Positions 1 to 64,000 of a DNA stretch of 64,000 bases are shown here, one piece after another (positions within the stretch are counted from its first letter, which is position 1; each line of letters begins with the position of its first letter). A program made the translations under genes and the position numbers. Under the pieces are notes generated by a model that was not told the DNA's origin, ran no database searches, and saw only the letters and a list, made by a program, of their open reading frames with translations. Origin of the DNA: Selaginella moellendorffii (taxonomy: Eukaryota > Plantae > Lycopodiophyta). Location of the stretch: positions 57,402 through 121,401 of the forward strand of contig NW_003314294.1 in the NCBI RefSeq assembly GCF_000143415.4, given 5' to 3'.

Positions 1-643
1 GCGAAACTCTTCTTTGATTTGGCACAGGTACTCTACTTGGTCGAACGTGTTGGTGGAGTTTTGATCGATGGGAAGAGTGAGGAGAATCGACACCTTCACT
101 GGAAAAAAGAAAAAATGAAAAATGTAAGCCATGAAGAACGAAAAACACGACAGGAATGGGACTAACACGATGCAAGAAAGAGATGACGATCTTCCGAATA
201 GTGCTGTATGATCGGTACCAAGTACTTCCCCGCGACATTCCATTGCCCAAGCTGCATAAACACACGCCTGCTATCCGGATTGTCTCTCGTCAAGCACCGC
301 TGAAGCTCCCTCAGTTTTTCTGTGGGAGTGAACGAGCAAAATAAGCATAAACTCCTCCAGCCATGAAATCCATACCTAAGCAGTGAGATCCCTTGACGAA
401 AACCTCCGATCCTTGGTGCCAATCGTCGCTGCCGCTCGTCTCGAACGCTCCAATCCCCGAAACAATGGAAGCTAACCTCCGCTCGTCCGTCGTCTCCAGC
501 TTCTTCTGGATCTCCTCATCCTGCTTGCGCGCGCCCTGTGACCAGGGCGCATACACCAGCACTGGCGCCGCGGCATTCTTCCTCGTCGCCTTCTTCTCGG
601 CGTCGTCGCCCCTTGGCGGGCTGGACGCCGCCTCGTCCTCCAT
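1..643 (-). CDS. TIM: TIMELESS/Tof1/Swi1 fork-protection protein, 5' part (runs off the window edge)
   Basis: Spliced exons 643-376, 319-167 and 98-<1 (GT-AG introns) give ...VKGSHCLEKLRELQRCLTRDNPDSRRVFMQLGQWNVAGKYLVPIIQHY...LKVSILLTLPID..., matching the TIMELESS N-terminal pattern (CLdnLkDLlRfLrRDD...W.iv.kDLiPII...VkvLvfLTmPi). Confidence 0.85.
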
Positions 644-959
644 AGCCGAGCTCGCGCGAACCTAAAATTTTCAAAAGGCTCCCGCCAAAATGGCAATAAG
701 AGCCCTAAAAAAGCTGACATTGGGTTTGGTGAAGATAGAATGCCTTCACGCGGCATTTGCGGCCAACAAGAAATAATAGGAGGGGTCAATTTGGTCACCA
801 AACCATCACAGCTTTTTTCTTTCTTTCCGTTCGTATCGTATTTCTACGACGGATATTCTTGTCCATTGGCAAGAACATTTTTGTTCTTCCCAGCTGTTCT
901 CCATATCTCCACATTCGGTCGAAAATTCTTCCACCCCGGAGGGAAGAAATCCAGCTCCA

Positions 960-2577
960 ATGGCGGCCGCGGCGACAGTGATGAAGAGGGAGCTGGGATC
1001 GTCCGAGGAGAATTGGACGCGATGCACAGCCGGCGGCACTGGGATTGGGATTTTCGGCATGGCGCTGCGCCAGATCGTCCAGACGCCGAGCATTCTCCTG
1101 GCTGCCAAAGCGGTATGTGAGAATCACTCAATGCTGCGAGCGCAGCTCGTCCCCGACGCGAAATCTTCCTCCAAGAAGTTGGCATTCGAGGTCCGGAGCG
1201 TCGATTCTTTCGCACCAGTGGTGGAATCACTGCCGTGGCCAGAAGAAGGAACCCTAGGTTCTTGCGATGGCGACGAAGAAGCGCTCGTCAAGAGCGCGCT
1301 GCAGGCGGTGGTCACAAACGAGCTAAATCTTCCCTTCCACAAGGAGCACAAGGAGCTCGATCACACCGTGGATATCTTCCAAATCCACGTCTACGAGGAG
1401 GCTTCCAGCGGCTCCTCGATCATCGTTCTTAGGTTTCACAGCGGGGCTTGCGACAGATATTCTTCCTCCACCGCCGCGCAGGAATTCGTGGCGGCGCTCG
1501 ATCGATGCGTGGAGGCAGGGGTAGAATGCGAGCGCCAGGAGCAGCAGCGGCAGGATCGCGATGGATTGCTGCCGTGCATGGAAGATCTGGTTCCCAAATC
1601 CAAGGCGTCCAAGGGTTTCTTCAAGAAAGGGATCGATGCTGTGGGATACGCGCTCAACTCCTCCAAGAGCGCGCTACTGCCGTTCCAGCCAGGATTCACG
1701 AAGCAGCCACACGCGACGCCGTTTAGATCCGAGATCCTGAGCTACAGCCTCGGCAAACCAGGTACATTGCTCGATTCAAAGCTTCTCGTGCCAGATCTTG
1801 GATGAATTTCTTGAAGGTACCGAGGATTTCTTTGCGGCTTGCAAGCGTGAGAGCACGACGATCGCAGCGGCGCTCTCGGCGGCATTCCTCAAGATCGCCG
1901 CCAGCGTCACGAAAGAAAAGAAGCAAGACACATTCTCCTTTACAAAGTAACTCTCTCGACGCTTGGTTTCTATAGTGAGTGAGGAATTTTATTTTTTTTC
2001 TTTGTGAAGTGTGCTGGATTGCCGTGGATACTTTGAGCCTCCGCTGGACGCCAGCGTTGTGGGGAACTACTCGGCCGGATTGCCTCACGACGAGCAAGTC
2101 AAGGAAAGCGTTCCATTCTGGGATCTTGCAAGGCAGATATCGTCTTCCACCGAGAAGAACTTGGCAAAGAGCCGCCATTTCTCCGAGCTCTCCGTGCTTA
2201 ATATGCTTCTATCCCAGGTACTTGTGCTGGTTTTTGGGCTGTCGTATAAGACTCTGTTCTTATTCTTACAGGTGATCAAGCATCCGAGCGTTACACCCAG
2301 CTCGTCCATGAGGACAGCACTCTTCACCGTGTTTGTGGACGGACCAACAAAGTGTAGCTGGGGGAACGTGAAGAACCTCAAGCTTGCTGGAACGATTGGG
2401 CCGCTGGCGTCCATGCACTACGTTGGACCTTGCTTCTCTGTAGCCGAGGCTCTACTTGATGGTCCCGAGCTCTCTCTCACCTTCGTTTACACGACGCCAA
2501 TGTACTCTCGCAGCCAGCTCCAAGACTTGGTATCCTCGTCGCTTGATCTTCTCAAGTCTGCGGTTGCTTCCAATTGA
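960..2577 (+). CDS. CoA-dependent acyltransferase / condensation-domain-like protein (At3g52610-like)
   Basis: N-terminal R.LGSSEENW.RC..GGTGI and FHSGACDR motifs; C-terminal LDCR.Y..P.L...VGNY and FWDLAR. Three short introns at about 1762-1816, 1947-2009 and 2218-2271. Confidence 0.75.
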
Positions 2578-2665
2578 GGTACTACTTCCAGCTAAGTTTT
2601 CTGGAGGGCATATCTTTTTCGAGATATTGCCAAACTCGATTGATCAATTAATCCTTTTGGTGTTT

Positions 2666-4576
2666 CTAAGATCCCGCATAGAGGTTGTGGAGAAGCCTGT
2701 AAAGCTTCTGGTGGTTCTTATAAGACGTCGCGTTTGCGGCAGCACGGGCCCCGAGATGAACGTCCCCTTGGCTTCTACAGGCTCCAAGCAAAGTAAACCA
2801 GGCTGCGTCACGACCTTCAACAGCTCCACTATCGGGTGATCTTTTCAATAAGTTTATGATTCTCTCGGCTTCTCCAACTTGTCCAGACCGCCCGAGAGCG
2901 TCGACCATGCAACAGTAGTGCTCCGAGCTTGGTCTCAATCCTCGCTCGCTCATCGATGCAAACTGGATCAAGCAATCCTCTAGCTTCCCGACTTGACAGA
3001 GCGCTGTGAGAAGGCCGAGGAAAGTTACCTCGTCCGGCTCCACACCACTGAGATCCATCTCCTGGAACAGCTCAATCGCAACCTCCTCGCAACCATTCTC
3101 GGCATATCCTTGCAAAAGCGTCGTCCACGAATAAACATTTGGTTCAGGGATCTCGTCAAAGAGTTTCTTCGAGTAGGAAAGATGCCCGTTCTGGGAATAT
3201 GCTGCGACAATGGCACTCCAGGCTCTTATGTCTTTGTAGCTCATGGCATCGAACACATGTTTTCCTTCAGCGAGATTCCTGTCCAAGGAATATGCGCCGA
3301 TCATGGCAACACATGCCACGGAATCGTAGTGAGGCATTCTATCAAATAGATCTCGCGAATCTTCCACATACCCTTGCCGGGCATAGACGGTTACTATTGC
3401 GTTCCATGCTATAAGATCTCTACTGGGCATTATATCAAACATCCACCTGGCATTCTCCAATTGGCTGCACTGCGCAAACGCCAAGAGCATACACGTCCAT
3501 GTAATCAAGCTTCTCTCGGGCATTTTGTTAAATACAGTCTTTGCTTCGTCTAGATACCCGTACTGCGTATAAATTTGTATCATCGTGTTCCACGTGGAAA
3601 GATTCCTATAAGGTATGGCCTTGAATAGATTCCTTGCTTCGTCCAGCCGGCCATGCTGTACGTGCGCCGTGAGCATGCAGTTCTGTGATACCACATCCCA
3701 ATGCGGCATATTATCGAAAAGGAGAACAGCATTTTCTAGATGCCCATTTTGGGCATATGCTCTCACCATAGCGGTCCACGCCACTACATTCCTATACTCC
3801 ATGTTGTCGAAGATTCCTTTTGCTTGAAGTACGTTACCAGCGTCTCCGTACCCAGCCACCATAATGGTCCATAGCACTAGATCAAACTCGGCCACAGTTT
3901 CGTATAGGGATCTCGCCTCAAGCATATGCCCATTGCGGGCATATGCCTCAACGAGCGCAGTTACCGCAAGAATATTCAACCCAATCATTTCGGGCATTTG
4001 CTCAAACGTTTGGACAGCCCTTCCAAGCGCGCCACAATAACTGTAGGCGCGAATCATGGTCATCCACGTCACAACGTCCTTTTGTGGCGCTCTCTGAAAG
4101 AGATCCTCGGCATCTAGAAGATGCCCACTCTGGGCATATGCCACGAGCATGGTGTTCCAGGAGACTATGTCCTTGTAGGGCATCTGGGCAAAGAGATTCT
4201 CGGCATCTTCCAGGTAGCCGTTGGATGCGTAGGCGGTGACGATGCTGTTCCATGAAACGGTGTTCTTGGCGGGCATGGCATCGAAACAAGCCCTAGCGCG
4301 ATCGATGTGCCCGTTGCGGGCAAAGGCGGTGAGTAGGATGTTCCAGGAGAAGATGTTTGGCGCGGCAATGGCCGCGAAGGCGGCGGCAGCGTCGGCGACG
4401 CTCCCGCATTTGCCGTAGGTCTTGACGAGCAGATTCGCAAGGTAGACGCTGGATCGATGGCGAGCGCTGGCCTGGATCTTGGCGTGGATCTGGCGGCAGT
4501 CCTCGGCATGGCGGCAGTCGCGGATCGATCGCGCCAGGAGCGTGGCCTCGTCGCGAATTTCGAGAGGCGAGGTCAT
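2666..4576 (-). CDS. PLS-class PPR protein (31-aa SS repeats, C-terminal E domain, no DYW)
   Basis: Intronless 636-aa ORF with tandem VSWNxMxxAYAQxGH repeats and an HYCCMVDALGRSG...W.TLLGAC end. Confidence 0.93.
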   Translation of the reverse strand: MTSPLEIRDEATLLARSIRDCRHAEDCRQIHAKIQASARHRSSVYLANLLVKTYGKCGSVADAAAAFAAIAAPNIFSWNILLTAFARNGHIDRARACFDAMPAKNTVSWNSIVTAYASNGYLEDAENLFAQMPYKDIVSWNTMLVAYAQSGHLLDAEDLFQRAPQKDVVTWMTMIRAYSYCGALGRAVQTFEQMPEMIGLNILAVTALVEAYARNGHMLEARSLYETVAEFDLVLWTIMVAGYGDAGNVLQAKGIFDNMEYRNVVAWTAMVRAYAQNGHLENAVLLFDNMPHWDVVSQNCMLTAHVQHGRLDEARNLFKAIPYRNLSTWNTMIQIYTQYGYLDEAKTVFNKMPERSLITWTCMLLAFAQCSQLENARWMFDIMPSRDLIAWNAIVTVYARQGYVEDSRDLFDRMPHYDSVACVAMIGAYSLDRNLAEGKHVFDAMSYKDIRAWSAIVAAYSQNGHLSYSKKLFDEIPEPNVYSWTTLLQGYAENGCEEVAIELFQEMDLSGVEPDEVTFLGLLTALCQVGKLEDCLIQFASMSERGLRPSSEHYCCMVDALGRSGQVGEAERIINLLKRSPDSGAVEGRDAAWFTLLGACRSQGDVHLGARAAANATSYKNHQKLYRLLHNLYAGS

Positions 4577-4594
4577 TCATCTCGATCTTGTCAG

Positions 4595-4651
4595 TCGGAT
4601 TGCAGAGATTTCGACGGGGTTCCATCGGATTGCAGAGATTTCGACTGGATT
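4595..4651. repeat. short direct repeat (tcggattgcagagatttcgac x2) upstream of the PPR
   Basis: Two copies start at 4595 and 4625. Confidence 0.8.
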
Positions 4652-4779
4652 GCGATCTTTGTGATCTTGGCGAATGGATTCATATCGAAAAGGGAGATTC
4701 CGTGGATTATCAAACAGGCCTTTCTTGGCGCGCACGCAAGTGCCACGTCACACCGCTAATTTAGGGCTCCTCCGGAGGC

Positions 4780-6558
4780 ATGGAAGACGAAGAAGGGGCG
4801 CGTGATTCTACCAGTGGGAGAAAAAAGGCCACGGCAAGGTCGGCGCTCCTCGCTCTCCTAGACGCGGGGTTTTGCCGATTGGAAGAGCTCTCGCGAGTGC
4901 CACAGAAGGACGTCTTGGCGGCCGCGCACAGGCACAGCAGTGGCACGGTTTTTGGCTGGCTTATCGGACTGGGCTTGATCGCCGAGCAGGAGAAGGTGGT
5001 CTACATCGGTGGGACGAAGCGATTCCGGCACCTTCTGAAGGAAGGAATGGTAACCAGCGATGGGCTTGTGTGTAGCTGCTGTGATGAGCTCTTCAATCTC
5101 TCGGGCTTTGAGGCTCACACCGGGAGCAAGCTTCGCCGACCGGCAGCCAACATCTTCGTGGGCGATGAGGCCCAGCTCTCCATCGCCGACTGCCAGAATG
5201 TAGCTTTCAAGATGGAGACTTTGGAATCACTACCGGTGCCCATGGCGAGTGTGGAGGAGATGGAGCGATGCGATGAGAATGAGGAGGAGGAGGAAGAGGA
5301 GCTTCCCAGCAGCAAAAGGACCAAGCTTGACGAATCCTTTGGTACGTCGCCTAGCGTAGAAAAGGAAAGCTTTGCTTGCCAGACCAACTGCGATCCTTTC
5401 GAGTCGTGTGACTACTCGAAGATGCTCCCGCCGCTGGAAGCAAAGGCCGAGCTTTTCAACAGCGAGGGGCTTCCAGTGGCTCGCAGGCGAAAGTTCGATA
5501 GCTACTGCCAGAGCGACGAGGACTCTGGCCTCACCACTGTCTCCTCCGGAAGCGACGTAGACTATGAGGCCGCCGCGAACAGCGATCAATGCTGCGGGAT
5601 TTGCAACGAGGGTGGCGAGCTCGTGTGCTGCGAGACGTGCCCGTTAACTTTCCACATGGAATGCGTATCGCTGCTCGAAGTTCCCAAGGACGCCTGGTTC
5701 TGCTTTCGGTGCCTTTGCTGCCACTGCGGCGAGCCCCTGAGGACGCAGCCGTGCGAGCAGTGCGAGCGGTGCTTCCACCCGGGCTGCTGCGACGACGCCA
5801 TCCTGGCCGGGGACTTTTTCTTCTGCTCCTCTGGCTGCTGGAACATTTTCCAGAGGCTCGCGGAGATGGTGGCGACGGTGAATCCGTTGGGGCGATCGGA
5901 GCTCTCGTGGAGCTTGCTGAGGCGGGGCCGCTGCGACGACAAGCTCCTGGCGGAAGCTCTCCAGGTGATCTCGAGCCGGTTTGATCCGGTGCTGGATTGC
6001 TGGACGCAGCTCGACTACCTGGATGCGATGGTGTTTAGCCGCAGCCACCACTCGCCGAGGCTCGACTTCAGCGGCTTCTACACGGCGGTGCTCCAGAGGG
6101 GGGCGGAGGTGGTCGGGGTGGCGGTGCTGAGGATCCACGGGGCGTGGCTGGCGGAGATGCCGTTCATTGCAACCAAGGCGGGGATGGAGGGGCAGGGGAT
6201 TTGCCGCAGCCTCTTCACCGCGGTGGAGGAGATGCTGGCGCGGCTGGGCGTCGAGATGATGGTGCTACTAGCGGCAAAGGACACGGAAAAGATGTGGAAG
6301 AATTCGTTCGAGTTCCACGCCATGGATCGCAAGCTCAAGGCCCGGACGGTGGCGCTCGGCCTGGTGGCGCTCAATGGAGCGGGCTTCTTGCAGAAGAGCG
6401 TGGGCGAGAGGGGGTGGGATCATGAGGCGGCGGCGGAGGAGGTGGTGGTGGCGGCGAAGAAGCGGCGGCGCGGCAGGCCGAGGAAGGAGCAGAGCGATGC
6501 GCCGGCAACGCCGCCAGCGACCAGGGCGAGGCCTCCGAGAGCAACCGAGGTTCACTAG
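4780..6558 (+). CDS. IDM1/ROS4-like PHD-finger GNAT histone acetyltransferase with Tify/Jas-like domain and C-terminal AT-hook
   Basis: CSCC...FEAHTGS...PAANIF domain; PHD CGIC.EGGELVCCETCPLTFH.EC...W.C..C; second Cys-rich finger; GNAT GFYTAVL...AEMPFIAT...GQG; RGRPRK. Intronless. Confidence 0.9.
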   Translation: MEDEEGARDSTSGRKKATARSALLALLDAGFCRLEELSRVPQKDVLAAAHRHSSGTVFGWLIGLGLIAEQEKVVYIGGTKRFRHLLKEGMVTSDGLVCSCCDELFNLSGFEAHTGSKLRRPAANIFVGDEAQLSIADCQNVAFKMETLESLPVPMASVEEMERCDENEEEEEEELPSSKRTKLDESFGTSPSVEKESFACQTNCDPFESCDYSKMLPPLEAKAELFNSEGLPVARRRKFDSYCQSDEDSGLTTVSSGSDVDYEAAANSDQCCGICNEGGELVCCETCPLTFHMECVSLLEVPKDAWFCFRCLCCHCGEPLRTQPCEQCERCFHPGCCDDAILAGDFFFCSSGCWNIFQRLAEMVATVNPLGRSELSWSLLRRGRCDDKLLAEALQVISSRFDPVLDCWTQLDYLDAMVFSRSHHSPRLDFSGFYTAVLQRGAEVVGVAVLRIHGAWLAEMPFIATKAGMEGQGICRSLFTAVEEMLARLGVEMMVLLAAKDTEKMWKNSFEFHAMDRKLKARTVALGLVALNGAGFLQKSVGERGWDHEAAAEEVVVAAKKRRRGRPRKEQSDAPATPPATRARPPRATEVH

Positions 6559-6609
6559 GAATCCCACTCGGCATATACGATTTTTGAATATCGGATATTC
6601 ATTATGTTC

Positions 6610-6730
6610 CATGCCACGTGGAGATACTGGCTGACACTTGGCCAAGCGGGTGGCAGAGGCCAAGCCCAAGCTGACGTGGAAAAAACATTGACGTGGCAAT
6701 TACGTGTATCTAAACCCTAGACAACGTGGC
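6610..6730. promoter_or_regulatory. cluster of ACGT (G-box/ABRE-like) elements plus telo-box
   Basis: gccacgtgg 6613, tgacgtgg 6672, tgacgtggc 6689, tacgtg 6701, aaaccctag 6712, aacgtggc 6723. Confidence 0.5.
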
Positions 6731-6793
6731 AAACAACGCATATTATTTGAAATTCGAATATTCTCAGCTTTGTTTTCCCGCGGGATTAACAGT

Positions 6794-8502
6794 TTAGAAG
6801 ACTAGTCTGTAGGGAACCCCGGTGAAAGGGAGCCAATAGCCGCCCTGGATCAAGCCCCTCACGCTATACTCGAGCGCAGCTATGGTGTTGAGCTGCTTGG
6901 ACCAGCCGACTCTCCCAATCGGGCTGGCGCCGGGGCCATAGTTGTGGAACTCGGCCAGCACCACCGTGTCCAGCCCCAGCGTCCCGTTCCACGGCAGCCA
7001 GCCGCTGGGATCGATCACCACGTCCAGGTAGGACTCGATGAAGATGGCGCGAGCGTAAGGCTTCCAGGGGCGGCCCAGGAATCCCTGGTGCTTGCCGGGC
7101 TCCGCCAGGCGGGCCTCGAGGTACTCCGGGGTGCCCGAGATCCAGCAGCTCTGGCACACAAAGGCCGTGTCCTGTGCCGGGTCCGTGCGGCCGTGCGCGG
7201 TGATGGTGCTCATGGTGTGGTTGGCGGCGCCGGGGCGGATCTGGATGTTGCAGTTCTGGAAGACGCTGGCGGCGTTGCCGAAGATGAAGTCGATGGTGCC
7301 GTAGATGGAGCAGTCCCTGTAGAACTGGCGGTACGCGTGCGTGTAGAGCGTGTCCTGGAACCCCCAGAAGGAGCAGCGATGGATGGCGGCCATGTCGCTG
7401 TCCACTCGCATCGCCACTGCCTGGCCGCCTGGCCCGGCGGTGTTGACGACGGTGATATCGCGCATCAGGAAGCCATTGCCACTCACGGCTGTAAAAAAAC
7501 GCTCGTTAGTCGTGGAGAAAATGAAAACTACGATCGAAGAACTCGAGCGAAAAGTTCTAGCGTACCTACAGTTGCGGTTCGATACGTCGAGATGCCCATC
7601 ACGGTGCTCAGGTTTCCGGTGATCACGGTCTTGTTGATGCCGTCGCCGACGAACGCGATCATGGTTTTGGTGCTGGGAATGCGGACGATCTCGTCGTAGA
7701 CGCCTGCGGTGATGTAGATGGTGTACCTGCGGTTAAGGTGGTCGGGTGCGTCGTCCACTGCGGCTTGGATAGACGTGTGGCTTCCATAGTCGGGGTCGTG
7801 AGAAACCACGGCCTTCGCCACCGTTGCCTCGAGCTGTATGAGCTTGTTTCCATCGCGCCTCTCTCTCTCCATTTCTTTCAGGCTCCTGGCTACCACTGGA
7901 GTACGCCTCCAGGCCGAGAAATCGTCCCTGTTGGTCTCGAAGGCGTCGAGTGCCCAGAGTGCGTTGGTGATGAGTGGAATGCTCAAGTACCGGATGCGGC
8001 TGGAAACGGTGTCGCTAAACCTGGACAGATAGTCGTAGCAGTCGTTGTTGTACGTGAGCGCAGCACTGAGCCAATGCCGGACGTCGGCGAAGCTGTTGTT
8101 GCCTCGAAGTTCCCTTCCGAGCGAAAGCATCAAAACGTTCATGGAGCTTCCCAGGAGCTCTCGGATGTCTTCCAGTATCAGCTGCTTGCGAGAGGTGCTG
8201 TAGCCCATACCGTCCACGTCCAAAAGGCTCGAGTTCACTTGCTGAGACGCCAGCGTTATCGAATACTTGACGAACTCGGCCGGCTCCCGGGCCGCCACCA
8301 CCACATCGGGTAACAAAAGAAAGTAGTGCTTGCAGAGCTTGTCGAACCTGGTAGCACTGCAGGCCATGGAGATGTTCTTGAGGCCGTCACCGGTGATTGC
8401 GAAGGAGCTAGCGGCCTGACCCCGACAGCCGGAAAAAAAAATCTGTAGCACCAAACCCACCGCCACCACCACCACCATCATTCTGTGGAGACCTGTCAGC
8501 AT
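6794..8502 (-). CDS. pectin methylesterase with PMEI pro-domain
   Basis: Exons 8502-7566 and 7488-6794; hydrophobic N-terminus, WLSAALT, and catalytic-domain motifs QAVA, QDTL, DFIFG and LGRPW. Confidence 0.93.
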
Positions 8503-8554
8503 TCGAGCGGCTGTGTGGACCTTTTCGACGTATCTCCTGGCCGATGGAACCGAA

Positions 8555-8666
8555 NNNNNNNNNNNNNNNNNNNNNNNNNNNNNNNNNNNNNNNNNNNNNN
8601 NNNNNNNNNNNNNNNNNNNNNNNNNNNNNNNNNNNNNNNNNNNNNNNNNNNNNNNNNNNNNNNNNN
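8555..8666. other. assembly gap (N run)
   Basis: Run of N. Confidence 1.
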
Positions 8667-8986
8667 GGCCTCACAGAAAGGCTATGCCCGTCTTCTAATG
8701 AGCCCCATACTAATGCGGTGATAGTCCGGCCCAGACCAACGTTGTGAAATCACCTAATAGGAGCCCCCAAGTTTTCTGGCAAAACGCAAAGACTGGTGCT
8801 GGAACCGGCAGATCGTTTGACCATCGGATGCAAAAGATGCATAAGTCCGAGCGAAGAAACTGGATCGATCTGTATTTGTACAGTAAAATCATCTGGAGAA
8901 AGACGGCAGCATCAGCATATGTATACGGAAAATGCGTACCATTGAGCTACATCGAGGTCAAGGAAGAGAAAACCAAAACCAAGTAA

Positions 8987-9788
8987 CTATGTCGTGGTGT
9001 TTTCGTTGCTCCTTGAGCTCTTCTTCTCTTCCTCGACCTGTGCGAGAAGAGCTTCCAGCTCGGCCTCGGGCAGCTCTTGGTAGCGCTTCTGCCACATTTA
9101 AACAATGGAAACGAGAGAAAGAACGCTTGTTCCGTTAGAGAAATCGTAAATGGAAGCAAATAAAAAAAAAGGAAAGGTACCTCCATCACTTTGAGCTCGT
9201 AGTCTTTGAGCTGCTTGGCGTAAGTCATGTCTTTGTTGGAGACCCGGAGAACATAGGATAGGATCCATCCCACTGTGAGCCCAAGAACCATGACTAGCTG
9301 CACAACGTTGCCAGCCTTGAGGGAATCCAGTCCAATTAACTGCGACCGAAAGAGGTTTCAAGACAAACCTGTGAACGATCGCTAGACACATACCTCTAGT
9401 CCAGACTTTAAACCAAATCCAAAGATTGTGATTCCAATTCCAATAAGGAGAACGTCTTTCCTCGTGTAGCCAAACGCGGGCTGGAAGCGGAAGAACAAAA
9501 TATTTGTTAGAAACCATGATCGAGCTCCGAAATCTCACAAAATCCTTCTACGATTCGATAAAGAATCACACAGACCTTGTCTTCCGTCGCTCCAGACTCG
9601 CATTTTGCGATCAGTGAACCCCTCCTTCGTGTTCTTTGGAGTGTTCTTTGCAATGGAAATCGATTTCTTCCCAAAGCGATGGCGCCGGATCCCGCCATTG
9701 GAGCAAGAGCCTGGGCGCCACACCTAGCCCCATGAATCGAATGCCGGAGAAGGATCCCCAGCGTCACAGCTGACGAAATTGCCGCCAT
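8987..9788 (-). CDS. DUF3007 family plastid protein (cyanobacterial-type), multi-exon
   Basis: Transit-peptide-like N-terminus, then TRKDVLLIGIGITIFGFGL, GWILSYVLRVSNKDMTYAKQLKDYE and a last exon KRYQELPEAELEALLAQVEEE...*. Confidence 0.85.
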
Positions 9789-9830
9789 AGCTAAAACACT
9801 GAGATACCCCTAAACGTGAATATCCCCATT

Positions 9831-9921
9831 TTACGCTGACTCAGCCCTAGATTTTTTGCTAGCTGACTAGGATCCCTTTATGCTGACGCAGCCCTACATT
9901 CTTTCAAATGCTGACTAGGAC
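9831..9921. repeat. tandem duplication of about 47 bp with TGAC(T/G)CA motifs in the DUF3007/BTB divergent promoter
   Basis: gctgactcagccctag...gctgactagga is followed by gctgacgcagccctac...gctgactagga. Confidence 0.65.
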
Positions 9922-9951
9922 TTTCATCTGCCCTAATTGTTCTTCCCGGCT

Positions 9952-11209
9952 ATGGTCGCCGCGGCGGAGGACGATCTTGACAAGCAACACGCCGACGAGG
10001 GCTACGACGAGCTCGACAGCTACATCCGGCGCAAGAAGAAGGTACCGTGCGGCGATGTCTATGAGGCCGCGAGGGCGGGCGACATCGATCGCCTCAAAAT
10101 CCTGCTCGAATCGGGCATCAACGTGAATGCTCGGGACGAATGGGACTCGGTGGCGCTGTATTACGCGTGCCTGGCCGGGCACGAGGACGCGGCCAGGATC
10201 TTGCTAGAGGGAGGCGCGATTTGCAGCGAGCACACGTTTGATGGCGATCGGTGCCACTACGCGGCGCTGAATCTCAGGGTGAGGCGATTGCTCAAGCTGT
10301 TCGAGGCCCGGCCGCCACCGCTGGCGCCACTGCCGGATTCTCTCAGGGCCCTCTTCTTCCGGTCCGGCCAGAATCACAGGTTTCTCGATCCGACGCTGGG
10401 CGACACTGGGAATTTCGATGCTGACGAGCTGGGCGATCCAGTCGGGCCGGACATTGTGTTCTACGCCCAAGGGCAGCCGATCGCTGCTCATCGCGCCATC
10501 CTCTCGGCGCGCTGCCGGTTCTTCCAGCGAAAGTTTGAGAAAGAGTGGAAGTCACGCAGCGAGATCCGGTTCTCCAGGAACAGGCTCTCGTTCCACGCGC
10601 TCTTTCGGCTCATCAGCTTCTTCTACTGCGATGTCTTGGACGTGGCCGTGGACGACATGGAGGACTTGCTCAGGATTTGCAAGGTGTGTGGATGCTCGGG
10701 GCTCCAGAGGGTCCTCGAGAAGGAGCTCGTTCATCAAAAGTTTGCCGACTACAAGTCACTCAACACCGACGATGACTCGCTCAAGANNNNNNNNNNNNNN
10801 NNNNNNNNNNNNNNNNNNNNNNNNNNNNNNNNNNNNNNNNNNNNNNNNNNNNNNNNNNNNNNNNNNNNNNNNNNNNNNNNNNNNNNCGAGAATCAGGGAA
10901 TTTTGCCTTGATACCATTGCCGTGAATTTTGAAAGCTTTGCGGCTACATCGGAGTTTAAGGCTTTGTTACAAAGGCTTCCACCGCCATCAGGAGATACAT
11001 CAACGAGAACCACGATACCAAACGCTCCGGGGGGTGTTAAAGACGACAGTCAAGGGAACTTACTGGACGATTTACGTGAAAGGTGGCTAGAGGCTGAAGG
11101 TGCAGAACTTGACCAGAGGGATGAAAGTGCCAGGGATTTTGACAAAGTGCTAGAGCTGCTTCGCTCAACAGCAGAGAATGACGACACGGAAAGTCTGGAA
11201 CTGGTTTAG
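9952..11209 (+). CDS. ankyrin-repeat BTB/POZ protein (At2g04740/ABTB1-like), middle lost in a gap
   Basis: [32 protein letters not shown] and [15 protein letters not shown]; after the gap the C-terminus contains [23 protein letters not shown]. Confidence 0.88.
10787..10886. other. assembly gap (N run)
   Basis: 100 N. Confidence 1.
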
Positions 11210-12494
11210 AAATCAGGTGGCTGCCTCAGTTCTGGCTTTTTAATTACGGGTCTTCTAATCTTCACGTGTTCAAGCTCGGCCTGCTCAATACGGATCAACT
11301 ATGGGAAACTTCTCTCAAGTCGCCGATTTTACCTCTGAGGTTCGAAGTGAGGATCGTCTTTTAATTTTGTCAAAGTTTTGCTGCACTTGCTCTCGAGAAT
11401 TTTCGAGAATCGGTGCTAATACCAGAGCTGCAGATACCAGGTTATACACAGGATTCTTATACACTGATGAACCAACCAGCATTATCAAGAGCCTGTTGAG
11501 CCGGCATGCCAATCACGTCTTCTATTCGGGTATTCTGCTCAGCTTCTTTGAGATCCTTTGCGCTGTTTGGACCTGTTGCTGATGACAAACTTTCCAGCGA
11601 GCGTTCCAAAGTGGTTAGAAAGACATCGCCGTATGAATCAGGATTTTGCTCGAGGGACCCTTCTAGACTGCTTGTGCTGAAGCCATCAACTTTCGTCAGG
11701 TTGGAGGTCTGTGATTTGGTCTTTTAATTTCGTACACCATGATCTATGCTTACTACNNNNNNNNNNNNNNNNNNNNNNNNNNNNNNNNNNNNNNNNNNNN
11801 NNNNNNNNNNNNNNNNNNNNNNNNNNNNNNNNNNNNNNNNNNNNNNNNNNNNNNNNAGTTTCTCTTCGAGGTGACTTTGAAGCTTGCAGCATTGATTTTG
11901 CGATATGTTCAAGAACATCAACGACTTGGGGAGTTCCAGATCTGAAGAAGCACATGAACAAAAGGTTTCGGAGTAGAAAGCCCGCTCACCTGGATCAACG
12001 TGGCTGATAGAATTGTTGGAGGCGTCAAGGAAAGCGAGCTTTGGCAGTGATTGCAGACCTTGCAAACTGGTAAGGTGGTTCCCAGAAACGGTGAGGAATT
12101 GCAGGTGCTTGGCGGCTTCTATGCCATTCAAGGTTGTGAGCTCGTTCTTCAGTAAAACAGGTCAGGTTATTTCAGAAGGATGGACAGATAGTGGACTACT
12201 ACCTCTTGGAGATATAGGCTGGTTAGATTTCGTAGGCACAGGAAGAAGGCAGGCTCTAGTAACAGGATGTGCTCACGGTCAAGACGAACGTGTGTTAGTC
12301 CTTTCAAGGCTTCTTCTCTGGTTGGACAGCAGTGAGTTTTCAGAGCCCGAGCTAGCCAAGGTAACTCACATTGCGTGTGCGGATGCTACGTCCAAGAACT
12401 GGGATGGGAGGTTCCTTTCGGCAACCATGGCAGCCCAAAGAGCCATTGCTTCTCTTCGAAGATGAAGCTCTTCCTGCCAGTCTCGTTCTTCCAT
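11206..12494 (-). CDS. LRRC46-like leucine-rich repeat protein, multi-exon, interrupted by a gap
   Basis: Spliced translation MVAERNLP...[11 protein letters not shown]...[58 protein letters not shown]...[15 protein letters not shown] follows the recalled LRRC46 pattern (RNL...LqtVRLDRe.I...LhSLYLQ.N...fPqSLliLNlsgN.C). The 3' exon structure is inferred. Confidence 0.7.
11757..11856. other. assembly gap (N run)
   Basis: 100 N. Confidence 1.
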
Positions 12495-12710
12495 GGTCCG
12501 TGCCGTCTCTGTGCTTCGAATTTGAAACTTAACCGCGAAAGGTGAAATCGCCGGCTGTTCGGCCGACGGTTTCGACGGTTGTTTGTCAGGTAAAGAATGT
12601 ATGTTTTTTACTTCTCAAAAGTGTCTATACAGGCCGAAGGACGCCGGAGCATTGCTAAACGCAACTTGGTCTCGATGATGATGGGAGGAGCTATTGCGAA
12701 CTCAGGTATG

Positions 12711-15700
12711 TCATCGTTCTTCGGGCTTGTTCTTATCACTCCTCCGGCTGGCTGCTTGTTCCTTTGTTCGATGCATCATATCTTCTCCACTCCCAGCTGC
12801 GTTTTCAAGCTTCGAAAGAACCGCGTCCTTAGCTGACTGAATGAAGCTCTTACTCCGCTCCTGCCTGTCGTGAACAGTCGCCTGGACGTTCTCTCGAGTG
12901 TCGTTGATGTACTGCTTTGTTGCGTTCCATGCATCCGCTGTGCCTTGAGAAGCCTCATCCTTTTGCTGCCTTAGCATCTGTCCTGCGTTGTACGCTGCTT
13001 GTTCTATTTTCGCGAGCCCAGACTGTAGAAGTCCCCGCTGGTCTTCGGCTTTCTCTTTAGATTCGTTGGCTGTTTCTGTTGCTCTGTGACGAGCATCATC
13101 AGCTACTTGTCTGTGCTGGTGCGCCCTGTCGTGTGTACTTCCCAGCATGTCCTCGGCTTTGAGCTTTCCTTTCTCTCTTGTTTCCTCAAGCTTTTCCTTG
13201 GAGACTTGAACTGTTTCTTTTGCCTTGCCAAATATGTCTTCGGCTTTGAGCTTTCCCTTCTCACGCAGCTCCTCGTCCGCGCGTCTGGTGTTTTCACTCT
13301 TTTCGTATGTATTCTCTCTCGCTTTGCCGAGCATGCCCTCTGCTTTCAGTTTTCCCCGCTCCCGAATTTCTTCGTCTTTGCGTCTGGTTTCCTCACTTAT
13401 CTCGCTGCTTTTTTCTCTTGACTTGCCAAACATGTCTTCTGCCTTTAGCTTCCCTCGCTCTCGTAGCTCTTGGTCGCTTTGAGCTCTTTCTGCAGTCTGT
13501 AAGGTTATTAGAGAGTGATTCGATCAAACTGTCGACTGTTTTACCCAATCTTTCACAGCTTGCAACAGTCCCTTGTCCTTGACCTCCTCAGCGGCGTCAT
13601 CTGCCGTGTCATAAACACCTTTTCCTGCCTTTCTGATTCGATCAGATGCCTCATCGCTGCTAATGTTTATCCTCGTTTTGAGATCGTCCAGCGCTTCTTC
13701 AGACTTGGCTTTGGCCTGTGATATCTTTTCTTGTACGAAGCCTTTTCCTTGCTCCGCCCGGGCTTGTGCTTCATGCTTAGCTCTATCAGCGGTCTCTTGA
13801 CTGGTCTTTTTCGTCTCGTGCCACCTCCCCTCGGACCTGTCAGCAGCGTCTTGGCCTTTCGTCTTAGCCTCCTCGACGACGTCTTTTACTCCACCTGCAA
13901 ACTTTTGAGCCTGTTACAACGTTTTTTCTTTTAGTTATGAAGTTTACCTCTCGTGCTGTCGCTCGTTTCTCTGGACCTCTCTTTTGTTTGATCTGCAGCC
14001 TCATGACCTTTATCTCTGAGTTCTCGTCCTTGGTCGGACTCTCCCGTCACGAATGCTGCTACTGATTGTGCCATGGACTGAATGAAGCCTTTCTCTTCGT
14101 AAGCTTTATCTCTTGCTTGATTAGCAAACTGCCGTCCTTTGTGTTGAACCTCATCCAAAGTTTCTCGACCTTTTTGCTTGGCTTCATTGGATGTGCTTTT
14201 TGTTCTCTCTTGCATTTCTCGTCCCTTATCTGATTCACGAGTTCGTTACAGACTTCATGAAGCCTTTGTTATGAACTTTACCTTTCGCCGCGTCTGCTGT
14301 CTCTTGTCCTCTCCCTTTTACGTCTTGAGATTTTGGTTTGGACTGGTCAGCAAATTGTCGAGCTTTGTCTCCAGCTCGCTCTGTATCAGCTTGATCAGCA
14401 ACTTGCTGTCCTTTGTGCCGAGCTTCATCTGAAGCTTCCCGGCCCCTTTGCTTTACTTCTTCGGCTGTGCTTCTGGTTCTGTCTTGCATTTCCCGCCCCT
14501 TATCTGATTCACCCGTGACGAATGAAGTGACCGAGTCTGTTATCGATTGCATGAATCCCTTTTCCTCTTGCGCTTTACCTTTCGCTGCATCAGCCATCCC
14601 TTGTCCTCTCTCTTTCACTTCTTGAGATTTTTGTTTTGACTGGTCTGCGAATTCTCGGCCTTTGTCCCGAGTTTCAGCGGCATGGTGTTCTGACTTTCCT
14701 CTTGCTTGATCAGCGACTTGATTTCCTTTTTGTCTAGCCTCATCCGAAGTTTCTCGGCCTTTTCGCTTGACTTCATCAGCTGTGCTTCTCGCTTTGTCTT
14801 GCATCTCTCGCCCCTCGTCTGATTCACCGGTGACGAATGCCGTGACTGAGTCTGTTATTGACTGCATGAATCCCTTCTCCTCTTGCGCTTTACGTCTCGT
14901 TGCATCAGACATCTCTTGTCCTCGCTCTTTCACGTCTTGAGTTTTTTGCTTGGACTGGTCAGCAAATTGTCGACCTTTGTCCCGAGCCTCAGCAGCGTGG
15001 TGTTCCGACTTTCCTCTTGCTTGATCGACAACATGCTCTCCTTTTTCTCGAGCCTCATTCGAAGTTTCTCGGCCTTTTTGCTTGGCTTCATCGGCTGTGC
15101 TTCTCGTTTTCTCTTGCATTTCTCGTCCTTTGTCTGATTCTCCAGAGACAAGCACGGTCCGTTATTGCATAAATCCCTTCTCTTGTCTAGCCTCACCTTT
15201 TGCTGCATCAGCCATATCTTGTCCTCTCTCTTTTACGTCTTGAGATTTTTGTTTCGACTGATTGGCGAACTGCTGGCCCTTTCGTTGAGCTTCACCCGAG
15301 GTCTCGTGAGCCTTCTGCTTTGTTTCATCAACTTTTCCCCTGGTTTTCTCCTGGATCTCTCGTCCCTTGTCTGGTTCACCCGTGACAAACGCAGTGACCG
15401 AGTCGGTTATGGACTGCATGAATCCCCTCTCCTCTTGAGCTTTACCTCTCGTCGCATCAGCCATCTCGTGAGACTTTTGTTTGGTCTCGTCGGCTTTCTC
15501 CCTCGTTTTATCGGCAGCCTGCTTGCTTTTCTCCCGAGCATCGTGGGACGTTGTATCGGCCGTGTCTTTCATTCTATCCCGGATCTCCCGTCCTTCCTCT
15601 GATTCACCCGAAAGAAGCGAGCTTGCTGAGTCTGTGATGGACTGCAAAAAACCTTTTTCTTCATATACTTGATCACTGGCTGTACCTTGTCCTCTCTCCT

Positions 15701-17527
15701 TCGTTTCTTGCATTTTATTTCTTGCATCGTGAGCTACCTGTCGTCCCTTGTTGCTCGTGTCGTCGGCTTTTTCCCTCGCCTGATCACCAAACTCTTGGCC
15801 TTTCTCCCGAGCTGCCTGCGATGTTCTATCAGCGGTGTCCTTCATTCTGTCCCGGATCGCCCGTCCTTCCTCTGATTCACCCGAAAGAAACGCAGTTGCT
15901 GAGTCTGTGATGGACTGCAAAAAACCTTTCTCTTCGTGAACTTGATCACTGGCTGTACCTTGTCCTCTCTCTTTCATGTCTTGCATTTTATCCCGTGCAT
16001 CGTGAGCTACAAGTCGGCCTTTGTTGCTAACCTCGTCCGCTTTCTGCCTCACTTGATCGCCATACTCTTGGCCTTTCTGTGACACTCCACTCGCAGTGTC
16101 TTGGGCTTTTTGCTTCGTTTCGTCGATAGTGCTTCTGGTTTTGCCTCTAAACTCCCGTCCTTGTTCGGATTCACCCGTCACAAATCCAGCTACAGAATCT
16201 GCCACGGATTGGAGGAAACCTTTGCCTTCGTTCCCTTTCTCTCTCGCTTCATCCGCAACCTGACGTCCTGTGCGTCTTGCTTCGTCCGCGTGACTGCCAA
16301 CTTTCTCTTTCGTTTGATCCAGTACTTGCTCGCCTTTTTTCTTTGTTTCGAGAGAAGCCTCTCTAGCATCTTTGGACGTTTGATCCACGGCTTGCTGACC
16401 TCTGTGCTTTGCCTCGTGAGAAGTCTCCTTTGCGTTGTCTGTGGCATCTCTTGACAGTTGCTTGTTTCCTTCCACTGCTTGCTGGCCTTTGTTCTTGGTT
16501 TCGTGAGAAGTCTCTTTCGTTTTCCCCGCAGCGTCTCCTGCGACTTGCTTGCCTCGCTCAGCAGCGTCTTCGTGTCCTATGCTTCCTCCCTCGGGTTTTG
16601 ACGTAGCCGACGAGATCGCCTCGGCTGCTTTGTCATACGCTGCCAGGAGAAATCCTCGCTGAAACCAGCCTTCTCCTTCTCCGCCCCGTCTCTCCTCGGC
16701 TTCCCGTGCTGCCTGGTGTGCCGCTGCCGCTTGCTCGCTGGCCTTGTTTTTCGTGCTCTCGTAAGCACTTTTGGCTCGCTCTTGTCCCTCTCCAATCCTC
16801 TCTTGCGCGGCCACCTTTTGCTCGCCGGCTTTGTTCTTTGCATTCTCGTAAGCGTTGCTGGCTCGCTCTTGTCCCTCCCCAATGCTCTCCTGCGCCGCCA
16901 CCTTCTTCTCGCTAGCCTTGATCTTTGCATTCTCGTAGAGATTCCTGGCTCGCTCTTGTCCCTCCCCGATAGTTTCCTGTGCTGCTACCTTTTGCTCGTT
17001 GGCCTTGCTCTTGACGTTCTCGTATGCTGACTTTGTTTTCTCTTTGGCTCCAGAGTAGCTCTCCTGTGCGTCGTCCTTTGCTATCCCGAGAGCTGCTCCA
17101 AGGCCCTGGCTCAGAGCTTGAGCTGCCTCTCTCGCTTTCGCTAGGCTGTAACGACGACACAACTTACACAGTGTAAGCAAACGCTTGAGCTCTCTTCGCT
17201 ACTTTCCAAACTCAAAGAATGAATCTATGATCAAGCAGGCAAACTTCTCGAGATCGAGCAACACGGTCCAAGGAAAAGAATTTGATCAAGAAAAGATACG
17301 CAGTGTAAGCAAACGCTTGATACCTATACTTGCAAACTCTAAGGATGCATCTCATCGCAGGATGATCAAGCAGGCAAACTTTTATAGAGGGAGCAACGCG
17401 ATCCAAGGAAAAGAATTTGATCGAGAAAAGAGAAGATTTACCCCTCACTTCCAGCGTTCTTGGCGTCTCCAAAATGCTGCCGCGGGTCTCGATCTTTACT
17501 GCGATGTTCTCGGTCGTCCTCCGCCAT
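12711..17527 (-). CDS. giant LEA (group 3/LEA_4-like) hydrophilic repeat gene; open for about 689 aa, then disrupted (possible pseudogene)
   Basis: Exon 1 17527-17442 (MAEDDREHR...), intron, exon 2 from 17145. A/K/E/Q/D/R-rich 11-mer repeats. In-frame TAA at 15162-15164, frameshift near 14240 and further lesions at about 13930-13790; the repeat-type frame continues to 12711. Confidence 0.8.
17169..17430. repeat. tandem duplication of about 133 bp inside LEA intron 1
   Basis: cagtgtaagcaaacgcttga and tgatcaagcaggcaaactt...caaggaaaagaatttgatc each occur twice. Confidence 0.8.
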
Positions 17528-17554
17528 GCTTGTTCGTTCGTTTTCTTCCCTCTT

Positions 17555-17680
17555 CTTTTTTATACTCTCCAGGGGATGAAATTCTCCTCGAGTCACGACT
17601 GTTTGTCATGCGTGGCCTCCACGTCAACTTTTAATCAACACGTGTACTTCGTTTTTACGCGTGGCTTCCACGTGGACAGT
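17555..17680. promoter_or_regulatory. ABRE/G-box-rich promoter with TATA, shared by the LEA gene and a divergent PPR
   Basis: TATAAAA on the minus strand near 17560; ccacgtca 17619, acacgtg 17638, acgcgtgg 17657, ccacgtgg 17668. Confidence 0.6.
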
Positions 17681-17698
17681 TAGGGCAAATGCTCTTGA

Positions 17699-20017
17699 AT
17701 GCTCGGGAAGGCGGGGAAGGCGCTGCCGCGATCGTCGGTGTATGGTGTGTCGGGATTCTTCCGTTTCGCGTCCGATCTAGCGGCTTTCGATCCAGACAAG
17801 CGCATAATCGCGAGCGCCGGCCTGCGAGAAGCGCTAGATCACATCGGCGCCCGTGGCGACGAGCTCGACAGCGCCTACGCTGCTTTCCTCCGGAAATGTG
17901 GTGAATCCGCGGATGCGAAGCTCATCCACGATCACGCGAAAGCCAGCGGCCGTGACAGGGGGACGTTTCTTGGGAATGTCTTAGTCCAGGTCTATGGGAG
18001 GTGTGGCGATTTGGCAGCGGCGCAGGCAGCGTTTGCGAGAATCTGGCACAAGAATGTCTACTCGTGGAACATCGCCATCGCGGCATTTGCCAACAACGGG
18101 CATTTCGAGGACGCGGTGGCGATGTTCTACGAGATGGATGCGCAGCCAAACAGGGTCACATTCCTCGCAGTTCTTGGGGCGTGCTCCAATCTGCGAGACC
18201 TGGAAGAGGCCAAGAGGATCCACTCGCACGTCACGCATCATCGCCAAAACGCCGTGGATGAGGATGTGGTACTTTGCAATGCTCTCATCCACACGTATGG
18301 GAAGTGTGGGAGCGCCGAGGATGGCAAGGCGGTGTTTGACAGGATGTGGAGGAGGGACGTCGTGTCTTGGACATCGATGATCGGCTGCTACGCTCAGGAC
18401 GAGCGGTATGGAGCTCAAGCGCTAGAGCTCTTCCACAGGATGGACGTGAGGCCGACAGAGATAACTTTCGTGAGCGCGCTGGATGCGTGCTCTTCGCTGG
18501 GGGATATCGAAGAAGGAAGGAGGATTCACGCTGGGATCATAGCTGCCGGGTTCCAGTCACAGGTTTTCGCTGGAAAAACTCTGGGGAACGCGCTGGTTAA
18601 CATGTATGGGAAGTGTGGGAGCCTGGAGGATGCTCGAGCGGTGTTCGATAGAATGGAGCACAGGGACTTGGCTGGATGGAATGCCATGATTGGAGCTTAC
18701 GCTCAGCATGGATATGGTGGTGGAGCTGTTCATACATTCCATCTCATGGACCTGGATGGAGTGAAGGCCAACAACATCACTTTTACGTCGCTCCTGACCG
18801 GTTGTTCGGGAAAAGAGATGCTTTCGGTGGGATCCGATCTCCAGGATCGTGTGCTAGCTTGCGGCATCGAGGCAGACATCATATTGCAAAACACTTTCAT
18901 CACTGCGTATAGCAAGTGTGGAAGTTTGGAGGCTGCCCGGCGAGCCTTCGACACAATGCCGAGAAGAAACACCCCGTCTTGGAACGCCATCATCGGGGCG
19001 TGCGTCCAGCACGGGCAAATGGACGGGGCTCTCCGCTACTTCCATCGCATGGACGTGCAGCAGGACGAGGTAACTTTCATCAATGCTCTTGGAGCTTGCT
19101 GTGACGCTGAATCTCTGGCAGAGGGAGCAGCCATTCACGGGCGAGTCCTTACCGGGGGATTCGAGCAGGACCCGGTCGTGGGCTCGGCTCTCGTGAACAT
19201 GTACAGCAAATGCGGTAGCGTGGAGAGCGCAAGGTCCGTCTTTGATCGACTCGCCTGGAAGACGGTCGTCTCGTGGACAGCGATGATAGAGGCATACGTG
19301 CAGCTTGGCCACGGAAGGGAGGCTTTGAAGCTGTTCCAGCGGATGGAGCTAGAGGGCTGCAAGGCCAACGACATAACCTTCATCAACGTCCTCGGAGCCT
19401 GCACTGCCGCTGGGGACTTCTTGCAGGGGAAGGCAATCCAATCGCGAGTTGTGGCTTCCGACGTGATACTGGTGGCACTCGTCAACCTCTACGGAAAGTG
19501 TGGGAAGTTTGGAGCAGCTCGGGAGCTGTTTGACAGGATGAAGCTCAAGCCGGTGGTTGCATGGAACGCGATGCTCTCGGCCTACTCTCAGCAGGGACAG
19601 GGGGTGGAGACACTGTCACTGTTCCATAGCATGATCCTGGATGGCGTTGAACCGAACAGCGTCACTTTTATGAGCCTCTTCCCCGGATGCAGTCACGAGG
19701 GGCTCGTGGACAGATCCTGGGACTACTTCCGGTCCATGAGCTTCGACCACGGAGTCACGCCAACGCCGGAGGTTTACGGGGCGATGGTCGATCTTCTGGC
19801 ACGCCAAGGTGACCTGGACGATTCAGAGGACTTGATCAACAACATGCCATTTCATGCCGATGTCGTGGCATGGACAGCACTTCTCGGCGCCTGTAAGACT
19901 TGTTTCGACGCCGAGCGTGGAGTCCGAGTTGCAACTAGTGCCATGGAGCTGGATCAAGTGGTGCCCGCCCCGTACTCGCTTCTCACAAGTATCTTCTCGG
20001 GCGACGCGGACGAGTGA
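17699..20017 (+). CDS. PLS-class PPR protein (P-L-S triplets, E domain, no DYW)
   Basis: 772-aa intronless ORF with repeated NALVNMYGKCGSLEDAR.VF / VVSWTAMI / TF..LGAC; ends YGAMVDLLAR...W.ALLGAC. Confidence 0.93.
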   Translation: MLGKAGKALPRSSVYGVSGFFRFASDLAAFDPDKRIIASAGLREALDHIGARGDELDSAYAAFLRKCGESADAKLIHDHAKASGRDRGTFLGNVLVQVYGRCGDLAAAQAAFARIWHKNVYSWNIAIAAFANNGHFEDAVAMFYEMDAQPNRVTFLAVLGACSNLRDLEEAKRIHSHVTHHRQNAVDEDVVLCNALIHTYGKCGSAEDGKAVFDRMWRRDVVSWTSMIGCYAQDERYGAQALELFHRMDVRPTEITFVSALDACSSLGDIEEGRRIHAGIIAAGFQSQVFAGKTLGNALVNMYGKCGSLEDARAVFDRMEHRDLAGWNAMIGAYAQHGYGGGAVHTFHLMDLDGVKANNITFTSLLTGCSGKEMLSVGSDLQDRVLACGIEADIILQNTFITAYSKCGSLEAARRAFDTMPRRNTPSWNAIIGACVQHGQMDGALRYFHRMDVQQDEVTFINALGACCDAESLAEGAAIHGRVLTGGFEQDPVVGSALVNMYSKCGSVESARSVFDRLAWKTVVSWTAMIEAYVQLGHGREALKLFQRMELEGCKANDITFINVLGACTAAGDFLQGKAIQSRVVASDVILVALVNLYGKCGKFGAARELFDRMKLKPVVAWNAMLSAYSQQGQGVETLSLFHSMILDGVEPNSVTFMSLFPGCSHEGLVDRSWDYFRSMSFDHGVTPTPEVYGAMVDLLARQGDLDDSEDLINNMPFHADVVAWTALLGACKTCFDAERGVRVATSAMELDQVVPAPYSLLTSIFSGDADE

Positions 20018-20642
20018 GCGCCAGTGGTTGAAAGTCAAGGCAAGCCTAAGATCTTTCAGTACTGTGCTGATAACTTTGTCGGCTATCTACAGGAAAATAC
20101 TTCGTCAGCACAGCACTTAGTCGGCCTTACGTCTAATCGTTAAGTCTTTCCATTTGATAAAGGTAAGAGGGATTTCTCTCTTTCTTCACCTTCCCTTCCA
20201 ATCTTTGTAACTAGTGTTTCAGGTACCACGGACTGGAAGTGGCTGGAAGCTTCATTTGGGGTATGTGTCAACAGTGCCTGTTAAATCTTTTCTGGACCCG
20301 CCTTTGCAATAACACGTTGAGTGCCGGTCGGGCATTGCTTTCATGGATCCTGAGATGGAACGGTTGGACACGCCACAGTACGAAATGAAGGATAACTTCT
20401 TTATGGTCGGCCTCTGCTCGAGTACGTAAAATTACAAACACATTTTCTTCATCTTGCTCACGGTTTTCTTTCTGTTTTTATTCGTGCTTAGGAAATCCAT
20501 CTTGCTCGTGACTCTTCGATTGCATTTCTACAAACAACTTTTGTTTGTACTTCATGGTAGTACTTTGTCTTCCTCCTGTAATGCATGATCTACTGACACC
20601 CCCTCACCTTTTATGTTGTTTTTCGGGCACTGCAAATCTTGC

Positions 20643-21931
20643 CTAGATGCTCTTGAGGAGCAGAGCCTCAACCGTGAGACCGGGGCCGAAACCGAGCATC
20701 ACACCCCACTTCAATCCGTCCCCGGTGGTATCCTTGTTGAGCTCCACGGACCGCTTCCTCATCTGGTCGAGAACAAAGAGAACAGAGGCGCTCGACATGT
20801 TTCCATACTGTGCTAGCACGTCGCGAGTGGCCTGCATCCGGTCCTTGTCGAGCTTGAGCTTGGCCTCTACCTGATCGAGAATCGCGGGACCTCCGGGATG
20901 GACCACCCAGAACAAGTCAGTGTAGGCCGGGCTCGCCTCGTCCACGCTCTTGACATAGTCGAGAGGCTCTGCCAGCAGCTTCTCGATGTTCTTGGAGATG
21001 ATGCCGGGGACGTCCTTGAGGAGGTGGAAGACGAGGCCGGCCTCGCGCAGGTGTCCCAGAATTGCTCCATCACTGTCGGGAAGAACGCATTGTCCGCTCC
21101 AGTGGACTTCAAACAGTGGCTTCTCGACGGGAGTGGGATTGGAGCCGATGATGAGAGCCGCGGCACCATCGCCAAACAGAGCCGCGCCGACCAGTCCGTC
21201 GAGGTGCGTCTCGGACGGAGCCCGGAAGGTGACCGCCGTGACTTCGCTGCATGCAACGAGGACTCGAGCTCCGGGGTTGTTCTCGGCCAGATCCTTGGCG
21301 ACTCTGGTGACGGTGGCACCGGCGGAGCAGCCCTGCTGGTAGAGCATGATGCGCTTGACGTTCGGGCGGAGGCCGAGGAGCTTGAGGAGCTGGAAGTCGG
21401 CCCCAGGCATGTCGACCCCGCTGGTGGTGCCGAAGACCAAGTGCGTGATTTTCGACTTTGGCTGCCCCCACTCCTTGATCGCCTTGAGGGCCGCCTCCTT
21501 GGCCAGCTTTGGAACCTCCCGCACCGCGATGTTCTGCCTCACGTCCAGCGACGCCCCCATGTACGTGCACATCCCCGGGTTGGCCTTGAGGATCTCCTCG
21601 TCCAGGTAAAAATGTCTCTTTTTTATGCCTGACCTGTCACCTGCAATGCGCAGAAACGAAATCCAGGGACGACGTGATCAGAAGCGAGAAGCTTTGCTAC
21701 GAAGAAACGAGATTTTTCTACGTGAGCGGGGAATGCCGGGACCGGGCATCCGAGGGTGGAGGACTTACAGATGCGCTGGAACTTGCCCTTGAGCTCCACC
21801 TTGTCGTTGCAATTGGTGACGTTGAAGTAGAAGTCGGGGTACGTGCTCTGGTCGAACTCTTTTGGCGGAACCGCGGTGCCGACGGCCAGGACTGTGGCCT
21901 TTCCACTGCTCTGGAAATCCTGGATCGTCAT
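20643..21931 (-). CDS. CHS: chalcone synthase (type III PKS), basal-land-plant type
   Basis: [20 protein letters not shown]...FQRIC, a single intron at the conserved Cys codon, catalytic QQGC / HPGG / GNMSS, and the GFGPG signature. Confidence 0.95.
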
Positions 21932-22412
21932 GATCGTCTTTCCTGTTCGACCGAGTCGAGTTAGCGAGGAAAGAAGGAACGAACGAACGAACGAACCAGC
22001 AACGAAGAGCTCGCAAACTCTCGGAAGCAAGCAGCGCAGGCGCTAGAGCTTTGGTTTTTCTTCTTCCTTTTGGTTCTCAAGTTGTGAGTTTGAGAAGAGG
22101 AGAGAAAAGCGCACAAGAGGAAGAAAAAAACCACTGTGATCTTGCCGAGAGTAAACGACGCCTCTCTTTATAGCGACGAAACTATGTGTATCTCAGACAA
22201 GGGTGAGGATTATCGGCAAAGTTGGCTTTGTTACGCGATCAACGACTAACCAAAAGGAGATAGGTGAGACGGCATTTTCAAGCCTACTCGTAGGCATCTT
22301 GTCCACTGCTCGAGACTCTGGCGAAAACGAAACCCAAGCTAAAGAAACCTTGCTTGCTTTCCAAAGCAAATCCTCAACCTGTCAGTCAGCCAAAGGGTTG
22401 ACAAAATCCAAT

Positions 22413-22433
22413 CTCTCTCTCTCTCTCTCTCTC
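22413..22433. repeat. (CT)n microsatellite
   Basis: ctctctctct... run. Confidence 0.9.
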
Positions 22434-22982
22434 GGGAAAAATGGTGTTTGGCAGAGAGCCAAGCCCATGCGATTCTCACTTTTTGCGTGTTCGCGGTCCA
22501 TAAAAGCGCCCAGGCCCCCACTTTGTGTTGCAAAAGGCCGCTTGTCACTCCCGGAGGGCCTGCCTTGAGCTCCCTTCCTTCCCCGCTCGCCGCCAGTGAC
22601 GCACGTAAGTATGTGAGCAAGAGCGAAAGCGCACTGCTTCGACGCGGACGCTTGTGGCTCGCAGAGTTTCTATTCGCGCTTGCGCTGGTGTGTCTCGCGC
22701 TGGATCAGCTGAGGAGCGAGTGAAACAGAGGAAAGCAACGTATCCGACTTTGCTAGCACTGAAGGTGGAACCTCTCCTCCGGACGATCCAGAAGGGAGAG
22801 AGAGAGAGAGATTCAAGAGCTTGACTTGCAGAGGTGACCCGCTCACTCACATGACACTTTGACTGGAGGGATAAATCACAACAACAGTGGCATGGAAACT
22901 TCTGTGCTTCAAATCCTGGACAAAAGAACAAGCCTTTGAGAAGGATAGGAGAACGGAAAGAAGGAAAGTCCCGAACAAGTAT

Positions 22983-24353
22983 TTAGTTGTGCATGAGGCC
23001 CTTGATTTTGATGATCTGGTTGGCGGGGCTCAGGCTCTTGGGGCACGCGTTCTCGCAGTTTCGGATTGTGTGGCAGCGGTAGAGCTTGTAATCGCCTTCG
23101 ACCGACTGGAGCCTTTCGTTCCGGTATTCGTCTCGGCTGTCGGCGATCCACCTTTAGAGACGGGGTTATACCAGGTCAGAGGATGATAATAGAGAAAGCA
23201 AAGCCAATAAATACGGAGAATAGGAGCACTTTGTTCTCCGGCAGCAAGAACAAAGAACAACGAACAAAAAGCCAAGCTGCAATTACCAATCAGGAGCCGG
23301 AAGATTGGGAAAGGGATGTAGACATGGACAGAAGATCTTGAACAAGATGATCTTAGAAAAACTTCCACTCACGACAAAGGAAACAATATTATAAAAATAA
23401 AAAGTGTGAGAAGATTTCCAATGCAGCTCGAGCAAGAAACTCCACCAAAAGCTAAACACAAAGCCACAATTCGGTAAAAGCTTTGATTACTGACACACCA
23501 AAGAAAAACAAACTCCTGCGTGTCAAGAAGAAGAAAAAAACCCAAAAAACGTAAAGAGACCCAGATATAAGTCCAAAGCAAAGAAGAAAAGAAAGAAATC
23601 TCTTCCAAGTCTCCAAGCCAAGCAGCGAAAACAGAAGAAAAGTAAGCGATCGTACCTGTGAGCGTGTAGCAAAGCAGCCGGGCCGAGGAACTTCTCCGGA
23701 TTCCACCAGTAGCTCGGGCACGACGAGCTGCAGCACGCGCAAAGTATACACTCGTACATGCCATCCAGCTTCTCCCGATCGTGCTTGCTCTGGAGGAACT
23801 CCCTCGTCCCGCCCGGCGGCGGGCTCTTCTTCTTGAGCCACGGCTCCACGCTCTTGTACTGCTGGTAAAAGTTGGTCATGTCCACCACCAAGTCCTTCAT
23901 CACGTAGAAATGCGGCAGCGGGGTGATGGTGGTCTCCTCCCCCGCGTCGACGATCATCTTGGTGAGACAGGCCAGCCCGGTCTTGCCATTGATGTTCATG
24001 GCGCAGGAGCCGCAGATCCCCTCGCGGCAGGAGCGGCGGAAGGTGAGAGTGGGATCCATCTCGTTCTTGATCTTGATGAGCGCGTCCAGCACCATGGGGC
24101 CGCAATCGTTGGTGTTGAGCGAGTAGACCTGGAGCGATGGCTTCTTGCGCGTGTTGTCGGGGTCCCAGCGGTAGATCGCGAAGCTCTTCATGTTGGGCGG
24201 CTTGGGGACGTGCTTGAGGGACTCGAGCTTGGCGGCGGGGCGGGCTTCTTGGAGCTTGGGCATGGCGGCGGGGAGAGTGGAGGCGACTGGGCGCCTGCTG
24301 TGTGGGGCGATCTTAGGGAGGAGACCGGCCTTCCTCGCGAAGAACATCGCCAT
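22983..24353 (-). CDS. SDH2: succinate dehydrogenase iron-sulfur subunit, mitochondrial
   Basis: Exons 24353-23656 and 23151-22983; [34 protein letters not shown] and [15 protein letters not shown]. Confidence 0.96.
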
Positions 24354-24469
24354 GGAGCTTTGCTTTGCCCTAAAACATAACACCCCTACATTGACGCCAC
24401 GTGTCAAATGTAACCCTAACCCTAAAAGAGCCGATTTGCCCTAGTTTTTCGTTTTGCCTTTTTTGCTAT

Positions 24470-27252
24470 TATCATGTGCATGAAGACGCCCTCAAAGCAG
24501 TGTCCAGAGATCAAGAATTCGAGTTTACAGGCAAGCTTGAATTTTGCGAGGCTTGTGTGCTAGGAAAACAAGCACGCACATCATTTCCAAAGTTTTCAGA
24601 ATCCAAGAGCAGTCAGCCTCTTGAGCTCGGTCACAGAGATGTGTGTGGGCCTCTCCATATCCAAAGTCATCGTGGAATGAGGTATTTTCTTACATTCATC
24701 AATGACTACACACGCTACAAAGTCATGAGACTTTTGGCCAAGAAATCTAAAGTTCTTGATCACTTTAAAGCTTACAAGGCTTCTGCTGAAAATCTTCTTG
24801 GCAAGAAGCTCAAGACGTTACGCAGTGACAGAGGTGCGAGCACAAGTCACGAAATTTTATGAAGCTGTGCAATGAGAGTGGTATCCAGCAGCAGTTTACA
24901 GCTCCAGATAGTCCTGCTCAAAATGGAGTTGCTGAAAGAATGAACCGGACTCTTATGGAGAGTGCACGTAGCATGCTTATTCACGCAGGAATGCCACTAT
25001 CGTTCTGGGCCGAGGCGATCGCAATCGAGTGCCTACCCAGCCTCTTGCAGATATTCCTTATCGTCTTTGAACCAGGAAGCAAGTCAGCTTGAGACATCTA
25101 CGAGTTTTTGGATGCATAGCTTATGAGAAAGTTTCTAACAGTCATTGCAGAAAATTGGAGCCGAAGAGCATCATGGTTGGCTATTGTCTCGAGACTAAAG
25201 CTTATCGTCTTTACAACATGGCCACCAGATCAATTCTTATCAGCAGAGATGTCAAGTTTGATGAGAAATCTCTTTACAAGCATCGTTATAAAAATCCTGA
25301 GACTCCATATTATGTTTTATTTTATGATGAAGAGGACGTTTCTAGGGCATATGGGCCGCAGCCGCAAGTGCACGGCCAGCAGCAGCCGCGAGTTCAGCAG
25401 CCTCAGCCTCAGCAGCAAGTCGAAGCAGAGCAGCAGCTTCCTGCCCAGTCCTGTCACGATGAAGCAGTTGATGAACCAGAGGAGGAGTCGTCTCCTCCAG
25501 GGCAGCTGCCTAGTACTCCCGTGGCTGCAAGATCTCAGCAAGAAGCCGATCCAATTATTCTGGGACTGTGACACACAGTGGGAGAGTTAGCTATTTATTG
25601 CAAGCAGCTCGTGATGCTCAAGACTCCAGCCTCAAATTGCTGTCAATTTGAACCATGCACATTTTGTGCAGCTCTCCAATCACCAGAAGCAGGACAGTGG
25701 AAGGCCGCTATGCAGGAGTACAACTCTTTGATATGTAACAACGTTTGGGAGCTTGTTTCTCTCCCACCAGGCAGGAAAATCGTTAGAATCAAGTGGATAT
25801 TCAAGCGCAAATTGGATGCCGCTGGAGCAGTGACTTGACATCTAGCTCGCTTTGTAGCGAGAGGATTTAGTCAAGTACCTCTGAGACTTTTTCACCAGTG
25901 GCTAAAATGTCTTCTATTCTGTCTTGCAGCATATTCTTGATATCAAGACGGTGTTTTTATATGGTGAGCTTAAGGAGGAGACAGCCAGATGGATTCATCA
26001 TCCCAGGATAGGAGCAGAAGGTATGTCAACTTAAGCGTGCACTATATGGCTTGAAGTAGTCTCCTAGAGCATGGTACGAGCACATGAACAGGTTTCTTTC
26101 CTCCATCCCAGGACAGGAGCAGAAGGTATGTCAACTTAAGCGTGCACTATATGGTTTGAAGTAGTCTCCTAGAGCATGGTTGAACAGGTTTCTTTCCTCC
26201 ATTGGCTTTAAGTAGATTTTTGCAGATAGCAATGTGTATATTTTAGCTTTGGAGATGCATTTTCTATTCTAGCTCTATATGTCAACGGCAGCACATCTGC
26301 CAACAATCGTCAGCTATTTTGAGCGACAGTTCTTATCCCAATTTTAGATTTCAGCGACTAAATGTCTTTCTTATTGCCTTGGGATCCAGGTGCTTTGGGA
26401 CAGAGAAGCAGCAGTCATCGAGCTCTCTAGCACATTATGTTGAAGAAATCTTGCACAAGTTCAACATGCAAGATTGCAAGCCCATGGCGACGCCAATGGA
26501 TCCAGGTCTTGTGCTGTCTATTGAGCAAAGTCCCAACTCCAAGGAGGAGAAAGCAGTGATGGCGAGAGTTCCATATTGACAAGCAGTTGGATGCCTTATT
26601 TATCTAGCCATCAGTACCAGACTAGACTTGGGATTTGCAATTGGAGCAGTTTTAAGATTTCTCAAGAATCCAGGAGAAGGTCATTGGAGTGCTGTTAAAC
26701 GAATTTTTAAGTATTTACAAGGTACAGTGGGATATCAATTGAGCTACAACAGAGTGTCTAGCAGTAGTGGGAGCTCCAGGAGTATGCAACTTGTCAGCTT
26801 TACAGACTCGAATTGGGCCGGTGACAAGGACACAAGAAGATCAACCTCAGGATATCTATTTTTCCTGGGTGGTGGACTTGTCAGCTGGAGCAGCAAGCGA
26901 CAAGCAATCACAGCACTTTCATCCACCGAGGCCAAATATATTAGTGCAACAACAGTAGCTCAAGAAGTGAGGTGGCTTACAGATTTTCTGGAGCAGATTG
27001 GTGTTCCAGTGCAGCAGCCAGTGACTTTGTTTTGTGACAATCGAAGCGCGATCGAGTTGTTGAAGAATCCAAAGTTCCACGGCCGCACCAAACACTTCGA
27101 GATAAATGTACATTTATTCAACAGAGTGCAGCTGAGATATGTTTTGACGAAGCAAATGACAGCAGACATTATGACAAAAGCTTTGAGCAAAGGCAAGTTT
27201 CAACAACATTGTGAAGATACGAGCATTATAGACTCTCACAGCTGAGTGGGAG
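24470..27252 (+). mobile_element. degenerate 5'-truncated Ty1/copia retrotransposon (integrase, RT, RNase H)
   Basis: CEACVLGKQ, HRDVCGP, LRSDRG, QNGVAERMNRTL, LRVFGC, SRDVKFDE, KWIFKRK, YGLK*SPRAW, DSNWAGDKDTRRSTSGY, SSTEAKY; many stops and frameshifts; PPT-like gagtgggag at about 27244 followed by TG. Confidence 0.93.
25998..26202. repeat. tandem duplication of about 105 bp inside the copia RT
   Basis: catcccagga.aggagcagaaggtatgtcaacttaagcgtgcactatatgg.ttgaagtagtctcctagagcatggt occurs twice. Confidence 0.9.
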
Positions 27253-27999
27253 TGTAGATAGCCAGCCTGGAGTCTAATCCAAGGTGGCAAGAGATTCATG
27301 TGGACGCTGAAATGAGCGGACACAAGACTTGTATATATGTACATGGAGAAAATGACAAAGTGGTAGTTAGGGGAAAACAGAGTATGTCATTTAACTAGAA
27401 AACTAGCAGGTTCCAGTCCTCCTATACGAGCTGCAAATCCGCGAGCTAGCTGGCGTGCATGGTGCAAACTCTTTCCACATGTCACTGGCTGGCCCGCAAA
27501 ACCACTGAAATCATCCATTGGCATGAATGGCCTGGGTGGAGCTTGATCCTGTCGAAGACTAACCTCAGTTCTTGAAGAGCTCAATCGTCCAGTTATTTCA
27601 TCAACCCGTGTTGTGAATTGTTGCCATTGAAAAGTAGCTCCACATAGAGAGAATTGATGTTAGACAAGTTAATGCGAGAGATTCCAAATGTTAAAGGTGG
27701 CAAGGAAAAGAGCTTGGAAATTTTAGCGAGACTAATCTGTAGAACAACGCTCAGGAACGATATCTTCTTCCTCATTATTTTCAAGTAGTCTCAGGTCATG
27801 GTGCATGCCATTGCTCCTGAGGGGGATGAGCTTCTAGTCATCTCTTATGCGCAGATGGATCCAACATGAATAATATGTACGTACCTTGGATTGGGATCAC
27901 TGACCGGATCATATTGTGGACTTCGCATGTGGTCGTAAGCGTGAGAGGGCCGATCGTTCGACATCTGGCTCTGCGCATATACGAGAACAGTGGTTGTAG

Positions 28000-29830
28000 T
28001 TAATCGGCCAACTTGATCATGACCTTCGTGGAACGTGTGGTCGTATGGCCCAGGAAACTGGTGTAGCCATACGTCGTATCCTCCTGCAAGGATGTTGAAC
28101 TTGGGTTTTTCACATCTTCCATTGGATTAATTCCAAAAATGTGGCTGGCTGTTCTTGTTCTTCTGCTTCTAATTATCGCCGCCTCATTCTTCGGAAAATC
28201 GCAAGCTAAACACGATCGGCTTCCACCAGGAAGGTACCATAGATTAGATTGGTTCAAATCCCAGAACCAAAGGAATATTGGTGCCAGTGGCTCCGGAAAA
28301 CGATTGGCATTCGCAATCAAAGTCAAAGATTGGGGCAGTTGAATTCCTCGTTCATACAGAGATTTGCAGCTCAACCGGGGACTTGCAACAGCTGTTAGCT
28401 CTGAAGCCAGCTTGCTTGCGATTGTACCACCCTTCTCCATCAGGTCGACCGAGTTTTGATCCGGTGGAAGGCTCCAATCAAAGGCATGAATCAGGCTGGC
28501 AACTGCAAAGGGGATGAAACGAACGGCAACTGGATGCCCCGGGCACATCCTGCGTCCAGCAGAGAATGGGATCATCTCCAGCTGCGCTTCTTGTCCGACC
28601 ACCTTGATCTCGGTTCCTTGAAAGCGTTCAGGACGGAAGTCTTCTGGGTCAAGCCAGTGTTTTGGATCTCGTCCAATTGCCCAGATGTTGATGAGCACGG
28701 TGGACCCTTTCGGAATCCTGTAGCCAGCTAGAACAGCTTCCGTGGGATTAAAATGAGGGACTCCAAGTGGGCCTGTTGGATGAAGTCGCAACACCTCTTT
28801 CAGGATTGCGTGCATGTAAGGCAAGCCGGGGACATCTGAAGGCCTTAGGAGGCGCTCGGTCCCGATTGCGTCTTGGATTTCTTCCTGCGCTTTTTGCATG
28901 ACAGGGGGGTTCTGAATCACTTCTGCCATCGCCCACTCTACAGCTCCCTTCATGTTGTCAATTCCCGCTGCAACCAGATCCTGAAACAAACATCCGACAT
29001 AGCCATGAAGAACTTTGCGGATACTTACAGTGAGGAGGGCCATAATTGATATATCTGAGAGATTATTATCAGCAGCGTCTTGGAGAGACAGAAGCACCGT
29101 CCAGTCCTTGGGAATGAATTCCTGGCCCGAGGATTCAATGTCGAGTTTGTACTGTTTGTGTTCTTGGATAATATCAGCAAGAAGAGACTCCAACTTTGGC
29201 ATCAGATCATCCCTCATTCTCCGGTTCACTCCATGGAGATCAAGACAATCAAGTGGCCGTATGAACTTGGCAAAACGCACCAGAGACAAACTTATCAATG
29301 AAATGTTTGAGATTGATGACTTTGGAGGCGGTGGCAAGACGTCCAACATCTTTGACCACGAGCGCCATTTCAGATTCTTGGTAAGCAGCAGCAGCATCCA
29401 GCCTGCTGGGACTCAGCAAGTGTTGAGCCGTGATCATCTTCATGTTCTTCCAGGACTCTCCGTAAGGAGCAAGCACAACATCTTTCCATCTGAAGCTGAA
29501 GTACTCTCCAAATTTTGAAAGAGGCCTGTAAGCAAACTCCACATCATGAGCTCTCAGGACCTCCCTGGCCATGTCAGAGCTGTTCACAACTATGCAAGAC
29601 ACAAGCCCGAGCTTGATGTGGATTATGGGTCCATAGATCTTTGTGAGGCTTGCAAAGTGACGATGCAGTGGATTCCTGAGAGAAAGAAGTGATCCTAAAA
29701 CTGGGAGAGGCATAGGACCTGGTGGAAGCCGACCATGTTGAGCTTGCAATTTTCCGAGGAATGAGGAGGCGATCATGATTAGAAGCAGAAGAACAACAAA
29801 AGCCAGGCACATTTCGGAATCAAGCTTCAT
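28000..29830 (-). pseudogene. cytochrome P450 (CYP71 clan), frameshifted and internally deleted
   Basis: PPGP, APYGESW, EVLR, PERF and heme FSAGRRMCPG; 48-bp intron 29028-28981. Frame break near 29280 where the E/F-helix region is missing. No stop after PRL...LY, so the frame reads on to 28000. Confidence 0.85.
28091..28230 (+). pseudogene. inverted fragment of the P450 5' UTR and membrane anchor
   Basis: MWLAVLVLLLLIIAASFFGKSQAKHDRLPPG versus MCLAFVVLLLLIMIASSFLGKLQAQHGRLPPG; the upstream DNA also matches the reverse complement of 29811-29867. Confidence 0.85.
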
Positions 29831-31115
29831 TCAGCTTGAAGATTGTGAAAAACCTAAATCCAGCATCTGATTTTATAGCGAGCCAAGTCAAGTCCTTGTA
29901 TTCTGCATAGGATGGAGTGAACACACCAAACCATCATGAAATATTCCTCCAAATATTCCTGGTGGAGCAGGCATGGCTCGTGTCAAAACCACAAGGGTCT
30001 GCTACAAATGCCTCACAATCTTTTAGCTATAGCTAAAAGAGCAAGAATGCAGTAGAGAGCCTAAATTTGCTACAGATGAATCACTTTAGGATTCTGTTAT
30101 GAATGCAGGTTGATGTGCACTTGATGCAATGGGAATGTGGCTCACTATATGTACAGTTGGTACTGATCAATTCTAATGTCCATGCCTCGTACCGTCTGTA
30201 TCTGTTGGATTAAAAATGTTATAGCCAAGAATAGCTCTTTACCTATTGTTCTTGAGAACATGTGCACTCGACCAGAAGATTGGCCACATGTCTTAACCAC
30301 TCAGGCACAACCCCATGAAGGTCACATGCACACTTGTTAACTGCCAGAATAGCGGGTTGCCCATTCTAGACAGTAATAGGATAGTTGTTAGTCACTATTG
30401 TATCCAAATTTGTTCTCTTGCATATGCCCAATTCTGGCTTTGGTTAACCCACCTCAAACATCAAATAAAATACAAACCATAATACTGTCTATAAAGGCTA
30501 TGTGTGTTATTCATAAAATTGGTGTTCATACATCTGCCTCACAAGCACACATGCAGTCCTGGCAGATCCTGATTGGCTTGGTTTTCTTGGACACCTTAGC
30601 ATATTCCATCAAGCCCTTGGCAGAATGACTGAGAATCCAATACCCATTCTGTGGATTCTATGAGTTTATATTGTAGCTATGCCTATCTTCCATGCCCATC
30701 TATTATGATATTCTTCATATGATATAACTATTGTCCATTCAAAAAATTTGTGGCTAAGGTCTAGTTTTGATTTATATTGTGTGGAGAGGGAAAGAGGATT
30801 ATAATTTTCTTAAGTAAAATAATGTTATACTTCACTAAAACCAATGGAAAAATGCTCATTAAATACTAATCCTAGCATAACTAGTTCATTATTATAAAAA
30901 AAAAAAACTCAAGAAACAATTTATAAAGGTAGTTCAAATATAAAAGAAAAGGGCCTATGAACAAAAACACACTTTTTTCTTTAATCAATTCAAAGTTTTG
31001 GGATATCTGGGGTTATATGTCATTGAGTTTGAATAATATTAGGCTAAATGGCCTTTTGAAAAGTCTAAATTTAAAATTTTACACATATAAAAGTTTATAT
31101 AATGAAGTATCAATT

Positions 31116-31278
31116 GAATTATTATCCAAGAGAATCCACTTATAAATTATTCACTATAATGGAACTCTACATCAATGGTCTTGGAATTATTGTCCAAGAG
31201 AATCCATTTATGAGTTATTGACTATAATGGAACCATCTTTGAATCCACTTATGAGTTATTCACTATAATGGAACCATC
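31116..31278. repeat. short tandem repeat (gaatccacttatgagttattcactataatggaac-like x3)
   Basis: Copies at about 31116, 31184 and 31241. Confidence 0.8.
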
Positions 31279-34200
31279 CTTTTGCAGCATAATGAGGAAT
31301 ATTATGAGTTTGGCAGATGTAGATCCACTAATAGTAGTCCCTACCAAATAAAAAAGGTCATCCTCAAAGTAATATTAAAAATGAAAATATTGAAATGTTA
31401 AGTCATTAGTAAACTATATAGGATTTTCAAAAACATCAAAGCCTTTAGATCTACAACTCAACTTTTTGAGCCTTTTAAACATCATTTATAAAAGCAAATC
31501 TAAATTTGCATATTGTGACATTGAATATTGAGCATAACAACTACTAACAGCATGAAATACTCATCTAGAAAATCACTAACACTAAAACAATAAGCTTCTT
31601 AAAAACAAAAAAAGAGAAAGAAAAAAGGAGAGTGTCACAAATGTGTTTTATGTATCAAAAGCTATTTGCTAATGAGTATTTTCAAATATTTTTCTTTTAC
31701 TACCACAACAACAAAAGCTTGATATTACTAGACCCTTTATCAATCTTTACCCAAGTTAATTGAGAAACTAATTAGCATATATGCACTTAGATTGAAAGGG
31801 CACTAAGGAAGGAAATTCTAAATTATTATTTAGTCAACCATATTTGATATAGTGATGAAAAATTTATGTTGTTTGTTTGCATTTGCTAGTGTTAAGAACC
31901 TTACAACATTGAGCCAAGTCTCTTAATATTTGTTAAGTGATAGTTTATTGTGTCCACCAATGCACTTTCACTATCATTCTTTATGTATTGATCCTATTTT
32001 AGTTTAATTAGTTATTTATGGAAAGTGCCTAGATTTGCCAATTGGACATATTTACAAAATGTAGAGATTGTATTGAACATGATGGTGTTGGTCTCATGTC
32101 TAAATTCATAATCTAACATCATTCCATATTTAGTAAGTTTTTAAGCTTGTTATAAAAACTCTTGGGACTAGAGTGAAAGCCTAAAGCATGCTTTTATATA
32201 AAATGGGGTATATAGGGAATTCTAAATGTATAATAGGGATAATGGGTAAAGCAAGCATAATTGATCAACTTGAAACATAGTTTGATTTTCTGTTATGTGT
32301 ATATGTTCTTGTTTTACATCTGATTTAGGTCTAAGTCTAAACTCCATACCATGCTAGTTGGTGAAGTATTTATATCCTCACGTTAAATCACTTATATGCT
32401 AAATAACACTACATTTTATTTAGCTTTGTTTTGAGTGTTTATTTTGGCATTAGAATGTTAGAAACTCTAAAACTATTTCAATGTTGCTCTATGTTTTTTT
32501 TCTTTCACTCCTTAATTATATCTTCTAAAGTTTGCCTCCATCCTTTTGTTTGGCACAAGGCTCTGAAACTCAAGCCCCACTTCATTGCCTTTAGCATGCA
32601 TGTCCAAGGGTTAAAGTTCTTTATCCCATAGTAATTTATCATAATACTATCTAATGAGATTGGGTAATTAGTCTCATTGTATATAAAGAGATGAAAATGA
32701 TAATTTGAATGGGTATGCATGTGGTTGCTAGAGTAGATTTTCATTATCATTTTGAACTATATTGTATGAGAGCTCATAAGATAGATTTAAGATGTATCAT
32801 TTTTATAAGTTTATGTTTGGGCAAATGAGTGAGATATATTAGCAAAATAAGATTATACTTTAAGCTGGTAGGATTAATGTTAGCCTTTTAATGGTTACCA
32901 TAAATTGCTATTATGAATTGCTACTATGAATTATTACTATCTTACCATAGGTAGAAATAAACCTTCATCAGATTTGCTATAAGTGGTATGGTTTGTAGCT
33001 ACTAGTAAATCCTTCCTAGGTAAAATTATAAATGGATCAATCAAGACTATAGGAATTAATCTATCAATTCAAGTAGTTATTGTTGTTCTTTCTTATACTC
33101 TTTTCTTAGATTGAACTAAAGGTAGTGCAAATGTAAGCTAGAGATTTAGTCAAGTTGAATCCAAAAAGAGCATTATCATAGATGAAGGATTAAACATGTG
33201 AATCATCTTTTCTTCTCTAAAATATAATTTGTAATAAAATATGATTTTATTATTTATATTCATATCATGCAATCAAGAATCCATACATTGATATGTGTTG
33301 GTTATAGTGGTCTTTGAGTGGTGTGCCATGGGATGGAAAGTAGTGAAATGTTAAACCATTTTGATAAGTTACAATATTTAATTCTTTTCTAAGGAACTTC
33401 ATTATTGCTCTTTAAATAGCTTGGTGTTAGATTAATTTTAAGTTTAGTCAAAAAGTGAGTGGCATGAAATTGTTTATATTGTGAATGAAGTTGGTGGTGT
33501 TAAATGTTATAAATATCTTTCAATAGAGTGTGGCATTTATGTTATATTTTATGATTACATTGGCACTTGATATTAGTGTAAACCTTTGTGGTAGTAGCAT
33601 AGACTTAGTTTGTGATATCACTTGATTGATGACCAAGTCATTATATTTTTTATATTATATCCTTGTGATTATAAGCAATGTGTTTATGAAGTTTTTTGTT
33701 AAATGATAATCAACCCCAAAATGGTTGATAGTGACACTAGTCTATTTGTAGTTAATAGCATTATAATAGCTTTGACTTCTCAAAAGTGATCCATTATGAT
33801 AAGTTAGTATTGATATCTTATTTTTTTAAGAGCTTTTTCATTGAAAGTTAAAAAGGTTGTAACATTCATTTACTATAACTTGTTAATTAATCTCTTGACA
33901 ATTATAATAAATTATTAAATAGAGAAAGTGTGTAGTTGAGATATTGATATTGTTAGCACTTGTATTAGTAAAAGTGGTATTATTAAATAAAGTAATAAGA
34001 AGTTCTGATAAAAAGGTAAATGTTTTGATTTGTATATCTTCCCAGGTAGAGCAGAATAAGGAAATTTAGGTGAAATGAAGTTATGCCTAAGTTTAGGCAT
34101 TTAAAGAAAAAAGACCCAACTTAGGCAACGCTCGTCATAGACAAACATAAAGCCCACCTTTATAAAATAATTTGCTATATAAATTTTATATTTAAGAATA

Positions 34201-34826
34201 CCTCTAGCTTTACAAAGATTTCTACTACCATTTAATAATATTTATCTAAATCAACTACCTTTCTTGCAATATTTTATAATATCAACAAAACATAAAATAT
34301 TATCTAATGATTATAAAAGAAGGAGTTCCTTTATATAAAATATCAGAGCATTAATTGTGGAGTGATTCTACTCTAAGTTTTCTCTTCTAGTTTTATAATA
34401 TTTTTTATTTAAGTCTTATGTAAATTCTGACTTTTTAGGATGTCTTTTAGCATAGTATTTAAACTCAAGAATGCTTAAATCTAAGTATCCCAAAGCTTAA
34501 CTAATTAGAAAAAGGGGTGCACTTTTGTTAATATATGTAAACTCCTGAATTTGGACTTCTCAGAAAGTCATTCAGTTTAGTACTATTCTAATCTAAAGAT
34601 GCTTAACCCTAAATATTCCAAGATCCTTAACCAATTGGAAAAATGAGCTTTTTCTTTCTATATTTAAACCTCTATGGTATTCCTTTTGGTTTCTTATAAT
34701 ATATTCTTTCCCTTTATATTTAAACCCCTATAGTCTCTTACATTGTTCTTTTTAATTGCTTATAATCCAAATTCACGCCCTTGTGAAAGAAAGTTGATAA
34801 TCACAACTCTCTTGAGAGCCTTACTC

Positions 34827-35070
34827 TTTTGACACTTTACCCCTCATAACCAAATGTTAATATCAATATATGGTCTGATCTCTTATCTAACAAACAAAGT
34901 CGGATCAATCTTTTAACACTTTACCCCTCGGGATCAAATGTCAATCTTAAAATATAGTGTGATTTTTCTAACCAACTAACAAAATCAGATTTGTCTTTTG
35001 ACACTTTACCCTTTGGGACTAGATGTTAATCTCAATATGTAGTATGATTTCTTTAGCCAATTAACAAAAT
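34827..35070. repeat. tandem repeat of about 84 bp, three copies
   Basis: ttttgacactttacccct... starts at 34827, 34911 and 34996. Confidence 0.8.
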
Positions 35071-36211
35071 GGGACTTGAGAGAGGAAATATAACACTAAA
35101 CTTCATATATCATTAAGCATCATTAAGTTTTTTTTCTTCCTTTGTTTTCTCCTTTATCTTTCCTTTTCTATATTCTTGATGGAAATCATGAAAAATGAGT
35201 GGTTGAGCAAAGTTTAATGAAGGTATTATTCTAATCTATTGTTCCTCATTATATGATAACTTGTGATTAAGTTTCTTTCATCTTCATGAAAAACTAAAAG
35301 TGAGAGTTCTTTATTCAATCTTTAGAAAGCCTCATTTTTTATTGAGAGCAAAAAAGTCCTCATTTTAGAATTATTCCAATTCTAACTTTATTGAAGACTC
35401 TCCTTACTCTTTCAAAAGAATTTAATAAAGAAAGGAATTATTAAGAAAGTGCTCTTAGATACTTTTAGAGTGATGAAACCTAACTTTTACATGGCTTATG
35501 AGTGGATGCAATATTAATAGTGGGGATTAGAGTTTTATGCTTATAAAGAAGATATTCAAAACAATGATAGATTAAGTGATATCTTCATTGCAAATGTAGA
35601 ATGGATATGTGAGTGACAGTGGTGAGCAATTTTGGAATAAATTGCCTTGCTTATCATATTATATATTAAAGTCTTGTTTCCAAGATTCTCACCACTTTGC
35701 ATTTGATAATTCAATTATTGTCATTTAAAATTAAGGATTTCTCTTAGCCATTTCCAACATTCATATAAAGCATCATGAAGTGAAAAAAACTTGGTTACAA
35801 ATTGACACCTTTATGATGGAGTTACATTTGAGGATACATACCACCATAGCAATTTTCCTTATACCAATCCAAGAAAAAATATAAAAAAGGTCTCTAAACC
35901 CAAATATACATACAACCCATAAACTCTACTGGTCAGCTCTTGTAGATTTGGATGAGCACAGGCTTTGATGGTTAGGGGGCTCAAGCTTTTTGGCAGATGC
36001 GGCAGTAGCAGAGAGTATCGCATCCGGACACACTGGGGATTATACCAAGTCAAAGGAGAAGCAATGCTTTGCAAAGCACACATAGAGTTCGGCAGCCAGA
36101 TGAACGAATATCGGCAAACAAAACGAAGTCTTAATCTAGGGATTTGCAGGCTTTGAACCAAAGAAGCAAGGAAAAACGGAGTACGACAAAAACTCTTCAC
36201 TGCCGTTTGGT

Positions 36212-36623
36212 CTCATCTTGCCAATGGAGCCACCCGAGCAGCACATCCGGCAGCTTCCCGTTGATAAAATCACCGTGGCTGAGGAGTCGTCGAGTTCTTC
36301 CGGCTCAGAGCTCGTTCTCTACAAGTAAGTTTCTCCCGTACGTAGAAAAGAGAAGTTTGTCAATGACTTAGCCAACTCGCTCTTCACTTTTTCTTTCTCA
36401 GGAGAATCACAGAAGTTAAAGAACAGCGCCAGAAGGCGGTCGTGGAATTGATCTGTACTCTCTATTCGTCCAAAAGTTCCTCGACCCGAGGCTGGCTCTG
36501 GTGAGATCCCGAGCCTCACAGTGAACGAGAAGGTGGACGGCAACTGTCAATCCGTTCACGGCAACATGTAAAATCCATGGATCCACTCGGCCGAGAGGTT
36601 ACCACGGATGATCCTTGGCCGCC
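36212..36623 (+). pseudogene. inverted degenerate copy of part of the DUF760 gene (exon 1 end, intron, exon 2 start)
   Basis: Aligns by eye with the reverse complement of about 38809-39241, including the intron (gtaagtttctc...tttctcag), with indels. Confidence 0.9.
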
Positions 36624-36870
36624 GTTTTGAGTGAAGATTGTCAGCATCGTGTTGAGCGATGCCATGTTCTAAACGCGGCAGTGTAAGTGGCAAAATCATC
36701 AAGCTCTTGAGAGGAGTCGAGTTTTCCCGCAGCTGGGATGGATTGACTTGTATTGGAGCATGAGAGTGGCTTTTGTCTTGACAATTAAATCCAAAACTAG
36801 CTTCCTGCCTTGGGAATGTCCAGTGTAATATTATTATTTACTATTCATTTCCTGAAATTTTACTAAGAAC

Positions 36871-37275
36871 TTATGAACATTCATGAAATTCAACAGTATG
36901 TTCAGCATGTTCAAAACAACCTCTGAAGGACCACATATACCAACCGCCCCAACCTGTAGTGGTATATTTTGCTGCACCAGTAAAAATTATTACATGATAA
37001 GTTTCATAACCCATGGAGAAATCTTCACTTTCTATTATTGGATTTGGATCTGTTTTTTCGTTGAAGTCGTTCTCATTTGCTTGATTATATATAAAAATAT
37101 TTACCTTTTTTTTTTTGAGTTTTGAGTTGTAATAATCTAATTTACACATCATAGAACTTTGCATATTTACAGGATTCCAACAATGGTCAAAAGTTTGAGC
37201 AATAGTAAAGATTATAGAACATGTAAATCCTAACACCAAAATAAGGATGAATGAACAAAACTTTACTAATCCCAT
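36871..37275 (-). CDS. small secreted protein of unknown function (134 aa), paralog A
   Basis: Hydrophobic signal peptide, four conserved mature Cys, intronless, clearly homologous to 40272-40685. Confidence 0.85.
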   Translation of the reverse strand: MGLVKFCSFILILVLGFTCSIIFTIAQTFDHCWNPVNMQSSMMCKLDYYNSKLKKKKVNIFIYNQANENDFNEKTDPNPIIESEDFSMGYETYHVIIFTGAAKYTTTGWGGWYMWSFRGCFEHAEHTVEFHECS

Positions 37276-38163
37276 ATTTGAAGAGAATTTTATTATGTCT
37301 ATTACACTTGTTGTTAAATGGAAATGGACTATGATTTAAATGAAGTTTCAACAATAAGGACAAAAAACATTGTTAACACTTTCTTAAGTTGATTTAACAG
37401 TACTATGATACCAAAACACCAGCTGTCTCTTGTTTTTATTTTTCTCCTATTATTCTCTCTCTATGTATGGTACTTGTATTGGATTTTTTTAAGCTTAGAA
37501 GAAAATTATTTCCCAAGAAATGCTAGTAAATACAAAAAATGTAAATTTTTTTTGGCAATTTTGATATTTATACATAATCTTACCAGGACAACATGAACCA
37601 TCCTTTGTATTATGAGTCTTGATAATCTTAATTTATCCCTCTCACTATGCTTTATGATTTTAAGAACAGTAATATATTACTACTTGGACAAAATATATTA
37701 CTAAATTAATATATTACTAAATTTTTTATTAATATAGATTCAGTATTGATGTGAAGAAATCTAAAGCACTAAGATTTTAAGCAGATAAAAGAAAAATGTG
37801 TAACTAAAAGTAGCTATTATTAATATATATGTAGTTAATGACTTTTTAAATCTTGAATTGAATTAGTAAAATACCATATCATGTTTTCTAAGGTATGGAT
37901 TAAGACATTTAATTTTATATAATTGTCTACCTGTCTACTATTTGCCAGAAAATTCATTATAAACTATTATTTAACTATTTTACTCAATTAACCTAGTAAG
38001 GTTAAAATTGCAAAATTAAATTCTAGATTTTTGCTAGAGTATATATATAAGGGCATTCCAAAGATGTAACATTCAATCAACACAGTTTGAAAAGAAGCTG
38101 GTGCTCGCAAGCTCCAATACAGATTGCTACAAACTCCAAGTTCAAGGGGGTGTCACAGACATC

Positions 38164-39593
38164 TTACCCAACCAAGTTGTAGTGAGAATCAACGTGAGCC
38201 TCAGCGTCCCACAAGAAGCTCCCAAACACCACCGCTTCCGTCACCAATCTCCTCAGCCCGGACAAGCTGATGGTAAACGAGTCACCGGCGAGCAAAACCA
38301 CGGATCCATCCGGGGCGATCTCCGCCTCGGGCTTGCCAAACAGCGCCTGTGTCTGCCTCTCCACAACGTCCAAGCTCTCCTTGCAACGCAGCGTCGCAAA
38401 CCTCTGCAAGCTCTCCGGGTCCAGCGACATGACATAGCTCTTGAGCTTGCTCGGCTTCCATCCCAGCTGCGGGAAAACTCCGGATCCTCCAAGCCCGCCT
38501 CGAGTGGTCGACGATTTTGCCGCTTGCATCGCTTGCACTGCCGCGTTTGCCTCGGCCGCCAGCTTCTCTCCCTCTGCGTCAGTCTTAAAGTCGAGCTCCT
38601 CGGACACTCCCGGCCCTGACTCCACTCCTTGTTCTTCGTCCTCGTGTTTGTCGCTGCTCAGAGCTTTCTTCATGCTCAGGTCGAGCTGATATCTCTGGTC
38701 GAGACGCCGGAGGAAGTAGCCAAACACCACCGTCGCCGCATAGAGATGGCCGATCTTCATCTTGCTGGCTTGGACCAGAGTGTATGGCTCTTGGTAGTGC
38801 GGCGAGGGGCGGCCGAGGATCATCCCGAGGTGGTCTCTCACGACCTCAAGAACCTCGGCCGAGTGGATCGATTCCATGTCGCCCTGCACGGATTGCCAGT
38901 TGGTGTCCACCTTTTGGTTCGCGGGGAGGCTCGGAATCTTGGGAACCAGAGCCAGCCTCGAGTCGAGGAACTTTTGGACGACTAGAGAATAGATCACTTC
39001 CACGACCGCTTTCTGGCGCTCCTGTTCTTTAACTTCCGCGATTCTCCTGAGAAAGGAAAATAGAAGAGAGAGTTGGCTTACGTCTTTCCATTGACAAACT
39101 TCTCTTTTCTACGTAAGAGAGAAACTTACTTGTAGAGGACGAGCTCTGAGCCGGAAGAATTGGTCGACTTCTCAGCCGCGGCGTTCTTATCAGCGGCAAG
39201 CTGCTGGATGTGCTGCTCGGCTGCTTCTAGGAAGAGATGAGGATGGCTCTGGAGCAGCGAGACTAGGAACTGGCCGATGGGCGACTCGGGCTCCCAAGGA
39301 CCGACCATGGAAGTGGCACTACTTCTTCCACTCTGAGCTTTGACAATGTGACACGGACCTCTTCCCGGCCTGGAAAACCCATTTTTTATCCTCAGCGAGT
39401 CCCTCTTCCCAAAGAAACTTGTGGAAGCCTGCGAGAGAGACGAGAGAGGGAGCTCAGATCTAGCCACATCTTGCCCAAATTTCCCTACCGTGAAGTGGAT
39501 GCTGCGCTTGGCACCGACGCTGGATTGCTGCGCCCGGTACGAGCTGCTCGCAAATCCGCCGCTGCTGGAAGATCCCACTTGCACTGCCGCCAT
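38164..39593 (-). CDS. DUF760 / UV-B-induced At3g17800-like plastid protein
   Basis: Exons 39593-39130 and 39046-38164; PESPIGQFL...HPHL, LYKRIAEVKE.ER..AVVEVIY, LYAATVVFGYFLRR, ERQTQALFG and EAVVFGSFLWDAE. Confidence 0.92.
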
Positions 39594-40271
39594 CGCCGAG
39601 ACCCGCCGAGACCGCCTCACGCTCAGACCTAAAAATGAAAATCTCACGCGGCCTTTTGACCCTTTGGTGTCGGAGGAATCCACGTGGCTGCTTCGCAATG
39701 TTCCACGTCGGTCAAAATTCTATGATCCACTAGTTCGTTCGGTGACTAGTTGTTAACATATGTAAAAGGAATATTGGGTGTGGAATCAACTCCATATACG
39801 AAAGTGTTAAGTGGATTAATTTGTAGATGGATTGCTAGAGCACAAATGAATCGATTCCATTCGATTCGTTTGTCCCTTGCTAGATTTTATGTCAAGTTTT
39901 GATTATACATGTAAGCACCAAGAATCTCCAGCTAGCTTTCTCCAAGTTTTCAATGATACTCCCAGCATCCAGCACTATCACTAAGTTTAGAGCTGCCTAG
40001 TCCTACATTAACATTGGTCAATCTTACAAATATATTTCGTAATTGGATTTTAGTTGTTGGCGCTAGAAAAATTCTAAACACTGCAAGATTTTATAATGTT
40101 TATTTGTATTAAAATCTGTTGTTCTAAACCTACTGAGAACCATAGGAGAAAGATTTTTACATGTGTCTATATAATTCATATACACTGTTTCTCATAAATG
40201 GTATCTGAGCTTTTGTGTTTAGTTTAATATTTTTATTATATACAAATACAACGTATTCATGCTTTCCGCCC

Positions 40272-40685
40272 ATGGCATTTCCAAAGTTTTATTTATTTAG
40301 TTTTTTTTCACTTTTACTGTATACAAGTTTTATAATTGTTACTCTTTCTCAAGGATTTAATCACTGTTGGAATACTGATTGGAAAAAAATAATGACTTGT
40401 AAATTAGATTATTACAGATCTAAACATAAAGGAAATGCCTATATATTTATATATAACAAATCAAAGTCTTTCAAAGAAGCAATAACTCCAAATCCAATAG
40501 AAGAAGCAGATGATTTTCAAATAGACAGTGATGATTTGCAAGCAATAGTTTTTATTGGCACAGCAAAATACACCACTACTGGTTGGAGTGGCTGGGATTG
40601 GTGGTCTTTTACAGGTTGTTACAAACATGTCGATCATACTGTTGAATTTTATGAATATGGACCAAATAAGAATTGTGAAATTTAA
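40272..40685 (+). CDS. small secreted protein of unknown function (137 aa), paralog B
   Basis: MAFPKFYLFSFFSLLLYTSFIIVTLSQ signal peptide; shares HCWN, CKLDYY.SK, IFIYN, PNPI, AKYTTTGW.GW..WSF.GC and HTVEF with paralog A. Confidence 0.85.
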   Translation: MAFPKFYLFSFFSLLLYTSFIIVTLSQGFNHCWNTDWKKIMTCKLDYYRSKHKGNAYIFIYNKSKSFKEAITPNPIEEADDFQIDSDDLQAIVFIGTAKYTTTGWSGWDWWSFTGCYKHVDHTVEFYEYGPNKNCEI

Positions 40686-41109
40686 TATGAATTCCTCTTG
40701 TACTTTATATTTTATAAAATAATTTGCTAAGTGTTGCATGCATCAAGGCATGGTTTGCTAATTAATTATTATTTAATAATTTGATTTATGAAATGGAAGT
40801 TTATAATATGGTGAAATAAATCAGAATATACTAGAAAGTGTTTAAGAATGTTTATAAATTATAAATACAAAATTAATCTAAATGAATAACAACTGTTAAA
40901 TGGTAAAATATTCTAGAATATTCAAATAAATTCCAAGTATATTCATTAAGTCTAAGAGTAGAAAGACCAATTGATTTTATAGACCATTCTACTTGGTTTT
41001 TACTGCAATTGCCAATAATAATAGTAATACTGTTTATACACTTCTCCCACTTCCAAGGGATCTGGCTAAAAAGGGAAAAAGAAGAAAAAAGAAAAAAAAA
41101 GGGAGAGTT

Positions 41110-44100
41110 TTAAGCAACTCCAGCAGGAGCTTCAATGCTCGAGCTCGATGCGGTTCCAGCAGTTCCGTTCAGCACCGTCACGTTTCCTTCAGAGTCCACA
41201 TCTATGATCGCCGAATCGCCCTCTTTCACCTCCCCGGACAGCATCCTCTCGGCCATGCTATCCTCGAGAAGCCTCATGATCGCCCTTCGCAGCGGCCGAG
41301 CTCCATAGCTCGGGCTATATCCCTCGTCCACCACCCGGTCTCTAAACCTCTCCGTCACCTGGAGATCGATCTCCTTCTTCTTGAGCCGCTCAAACACCTC
41401 CTTGAGCATGATATCCGCAATCTCCTTCACCTCCGTCTTGGTCAGCTGCCTAAACACGATGATCTCGTCCAGACGGTTCAAAAACTCGGGCCTGAAGTAC
41501 TGCTTGAGCTCCTCGTTCACCAGCGTCTTGATCCGGTTGTAGCTGCTGTCCTTCTCGCCGTAGTCGAGCTGGAAGCCAATGCCGCCGCCACCCTTCTCGA
41601 TCACGCTGCTTCCCACGTTGGAGGTCATGATCAGCAGCGTGTTCTTGAAGTCCACCGTTCGTCCCTTGCTGTCCGTGAGCCTCCCGTCCTCGAGGATCTG
41701 GAGCATCATGTTGAACACGTCCGGGTGAGCTTTCTCGATCTCGTCGAACAGCACCACGGTGTAAGGACGCCTCCTCACGGCCTCTGTGAGCTGGCCTCCC
41801 TCTGTGTAGCCAACGTATCCCGGAGGCGAGCCGATGAGCTTTGACACCGTGTGTCTTTCCATGAACTCGCTCATGTCGAGCCTGACCATGGCCTCCTCCG
41901 AGCCGAAGTAGTACGCCGCCAGGGCCTTTGCGAGCTCCGACTTTCCAACACCGGTAGGACCGGAGAAAATGAAGCTTGCAATGGGACGGTTCGGGTTCTT
42001 GAGGCCGACGCGAGCGCGGCGGATGGCTCGGCTGATCGCCTTCACTGCCTCGTCCTGTCCAATGACGCGCTGGTGGAGCGTCTCCTCCATTTTCATCAGC
42101 CTGTCCGACTCGTCGGTTGAGACTTTCTCCACGGGAATGCCTGTCCATGCTGACACTATCTGCTGGATATCGGCCTCTGTGACCAAGGGACCTGTTTCGC
42201 CGGCTTCGGTTTCTGCCTTGGACTTCTCTTTTCCTTTCTCGGTGATGGCTGAGATCTGTGCCTTGAGCTCCATCTCGCGATCTCTCAGCTCGCCAGCCTG
42301 CCAGAATAAAAATCAGTCAATTACCATGTAAAATAAAATGGCCTAAGTAAAGACGACGGACCTTCTCAAAGTCTTGTCCACGCACAGCTTCGTTTTTCTC
42401 TTTGGTGATCTGCCTGAGTTCCTTGTCAAGATCTCTGGCTTCTTCAGGCAGCTACAGAAAGAAAGAAACAGAAAACGTGTTAGTTGCGATGTCCAAGACT
42501 AAAAACAGCGTCACCTGTGCGTGTCTCAGTCGGACGCGAGAACCAGCTTCGTCGATAAGATCAATGGCCTTGTCCGGAAGGAAACGGTCGCTGATATACT
42601 GGTAAGACAGCTGAGCAGCAGCGACAAGCGCCTCATCTGTGTACCGTAGCTTGTGATGGATTTCATATCGCTCTCGCAGTCCTTTGAGAATTTGAATGGT
42701 TTCGTCGACGGTGGGCTCCGGCACATTAACTGGCTGGAATCGTCTTTCCAGGGCGGGATCCTTCTCTATATGTTTCCTGTACTCGTCAATGGTCGTAGCA
42801 CCAATGCACTGGCAAAAACTGGAATTAGCACAAGTTTCACGATACAAATATTTACCTGAAGTTCGCCACGAGCAAGAGCAGGCTTCAAAATATTGGCCGC
42901 ATCGATGGCTCCTTCAGCAGCGCCAGCTCCAATCAAAGTATGCACCTCATCGATAACAAGAATAATGTCATCGGATTGCTTAATTTCTTCCATGAGTTTC
43001 TTCAGACGCTCTTCAAATTCTCCACGGTACTTTGTCCCGGCGACAAGCAGTCCCATGTCTAATGTAACGACCTGAAATATTCAAAGTCAATATGCAAGGA
43101 CATTTTTCAAAGAAAATGCATAGAACCTTTTTCCCTTCAATAGTTTCAGGAACGTCTCCTGTCGCAATTCGCTGCGCAAGACCTTCTGCAATTGCAGTCT
43201 TTCCAACGCCAGGTTCTCCAATCAAACAAGGATTGTTCTTCGTCCGACGACCAAGAATTTGTGTAACACGCTCAATTTGTTGCTGCCTTCCCACCACGGG
43301 ATCTAGTTTACCCTGTGCAAAAAATAAAAACTTGAGCTACTTGACAAGTTCTCCAGACACGGGCACTTACTTCTTCTGCTAGTTTTGTCAAGTTCGTGCC
43401 ATACTCCTCCAACGTTGGCATCTTGTTGCTACTGCTACCTCCGCCGACACTCGCACCAACAGCCTCTGTGCTCTCTCCGACCATTCGAATAACCTGAAAA
43501 ACAACACGAATGTTTTTTCTTGTTACTTCAATTAGCTAGGTTTACCTGCGTCCGAATGTTTCCAGGATCAGCTCCCAGGTTTTCAAGCACACGAGCTGCC
43601 ACACCTTCTCCTTCTCGCAAAAGTCCAAGAAGCAAATGCTCCGACCCGATGTAATTGTGTCCTGTGAGACAAAAGACAAAAGAATAACACGTTGTGAGCT
43701 GCAAAAGCTTTCAAGCAAGACGACCACTCACCCAGCTGGCGTGCTTCTTCGAGAGAAAGCTCCAATACACGCTTTGCGCGAGGAGTGAAAGGAATCTCCA
43801 CGGCAACAAAACCACTTCCCCTTCCAATAATCTTCTCAACCTCCACCCGAGCTTCCTTGAGATTAACTCCCATGGACTTCAAAACCTTGGCAGCGATACC
43901 GGTCCCTTCTCCGATAAGACCCAGAAGAATCTGTTCAGTGCCTACAAAATTGTGTCCCAGCCTGCGAGCCTCCTCCTGTGCCAGCATGATAACTTTGATG
44001 GCTTTCTCGGTGAAGCGCTCGAACATAGCGACAACCACACCACGAGAAGCACCTCTTCCCCCGCTGGTGGAAACACTTGAAACCACTGAGTTCCAATCCT

Positions 44101-44332
44101 TGCAAGTTCTCGTTGCTAGAGAATCCAAGGGACTTGGCTTTCGCATGCCGACATACGTTTGTAGCGTCCTCGTTCTCGTGATAAAGGCTGCTCGGACTTG
44201 GCCATGATTCGAGCCTCTTATCATACTCACAGTACCTCTTCTTGTTCTACTGGATTTTTGTTGCCGGCTTGCGGGAACGCTGCGAATCCCAGCCGACAGG
44301 GCTGGAGACTGAGAAAGTGCTCCGGCCGCCAT
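41110..44332 (-). CDS. clpC: chloroplast Hsp100 chaperone ClpC, multi-exon
   Basis: Transit peptide, then [25 protein letters not shown]; Walker A motifs GEPGVGKT and GPTGVGKS; RLDMSEFME and GARPLRR. Confidence 0.97.
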
Positions 44333-44809
44333 GTTTCTCGACTTATTGGAAGATCTTGGTTTCTGCAAAACAAAAAATCTTGAGTTCGAGAAAAAAAATC
44401 GCAAAAGGAATCAAACCAGCAACCAAAAGCAGAGAAGAAATTTAGACTTTCAGCGAAGAAAGCAAACCAGAGAAAAAATATTAAGTCCAGCAAAGAAAAA
44501 AACACGAAAAAATCAATGCTCTGTGCAGGAAACCGTGCCGCCACACAAATGCCTCGAGCGGGAAACGCCGCAATCCAAGCAGCGCCACAGCAGCTGGAAT
44601 TCACCGATTACTCACGCGCACAGCAAGCGGCCGCGAGAATCCAAAAACCCTAGAATCCGAAACGCACGAAATCTAACCAAAACCTCGTCGCCAATCCGCG
44701 AGAGCGCGGCCAGCGCAAGAGCTTTGGATTGGCACGCGAGCGCTTACCGGAGCCCTGGAGCCGCCTTCACCTCCTCCACACAAACACGCAAATTTTGGAG
44801 ATATCCTGC

Positions 44810-46441
44810 TCAAAGCTTACGGCATTTAACGGTATATGCCGAGGCGGTGGCGGAATAATCACCCGCGCTAGCGGAATATCCTTGGATGTTTCCAAACAGC
44901 ACGCATCGCCACTCTACCGCCTCTGGGACGTAGGGCATCGTCCGCGCGAGCTCTTGGGCGCCCTCCACGTGGCCGGCCCTGGACAGTAGATCTATCATAG
45001 CGCTATAATGTTGCTTAGATGGAGAGATGCCAAAGTCTAAAACCATGGAAAGAAAGAAACTCCTTGCTATGGAGAGCTGTCCAATGTAGCTAGTGGAAAT
45101 TAGCAGCAAAACAAAGCAAATAGAGTCCGGTGATACGTCGAAATTCATTAGAGTAAAAAGATAGCGTGCGTGGTAAAAATGCCCATTTTGGGCATATGCC
45201 GCCAGCAAGGCAGTCCACGTCACAAGGTCCCTTTGGGGCATTGCACGGAAGAGTATCTCGGCGTGGAAAACATGTCTGTTGTAGGTATATCCTAGTAGTA
45301 CGGAATTCCACGTCGGCATTGTCTTCTCTGGAGCTTCGTACAGTGTACGTTTTGCTAGACCCATTTGCCCATTGTGGGCATATGTCCAAGTTATTAATTC
45401 GTACAATCTCGAGTCCCGGTAGGGCATTCTTTCGTACAGGTCCACTGAACAGTCGAGATTCCCATGTTGCGAATATGCTCCCATCATGCACGTGTACGAC
45501 ACAACGTCGTGGACTGGCATCTGGTCAAACGTACACTTGACGAGTTCTAGATTCCCAGTTTGGGAATATGCCGCGAGCATTGCGTTCCAGGAAATGGAAT
45601 CCCTCTCTGGCATAGAGTTAAAAAGATTCTCTGCCTCTTGAACTAAACCATCATTGGAATATAGCCCCAGTAGCGACGTGAACGAAGACAAGCTTCTCTC
45701 TGGCATGGATTTAAAGATTCTTTCAGATTCGAAAAGTTGCCCATTTGTGGCATTTGCAAGAAGAAGAACGTTCCATGCGATGATATCCCGCTCTTGCATT
45801 GCATTAAAAACAACCGCGATTTCATCAAAGCAGCCGTGGTTAGCATAAACTCGCATGATAGCCGTACAAGACACAATATCCAGCTCCGGCATGGAGCCGT
45901 ATACCAGCTTTGTGTGTAAGAGTTCGCCACCTTCGGCATTTGCCGAAAGCAAACACGTCCACGAGACTAAACTCCACTGCGGCATTCGATCGAACAAAAC
46001 CTTCGCAGCGTCAATATCGCCAAGTTTCGAGCGGATCGAGAGCATCGAATTCCATGACACTAAGTTCTTCTCGGGCATGGCGGAGAAGAACCTCGCCGCA
46101 AGCTCGAATTCCCCGTTAGCAGCGTACGCTGCGAGCATGGACGTCCACGAGACGATGTTTCGTCCGGGCATTTCCTCAAACAGTCGCTCAGCCTCGCGCA
46201 GCTCACCATTACGAGCGTTTGCAGTGAGCATCATGTTCCAGGCCACGAGAGTTTTGTCCGGCATTTGCTCGAAGGTCTGCCTGGACTCTTTCAAGTTTTT
46301 GTTGCGGCAGTAGACGTAGAGGAGAGTCTCCCACGAGAAAGAGTCTCTGGCATTGTCTTTGATGGAATCAAAGACTTCTCTGGCTCGCTTCAAGTCGCCG
46401 GTCCTGCCATACATTTCAACGAGTTTTATCTGACAATTCAT
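44810..46441 (-). CDS. PLS/SS-type PPR protein, N-terminally short, with a truncated E region
   Basis: 31-aa repeats (IVSWTSMLAAYAANG) and HYSAMIDLLSRAG; first ATG at 46441. Confidence 0.85.
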   Translation of the reverse strand: MNCQIKLVEMYGRTGDLKRAREVFDSIKDNARDSFSWETLLYVYCRNKNLKESRQTFEQMPDKTLVAWNMMLTANARNGELREAERLFEEMPGRNIVSWTSMLAAYAANGEFELAARFFSAMPEKNLVSWNSMLSIRSKLGDIDAAKVLFDRMPQWSLVSWTCLLSANAEGGELLHTKLVYGSMPELDIVSCTAIMRVYANHGCFDEIAVVFNAMQERDIIAWNVLLLANATNGQLFESERIFKSMPERSLSSFTSLLGLYSNDGLVQEAENLFNSMPERDSISWNAMLAAYSQTGNLELVKCTFDQMPVHDVVSYTCMMGAYSQHGNLDCSVDLYERMPYRDSRLYELITWTYAHNGQMGLAKRTLYEAPEKTMPTWNSVLLGYTYNRHVFHAEILFRAMPQRDLVTWTALLAAYAQNGHFYHARYLFTLMNFDVSPDSICFVLLLISTSYIGQLSIARSFFLSMVLDFGISPSKQHYSAMIDLLSRAGHVEGAQELARTMPYVPEAVEWRCVLFGNIQGYSASAGDYSATASAYTVKCRKL

Positions 46442-46473
46442 AGCAACGAAAATGGTCACCTCTGGAAGATTTT

Positions 46474-48647
46474 TCAAAGGTTCCTCTCGTTGGGCTCCAA
46501 CCAAGGATGGCCTACGAACTCGAAGACTTCTTTCTCGTTCTTGCAGATGACTCGAGCGCCTTTGCTATCGACCTGAAGATAGCAGAAGCTTGTTTCCATA
46601 GAGTAGCATGTAAACAGTTTACTAACCTTGTGACGCTTGTGCTTCTCATACAAAATAGTTCTATACAAGCCAGTATCATCTAGTTTGTATCCTTTTTCAT
46701 TAGCTAGAATTCGCAGCCTGTGAAGCAACAAAAATCGCAATGCTATTTCTCATCGTTAACGCTACGTATGTACCTTCTGTTTAGAACATCGTTGCCAGTC
46801 CAAGCAATGAGGCCAAATGGATATTGCTCCCAAGAGTACACCTGAGTAGAATCTGTGATAATCAAAAGATCGTTTGAAACACAAACCTTAAAATCAATAC
46901 GATGCCGCTGCTCTCTTCCCGGATACTTGCATAACCCAAAGTAAGTATCCACAGCATCGTCGTTCAGTTCCTGCAATGTTGTTCATCTCATTAGCACAGG
47001 GAAGTGTTATTTCTACCTCGTGGTAACCAATCAGCAAGTCTTCGGTGAGAAAATCAATGTCTTTCAGTCGTTGGATTAAGCGCCTCAGGAATCCCTTGTG
47101 ACTGCAGTAAACTTTCAGTCAAAACTCATAACAATGTAAGCAGACCTTGTGCCATCCGAGTGAGTGACAATCATGTCCATATCCCCTACCAGCGACTTCC
47201 CACGTCTATAAGAACCTCCACAAACAACGGATATCTACAACGCAAGGATAAGCCGAGTGAAAAAACATATAATCAATAACACGATACCCCGGGTTGAATA
47301 GCACTAGCAATTTCTTGCACCAGATTTTCCACGTAGTTCGCCTAGAACGAAATGTCACTCAGGAGGACAAATCTCTAAATTGGATACCTCGCTGCGTGGA
47401 ATTTTTGCGTTGATATCCTCGAAATATTGCAGCCCAAGCCGTTGGGTACGTGTAAGTGACTCGTCATGCCTTAAGTCCTCCAAGGAACGATGACCTTTCT
47501 CGTAATATTTCAAAGCGTTCGATGGCCCAATCCCCCACACTGAACCGAAAAGAGAAACAGTTTTCACCTGTAAATCTCAGGATGTCAAGTCTTCAGAATT
47601 ACAGCGTTTACAAACGCACCTTTTCATCGTCTCTAAAATGCTCCAGTTTTGAAAGTTTCCCAGTGGATAGAATTTCCTGGATCTGTGAACCGACAACATG
47701 AAACACGAAAAAGAAGTAAATACGTACGTGATTCTGTAGCGACTTCCCGATTGATGGAGCATTCTTCACTTGGTATACACTCGTAACTTGATATGGTAGC
47801 TTTTCCAGATAGGATATCGCCTTGTGATAGCTATAAGATCTTCTGTTGTCTCCAAGACCTGAAAAACGTTCATGAACGTTTTGATGTACTCTTGCCAACA
47901 GAAATGCTCACCGTTTTTGTATATGTCCCGGAGTTCTCCAAAAGGGCCTGTAATATTTTGGTTGAGGTTTGGAGGAGCATAAATCTGTTACACAATCTAG
48001 ATATCAAACACGAGACCAATAAAAAGAGCCGCTTACCTCATTTTGCCCCGCGGAATCATCAGGTTCCTTTGGGAATACGAGTGCAGACCTCCATTCTTCA
48101 CGTTTAGTATCACTGATGGCAGCATCAGTGTCTGAGTTTAAGGATTCAGTAGCACTCTCGTCAGTCGCTGTGCAATCAGTTCCAGTGCCAGCGGATTCTT
48201 CAGCTGAGGCACCATGATAATCCTGAAACAAATTGTAAGACTCTGCAGGCAACCTTTGCCCTGCCTTGAGACAGTCTTCCAGCCAGTCGTATTTCAAAAA
48301 TGACTGAAAAAGAGAATGTGAGAAACATATCCAGCAAGAAATAAGGAACTCACCACTTTAAGCCGTTTCAGCCGTTTCAATCTCTTCCAATCCTTGCTCT
48401 GGTCCAAGTGTTGCGAAGAAACAGCAAAGACGTGAGTCAGCTGTTTTGTTACGTGATCTTCTATCTTTCCTCCCAATGCAGCGAGCTTTGTCTTCCACAC
48501 CTAGCAACGCAGCACACAATTCATATCGTAGAAAAAAAAACCAAAACTCCCGGCTACCTGAAGACGAAGCTGGACCACACCAGCCTCCACAAAAAACCCA
48601 ACAATCCCATCGAAAGAAAGCTTATCACTGGCGGTGGAAGTCGTCAT
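46474..48647 (-). CDS. POLL: DNA polymerase lambda (family X, N-terminal BRCT), multi-exon
   Basis: MTTSTASDKLSFDGIVGFFVE...WKTKL...THVFA (BRCT), WLEDCL, RRSYSYHKAI, VWGIGP, CGGSYRRGK..GDMD, HRIDFKV, AWTGND and WLEPNERNL*. Confidence 0.93.
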
Positions 48648-49123
48648 GCGAAGCGCTAAGCATCACCAAGAACAAAATGTGAGAGAAAGGGGCTAAGTAT
48701 TAAGTATTACTAGCACGCTACGTGTCGACTCAACTAAAAACAAGTTTGAAAAAGTCCATTCTAAAATTCTCTCGACGATCATCCAAGCAAACAACTTACT
48801 GTGTATGATCTTTCCAGTAGCCGAAGGACAAATCCCTCCAACCAAGCCGCATTCTTGATACCAAATCCTCGCCGCCGAGCCTGAGAAACGAAATTTGGTC
48901 AATCGAAGCAAAGATTTCGCGAAATTTCTCACCGGAGATTCCGACATTGATCGAAATCCACGGCAAAATCCGCCAAGAACTGCATCGCCGTGGAATCAAG
49001 CGCCTCGAGGGAGAAGAAATCCCGCCTCGCTTAAACCCTAAAACTCTACAACGCCACGTGTCGAAAACCAATTGTCAAGCTCTTTATTTACATTACATAC
49101 ACGAAAGACAAAACCTCTCTTTC

Positions 49124-50530
49124 TCAAACTTTGATGTGTAGAAGTTCTTCAACCGGGCATCTGCAAATCGGGCATAAATTTGTTTGGTGTCTCAACACAT
49201 TGGCACAATCGCTACACATACACTGAGAAAAAAAAAAAAAAAAAAAGAATCAAAGTTAGAACCAAAGTAGAACAAACCAATCGAAGAACTTACCATATGC
49301 CTGCACGGCAAGACAGTCGTGTCCTTGGGCTCGGACAAGCAAATCACGCATTCTTTCCCAGAAGAATCGCTGCTGTTGTTGCTCGCTTCACTGCCACCAA
49401 TCCCGAAAATCTCCTGGAGCTCGTAGCGAACGCCATCCACCCAGATGATCTGCTTGACAACTCGAACTTGGAGCTCACCCTCGTCCCCGTCTCTTTCAAT
49501 CTTTCGTATCACGGCATACGTCTGTTGACAGTGGATCCACTTCTTGAGTGCTCCACCCACGGGCTCGGGGGATTCGGCAGCGTCGGGTGGTGGATTCTTT
49601 GGAGTCGTCTCGATCCGGATGATGAGAGGGTAGACGTTGTCCGTGCCGAGCTGCGAGAGATCTTGCTCGTCGATGAGAGAAAAGTCGAGGCCAGCTTCCT
49701 GCTTAAACTTCTGGCCCAGTCCACTCTTGAAGTGGTGCCTGGTAGGCGCTGGAAACATCTTACTGAGAGATGCCACGCTACCATTGGAAGTTTCCTTTGA
49801 CAGGAAGAACACGGTGATACTGTAACAAAAAAAAAAAACGTTAGAAAAACGGAGGAGTTGTCTTGCGAAACTCCAGAAAACAAATACAGGCCACCGACCA
49901 AGAAATCTAATCTAATCAGTAGAGCCAAGATAAGAACTCGCATGAATCCATGAGCCCAGGCAACCAAACCATGAATCCAGGCAAGATAAGAACTCCCAGG
50001 CAAGTTCTAGCTATGCTAGAAGGGAAAAAATTGATGTTTTCATACCTTCCAGAAGTGGTGGCATCGAACGAGAACGCTACGACATGATTGCCAGGCATGG
50101 CCACGTCCCTCTCGAGCCGCAGCGTTCCTTTGTTGAGATTTACCTCGTTCCTGACCGTGTTGGCGGTCTGGTACTCTGGAACGGGCACTGGAGCTGGAGC
50201 TGGAGCTGACGAGCTTGGAACAATGGCAGTAGATCCATTCCAAGGCAGGGGAGTCCGCGGCGCTGGCAGGAAGAGCTGGGGAGGAGGAGCGGGAAGCCTT
50301 GGCGGAGGAGGCGGTGGCGCTGGAGTCCCGTAATATCCTTGCTGCTGCTGGAAGAAATAGCTCCCGGGGCGAGGAGGACGATAGTAGTATGGTGAGACCA
50401 TATGGGGGCAAGGAGCGATCTCGGTGTGATAGCCGGGCGGAGGAGGAGGGAGCGGGGGATAGATCGGACCTGGCGGATGCTGCTGGTGGTGGTGGTGGCG
50501 TCGTCTTCTTCTGCTGCTACTGTTGCCCAT
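49124..50530 (-). CDS. RING E3 ligase LOG2/LUL (MGRN1-like)
   Basis: Myristoylation-type MGNSSSR start, Pro-rich region, [17 protein letters not shown] and [27 protein letters not shown]...CPICR. Confidence 0.93.
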
Positions 50531-51399
50531 GAATTTGGATCCCTGGCTCCGGATTGAAAGCGCGTTCTTCCTAAGAACCCTAGCCAATAAGAAATCAAAA
50601 CTGAGCATATACAAAACGAATATACTTAAGCATACTCACCAGAATATGCTTTAGAAGGGCCAACTGCCTCCCAAGATTAGTGTTGAGTAGTTCACCAGGT
50701 TGTGCTAGAAAATGGGCTCTTCCATTGCTTCATACACAGCTGACCAAAGTATACCATAAATATTTTTGTACGGGGTTTCCAATGCTTGTCCATTTGGAGG
50801 GTGTTATTTCTTTTTCTCCAGTGAGTTTAAGGTGTTCAGCCACAACATCAAGCATGACACCATCTTCTAGGATTTCTAAAGTCTCTAAAAAAATATTCCA
50901 AGAATTGTTTTTGCATATATGCCATTTGGAAGGCATGCAAAATATTCTTTCATTTATATATTAGATACATGGTCCCACAGTGCCCACTATGAACATGAGA
51001 TCAAGAGATTTAAAAGTGTCATTTTGAAGAAGATAATAATTATAATACTCCCATCAATGGTGTCTATGTTTTCTTATTCTTGATTAATGCCTCTATTGGA
51101 ACATAGTCATCACCATGACTTATAAAGGGAGTACATAAGTATTATATCCCTTTGATTAATACATATGTGTGTCTTAAACATATAAACATCTTAAGGTTAA
51201 ACACTTTGGGGTTTGAAAAATAATTGTATATTCTTGGTATTAAAAAAGTAAAGGTAGAAGAAATATTTTTTTAAGCCAATGTTGTAAGTGGTGAGGAGAT
51301 TGTGAAGGGGCTATTAAAACAAGGGATACTAATTTGTAAATGATGGGAAAGTCTAGTGAATTTGAGGGATTAAAACTTCTTTTATCTCATAAAAATGAT

Positions 51400-53518
51400 T
51401 TTAGATATTTTTTAATTGTTGTTAAAAAGAAAAAAAGTTTTTAAGTTAGCCATTGGAAAGGAGTGGCCACTATTAAAGCAGAAATAAAGTAATATTTAAG
51501 AAGTGGTCCCCAAAGCAAAAAAATAAAATATGAAAAGTGTAGAGGATTTCAAAGATGTTGATGACACCACAAGGATGATCTTGATTAAGAGAGTCAAATA
51601 TGAAAACATTTTAAAAGTAAAAAATGCCACAACTTCAGCTGAGGTATAACGAATGTTTCATTTAATTTATTATGAGTAGTTATTGGCATCGAAAATAAAC
51701 ATATTTTGGCAAATAATAAATTATAAAAAGTAATGGAAAAAGCTTCAAAGTATAAAGTCTAACTTTGCAAATGTTATAAGGGCATTTTCTTTTTCAGGGT
51801 TGCTTTAATCCAAACAACAACTATTTAGGATTACAAATCCAACATTATAAAAATTTCATTGACATTTATGAGGGTAGAGATTTTGGAAAATTCACAAGAA
51901 AGAAGAACTTTTTAGAAAAGTTTATAACAATTGCAGCTCAATCATTAGAAAAAGGGTCTTTCAAGCTATTAAAGGTGTTACACTCAAATAAGTAGGTAAA
52001 AAAAAGGTTAGATAATTGTTCCCTGCTTTAAGTACCCGCACTCAGGCACGATATATAATAAGTATTATAGATTTTCTTTAGGAACTTTTCGGTTGCAACT
52101 TAAATCCATGTGTGTTTTGTGTCTAAATCTAATATTGGTTTAAAACGAATAAAAAAGAAAATGCACTAGATGAGCAACTTTTGGATTAAATGTATAATAG
52201 CAAATAAGGTTTTCTTACAAAAAATAACATATAGAAATTTTCCAGTAGATGTAAGCATAGCTAATGGTGAGTCTTTACGTATTGTTGTTTATGAATTTGT
52301 CTAATGGAGTTAAGAGGTGTTTTGTTTATACCTAGCTTAATTTAAAATTTGATATAAATTTCTCAACTTATAAGTCAAAGTGTTTATTCTTGTTTTCACT
52401 GCAATAGTGTTGATTTCAAGTACCTAAGATTTACAATTACTAAAAAAGGACTTTACTATCTCTCTTCACAACTTTAAATATTAGTAAATATAATAAATAT
52501 GATTGATGCTTCTATTTTGCATCTATGGCATGCTTGCTTTACACATGCTAAATGGTATTAAGTTAAGGAAGTCAATTCTTTAATATATAAAGTTCCCTCC
52601 CTCAATAGAGTGATAATGGACAATTATGAAGCATGTATATAGGGTAAAATGAAGAAAAAATCACTCTTCTAAAATGCCAAGACTCAAGGTAATTTAATTC
52701 TAAATTTAGTTTATATCTTCACTAAGTAAATCCTGAATGAAACTTGTTATTATTTTCTAATTACTAATGATTTTTATTGTTTCTCAGCCATGATTTTCCT
52801 AAATTAAAAGATCAATAAATTTCATAATTAGATTAAGTATGTGGAGCACAAGTTTGCTTGCACCTTACATACTTTCTGAGTGGATAGAGTATATAAATTA
52901 ATCTTTAAAAAATTCCAACTCATCTTGCATTAAGATGGTTTTCATACTTTTGGTTTTTGCAATTATTATTTAGTTGTAGAGTAGAAAAGAATGATTTTTT
53001 AAATGGAGAATTGGAGCAATTAATATACATTCAATAATCTCATACTTTTGAAATGGAAGGCAAAGAGACTTATATGTTTAAGTTAAAATAATCCATCTAT
53101 GGTTTTAAACAATCCTTGTAGTATACTATTTTAAATAGCTTTTTTCTAATGTTGAGTTTCTACACATTAGAACATTTATGTTTTTCACAAAAACATTTTG
53201 GTTAGAGTATACATTGATGATTTAATTATGATAGAAAAAACATTCTCTCTATATTGGCTTAAGGAATAACTTGTGAAATAGTTGAAAATGAAAGATCTTG
53301 GTAAGTTTTGCTTAGATTCTTGTAATAAAAAAGTATGAACACTTTCAATCCATTAGTGAAAGTATATTAAAACGTTTTTAAGTGAATATTAGCAATTTTC
53401 ACTCAATCATATGCTCATATTCCATCATTGCAAATTCATAAATTTTCTCAAGACGATGAATCTTGTACTAAAGGGGAGAAAAATAAATGCAAATTCTTTC
53501 ATATCAAAATATTATAGA
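51400..53518 (+). mobile_element. highly decayed Ty1/copia relic
   Basis: Residual motifs: LHLWHA (52518), EACI*GKM (52628), FLNGELE (52997), LK*SIYGFKQS (53083), YIDDL (53209) and MKDLG (53288). Confidence 0.7.
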
Positions 53519-54546
53519 TGCAGCGCACCTTATTTCTCTCCCCTTAAGCCAACTGGAAAAGGGGCAATTGCTTGATAAAAGAGCCTTTAGTGGCTATTTT
53601 ATCCCCATTTATCCCCCAAGGTTCCAAGGATCCACAGTGACAGTATATCCACACTCACCCCCCTCTCAGAGATGTCAATATCTTCATTGATTATTGACTA
53701 GCAACCCCTACTGAGCCAAGGGGAATCAACACCTCCATTTCCGCATTAAATCTACCAAACCTTCTATTGTATAGACTAGCTATTTCATGTGAGGCAATTA
53801 GTCAGTCATTAGGGGAATCAACACCTCCATTTCCACATTAAATCTACCAAACCTTTTATTGTATAAATTAGCTATTTCATGTGAGGCAATTAGTCAGTCA
53901 TCCAACCAAAGGGAACCAACACCTCCATTTCCACACTAAATCTACCAATCCTTCCATTATATAGACTAGTTATTCCATGATCTACCAAACTTTCTATTGT
54001 ATAGACTAGCTATTTCATGTGAGGCAATTAGTCATCCAACCAAGGGGAACCAACACCTCCATTTCTGCACTAAATCTACCAATCCTTCCAACACCTCCAT
54101 TTCTGCTCTAAATCTACCAATCCTTCCATTGTATAGACTAGTTGAGAAAGGACGTACACATGGATGCCTAATACATACGATTTTAAATTTAGAGGCGATT
54201 TTAAATTTAGGGGTAGGAACTACCAATCCTTCCATTGTATAGACTAGTTGAGAAAGGACGTACACATGGATGCCTAATACATACGATTTTAAATTTAGAG
54301 GCGATTTTAAATTTAGGGGTAGGAATATATCTTGCTCAAGGGTATATTATATTTTTTAAGTAGCCACTAATCAGTGGGAATCGAACCCGTGCCATTTGCC
54401 CTGATACTAACTATAACACACCTTATTTTTCTCCCTTTAAACCAACTGGAAAAAAGGGCAATTGCTTGATGAGAGAGCCCTTAGTGGCTATTTTATCCCC
54501 ATTTATCCTTTAAGGTTTTAAGGATCCACGGTGACAGTATATTCAA
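53519..54546 (-). mobile_element. TRIM-like non-autonomous LTR element
   Basis: Direct repeats of about 135 bp at 53519-53654 and 54412-54546. On the minus strand a PBS-like tagtatcagggc follows the 5' LTR (54398-54409) and a PPT gagaggggggtgag precedes the 3' LTR (53655-53667). No coding capacity. Confidence 0.75.
53720..54326. repeat. internal tandem arrays of the TRIM (about 90-bp units x4-5 and an approximately 106-bp exact duplication)
   Basis: aacacctccatttc..attaaatctacca...gtatagactag is repeated; 54114-54219 is duplicated at 54220-54326. Confidence 0.85.
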
Positions 54547-54593
54547 ATCTCACTACAATAGGAGTGATAATATCTTTAGTAGCAATACATTGT

Positions 54594-54880
54594 ATGCTTT
54601 ATTTCGTTAAAGTGGAACTTATTCAGTAAAGTGGGACATTAATTAGCATGTGTCCACATGCTATTTCCTAGTACTTAATTAATATTTATTAATATTTCTA
54701 TCAGTTTTTTAATTTATTTTTTATATTTCACAATATTATAACACAAAATCATATGAAAAGTTTTTAATTTATAAATTATAAAGGTAAGACTTCAATTTTT
54801 TATTGTTGTTATAAAAATGGCATGTGGCCACACACCATAAGTGGGATAATGAAAAGTTCCACTTTAACAAAATAAAGCAT
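54594..54880. mobile_element. MITE-like element with terminal inverted repeats of about 30 bp
   Basis: atgctttatttcgttaaagtggaactt ... aagttccactttaacaaaataaagcat; AT-rich interior; no clean TSD. Confidence 0.6.
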
Positions 54881-55518
54881 TTGTTTAAATATTGCAAAAA
54901 CTATATCAAAGGTATATCAATTTATGTAAGATTTAAAAAATCAACATTAATATATTCAATTATATTGAACAAATATCCACTCTCAACTTAAAGTTTCAAT
55001 GCACAAAGATTGAAGATATTAGTATGGATTCTTAAAAGTGATATAGGATGGTGGATGTGGATTTAATAAGGGACTTTAACAATCAAAAATCAATAATAAA
55101 GTACATTTTCATGTAGTTAAAAATAAAGAAAAGTTGCACTTTCCACCTATTAAATTGAGTATAGTGTTGTGACTAAAATATTTAAGGAATAATTGTGAAT
55201 GTGAAGATTTTACTAAGACAACAATTTTGAGATTCATAGAACACATGGAATGCAATCCTCAACCCTATTTATCAACATACACTTCAAAATATTTTTCTAT
55301 TTTATATGTGAAAGGATCTAAATGAAAGAAATTCAGTTGCTCACATATCCATAACTAACTTGATAGTAAATTTACTGACAAAGACATCCTTGCTAGTGGC
55401 TCAATTTGAATATTTATAAATCAAACTTAGGTTTAAAGGTTGAGGTTAAGTTAAGTTATGGCATATTCACTAATGTAATTTATGAAGGTAAGAAGTATGT
55501 AAGTATTGTATCCTTTTG

Positions 55519-55521
<3 letters not shown>

Positions 55522-55558
<37 letters not shown>
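55522..55558. repeat. (TA)n microsatellite
   Basis: TA run. Confidence 0.95.
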
Positions 55559-55561
<3 letters not shown>

Positions 55562-57302
55562 TGCCTATATATTTTGTCTCAACAACCCCTACTTCATACA
55601 ATGTTGTGGAGGGTGATGGTGTCTTAGTTGATGAGAGTCATGTAAAGAGTTGGAGTAGCAATAACGGTAGTGGCATGAAATTTTGTTATGGTCATTTGGC
55701 ATAATTGCCACTTTGAATCATTCTATAGGTGATTGATCGAAATGTAAGTTGTGATAAGGTGTTATGGCAATAGTGTGGTGGTGTCATAAAAGTTTGAATT
55801 TAGTAGTGTCATGTGGTTGGTTGGAGCTGTGAGTAAAGAGTCATTAGTGGTCATTATGAAAGGTTGCAATGGGGATGTAGCTATAAATTGAAATTATGGA
55901 GTTGTTGGTTGAAAGCTATGGTATCATATGTTTCTCTAAATTGTAGTTAAGCTTGAAAACATATTGTATCATTTGCTTAGCATGGGGCACAAAACTAAGT
56001 TTGACATGAAATGGTCAAAGATGCTTTACAAGACTAGCCAATTGTTTATGACTATTAAGTTATGGTAAATGTAAGCTAGGTTGTTTTCCCACTCATAATC
56101 ATTTTATTCTACAGGATTTAGGATGATTAGTTAGGCATTACCATATTGTGTATAGGCTTGGGAGGTGAGTGTGTTGTGTTGTCTATAAACTATATATTTA
56201 AGTGGAGGATCACCCATGGGGAGCTTTGCTATATTGTTAACAAGCCAATAGTTGTAAAATAGAGTTGGGAGTTAATATAATGCATGTATAAATGGCTAGT
56301 TTAGGAATATAAGTTTAGCTAGTATTTTTTATTTTTATTATTAAAATTTAACACCATTTCAATTTTTAATTTTAAGTTATATTGAATTAAATAGTCCTTT
56401 TAAAACTCACAACTATTAAGAGTATTTACTTAAAAAAATGCCACTAGAGTATGACTATTAAGGAAATGGCCACTAAATAAAGCTTCATGAGTTAGAAAAA
56501 TATTTGATTAAATTTATATTTAGTTTTAAAGTTCATTCATGCTAATTATTAAAAATTGAATAAATTATTTTTGAAGTATTTTCAACTTGAACAAGAACCT
56601 TCATTCTCTTTACTTACCATAATAATATAACTTATTGACAATGATTTATGCTTTATTATGCTATTGATTTTAAGGTTATTCATTCAAAAATCATACACAC
56701 TATTGACATGAACTATTTTATATTTTATTTTTTTTTACAAATTTTACATTTCAGAATAGTGTTTTTATACTAACATTATTATGTTGTTTAATTCTTACTT
56801 ATGCAATGCAATTTAATTTGTCTTCAATGCCTTATAAAGTGGAAAGGGTTTGAAACATAAAGAGTTTTAAGCAAAAATGTTCTCAAGATATTTTCTAATA
56901 TTGCAATTTGCATATTTGTGTTCACTTAGAATTTGCAATTCAAGCAACACTTGTTAGTTAGAGGCTTGAAACAATATATCTACTAAGGCTTGCTACCCTT
57001 AGCAGTGCCTATAGATTTGGCAGTGGGTGGCAGTAGAGTGTTCCTGCTATTGATCAAAGTACCAATTTGCTAGAGCTGTTGAAGCTCAATCTGTGTTGCT
57101 GCTTGCCCTGATGGATGAGAACCAGTACAGTTCACGCAGCACTCATGGACGTTTATAAGATATAAATTGAGCACATTCCAACAAGACGTGGTTTATGCTA
57201 AAGTATTTTCCGTCCATTAAATGGGTTCTACAGCATATTCTGGTAGTCCTTAGTTCTTATTCAACTTTCTTCCTAAACGGGCTCTAGTGATCATCGTTGG
57301 AT

Positions 57303-57651
57303 CTATGGGCCGCCACCGGACGCTGTCCTAATGATCTGTAGCAACGCTGCGCAGAGCAGACAAATCGGAGTCAGGATCTACACTCTAGAACCGCAAAATC
57401 GATAGATCGACAAGCAATCAACGGATTACCTGAGCCGATGACCACGAAAATGAAGAACCCTAGAACAATTGGGCCAACTGGGTACGCGTTGCCCTTTTTG
57501 ATGCTCGATTCGGGCACCGCGCCCCGCTTGAAGATGTTCTTCTGGAATTTCTGGATCTTCTTGTCGGCCAGTCGCTTGGATGTCGTCTGCAAAGCCCAGG
57601 AACCCAAGATTTAGTCGAAGAGAAGAGAGAGGAAGAGGAAGAGCTCACCAT
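57303..57651 (-). CDS. RAMP4/SERP1 ER membrane protein
   Basis: ATG micro-exon plus two exons: MTTSKRLADKKIQKFQKNIFKRGAVPE...YPVGPIVLGFFIFVVIGSALLQIIR...*. Confidence 0.92.
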
Positions 57652-57740
57652 TCTCTTGCCAAATTGGCTCCGCGACTTCCCCCAAACACCCAAAACCTAA
57701 ATCTGCGAAAGAGAAAAATGTCAAAGAAAAAGGATTCCCA

Positions 57741-57848
57741 CGCGGACTCTGACCTGGCACAAGACGCGGCGATGACTCGGCAGGAATGCTGACGCGGACC
57801 TGACCTGGCCCACGACGCGGCGATGACTCGGCAGGGATGCTGACGTGG
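57741..57848. repeat. tandem duplication of about 51 bp in the RAMP4/PPR divergent promoter
   Basis: gacctggc.c..gacgcggcgatgactcggcagg.atgctgacg occurs twice. Confidence 0.85.
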
Positions 57849-57862
57849 TCTTCTTCTTCTCC

Positions 57863-59500
57863 ATGGTCGTAGCGCGCGCCCCAAATCTCGGTGGAATCGA
57901 GAGCCCGGACGAGAAGTTTGCCCCGGCACACTATGCCAAGCTTATCAAATCGTGCGCTATCTCCAGGGATCTGCTCGAGGCACGGCGGATCCACTCGCTG
58001 GTAATCCACAGCGCGCATCGCAACGATCGCTTCCTGAAAAACCTCCTGATTGAAATGTACGGCAAGTGCCACAGCATCGAGGACGCCCGGATTGTCCTGG
58101 ATCAAATTCACGAGCCCAATTGCTACACCTGGAATATCGCTCTCGTGGCATTTGCCGAGAACGGGCATCTGGAGAAAGCGCGGAAGATCTTCGAGGGGAT
58201 TCCACAACCCAACAGCGTGGCCTGGAACTCTATCATCACCGCCTACGCCAAACATGAGAATCTCCAGGAAGCGAGAAGGTTCTTTGAGAAGATGCCAGAT
58301 CCCAACGTGGTGACGTGGACGGCAATGATAACAGCATATGCTCAGCAGCGGCATCTTGGCGAGGCGAGAGATCTCTTTGACCGGATGCCGGTCAAGGACG
58401 TGGTGGCGTGGACCAGCATGTTGACCGCATATGCCGAAAACGGGGATCTGGAGCAATCAACGAATCTGTTCGAAAAGATGCCCCAGAAAGATATCGTTGC
58501 TTGGAATGCAATGCTCGCGGCGTATTACCGGCTAGGTCATTTGTATCAAGCAAAAGAACTTTTTGATACCATGCCTCGAAAAGATTCTGCGTCCTGGAAT
58601 CTTATGATACTAGCATATGCCGAAGTTGGGAATATTGCCGAAGCACAAAAACTTCTTGAACTAAATCCTTGTCGTGATGTCACGGCTTTTACTATCTTGA
58701 TCACTGCTTTTTCCCAGCACAAGAAAGTAGAGGAAGCTTTTAAATTGTTCAGGGAAATGCCTCGTCGCGACATTGTGGCTTGGAACGCTATGCTAGCGGG
58801 ATATGCCCATAACGGGCATCTTGAGGAGGCAAAATTTATGTTTGACCACATGCCTCAAAGAGATTCGATCTCTTGGACCACCTTGGTAGCAGCATATGCC
58901 TGGAACGGGCATCTTGGAGAAGCTAGAGCTATGTTTGAAAAGATGCCAAACCAAGACTATGTGACAGTGCCAACTTTGATAGTTGCGTATGCACAGCACG
59001 GGCATATTATACAAGCAAAGAATTTGTTCTCAAGAACTTCTCAAGGAGAGGTAATGTCGTGGAATGCAATGCTCACATCCTACATTTTAGGTGGCGAGCT
59101 GCAAAGTGGTCTAGATCTTCTTTTTGATATGGCTGTGGAGGGCCTCGGTCCTGACGAGATCACGTTTCTTTGCATTCTCTCGGGCTGTGGTCACTTGGGA
59201 CTCTTGGAAGAATGTAGAAAGCACTTCAAGAGGATGAGATCCGAGTATAACTTAGCTCCAGGGATCGAGCACTTTGTGTGCCTCGTTGATATTCTCGGTC
59301 GATGCGGCCAGCTCGCAAAGGCCGAGGAGCTCATCAAGACGATGCCTTTCGTTCCAAATCGTGTTTCGTGGTCGACTTTTCTGAACGCTTGCAAGATCCA
59401 GAAAAGCTCGAATCATTCCGCAGTGGAAGTCGTGAAGACGAGCCCCGATAAAAAAGACGCTGCCCCGTTTGTGATGCTCTCAAATCTCGTCACTCCTTGA
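57863..59500 (+). CDS. PLS/SS-type PPR protein with E domain
   Basis: 31-aa repeats and HFVCLVDILGRCG...W.TFL.AC; intronless. Confidence 0.93.
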   Translation: MVVARAPNLGGIESPDEKFAPAHYAKLIKSCAISRDLLEARRIHSLVIHSAHRNDRFLKNLLIEMYGKCHSIEDARIVLDQIHEPNCYTWNIALVAFAENGHLEKARKIFEGIPQPNSVAWNSIITAYAKHENLQEARRFFEKMPDPNVVTWTAMITAYAQQRHLGEARDLFDRMPVKDVVAWTSMLTAYAENGDLEQSTNLFEKMPQKDIVAWNAMLAAYYRLGHLYQAKELFDTMPRKDSASWNLMILAYAEVGNIAEAQKLLELNPCRDVTAFTILITAFSQHKKVEEAFKLFREMPRRDIVAWNAMLAGYAHNGHLEEAKFMFDHMPQRDSISWTTLVAAYAWNGHLGEARAMFEKMPNQDYVTVPTLIVAYAQHGHIIQAKNLFSRTSQGEVMSWNAMLTSYILGGELQSGLDLLFDMAVEGLGPDEITFLCILSGCGHLGLLEECRKHFKRMRSEYNLAPGIEHFVCLVDILGRCGQLAKAEELIKTMPFVPNRVSWSTFLNACKIQKSSNHSAVEVVKTSPDKKDAAPFVMLSNLVTP

Positions 59501-59559
59501 TCCGGAAGTTCTCGCTCAAACTTTGCTAAGATTTTCATCACTGGACGGACGAATCGTGT

Positions 59560-61593
59560 CTAGTCCACTGCTACGATGTTGGACAGGAGAATGTACGAGG
59601 AAGTATCTTGCGAGTCGAGTGAGTGTAAGCTCTCGGCAGCTCGAGCCCCGCGAGATCTCTCTCCGTGAACTTTGGAGGCCGCGAGGAAACCCGACCAGGC
59701 AACGTTGTCGGGCGACACGGGCATGCTCTCGAGAAGCTCATTGGCTCTTTGGAGCTGGCCGGCCCTCGAGAGGCAGTCAACTATACAGGAGTAGTGTTCC
59801 TTGCCGGGGGACAAGCCATGGTCAAGCACCATCAAACTAAAACAATGATGGCTGTCTTCCATCATTCCTAGGTGGCTCAAACCGGTTAAGATCACAAGGA
59901 ACGCTATGTGACCGGGTTTAAATCCTTCGCACTCCATCACTCTCAGAAACTCGAGTGACTTTAACACTGTGGCTTTGTTTCCTCCAAACGCAAAGGCCGT
60001 GATCACGGCAGTCCAGGAGACGACGTTCTGTAGAGGCATTTCATCAAAGAGTTTGAGCGTGGTCTCGATCTTCGCGTTCTTAGCGTAAGCAGCAAGCATT
60101 GTGTTCCAGGAGGCGGTGTCTCGCTGCGGAAGATCGTCAAAAACTCTCTTGGTTTGATCGATGTGGCTGTTTTGAGCATAAGCTCCAAGAAGTGTGTTCC
60201 AGGAGACGATGTCTTTCGCGGGGGTTAAGCTGTGGAGCTCTTGAGCTTCGCGGAGATGGCCAGCTTCTCCATAAGCTGCTGCTAGAGCGTTCCAGGAAAC
60301 GGTGTCTCGCTCAGGCATCTCATCGAAACATTTTTTAGCTTCTTCTAGCTTGGAGTTTCGAGCGAGGGCGATGATTATCACGTTCCAGCTCGAGAGATCT
60401 CTCCGTGGACTCGACTCAAACATCTCTCGAGCGATCTGGAGGCGTCCATCCCTGGCGAGCACGGAGATCATCAAGTTCCAGATCACGAGATCACATTCTG
60501 GAGTTCCGTCGAAAAGCTCAGTGGCTTTCCTCAAACTTCCAACTTGAGACAATGCCGTGATCATCGTAGTGTAGGAAACTAGTGACCTTTGCGGCATAAT
60601 GTCGAACGTTCTTTGGCACTCTTCAATATGCCCGGCTTCGGCATATGCAAAAAGCTGGATATTCCAAGACATTAGATTTCTTTCTGGAATTTCCAGGAAT
60701 ATCATTTTCGTTTCAAATGCATGTCCAGCTTGGGCATAGGCCGACATTATAATATTCCAGGAAAGAATATTCCTCAAGGGCATAGTGTTAAAAAGCATTC
60801 TAGCGTCGCCAAGATACCCTTTTTCGGCATATGCTGTTATCAAGGCATTCCAAGTAGAAACATCTCGATCTTCCATTAAATGGAAAAGATTCTTTGCCGC
60901 GTCAAGGTTTCCATGCTGCGCACACGCTGTTATCATGGCATTACAGGATATTACATCCTTCTCGGGCATTTGATCGAAAAGATCCTTTGCCTGGTCAAGA
61001 TACCCTCTTTTGGCATATGCTGAGATCATAGCCGTGGTTGAAATTATGGTCTTTCTCGGCATTCGATCAAAAAGACGCTTTGCATCCTCAACTCTATCGT
61101 AGATAATGTAGCAATTTATGAGAATATTCCAAGAGATATCGCTGTCCTTGGGAGATTCCTGGAAGATTTCCACCGCCTCCTGAAGATGCCCACCCTGGGC
61201 ATATGCCGCGAGCATCGAGTTCCAGGCCACATCGTTCTTCGCGGGCATCGCGTCGAATATTCGCTTGGCGCCATGGAGCTCGCCGTTTAGGGCGTAGGCG
61301 TTGAGGAGGATGCTCCACGAGTAGATGTTGGGATCAACGATGCGATCGAAGACAATGCGCGCCTCCGCGACGCTGCCGAGCTTGCCATACATCTCCACCA
61401 GCAGATTGGCCAGGTATCGGCTATGGCGCTCCGGCGATCGCTGGATTTGCTCGTGGATCGCCCGCGCCTCCGCCAGATTGCGCGTGTTCCCGCACCGCCG
61501 GATGGATTGCGCTAGCATCTCGACCGGATCGAGGTAATCTCGCCGGGGAATTGGTGCATTGCGGTGCCCGGATTGAGCTGATGCTTGCAGCAT
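59560..61593 (-). CDS. PLS/SS-type PPR protein with E domain
   Basis: 677-aa ORF, 31-aa repeats, [13 protein letters not shown]...YILLSN. Confidence 0.93.
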
Positions 61594-61631
61594 TTTTCAT
61601 CCCTCCCAAGAACCCTAATTAGGGCTTTAGC

Positions 61632-63880
61632 GATGGGGAGGAGAGGAAGGGCGACCGTTGTCGTGCTTGGCGATTTTGGAAGGAGCCCCAGAATGCAGTA
61701 CCACGCCTTGTCTTTGTCGAGCCAGGTAAATCTTCCAGCTCAAACATCTCTTGCTCCAAAATCTCTCGATTTCTCTCGCCTAGGCTGGCATGGACGTGGA
61801 TGTCATTGCTTTCGCAGGTAAATCTAGAGCTTTTCTTTGTTCTTTTCGATCTTATTACTATGATAGGAGCTCAACCACACCGAGCTGTGCTAGAAGATCC
61901 CAAGATTTCTCTTTATCTCATGGTAAGCTCGCTTTTTTGCTCTCTCTTTTCTCGTAACTCTCGTCCTTTTTGTAGAGCGTGCCAAGCTTTCAAAGACTTC
62001 CGCGACTGTTCTATCTGCTGGCACTACCTTTTAAAATCCTTCTTCAGCTATTACACCTCTTGTGGCTTCTCCTTGTTAAAGTGCCATCCTCGGACGTTGT
62101 TCTTGTCCAAGTAAGCTAAACCATGGCTTTTTCTAGTATCACTTTGTTCTTATTTGTGACTTTCTAGAATCCACCCTCAGTGCCAGTCCTGGCAGTGGTA
62201 AAGTGGACGTGTGTGATAAGAAAGTCCGCGTTCGTAATCGACTGGCACAACTTTGGCTATACTTTATTCGGTCTTAGATTGAATCCAAGCCATATTCTCG
62301 TCAAACTCTACTTCTGGTACTACTTACTTGTAAAGTCGTATTCTCGGACGCTTATTATCGCTGCAGGTTTGAAAAGCGTTATGGTAAAATGGCCGATGGC
62401 CATCTATGCGTCACGAAAGCGATGCAACACGAGCTTGCAGAGAACTGGGGGATCAGGTCAGGCATTCAACGTTTCTCGCAAAACACTGGCTTAACTCTTT
62501 TCATGTTCTGCAGGGCAACCGTTGTCTACGATAGATCACCCGAGTTTTTCCAACCCGCTACCTTGGAGGGAAAGCACGAGGTAAGCTAAAGTTGAGCTGT
62601 TTTTTAGATTGCTAGCGGAAACTGATGCATTTTCTTACAGCTGTTTTTAAGGCTGGATGGCTTGTTTAGGCAGCCACTGGGTGAATGGGATTGTTGTTCT
62701 GTAAGACTGGAGGAAGATGAGAACGTTCGGTTAGCATCCAGGCAGTATGCTGCTGGTCGAAGGGATTCGAGTAATGTTGCTAGCTCCTCCTGGACCCTCT
62801 TCACTTGTCGAAAGTTCGCAGTGGAGGACCCGAGAAAAGAAATCCAGGAGGGCGACCAGTACTTCTATCTGAAAGAAAGGCCAGCACTTATTGTGAGCAG
62901 TACTAGCTGGTAAGCGTGCCTCCAAACTTGTATCTCGTGTTCTGACCGTTGCAACAAATCGCAGGACTCCAGATGAGGACTTTGAGATACTGTTGGAGGC
63001 TGCTGTTATGTATGACCGACGTGTGGCGGCATCGCTGGGAGAGCACATAGACAGTGCTTCGGGTGATAGGCGACCCATGAAGAATGCTAGATGTGTTTTC
63101 CCTCGTCTTCTCATCGTTGTTACTGGTATGATATTTCTAGTTCAGCCAGTAATTCTTTTTTTCTGTTTCTTATTCAAGGCAAAGGTCCCCTGCGACAAGA
63201 GTACGAAGAAAGGATAAGCAGGCTACGTTTACATCATGTTGCATTTCGAACGATGTGGCTCGCTGCTGAGGATTATCCTCGTTTGCTTGGTAAAATGGGT
63301 TCTAGCTTTAGATTTCACCTGACGTGCTGGTTTTTCTTTCTTTTAAGGATCGGCTGATCTCGGGGTTAGCTTACATACTTCCTCGTCCGGTCTCGATTTG
63401 CCTATGAAGGTGTGAGGAAGACTTTCTATTTTTCTGACTATCTACATTCCAATGCAGGTTGTGGACATGTTTGGATGCGGATTACCTGTGACGGCCGTTT
63501 CTTATTCATGGTAATTAGCTCGCAGCTTTTGGTTTGTTTCTTCAGCGATTATTTTCCTGTGCAGTATTGACGAGCTGGTCAAGGATCACCAGAATGGGCT
63601 GCTTTTTTCGTCTGCTTCAGAACTTGCAGACCAGTTTATGGTATGAATGTTTGTCTGTCTGCCATGGAGTGACACTTCTTATGCCTCAGGATCTATTTCA
63701 AGGTTTTCCAGACAACTGCGAACACTTGAAGCACTTGAGAGACGGAGCCTTGGCATCGGGTTCGTGTGCGAGATGGGATGACGAGTGGGAGAAGCAAGTT
63801 CTTCCGCTTATTTCCAGGTTTTTGCGACATTCTTTCATTTCTCGATGCTAACTTTCGTTTCGTTTCGGTGCAGATATTAG
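61632..63880 (+). CDS. ALG1: chitobiosyldiphosphodolichol beta-mannosyltransferase, multi-exon
   Basis: [82 protein letters not shown]. Confidence 0.95.
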
Positions 63881-64000
63881 ACTCGAGGCAATGTACATAC
63901 ACCCGAGAGACTGGTTTAACGAACTTTCGTTGGTAGAGCAGTGTTTTGAACCTCGGAATTTAATTGAACGAACAAGATCTTGCAAGCTTGGACGGCGTCG

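Follow-up and report, generated by a model that had tools for sequence, protein, structure and literature searches.

ORF A and ORF B, two short open reading frames in a 64,000-nucleotide stretch of Selaginella moellendorffii DNA (the window), appear to be two intact, unannotated, single-exon paralogous genes. Their products would be members of the YvgO family of secreted bacterial 'stress/antifungal' proteins, in a branch shared by lycophytes and ferns, and we hold this explanation as a whole to be moderately probable. The first-pass annotation had read the pair as a candidate lectin or defence system; the two paralogous genes stand, and that reading of them is conjecture. The features are as follows.

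36871..37275, minus strand: ORF A, single-exon CDS of 134 aa plus stop, YvgO-like and of secreted type (36.4 bits against a bacteria-only YvgO HMM)
40272..40685, plus strand: ORF B, single-exon CDS of 137 aa plus stop, paralogue of ORF A (18.3 bits against the same HMM)
37198..37275, minus strand: probable signal peptide of ORF A, residues 1-26, ending ...TIA before QT (hydropathy and -3/-1 rule, read from sequence)
40272..40349, plus strand: probable signal peptide of ORF B, residues 1-26, ending ...TLS before QG (hydropathy and -3/-1 rule, read from sequence)
36886..36984, minus strand: conserved C-terminal core of ORF A, mature residues 72-104 (invariant columns of alignment A4; model pLDDT about 80-93)
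40551..40649, plus strand: conserved C-terminal core of ORF B, mature residues 68-100 (invariant columns of A4)
36830..38080 (approximate borders), no strand: AT-rich, CpG-depleted island around ORF A and its flanks (GC 0.24 and CpG observed/expected 0.0 in 37276-38050)
39900..41000 (approximate borders), no strand: AT-rich, CpG-depleted island around ORF B and its flanks (CpG observed/expected 0.0 in 40686-41000)

Two paralogous reading frames under purifying selection

ORF A and ORF B are divergently oriented and flank a gene with a Pfam DUF760 match (E 9e-23), with the coordinates, strands and layout given in the first-pass annotation, and they are the only two copies of the family within the window. 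Aligned over 132 residues, their proteins show 48% identity and 62% similarity (E 2e-42). The motifs claimed to be common to both were all present in each (HCWN, CKLDYYxSK, IFIYN, PNPI, AKYTTTGWxGWxxWSFxGC and HTVEF), and the four conserved Cys align between the two proteins. At the nucleotide level the loci resemble each other only in the CDS, where local alignment gives z = 82, against z about 0 for the flanks. In 11.3 kb of other AT-rich DNA of the window, no stop-free run is longer than 104 codons, and both frames exceed chance expectation. Neither ORF is among the gene calls of a collection of 15 billion proteins. The CDS of ORF A includes an 11-base A run. A simple inverted duplication of an ORF-plus-DUF760 unit was ruled out, because the DUF760 fragment is found on the wrong side of ORF A and, at 89-100% identity vs 73% for the ORFs, is much more recent than the ORF pair.

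Simple dN/dS estimators for the pair were discordant (0.17-0.8), and we therefore turned to a codon model that allows omega to be tested explicitly. By GY94 maximum likelihood, omega was 0.40 over the full CDS and 0.32 when the mature part alone was used, both significantly below 1 in the likelihood-ratio test against omega = 1 (p = 0.002 and p = 0.001, respectively). All internal alignment gaps between ORF A and ORF B are whole codons, and neither copy contains a stop, while 4-7 stops per copy are expected under neutrality (the probability of no stop is 0.001-0.015 for each). Together with the confinement of similarity to the CDS, these results support purifying selection on both frames, as had been suggested from their openness. 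Both genes have likely been functional for most of their history. As a pairwise omega is a mean for the entire period after duplication, a recent loss of function in one copy is compatible with these values.

Predicted secretion and homology to bacterial YvgO proteins

Residues 6-25 of each protein are strongly hydrophobic (mean Kyte-Doolittle 2.5 in ORF A and 2.0 in ORF B, vs -0.7 elsewhere), and the segment ends at TIA before Q in ORF A and at TLS before Q in ORF B. The small residues at -1 and -3 are consistent with the cleaved signal peptide that had been claimed for each ORF. Because a cleavable signal peptide is predicted, the products would probably be exported to the apoplast. Each predicted product is about 13 kDa, and the mature proteins are acidic (pI 5.4-5.7). 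As in YvgO, the N-terminal signal-type segment is followed by one small putative domain that ends just after V-x-F, with the stop codon 4 (ORF A) or 11 (ORF B) codons past the VEF motif.

Alignment of the plant sequences (A2) with 20 non-redundant bacterial YvgO proteins (A3) by hhalign gave a probability of 97.3% (E 2.6e-11, 84 columns). The best of 3000 shuffled sequences reached at most 8.4 bits against the bacteria-only HMM, well below the scores listed above, and in the reverse direction an HMM built only from the Selaginella sequences placed each of the 20 bacterial proteins ahead of 3000 shuffles. In alignment A4, nine columns do not vary among the 26 plant and bacterial sequences, and the core F-x9-G-x2-GW-x2-W-x-F-x-G-x8-V-x-F is common to Selaginella, ferns and bacteria with fixed spacing. 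Judged from these sequence comparisons, ORF A and ORF B very probably belong to the YvgO family. The resemblance to bacterial GDGGWxNWAFxG 'stress proteins' that the first-pass annotation had proposed is thus real homology, and the family is not wholly unrecognised, its fern members being databased as 'hypothetical protein'.

NCBI and UniRef give the bacterial proteins, which come from Bacillus, Streptomyces and other actinomycetes, cyanobacteria and Paenibacillus, the names 'stress response protein YvgO', 'stress protein' or, in B. thuringiensis, 'Antifungal protein'. The B. subtilis orthologue carries the stress-protein name, not that of a toxin. Two reviews (PMC8703302, PMC9755354) list YvgO of B. 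thuringiensis SF361, the sole member with reported antifungal activity, among antifungal proteins, and PMC9755354 enters its mechanism as 'NA'.

The aligned stretch takes in almost all of the mature domain and covers K..M, NV/I-M/F-V/I-x-N and F..G......G..GW..W.F.G.F.....V.F to the protein end. However, the Selaginella proteins are only 19-27% identical to bacterial members, carry one extra residue preceding the motif and four extra Cys, and come from a eukaryotic host with a eukaryotic-type signal peptide. The bacterial N-terminal DVLGI...NRSG segment, including the invariant R of NRSG, has no aligned counterpart in Selaginella, and the D and N of GDGGWxNW are replaced, giving GWGGWYMW in ORF A and GWSGWDWW in ORF B (G-D-G-G-W-x-N-W-A-F becomes GWGGWYMWSF and GWSGWDWWSF). 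Since the bacterial sample was fished with a GDGGWxNWAF-type motif, the invariance of that motif among the sampled bacteria is partly circular. Because three bacterial-invariant residues (D, N and R) are lost, the activity of the Selaginella proteins may differ from that of YvgO.

AlphaFold2 (AF2) on alignment A4 gave a good model (pLDDT 84, pTM 0.78), while AF2 on the two Selaginella sequences alone was unusable (pLDDT 45). We infer from the A4-based model a domain in which an N-terminal helix packs on a beta-sheet whose last strands bear the invariant Gly/Trp/Phe core. In the AlphaFold and Foldseek check proposed earlier, no PDB entry reached E 0.001. Among 48,161 chains compared with VIA-align, monooxygenase effector proteins scored highest, at a Z of 4.7 that lies within noise, and the BFVD viral structures gave no match; the predicted model matches no solved fold. 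As the four Cys are absent from ferns and bacteria, two disulfides appear to have been gained in Selaginella.

Relatives in plants and searches of other families

Exhaustive HMMER over 1.84 billion proteins returned one credible match, a Ceratopteris protein (E 2e-4), and a word search added two Adiantum proteins. The nearest relatives found are thus unnamed fern proteins: Ceratopteris richardii KP509_15G045600, Adiantum capillus-veneris GOP47_0001366 and Adiantum nelumboides L7F22_006840. They are 23-31% identical to the Selaginella proteins and of equal length, and share with them the plant-specific GW.GW (with W for the bacterial D), F.G(A/T)A, and WN or WD near the mature protein start. 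They differ in retaining ENWAF, in lacking all four Cys and in having a longer spacer past the signal peptide. In the tree, Selaginella groups with the ferns, and a branch with 97/97 support separates the plants from the sampled bacteria, about 5.8 substitutions per site away; the plants are long-branched, and long-branch attraction may contribute to this grouping. The searches turned up no relative from angiosperms or other seed plants, in agreement with the claim that no such angiosperm peptide family is recognised.

Scans of ORF A and ORF B against Pfam and NCBIfam at E up to 10 gave no match. Sequence searches of the PDB with ORF A, the plant profile and the bacterial profile gave nothing credible (the sole match was a nucleotidase, E 0.58), and an ESM Atlas search with ORF A gave no usable match. 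A word-based search with ORF A found nothing, and with the plant profile found ferns only and no bacterium at E up to 0.1. Two long bacterial proteins from the exhaustive HMMER search, P0001 and P0003, were set aside as repeat or composition matches; they are Ala/Gly- or Thr-rich with GYTFAGW-type repeats, and scored via 9-14 short stretches. Pfam PF25411 (DUF7888) matched 10 of the 26 proteins of A4 weakly; in four bacterial proteins scanned singly the match maps to the GDGGW region (best E 0.036), and Atlas clusters of YvgO proteins bear the PF25411 label. All of these matches fall below the Pfam cut-off (13 vs 27 bits), and PF25411 matched neither ORF A and ORF B (E up to 10), nor their mature domains (E up to 1), nor the fern proteins.

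Base composition of the two islands

The claim that the ORFs are far more AT-rich than neighbouring genes is borne out by GC (0.31 in ORF A and 0.29 in ORF B, vs 0.49-0.62) and GC3 (0.24 and 0.18, vs 0.51-0.79). GC in and around both ORFs is 0.22-0.31. CpG observed/expected is 0.32 in ORF A and 0.12 in ORF B, compared with 0.92-0.96 in gene-rich neighbouring DNA, and 0.0-0.18 in the AT-rich stretches measured with one exception (0.53 in 322 bases upstream of ORF B). Depletion of CpG around the ORFs is suggestive of methylation in the germline, which usually accompanies silencing. Because the islands bear the host's own CpG-depletion signature, their AT-richness is no sign of foreign origin, and the hint of microbial origin drawn from it falls away in favour of methylation-like decay of host DNA.

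Alternative explanations

A recent arrival of the genes from an AT-rich microbial or viral source, in which case the islands themselves would be foreign DNA, would fit a family that is otherwise bacterial, a codon composition far from that of neighbouring genes and a patchy plant range of Selaginella and Pteridaceae ferns only. We consider this very unlikely, since no close microbial relative was found among the 1.84 billion proteins, the distance to the sampled bacteria is large, Selaginella groups with ferns, no viral fold matched, ORF A and ORF B have diverged by t = 1.4 substitutions per codon, and the CpG loss of the islands is the same as in the window's other AT-rich DNA, which holds no such genes. 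With all plant sequences in a single group on a long branch, separate from the sampled bacteria, any transfer was ancient, and no result indicates that the horizontal acquisition first proposed was a recent event. A second reading takes ORF A and ORF B as silent relics, former genes in methylated, decaying DNA that are no longer expressed and whose open frames date from past selection. The extreme CpG depletion and low GC in and around the ORFs, their absence from annotation and protein collections, and the A run in ORF A all point that way, but omega is significantly below 1, the expected stops are missing, the indels are in frame, and both copies retain an intact signal peptide, the four Cys and the complete family core; we rate silent relics as rather unlikely.

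The UniRef name of the Adiantum relative P0004, 'S-protein homolog', raised the S-protein homologue (SPH, Papaver self-incompatibility S1) family, whose members are likewise small, secreted, Cys- and Trp-containing and intronless. This identity, of negligible probability in our view, was ruled out by the strong YvgO homology and by scans at E up to 10 in which neither PF05938 nor another Pfam model matched ORF A, ORF B or the four fern/JGI proteins (P0002, P0004, P0005, P0006). Members of the YvgO family might also do another job in Selaginella, as secreted carbohydrate- or ligand-binding (lectin-like) or signalling proteins that do not inhibit fungal growth. Trp/Gly-rich conserved surfaces such as theirs are typical of sugar-binding sites, and the replaced bacterial-invariant D and N, the acidic pI and the naming of the B. 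subtilis orthologue lean the same way. On the other hand, no lectin or other Pfam family matched, and no lectin fold came up in the structural searches, where the best hit was within noise. We regard such a role as unlikely.

Proposed function and implications

We propose that the products of ORF A and ORF B, as members of the plant YvgO branch, are exported to the apoplast, where the exposed aromatic core would bind a surface component of a target organism. By analogy with Bacillus thuringiensis YvgO, the most likely role would be that of an extracellular antimicrobial, mainly antifungal, defence protein, an assignment that we make tentatively. The acidic pI of the mature proteins contrasts with that of many antimicrobial peptides and counts against an antimicrobial role. 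Entry of the family into plants, or its origin there, would predate the divergence of lycophytes and ferns, or would at least be ancient rather than a recent insertion. A bolder and improbable extension is that early vascular plants co-opted a bacterial secreted antifungal protein, and that Selaginella expanded it into an unannotated multi-copy arsenal in methylated, fast-decaying AT-rich islands, expressed only on infection or at particular life stages, much as fungal 'two-speed genome' compartments house effector genes.

If the proteins are made and active, a bacterial-type secreted antifungal family has a branch in plants that dates back at least to the lycophyte/fern split and is invisible in current annotation. 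This would add a class of defence proteins seemingly missing in seed plants, and would offer a small scaffold, with predicted disulfide stabilisation, that has no solved fold. For work on the Selaginella genome, a further lesson is that real, selected genes lie hidden in CpG-depleted AT-rich islands skipped by gene finders, and that AT-richness in such islands should not count as evidence for foreign DNA.

Selection on the ORF A and ORF B frames

Two single-exon paralogous genes lie on either side of a gene with a Pfam DUF760 match.

36871-37275, minus strand: ORF A, 134 aa
40272-40685, plus strand: ORF B, 137 aa, counted from the ATG picked in the first-pass annotation

BLASTP aligned the two products over 132 residues with 48% identity and 62% similarity (E 2e-42), and every motif listed in the first-pass annotation was present in this alignment, with the four Cys residues aligned. 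A six-frame search found no third copy in the window, where other nearby genes are of the ClpC-type AAA, PPR and P450 families. A collection of 15 billion proteins contains neither product, whichever start is taken, and both genes are therefore unannotated. Two further ORFs of the window are in this collection as exact matches, in clusters with proteins named Selaginella moellendorffii (SELMODRAFT_23264 and XP_024525839.1). In each product, residues 6-25 are strongly hydrophobic, preceded by Lys and followed by a cleavage-type end (TIA-Q or TLS-Q), from which we infer secretion; secretion signals also stand at the starts of the fern and bacterial relatives described below. The predicted mature proteins of ORF A and ORF B (residue 27 onward) are acidic (pI 5.4 and 5.7) and have masses of 12.8 and 13.1 kDa; they contain four Cys each and either four or six Trp.

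The DUF760 gene (38457-39223, minus strand) has a partial inverted copy at 36231-36502 and 36719-36742 (plus strand), which lies tail to tail with ORF A. Because it includes the probable intron of the DUF760 gene (39004-39125), this copy is a genomic duplicate and not a retrocopy, and it is far younger than the ORF A/ORF B duplication (89-100% versus 73% identity). ORF A contains, at 37106-37116, a run of 11 A bases (coding strand) that encodes KKKK; such a run is slippage-prone and could frameshift the gene.

The remaining 11.3 kb of AT-rich islands in the window had no stop-free run of more than 104 codons and nothing coding-like. The nucleotide similarity between ORF A and ORF B was restricted to the CDS (local alignment score 149, shuffle mean 13, z = 82), while the 500-base flanks, upstream and downstream, gave chance-level scores (z = 0.1 and 0.6), and each internal gap in the alignment was a whole number of codons. 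Simple dN/dS estimators gave conflicting values (0.17-0.8) because of the extreme base bias, so we turned to a Goldman-Yang codon model (F3x4 frequencies) and a likelihood-ratio test against omega = 1. The dN/dS comparison of the paralogs, which the first-pass annotation had proposed as a check on selection, yielded omega values of 0.40 (whole CDS, p = 0.002) and 0.32 (mature part, p = 0.001). At the fitted divergence of 1.37 substitutions per codon, 4-7 stops per copy would be expected without selection; neither copy has one, for which the probability is 0.001-0.015 per copy. Taken together, the CDS-confined similarity, the codon-sized gaps, the omega below 1 and the intact frames indicate that selection kept both frames during most of their separate history, a statement on the past and not on present-day expression.

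Homology with bacterial YvgO

ORF A matched nothing in Pfam, NCBIfam, the PDB sequences, a word-based homologue search or the ESM Atlas. An exhaustive HMMER search of 1.84 billion proteins with a profile built from both mature domains returned three matches, one of which was P0002, from the fern Ceratopteris richardii (111 aa, E 2e-4). The other two, long bacterial repeat proteins that scored via many short GYTFxGW-like repeats, were spurious. A word search from the Ceratopteris protein added two Adiantum proteins (P0004 and P0005) and two JGI fragments, all labelled hypothetical, and the fern proteins and fragments aligned with ORF A and ORF B across the whole mature domain. The named fern relatives, from Ceratopteris and two Adiantum species, are all Pteridaceae. 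One Adiantum protein is called "S-protein homolog" in UniRef, a name we rejected, as PF05938 (Self-incomp_S1) gave no match at E up to 10.

The first-pass annotation had pointed to a likeness to the GDGGWxNWAFxG motif of bacterial stress proteins. We scanned a bacterial and archaeal genome collection with a back-translated GDGGWxNWAF pattern as bait, and found 89 loci, where we estimate a chance expectation far below one, in Bacillus, Streptomyces and other actinomycetes, cyanobacteria, Paenibacillus and Vibrio. At most loci the motif was C-terminal in an ORF of 115-190 aa with a signal peptide, and exact look-ups in NCBI and UniRef gave the names "stress response protein YvgO" and "stress protein", with "Antifungal protein" in B. 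thuringiensis. At three Streptomyces loci (L017, L021 and L025) the motif lay inside a longer ORF (276-391 aa), the end of which looks to us like a ricin-B-type lectin repeat (QxW); in these ORFs a YvgO-like domain may be naturally fused to a module that binds sugars.

When the plant alignment was compared, profile against profile, with 20 non-redundant bacterial proteins, the probability was 97.3% (E 2.6e-11); the match spanned 84 columns and ran to the final residues of each family. With an HMM based on bacterial sequences alone, the bit scores were 36.4 for ORF A, 18.3 for ORF B and 18-27 for the ferns, against 8.4 for the best of 3000 shuffled decoys, and an HMM from the two Selaginella proteins only ranked all 20 bacterial proteins above 3000 decoys. 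Nine columns were invariant in all 26 plant and bacterial sequences (F72, G82, G85, W86, W89, F91, G93, V102 and F104, numbered as in mature ORF A). The profile-profile score, both HMM tests and the invariant columns thus bear out the link drawn in the first-pass annotation, and the plant/bacterial homology is solid.

The plant proteins nevertheless differ from bacterial YvgO, with only 19-27% identity. The D and N of GDGGWxNW are replaced in Selaginella (GWGGWYMW in ORF A, GWSGWDWW in ORF B), whereas the ferns retain the N; the invariance of D and N in the bacterial sample is partly circular, the motif having been the bait. A DVLGI...NRSG segment ahead of the aligned region in bacteria has no aligned counterpart. 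The four Cys, which presumably form two disulfides, are in Selaginella only and not in ferns or bacteria. Pfam DUF7888, the Atlas label on YvgO clusters, matched bacterial YvgO below threshold only (best E 0.036) and matched none of the plant proteins.

Predicted structure

AlphaFold gave a pLDDT of 45 with the two paralogues only, and a pLDDT of 84 and pTM of 0.78 with the 26-sequence alignment. In the predicted model, a helix at the N-terminus (mature residues 12-26) precedes a sheet that is mainly antiparallel and has the invariant core on its last strands. The fold check proposed in the first-pass annotation, a Foldseek search of the PDB, found no match with an E value of 0.001 or lower. 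The best hit of an exhaustive VIA-align search of 48,161 chains (monooxygenase effector proteins, Z 4.7) was under the tool's stated noise level, and no viral model in BFVD matched. Judged from this model, the YvgO-like family has no recognisable solved fold, and therefore structure offers no functional lead.

Base composition and origin

The first-pass annotation had also taken AT-richness as a hint of foreignness, for which we find a local explanation instead. CpG observed/expected was 0.0-0.18 in all AT-rich stretches measured but one, a short stretch directly upstream of ORF B (0.53), while the gene-rich DNA of the window has a GC of about 0.5 and CpG observed/expected of 0.92-0.96. ORF A and ORF B have values of 0.32 and 0.12, with TpG and CpA in excess. 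The depletion is shared with two large islands without YvgO-like genes (30500-35800 and 51000-57000; 0.06 and 0.18), and AT-richness here is no mark of foreign origin. The two islands have a GC of 0.29 and no ORF above 81 aa. The genome of Selaginella moellendorffii thus has a sharp two-compartment composition, AT-rich islands against gene-rich DNA, and the CpG loss bears the signature that cytosine methylation and deamination leave over long periods in the host germline.

In an unrooted maximum-likelihood tree (88 columns, bacterial sample biased by the bait), the six plant sequences were together on one side of a 97/97 branch. Tree distances were about 5.8 substitutions per site between plants and bacteria and about 2.2 between Selaginella and ferns, and the plants alone share W for D, F.G(A/T)A and one extra residue. 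The branch, the distances and the shared features fit a single old plant lineage, older than the lycophyte-fern split, and do not fit a recent insertion. A bacterium may have been the ultimate source; the branches of this unrooted tree are long, and all its named ferns come from one family.

Proposed function

In reviews (PMC8703302, PMC9755354), YvgO of B. thuringiensis SF361 is listed as a secreted protein with antifungal activity against Byssochlamys fulva, and its mode of action is entered as not available; the primary paper is Manns et al. 2012, as cited in PMC8985968. No paper in the literature collection searched connected Selaginella or ferns with YvgO. Two alternatives are live: a binding or lectin-like role of the ORF A and ORF B products, and present-day silence of both genes. 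Our best reading, at less than even confidence, is that the ORF A and ORF B products may be apoplastic defence proteins, which would act on microbial surfaces through their conserved aromatic core.
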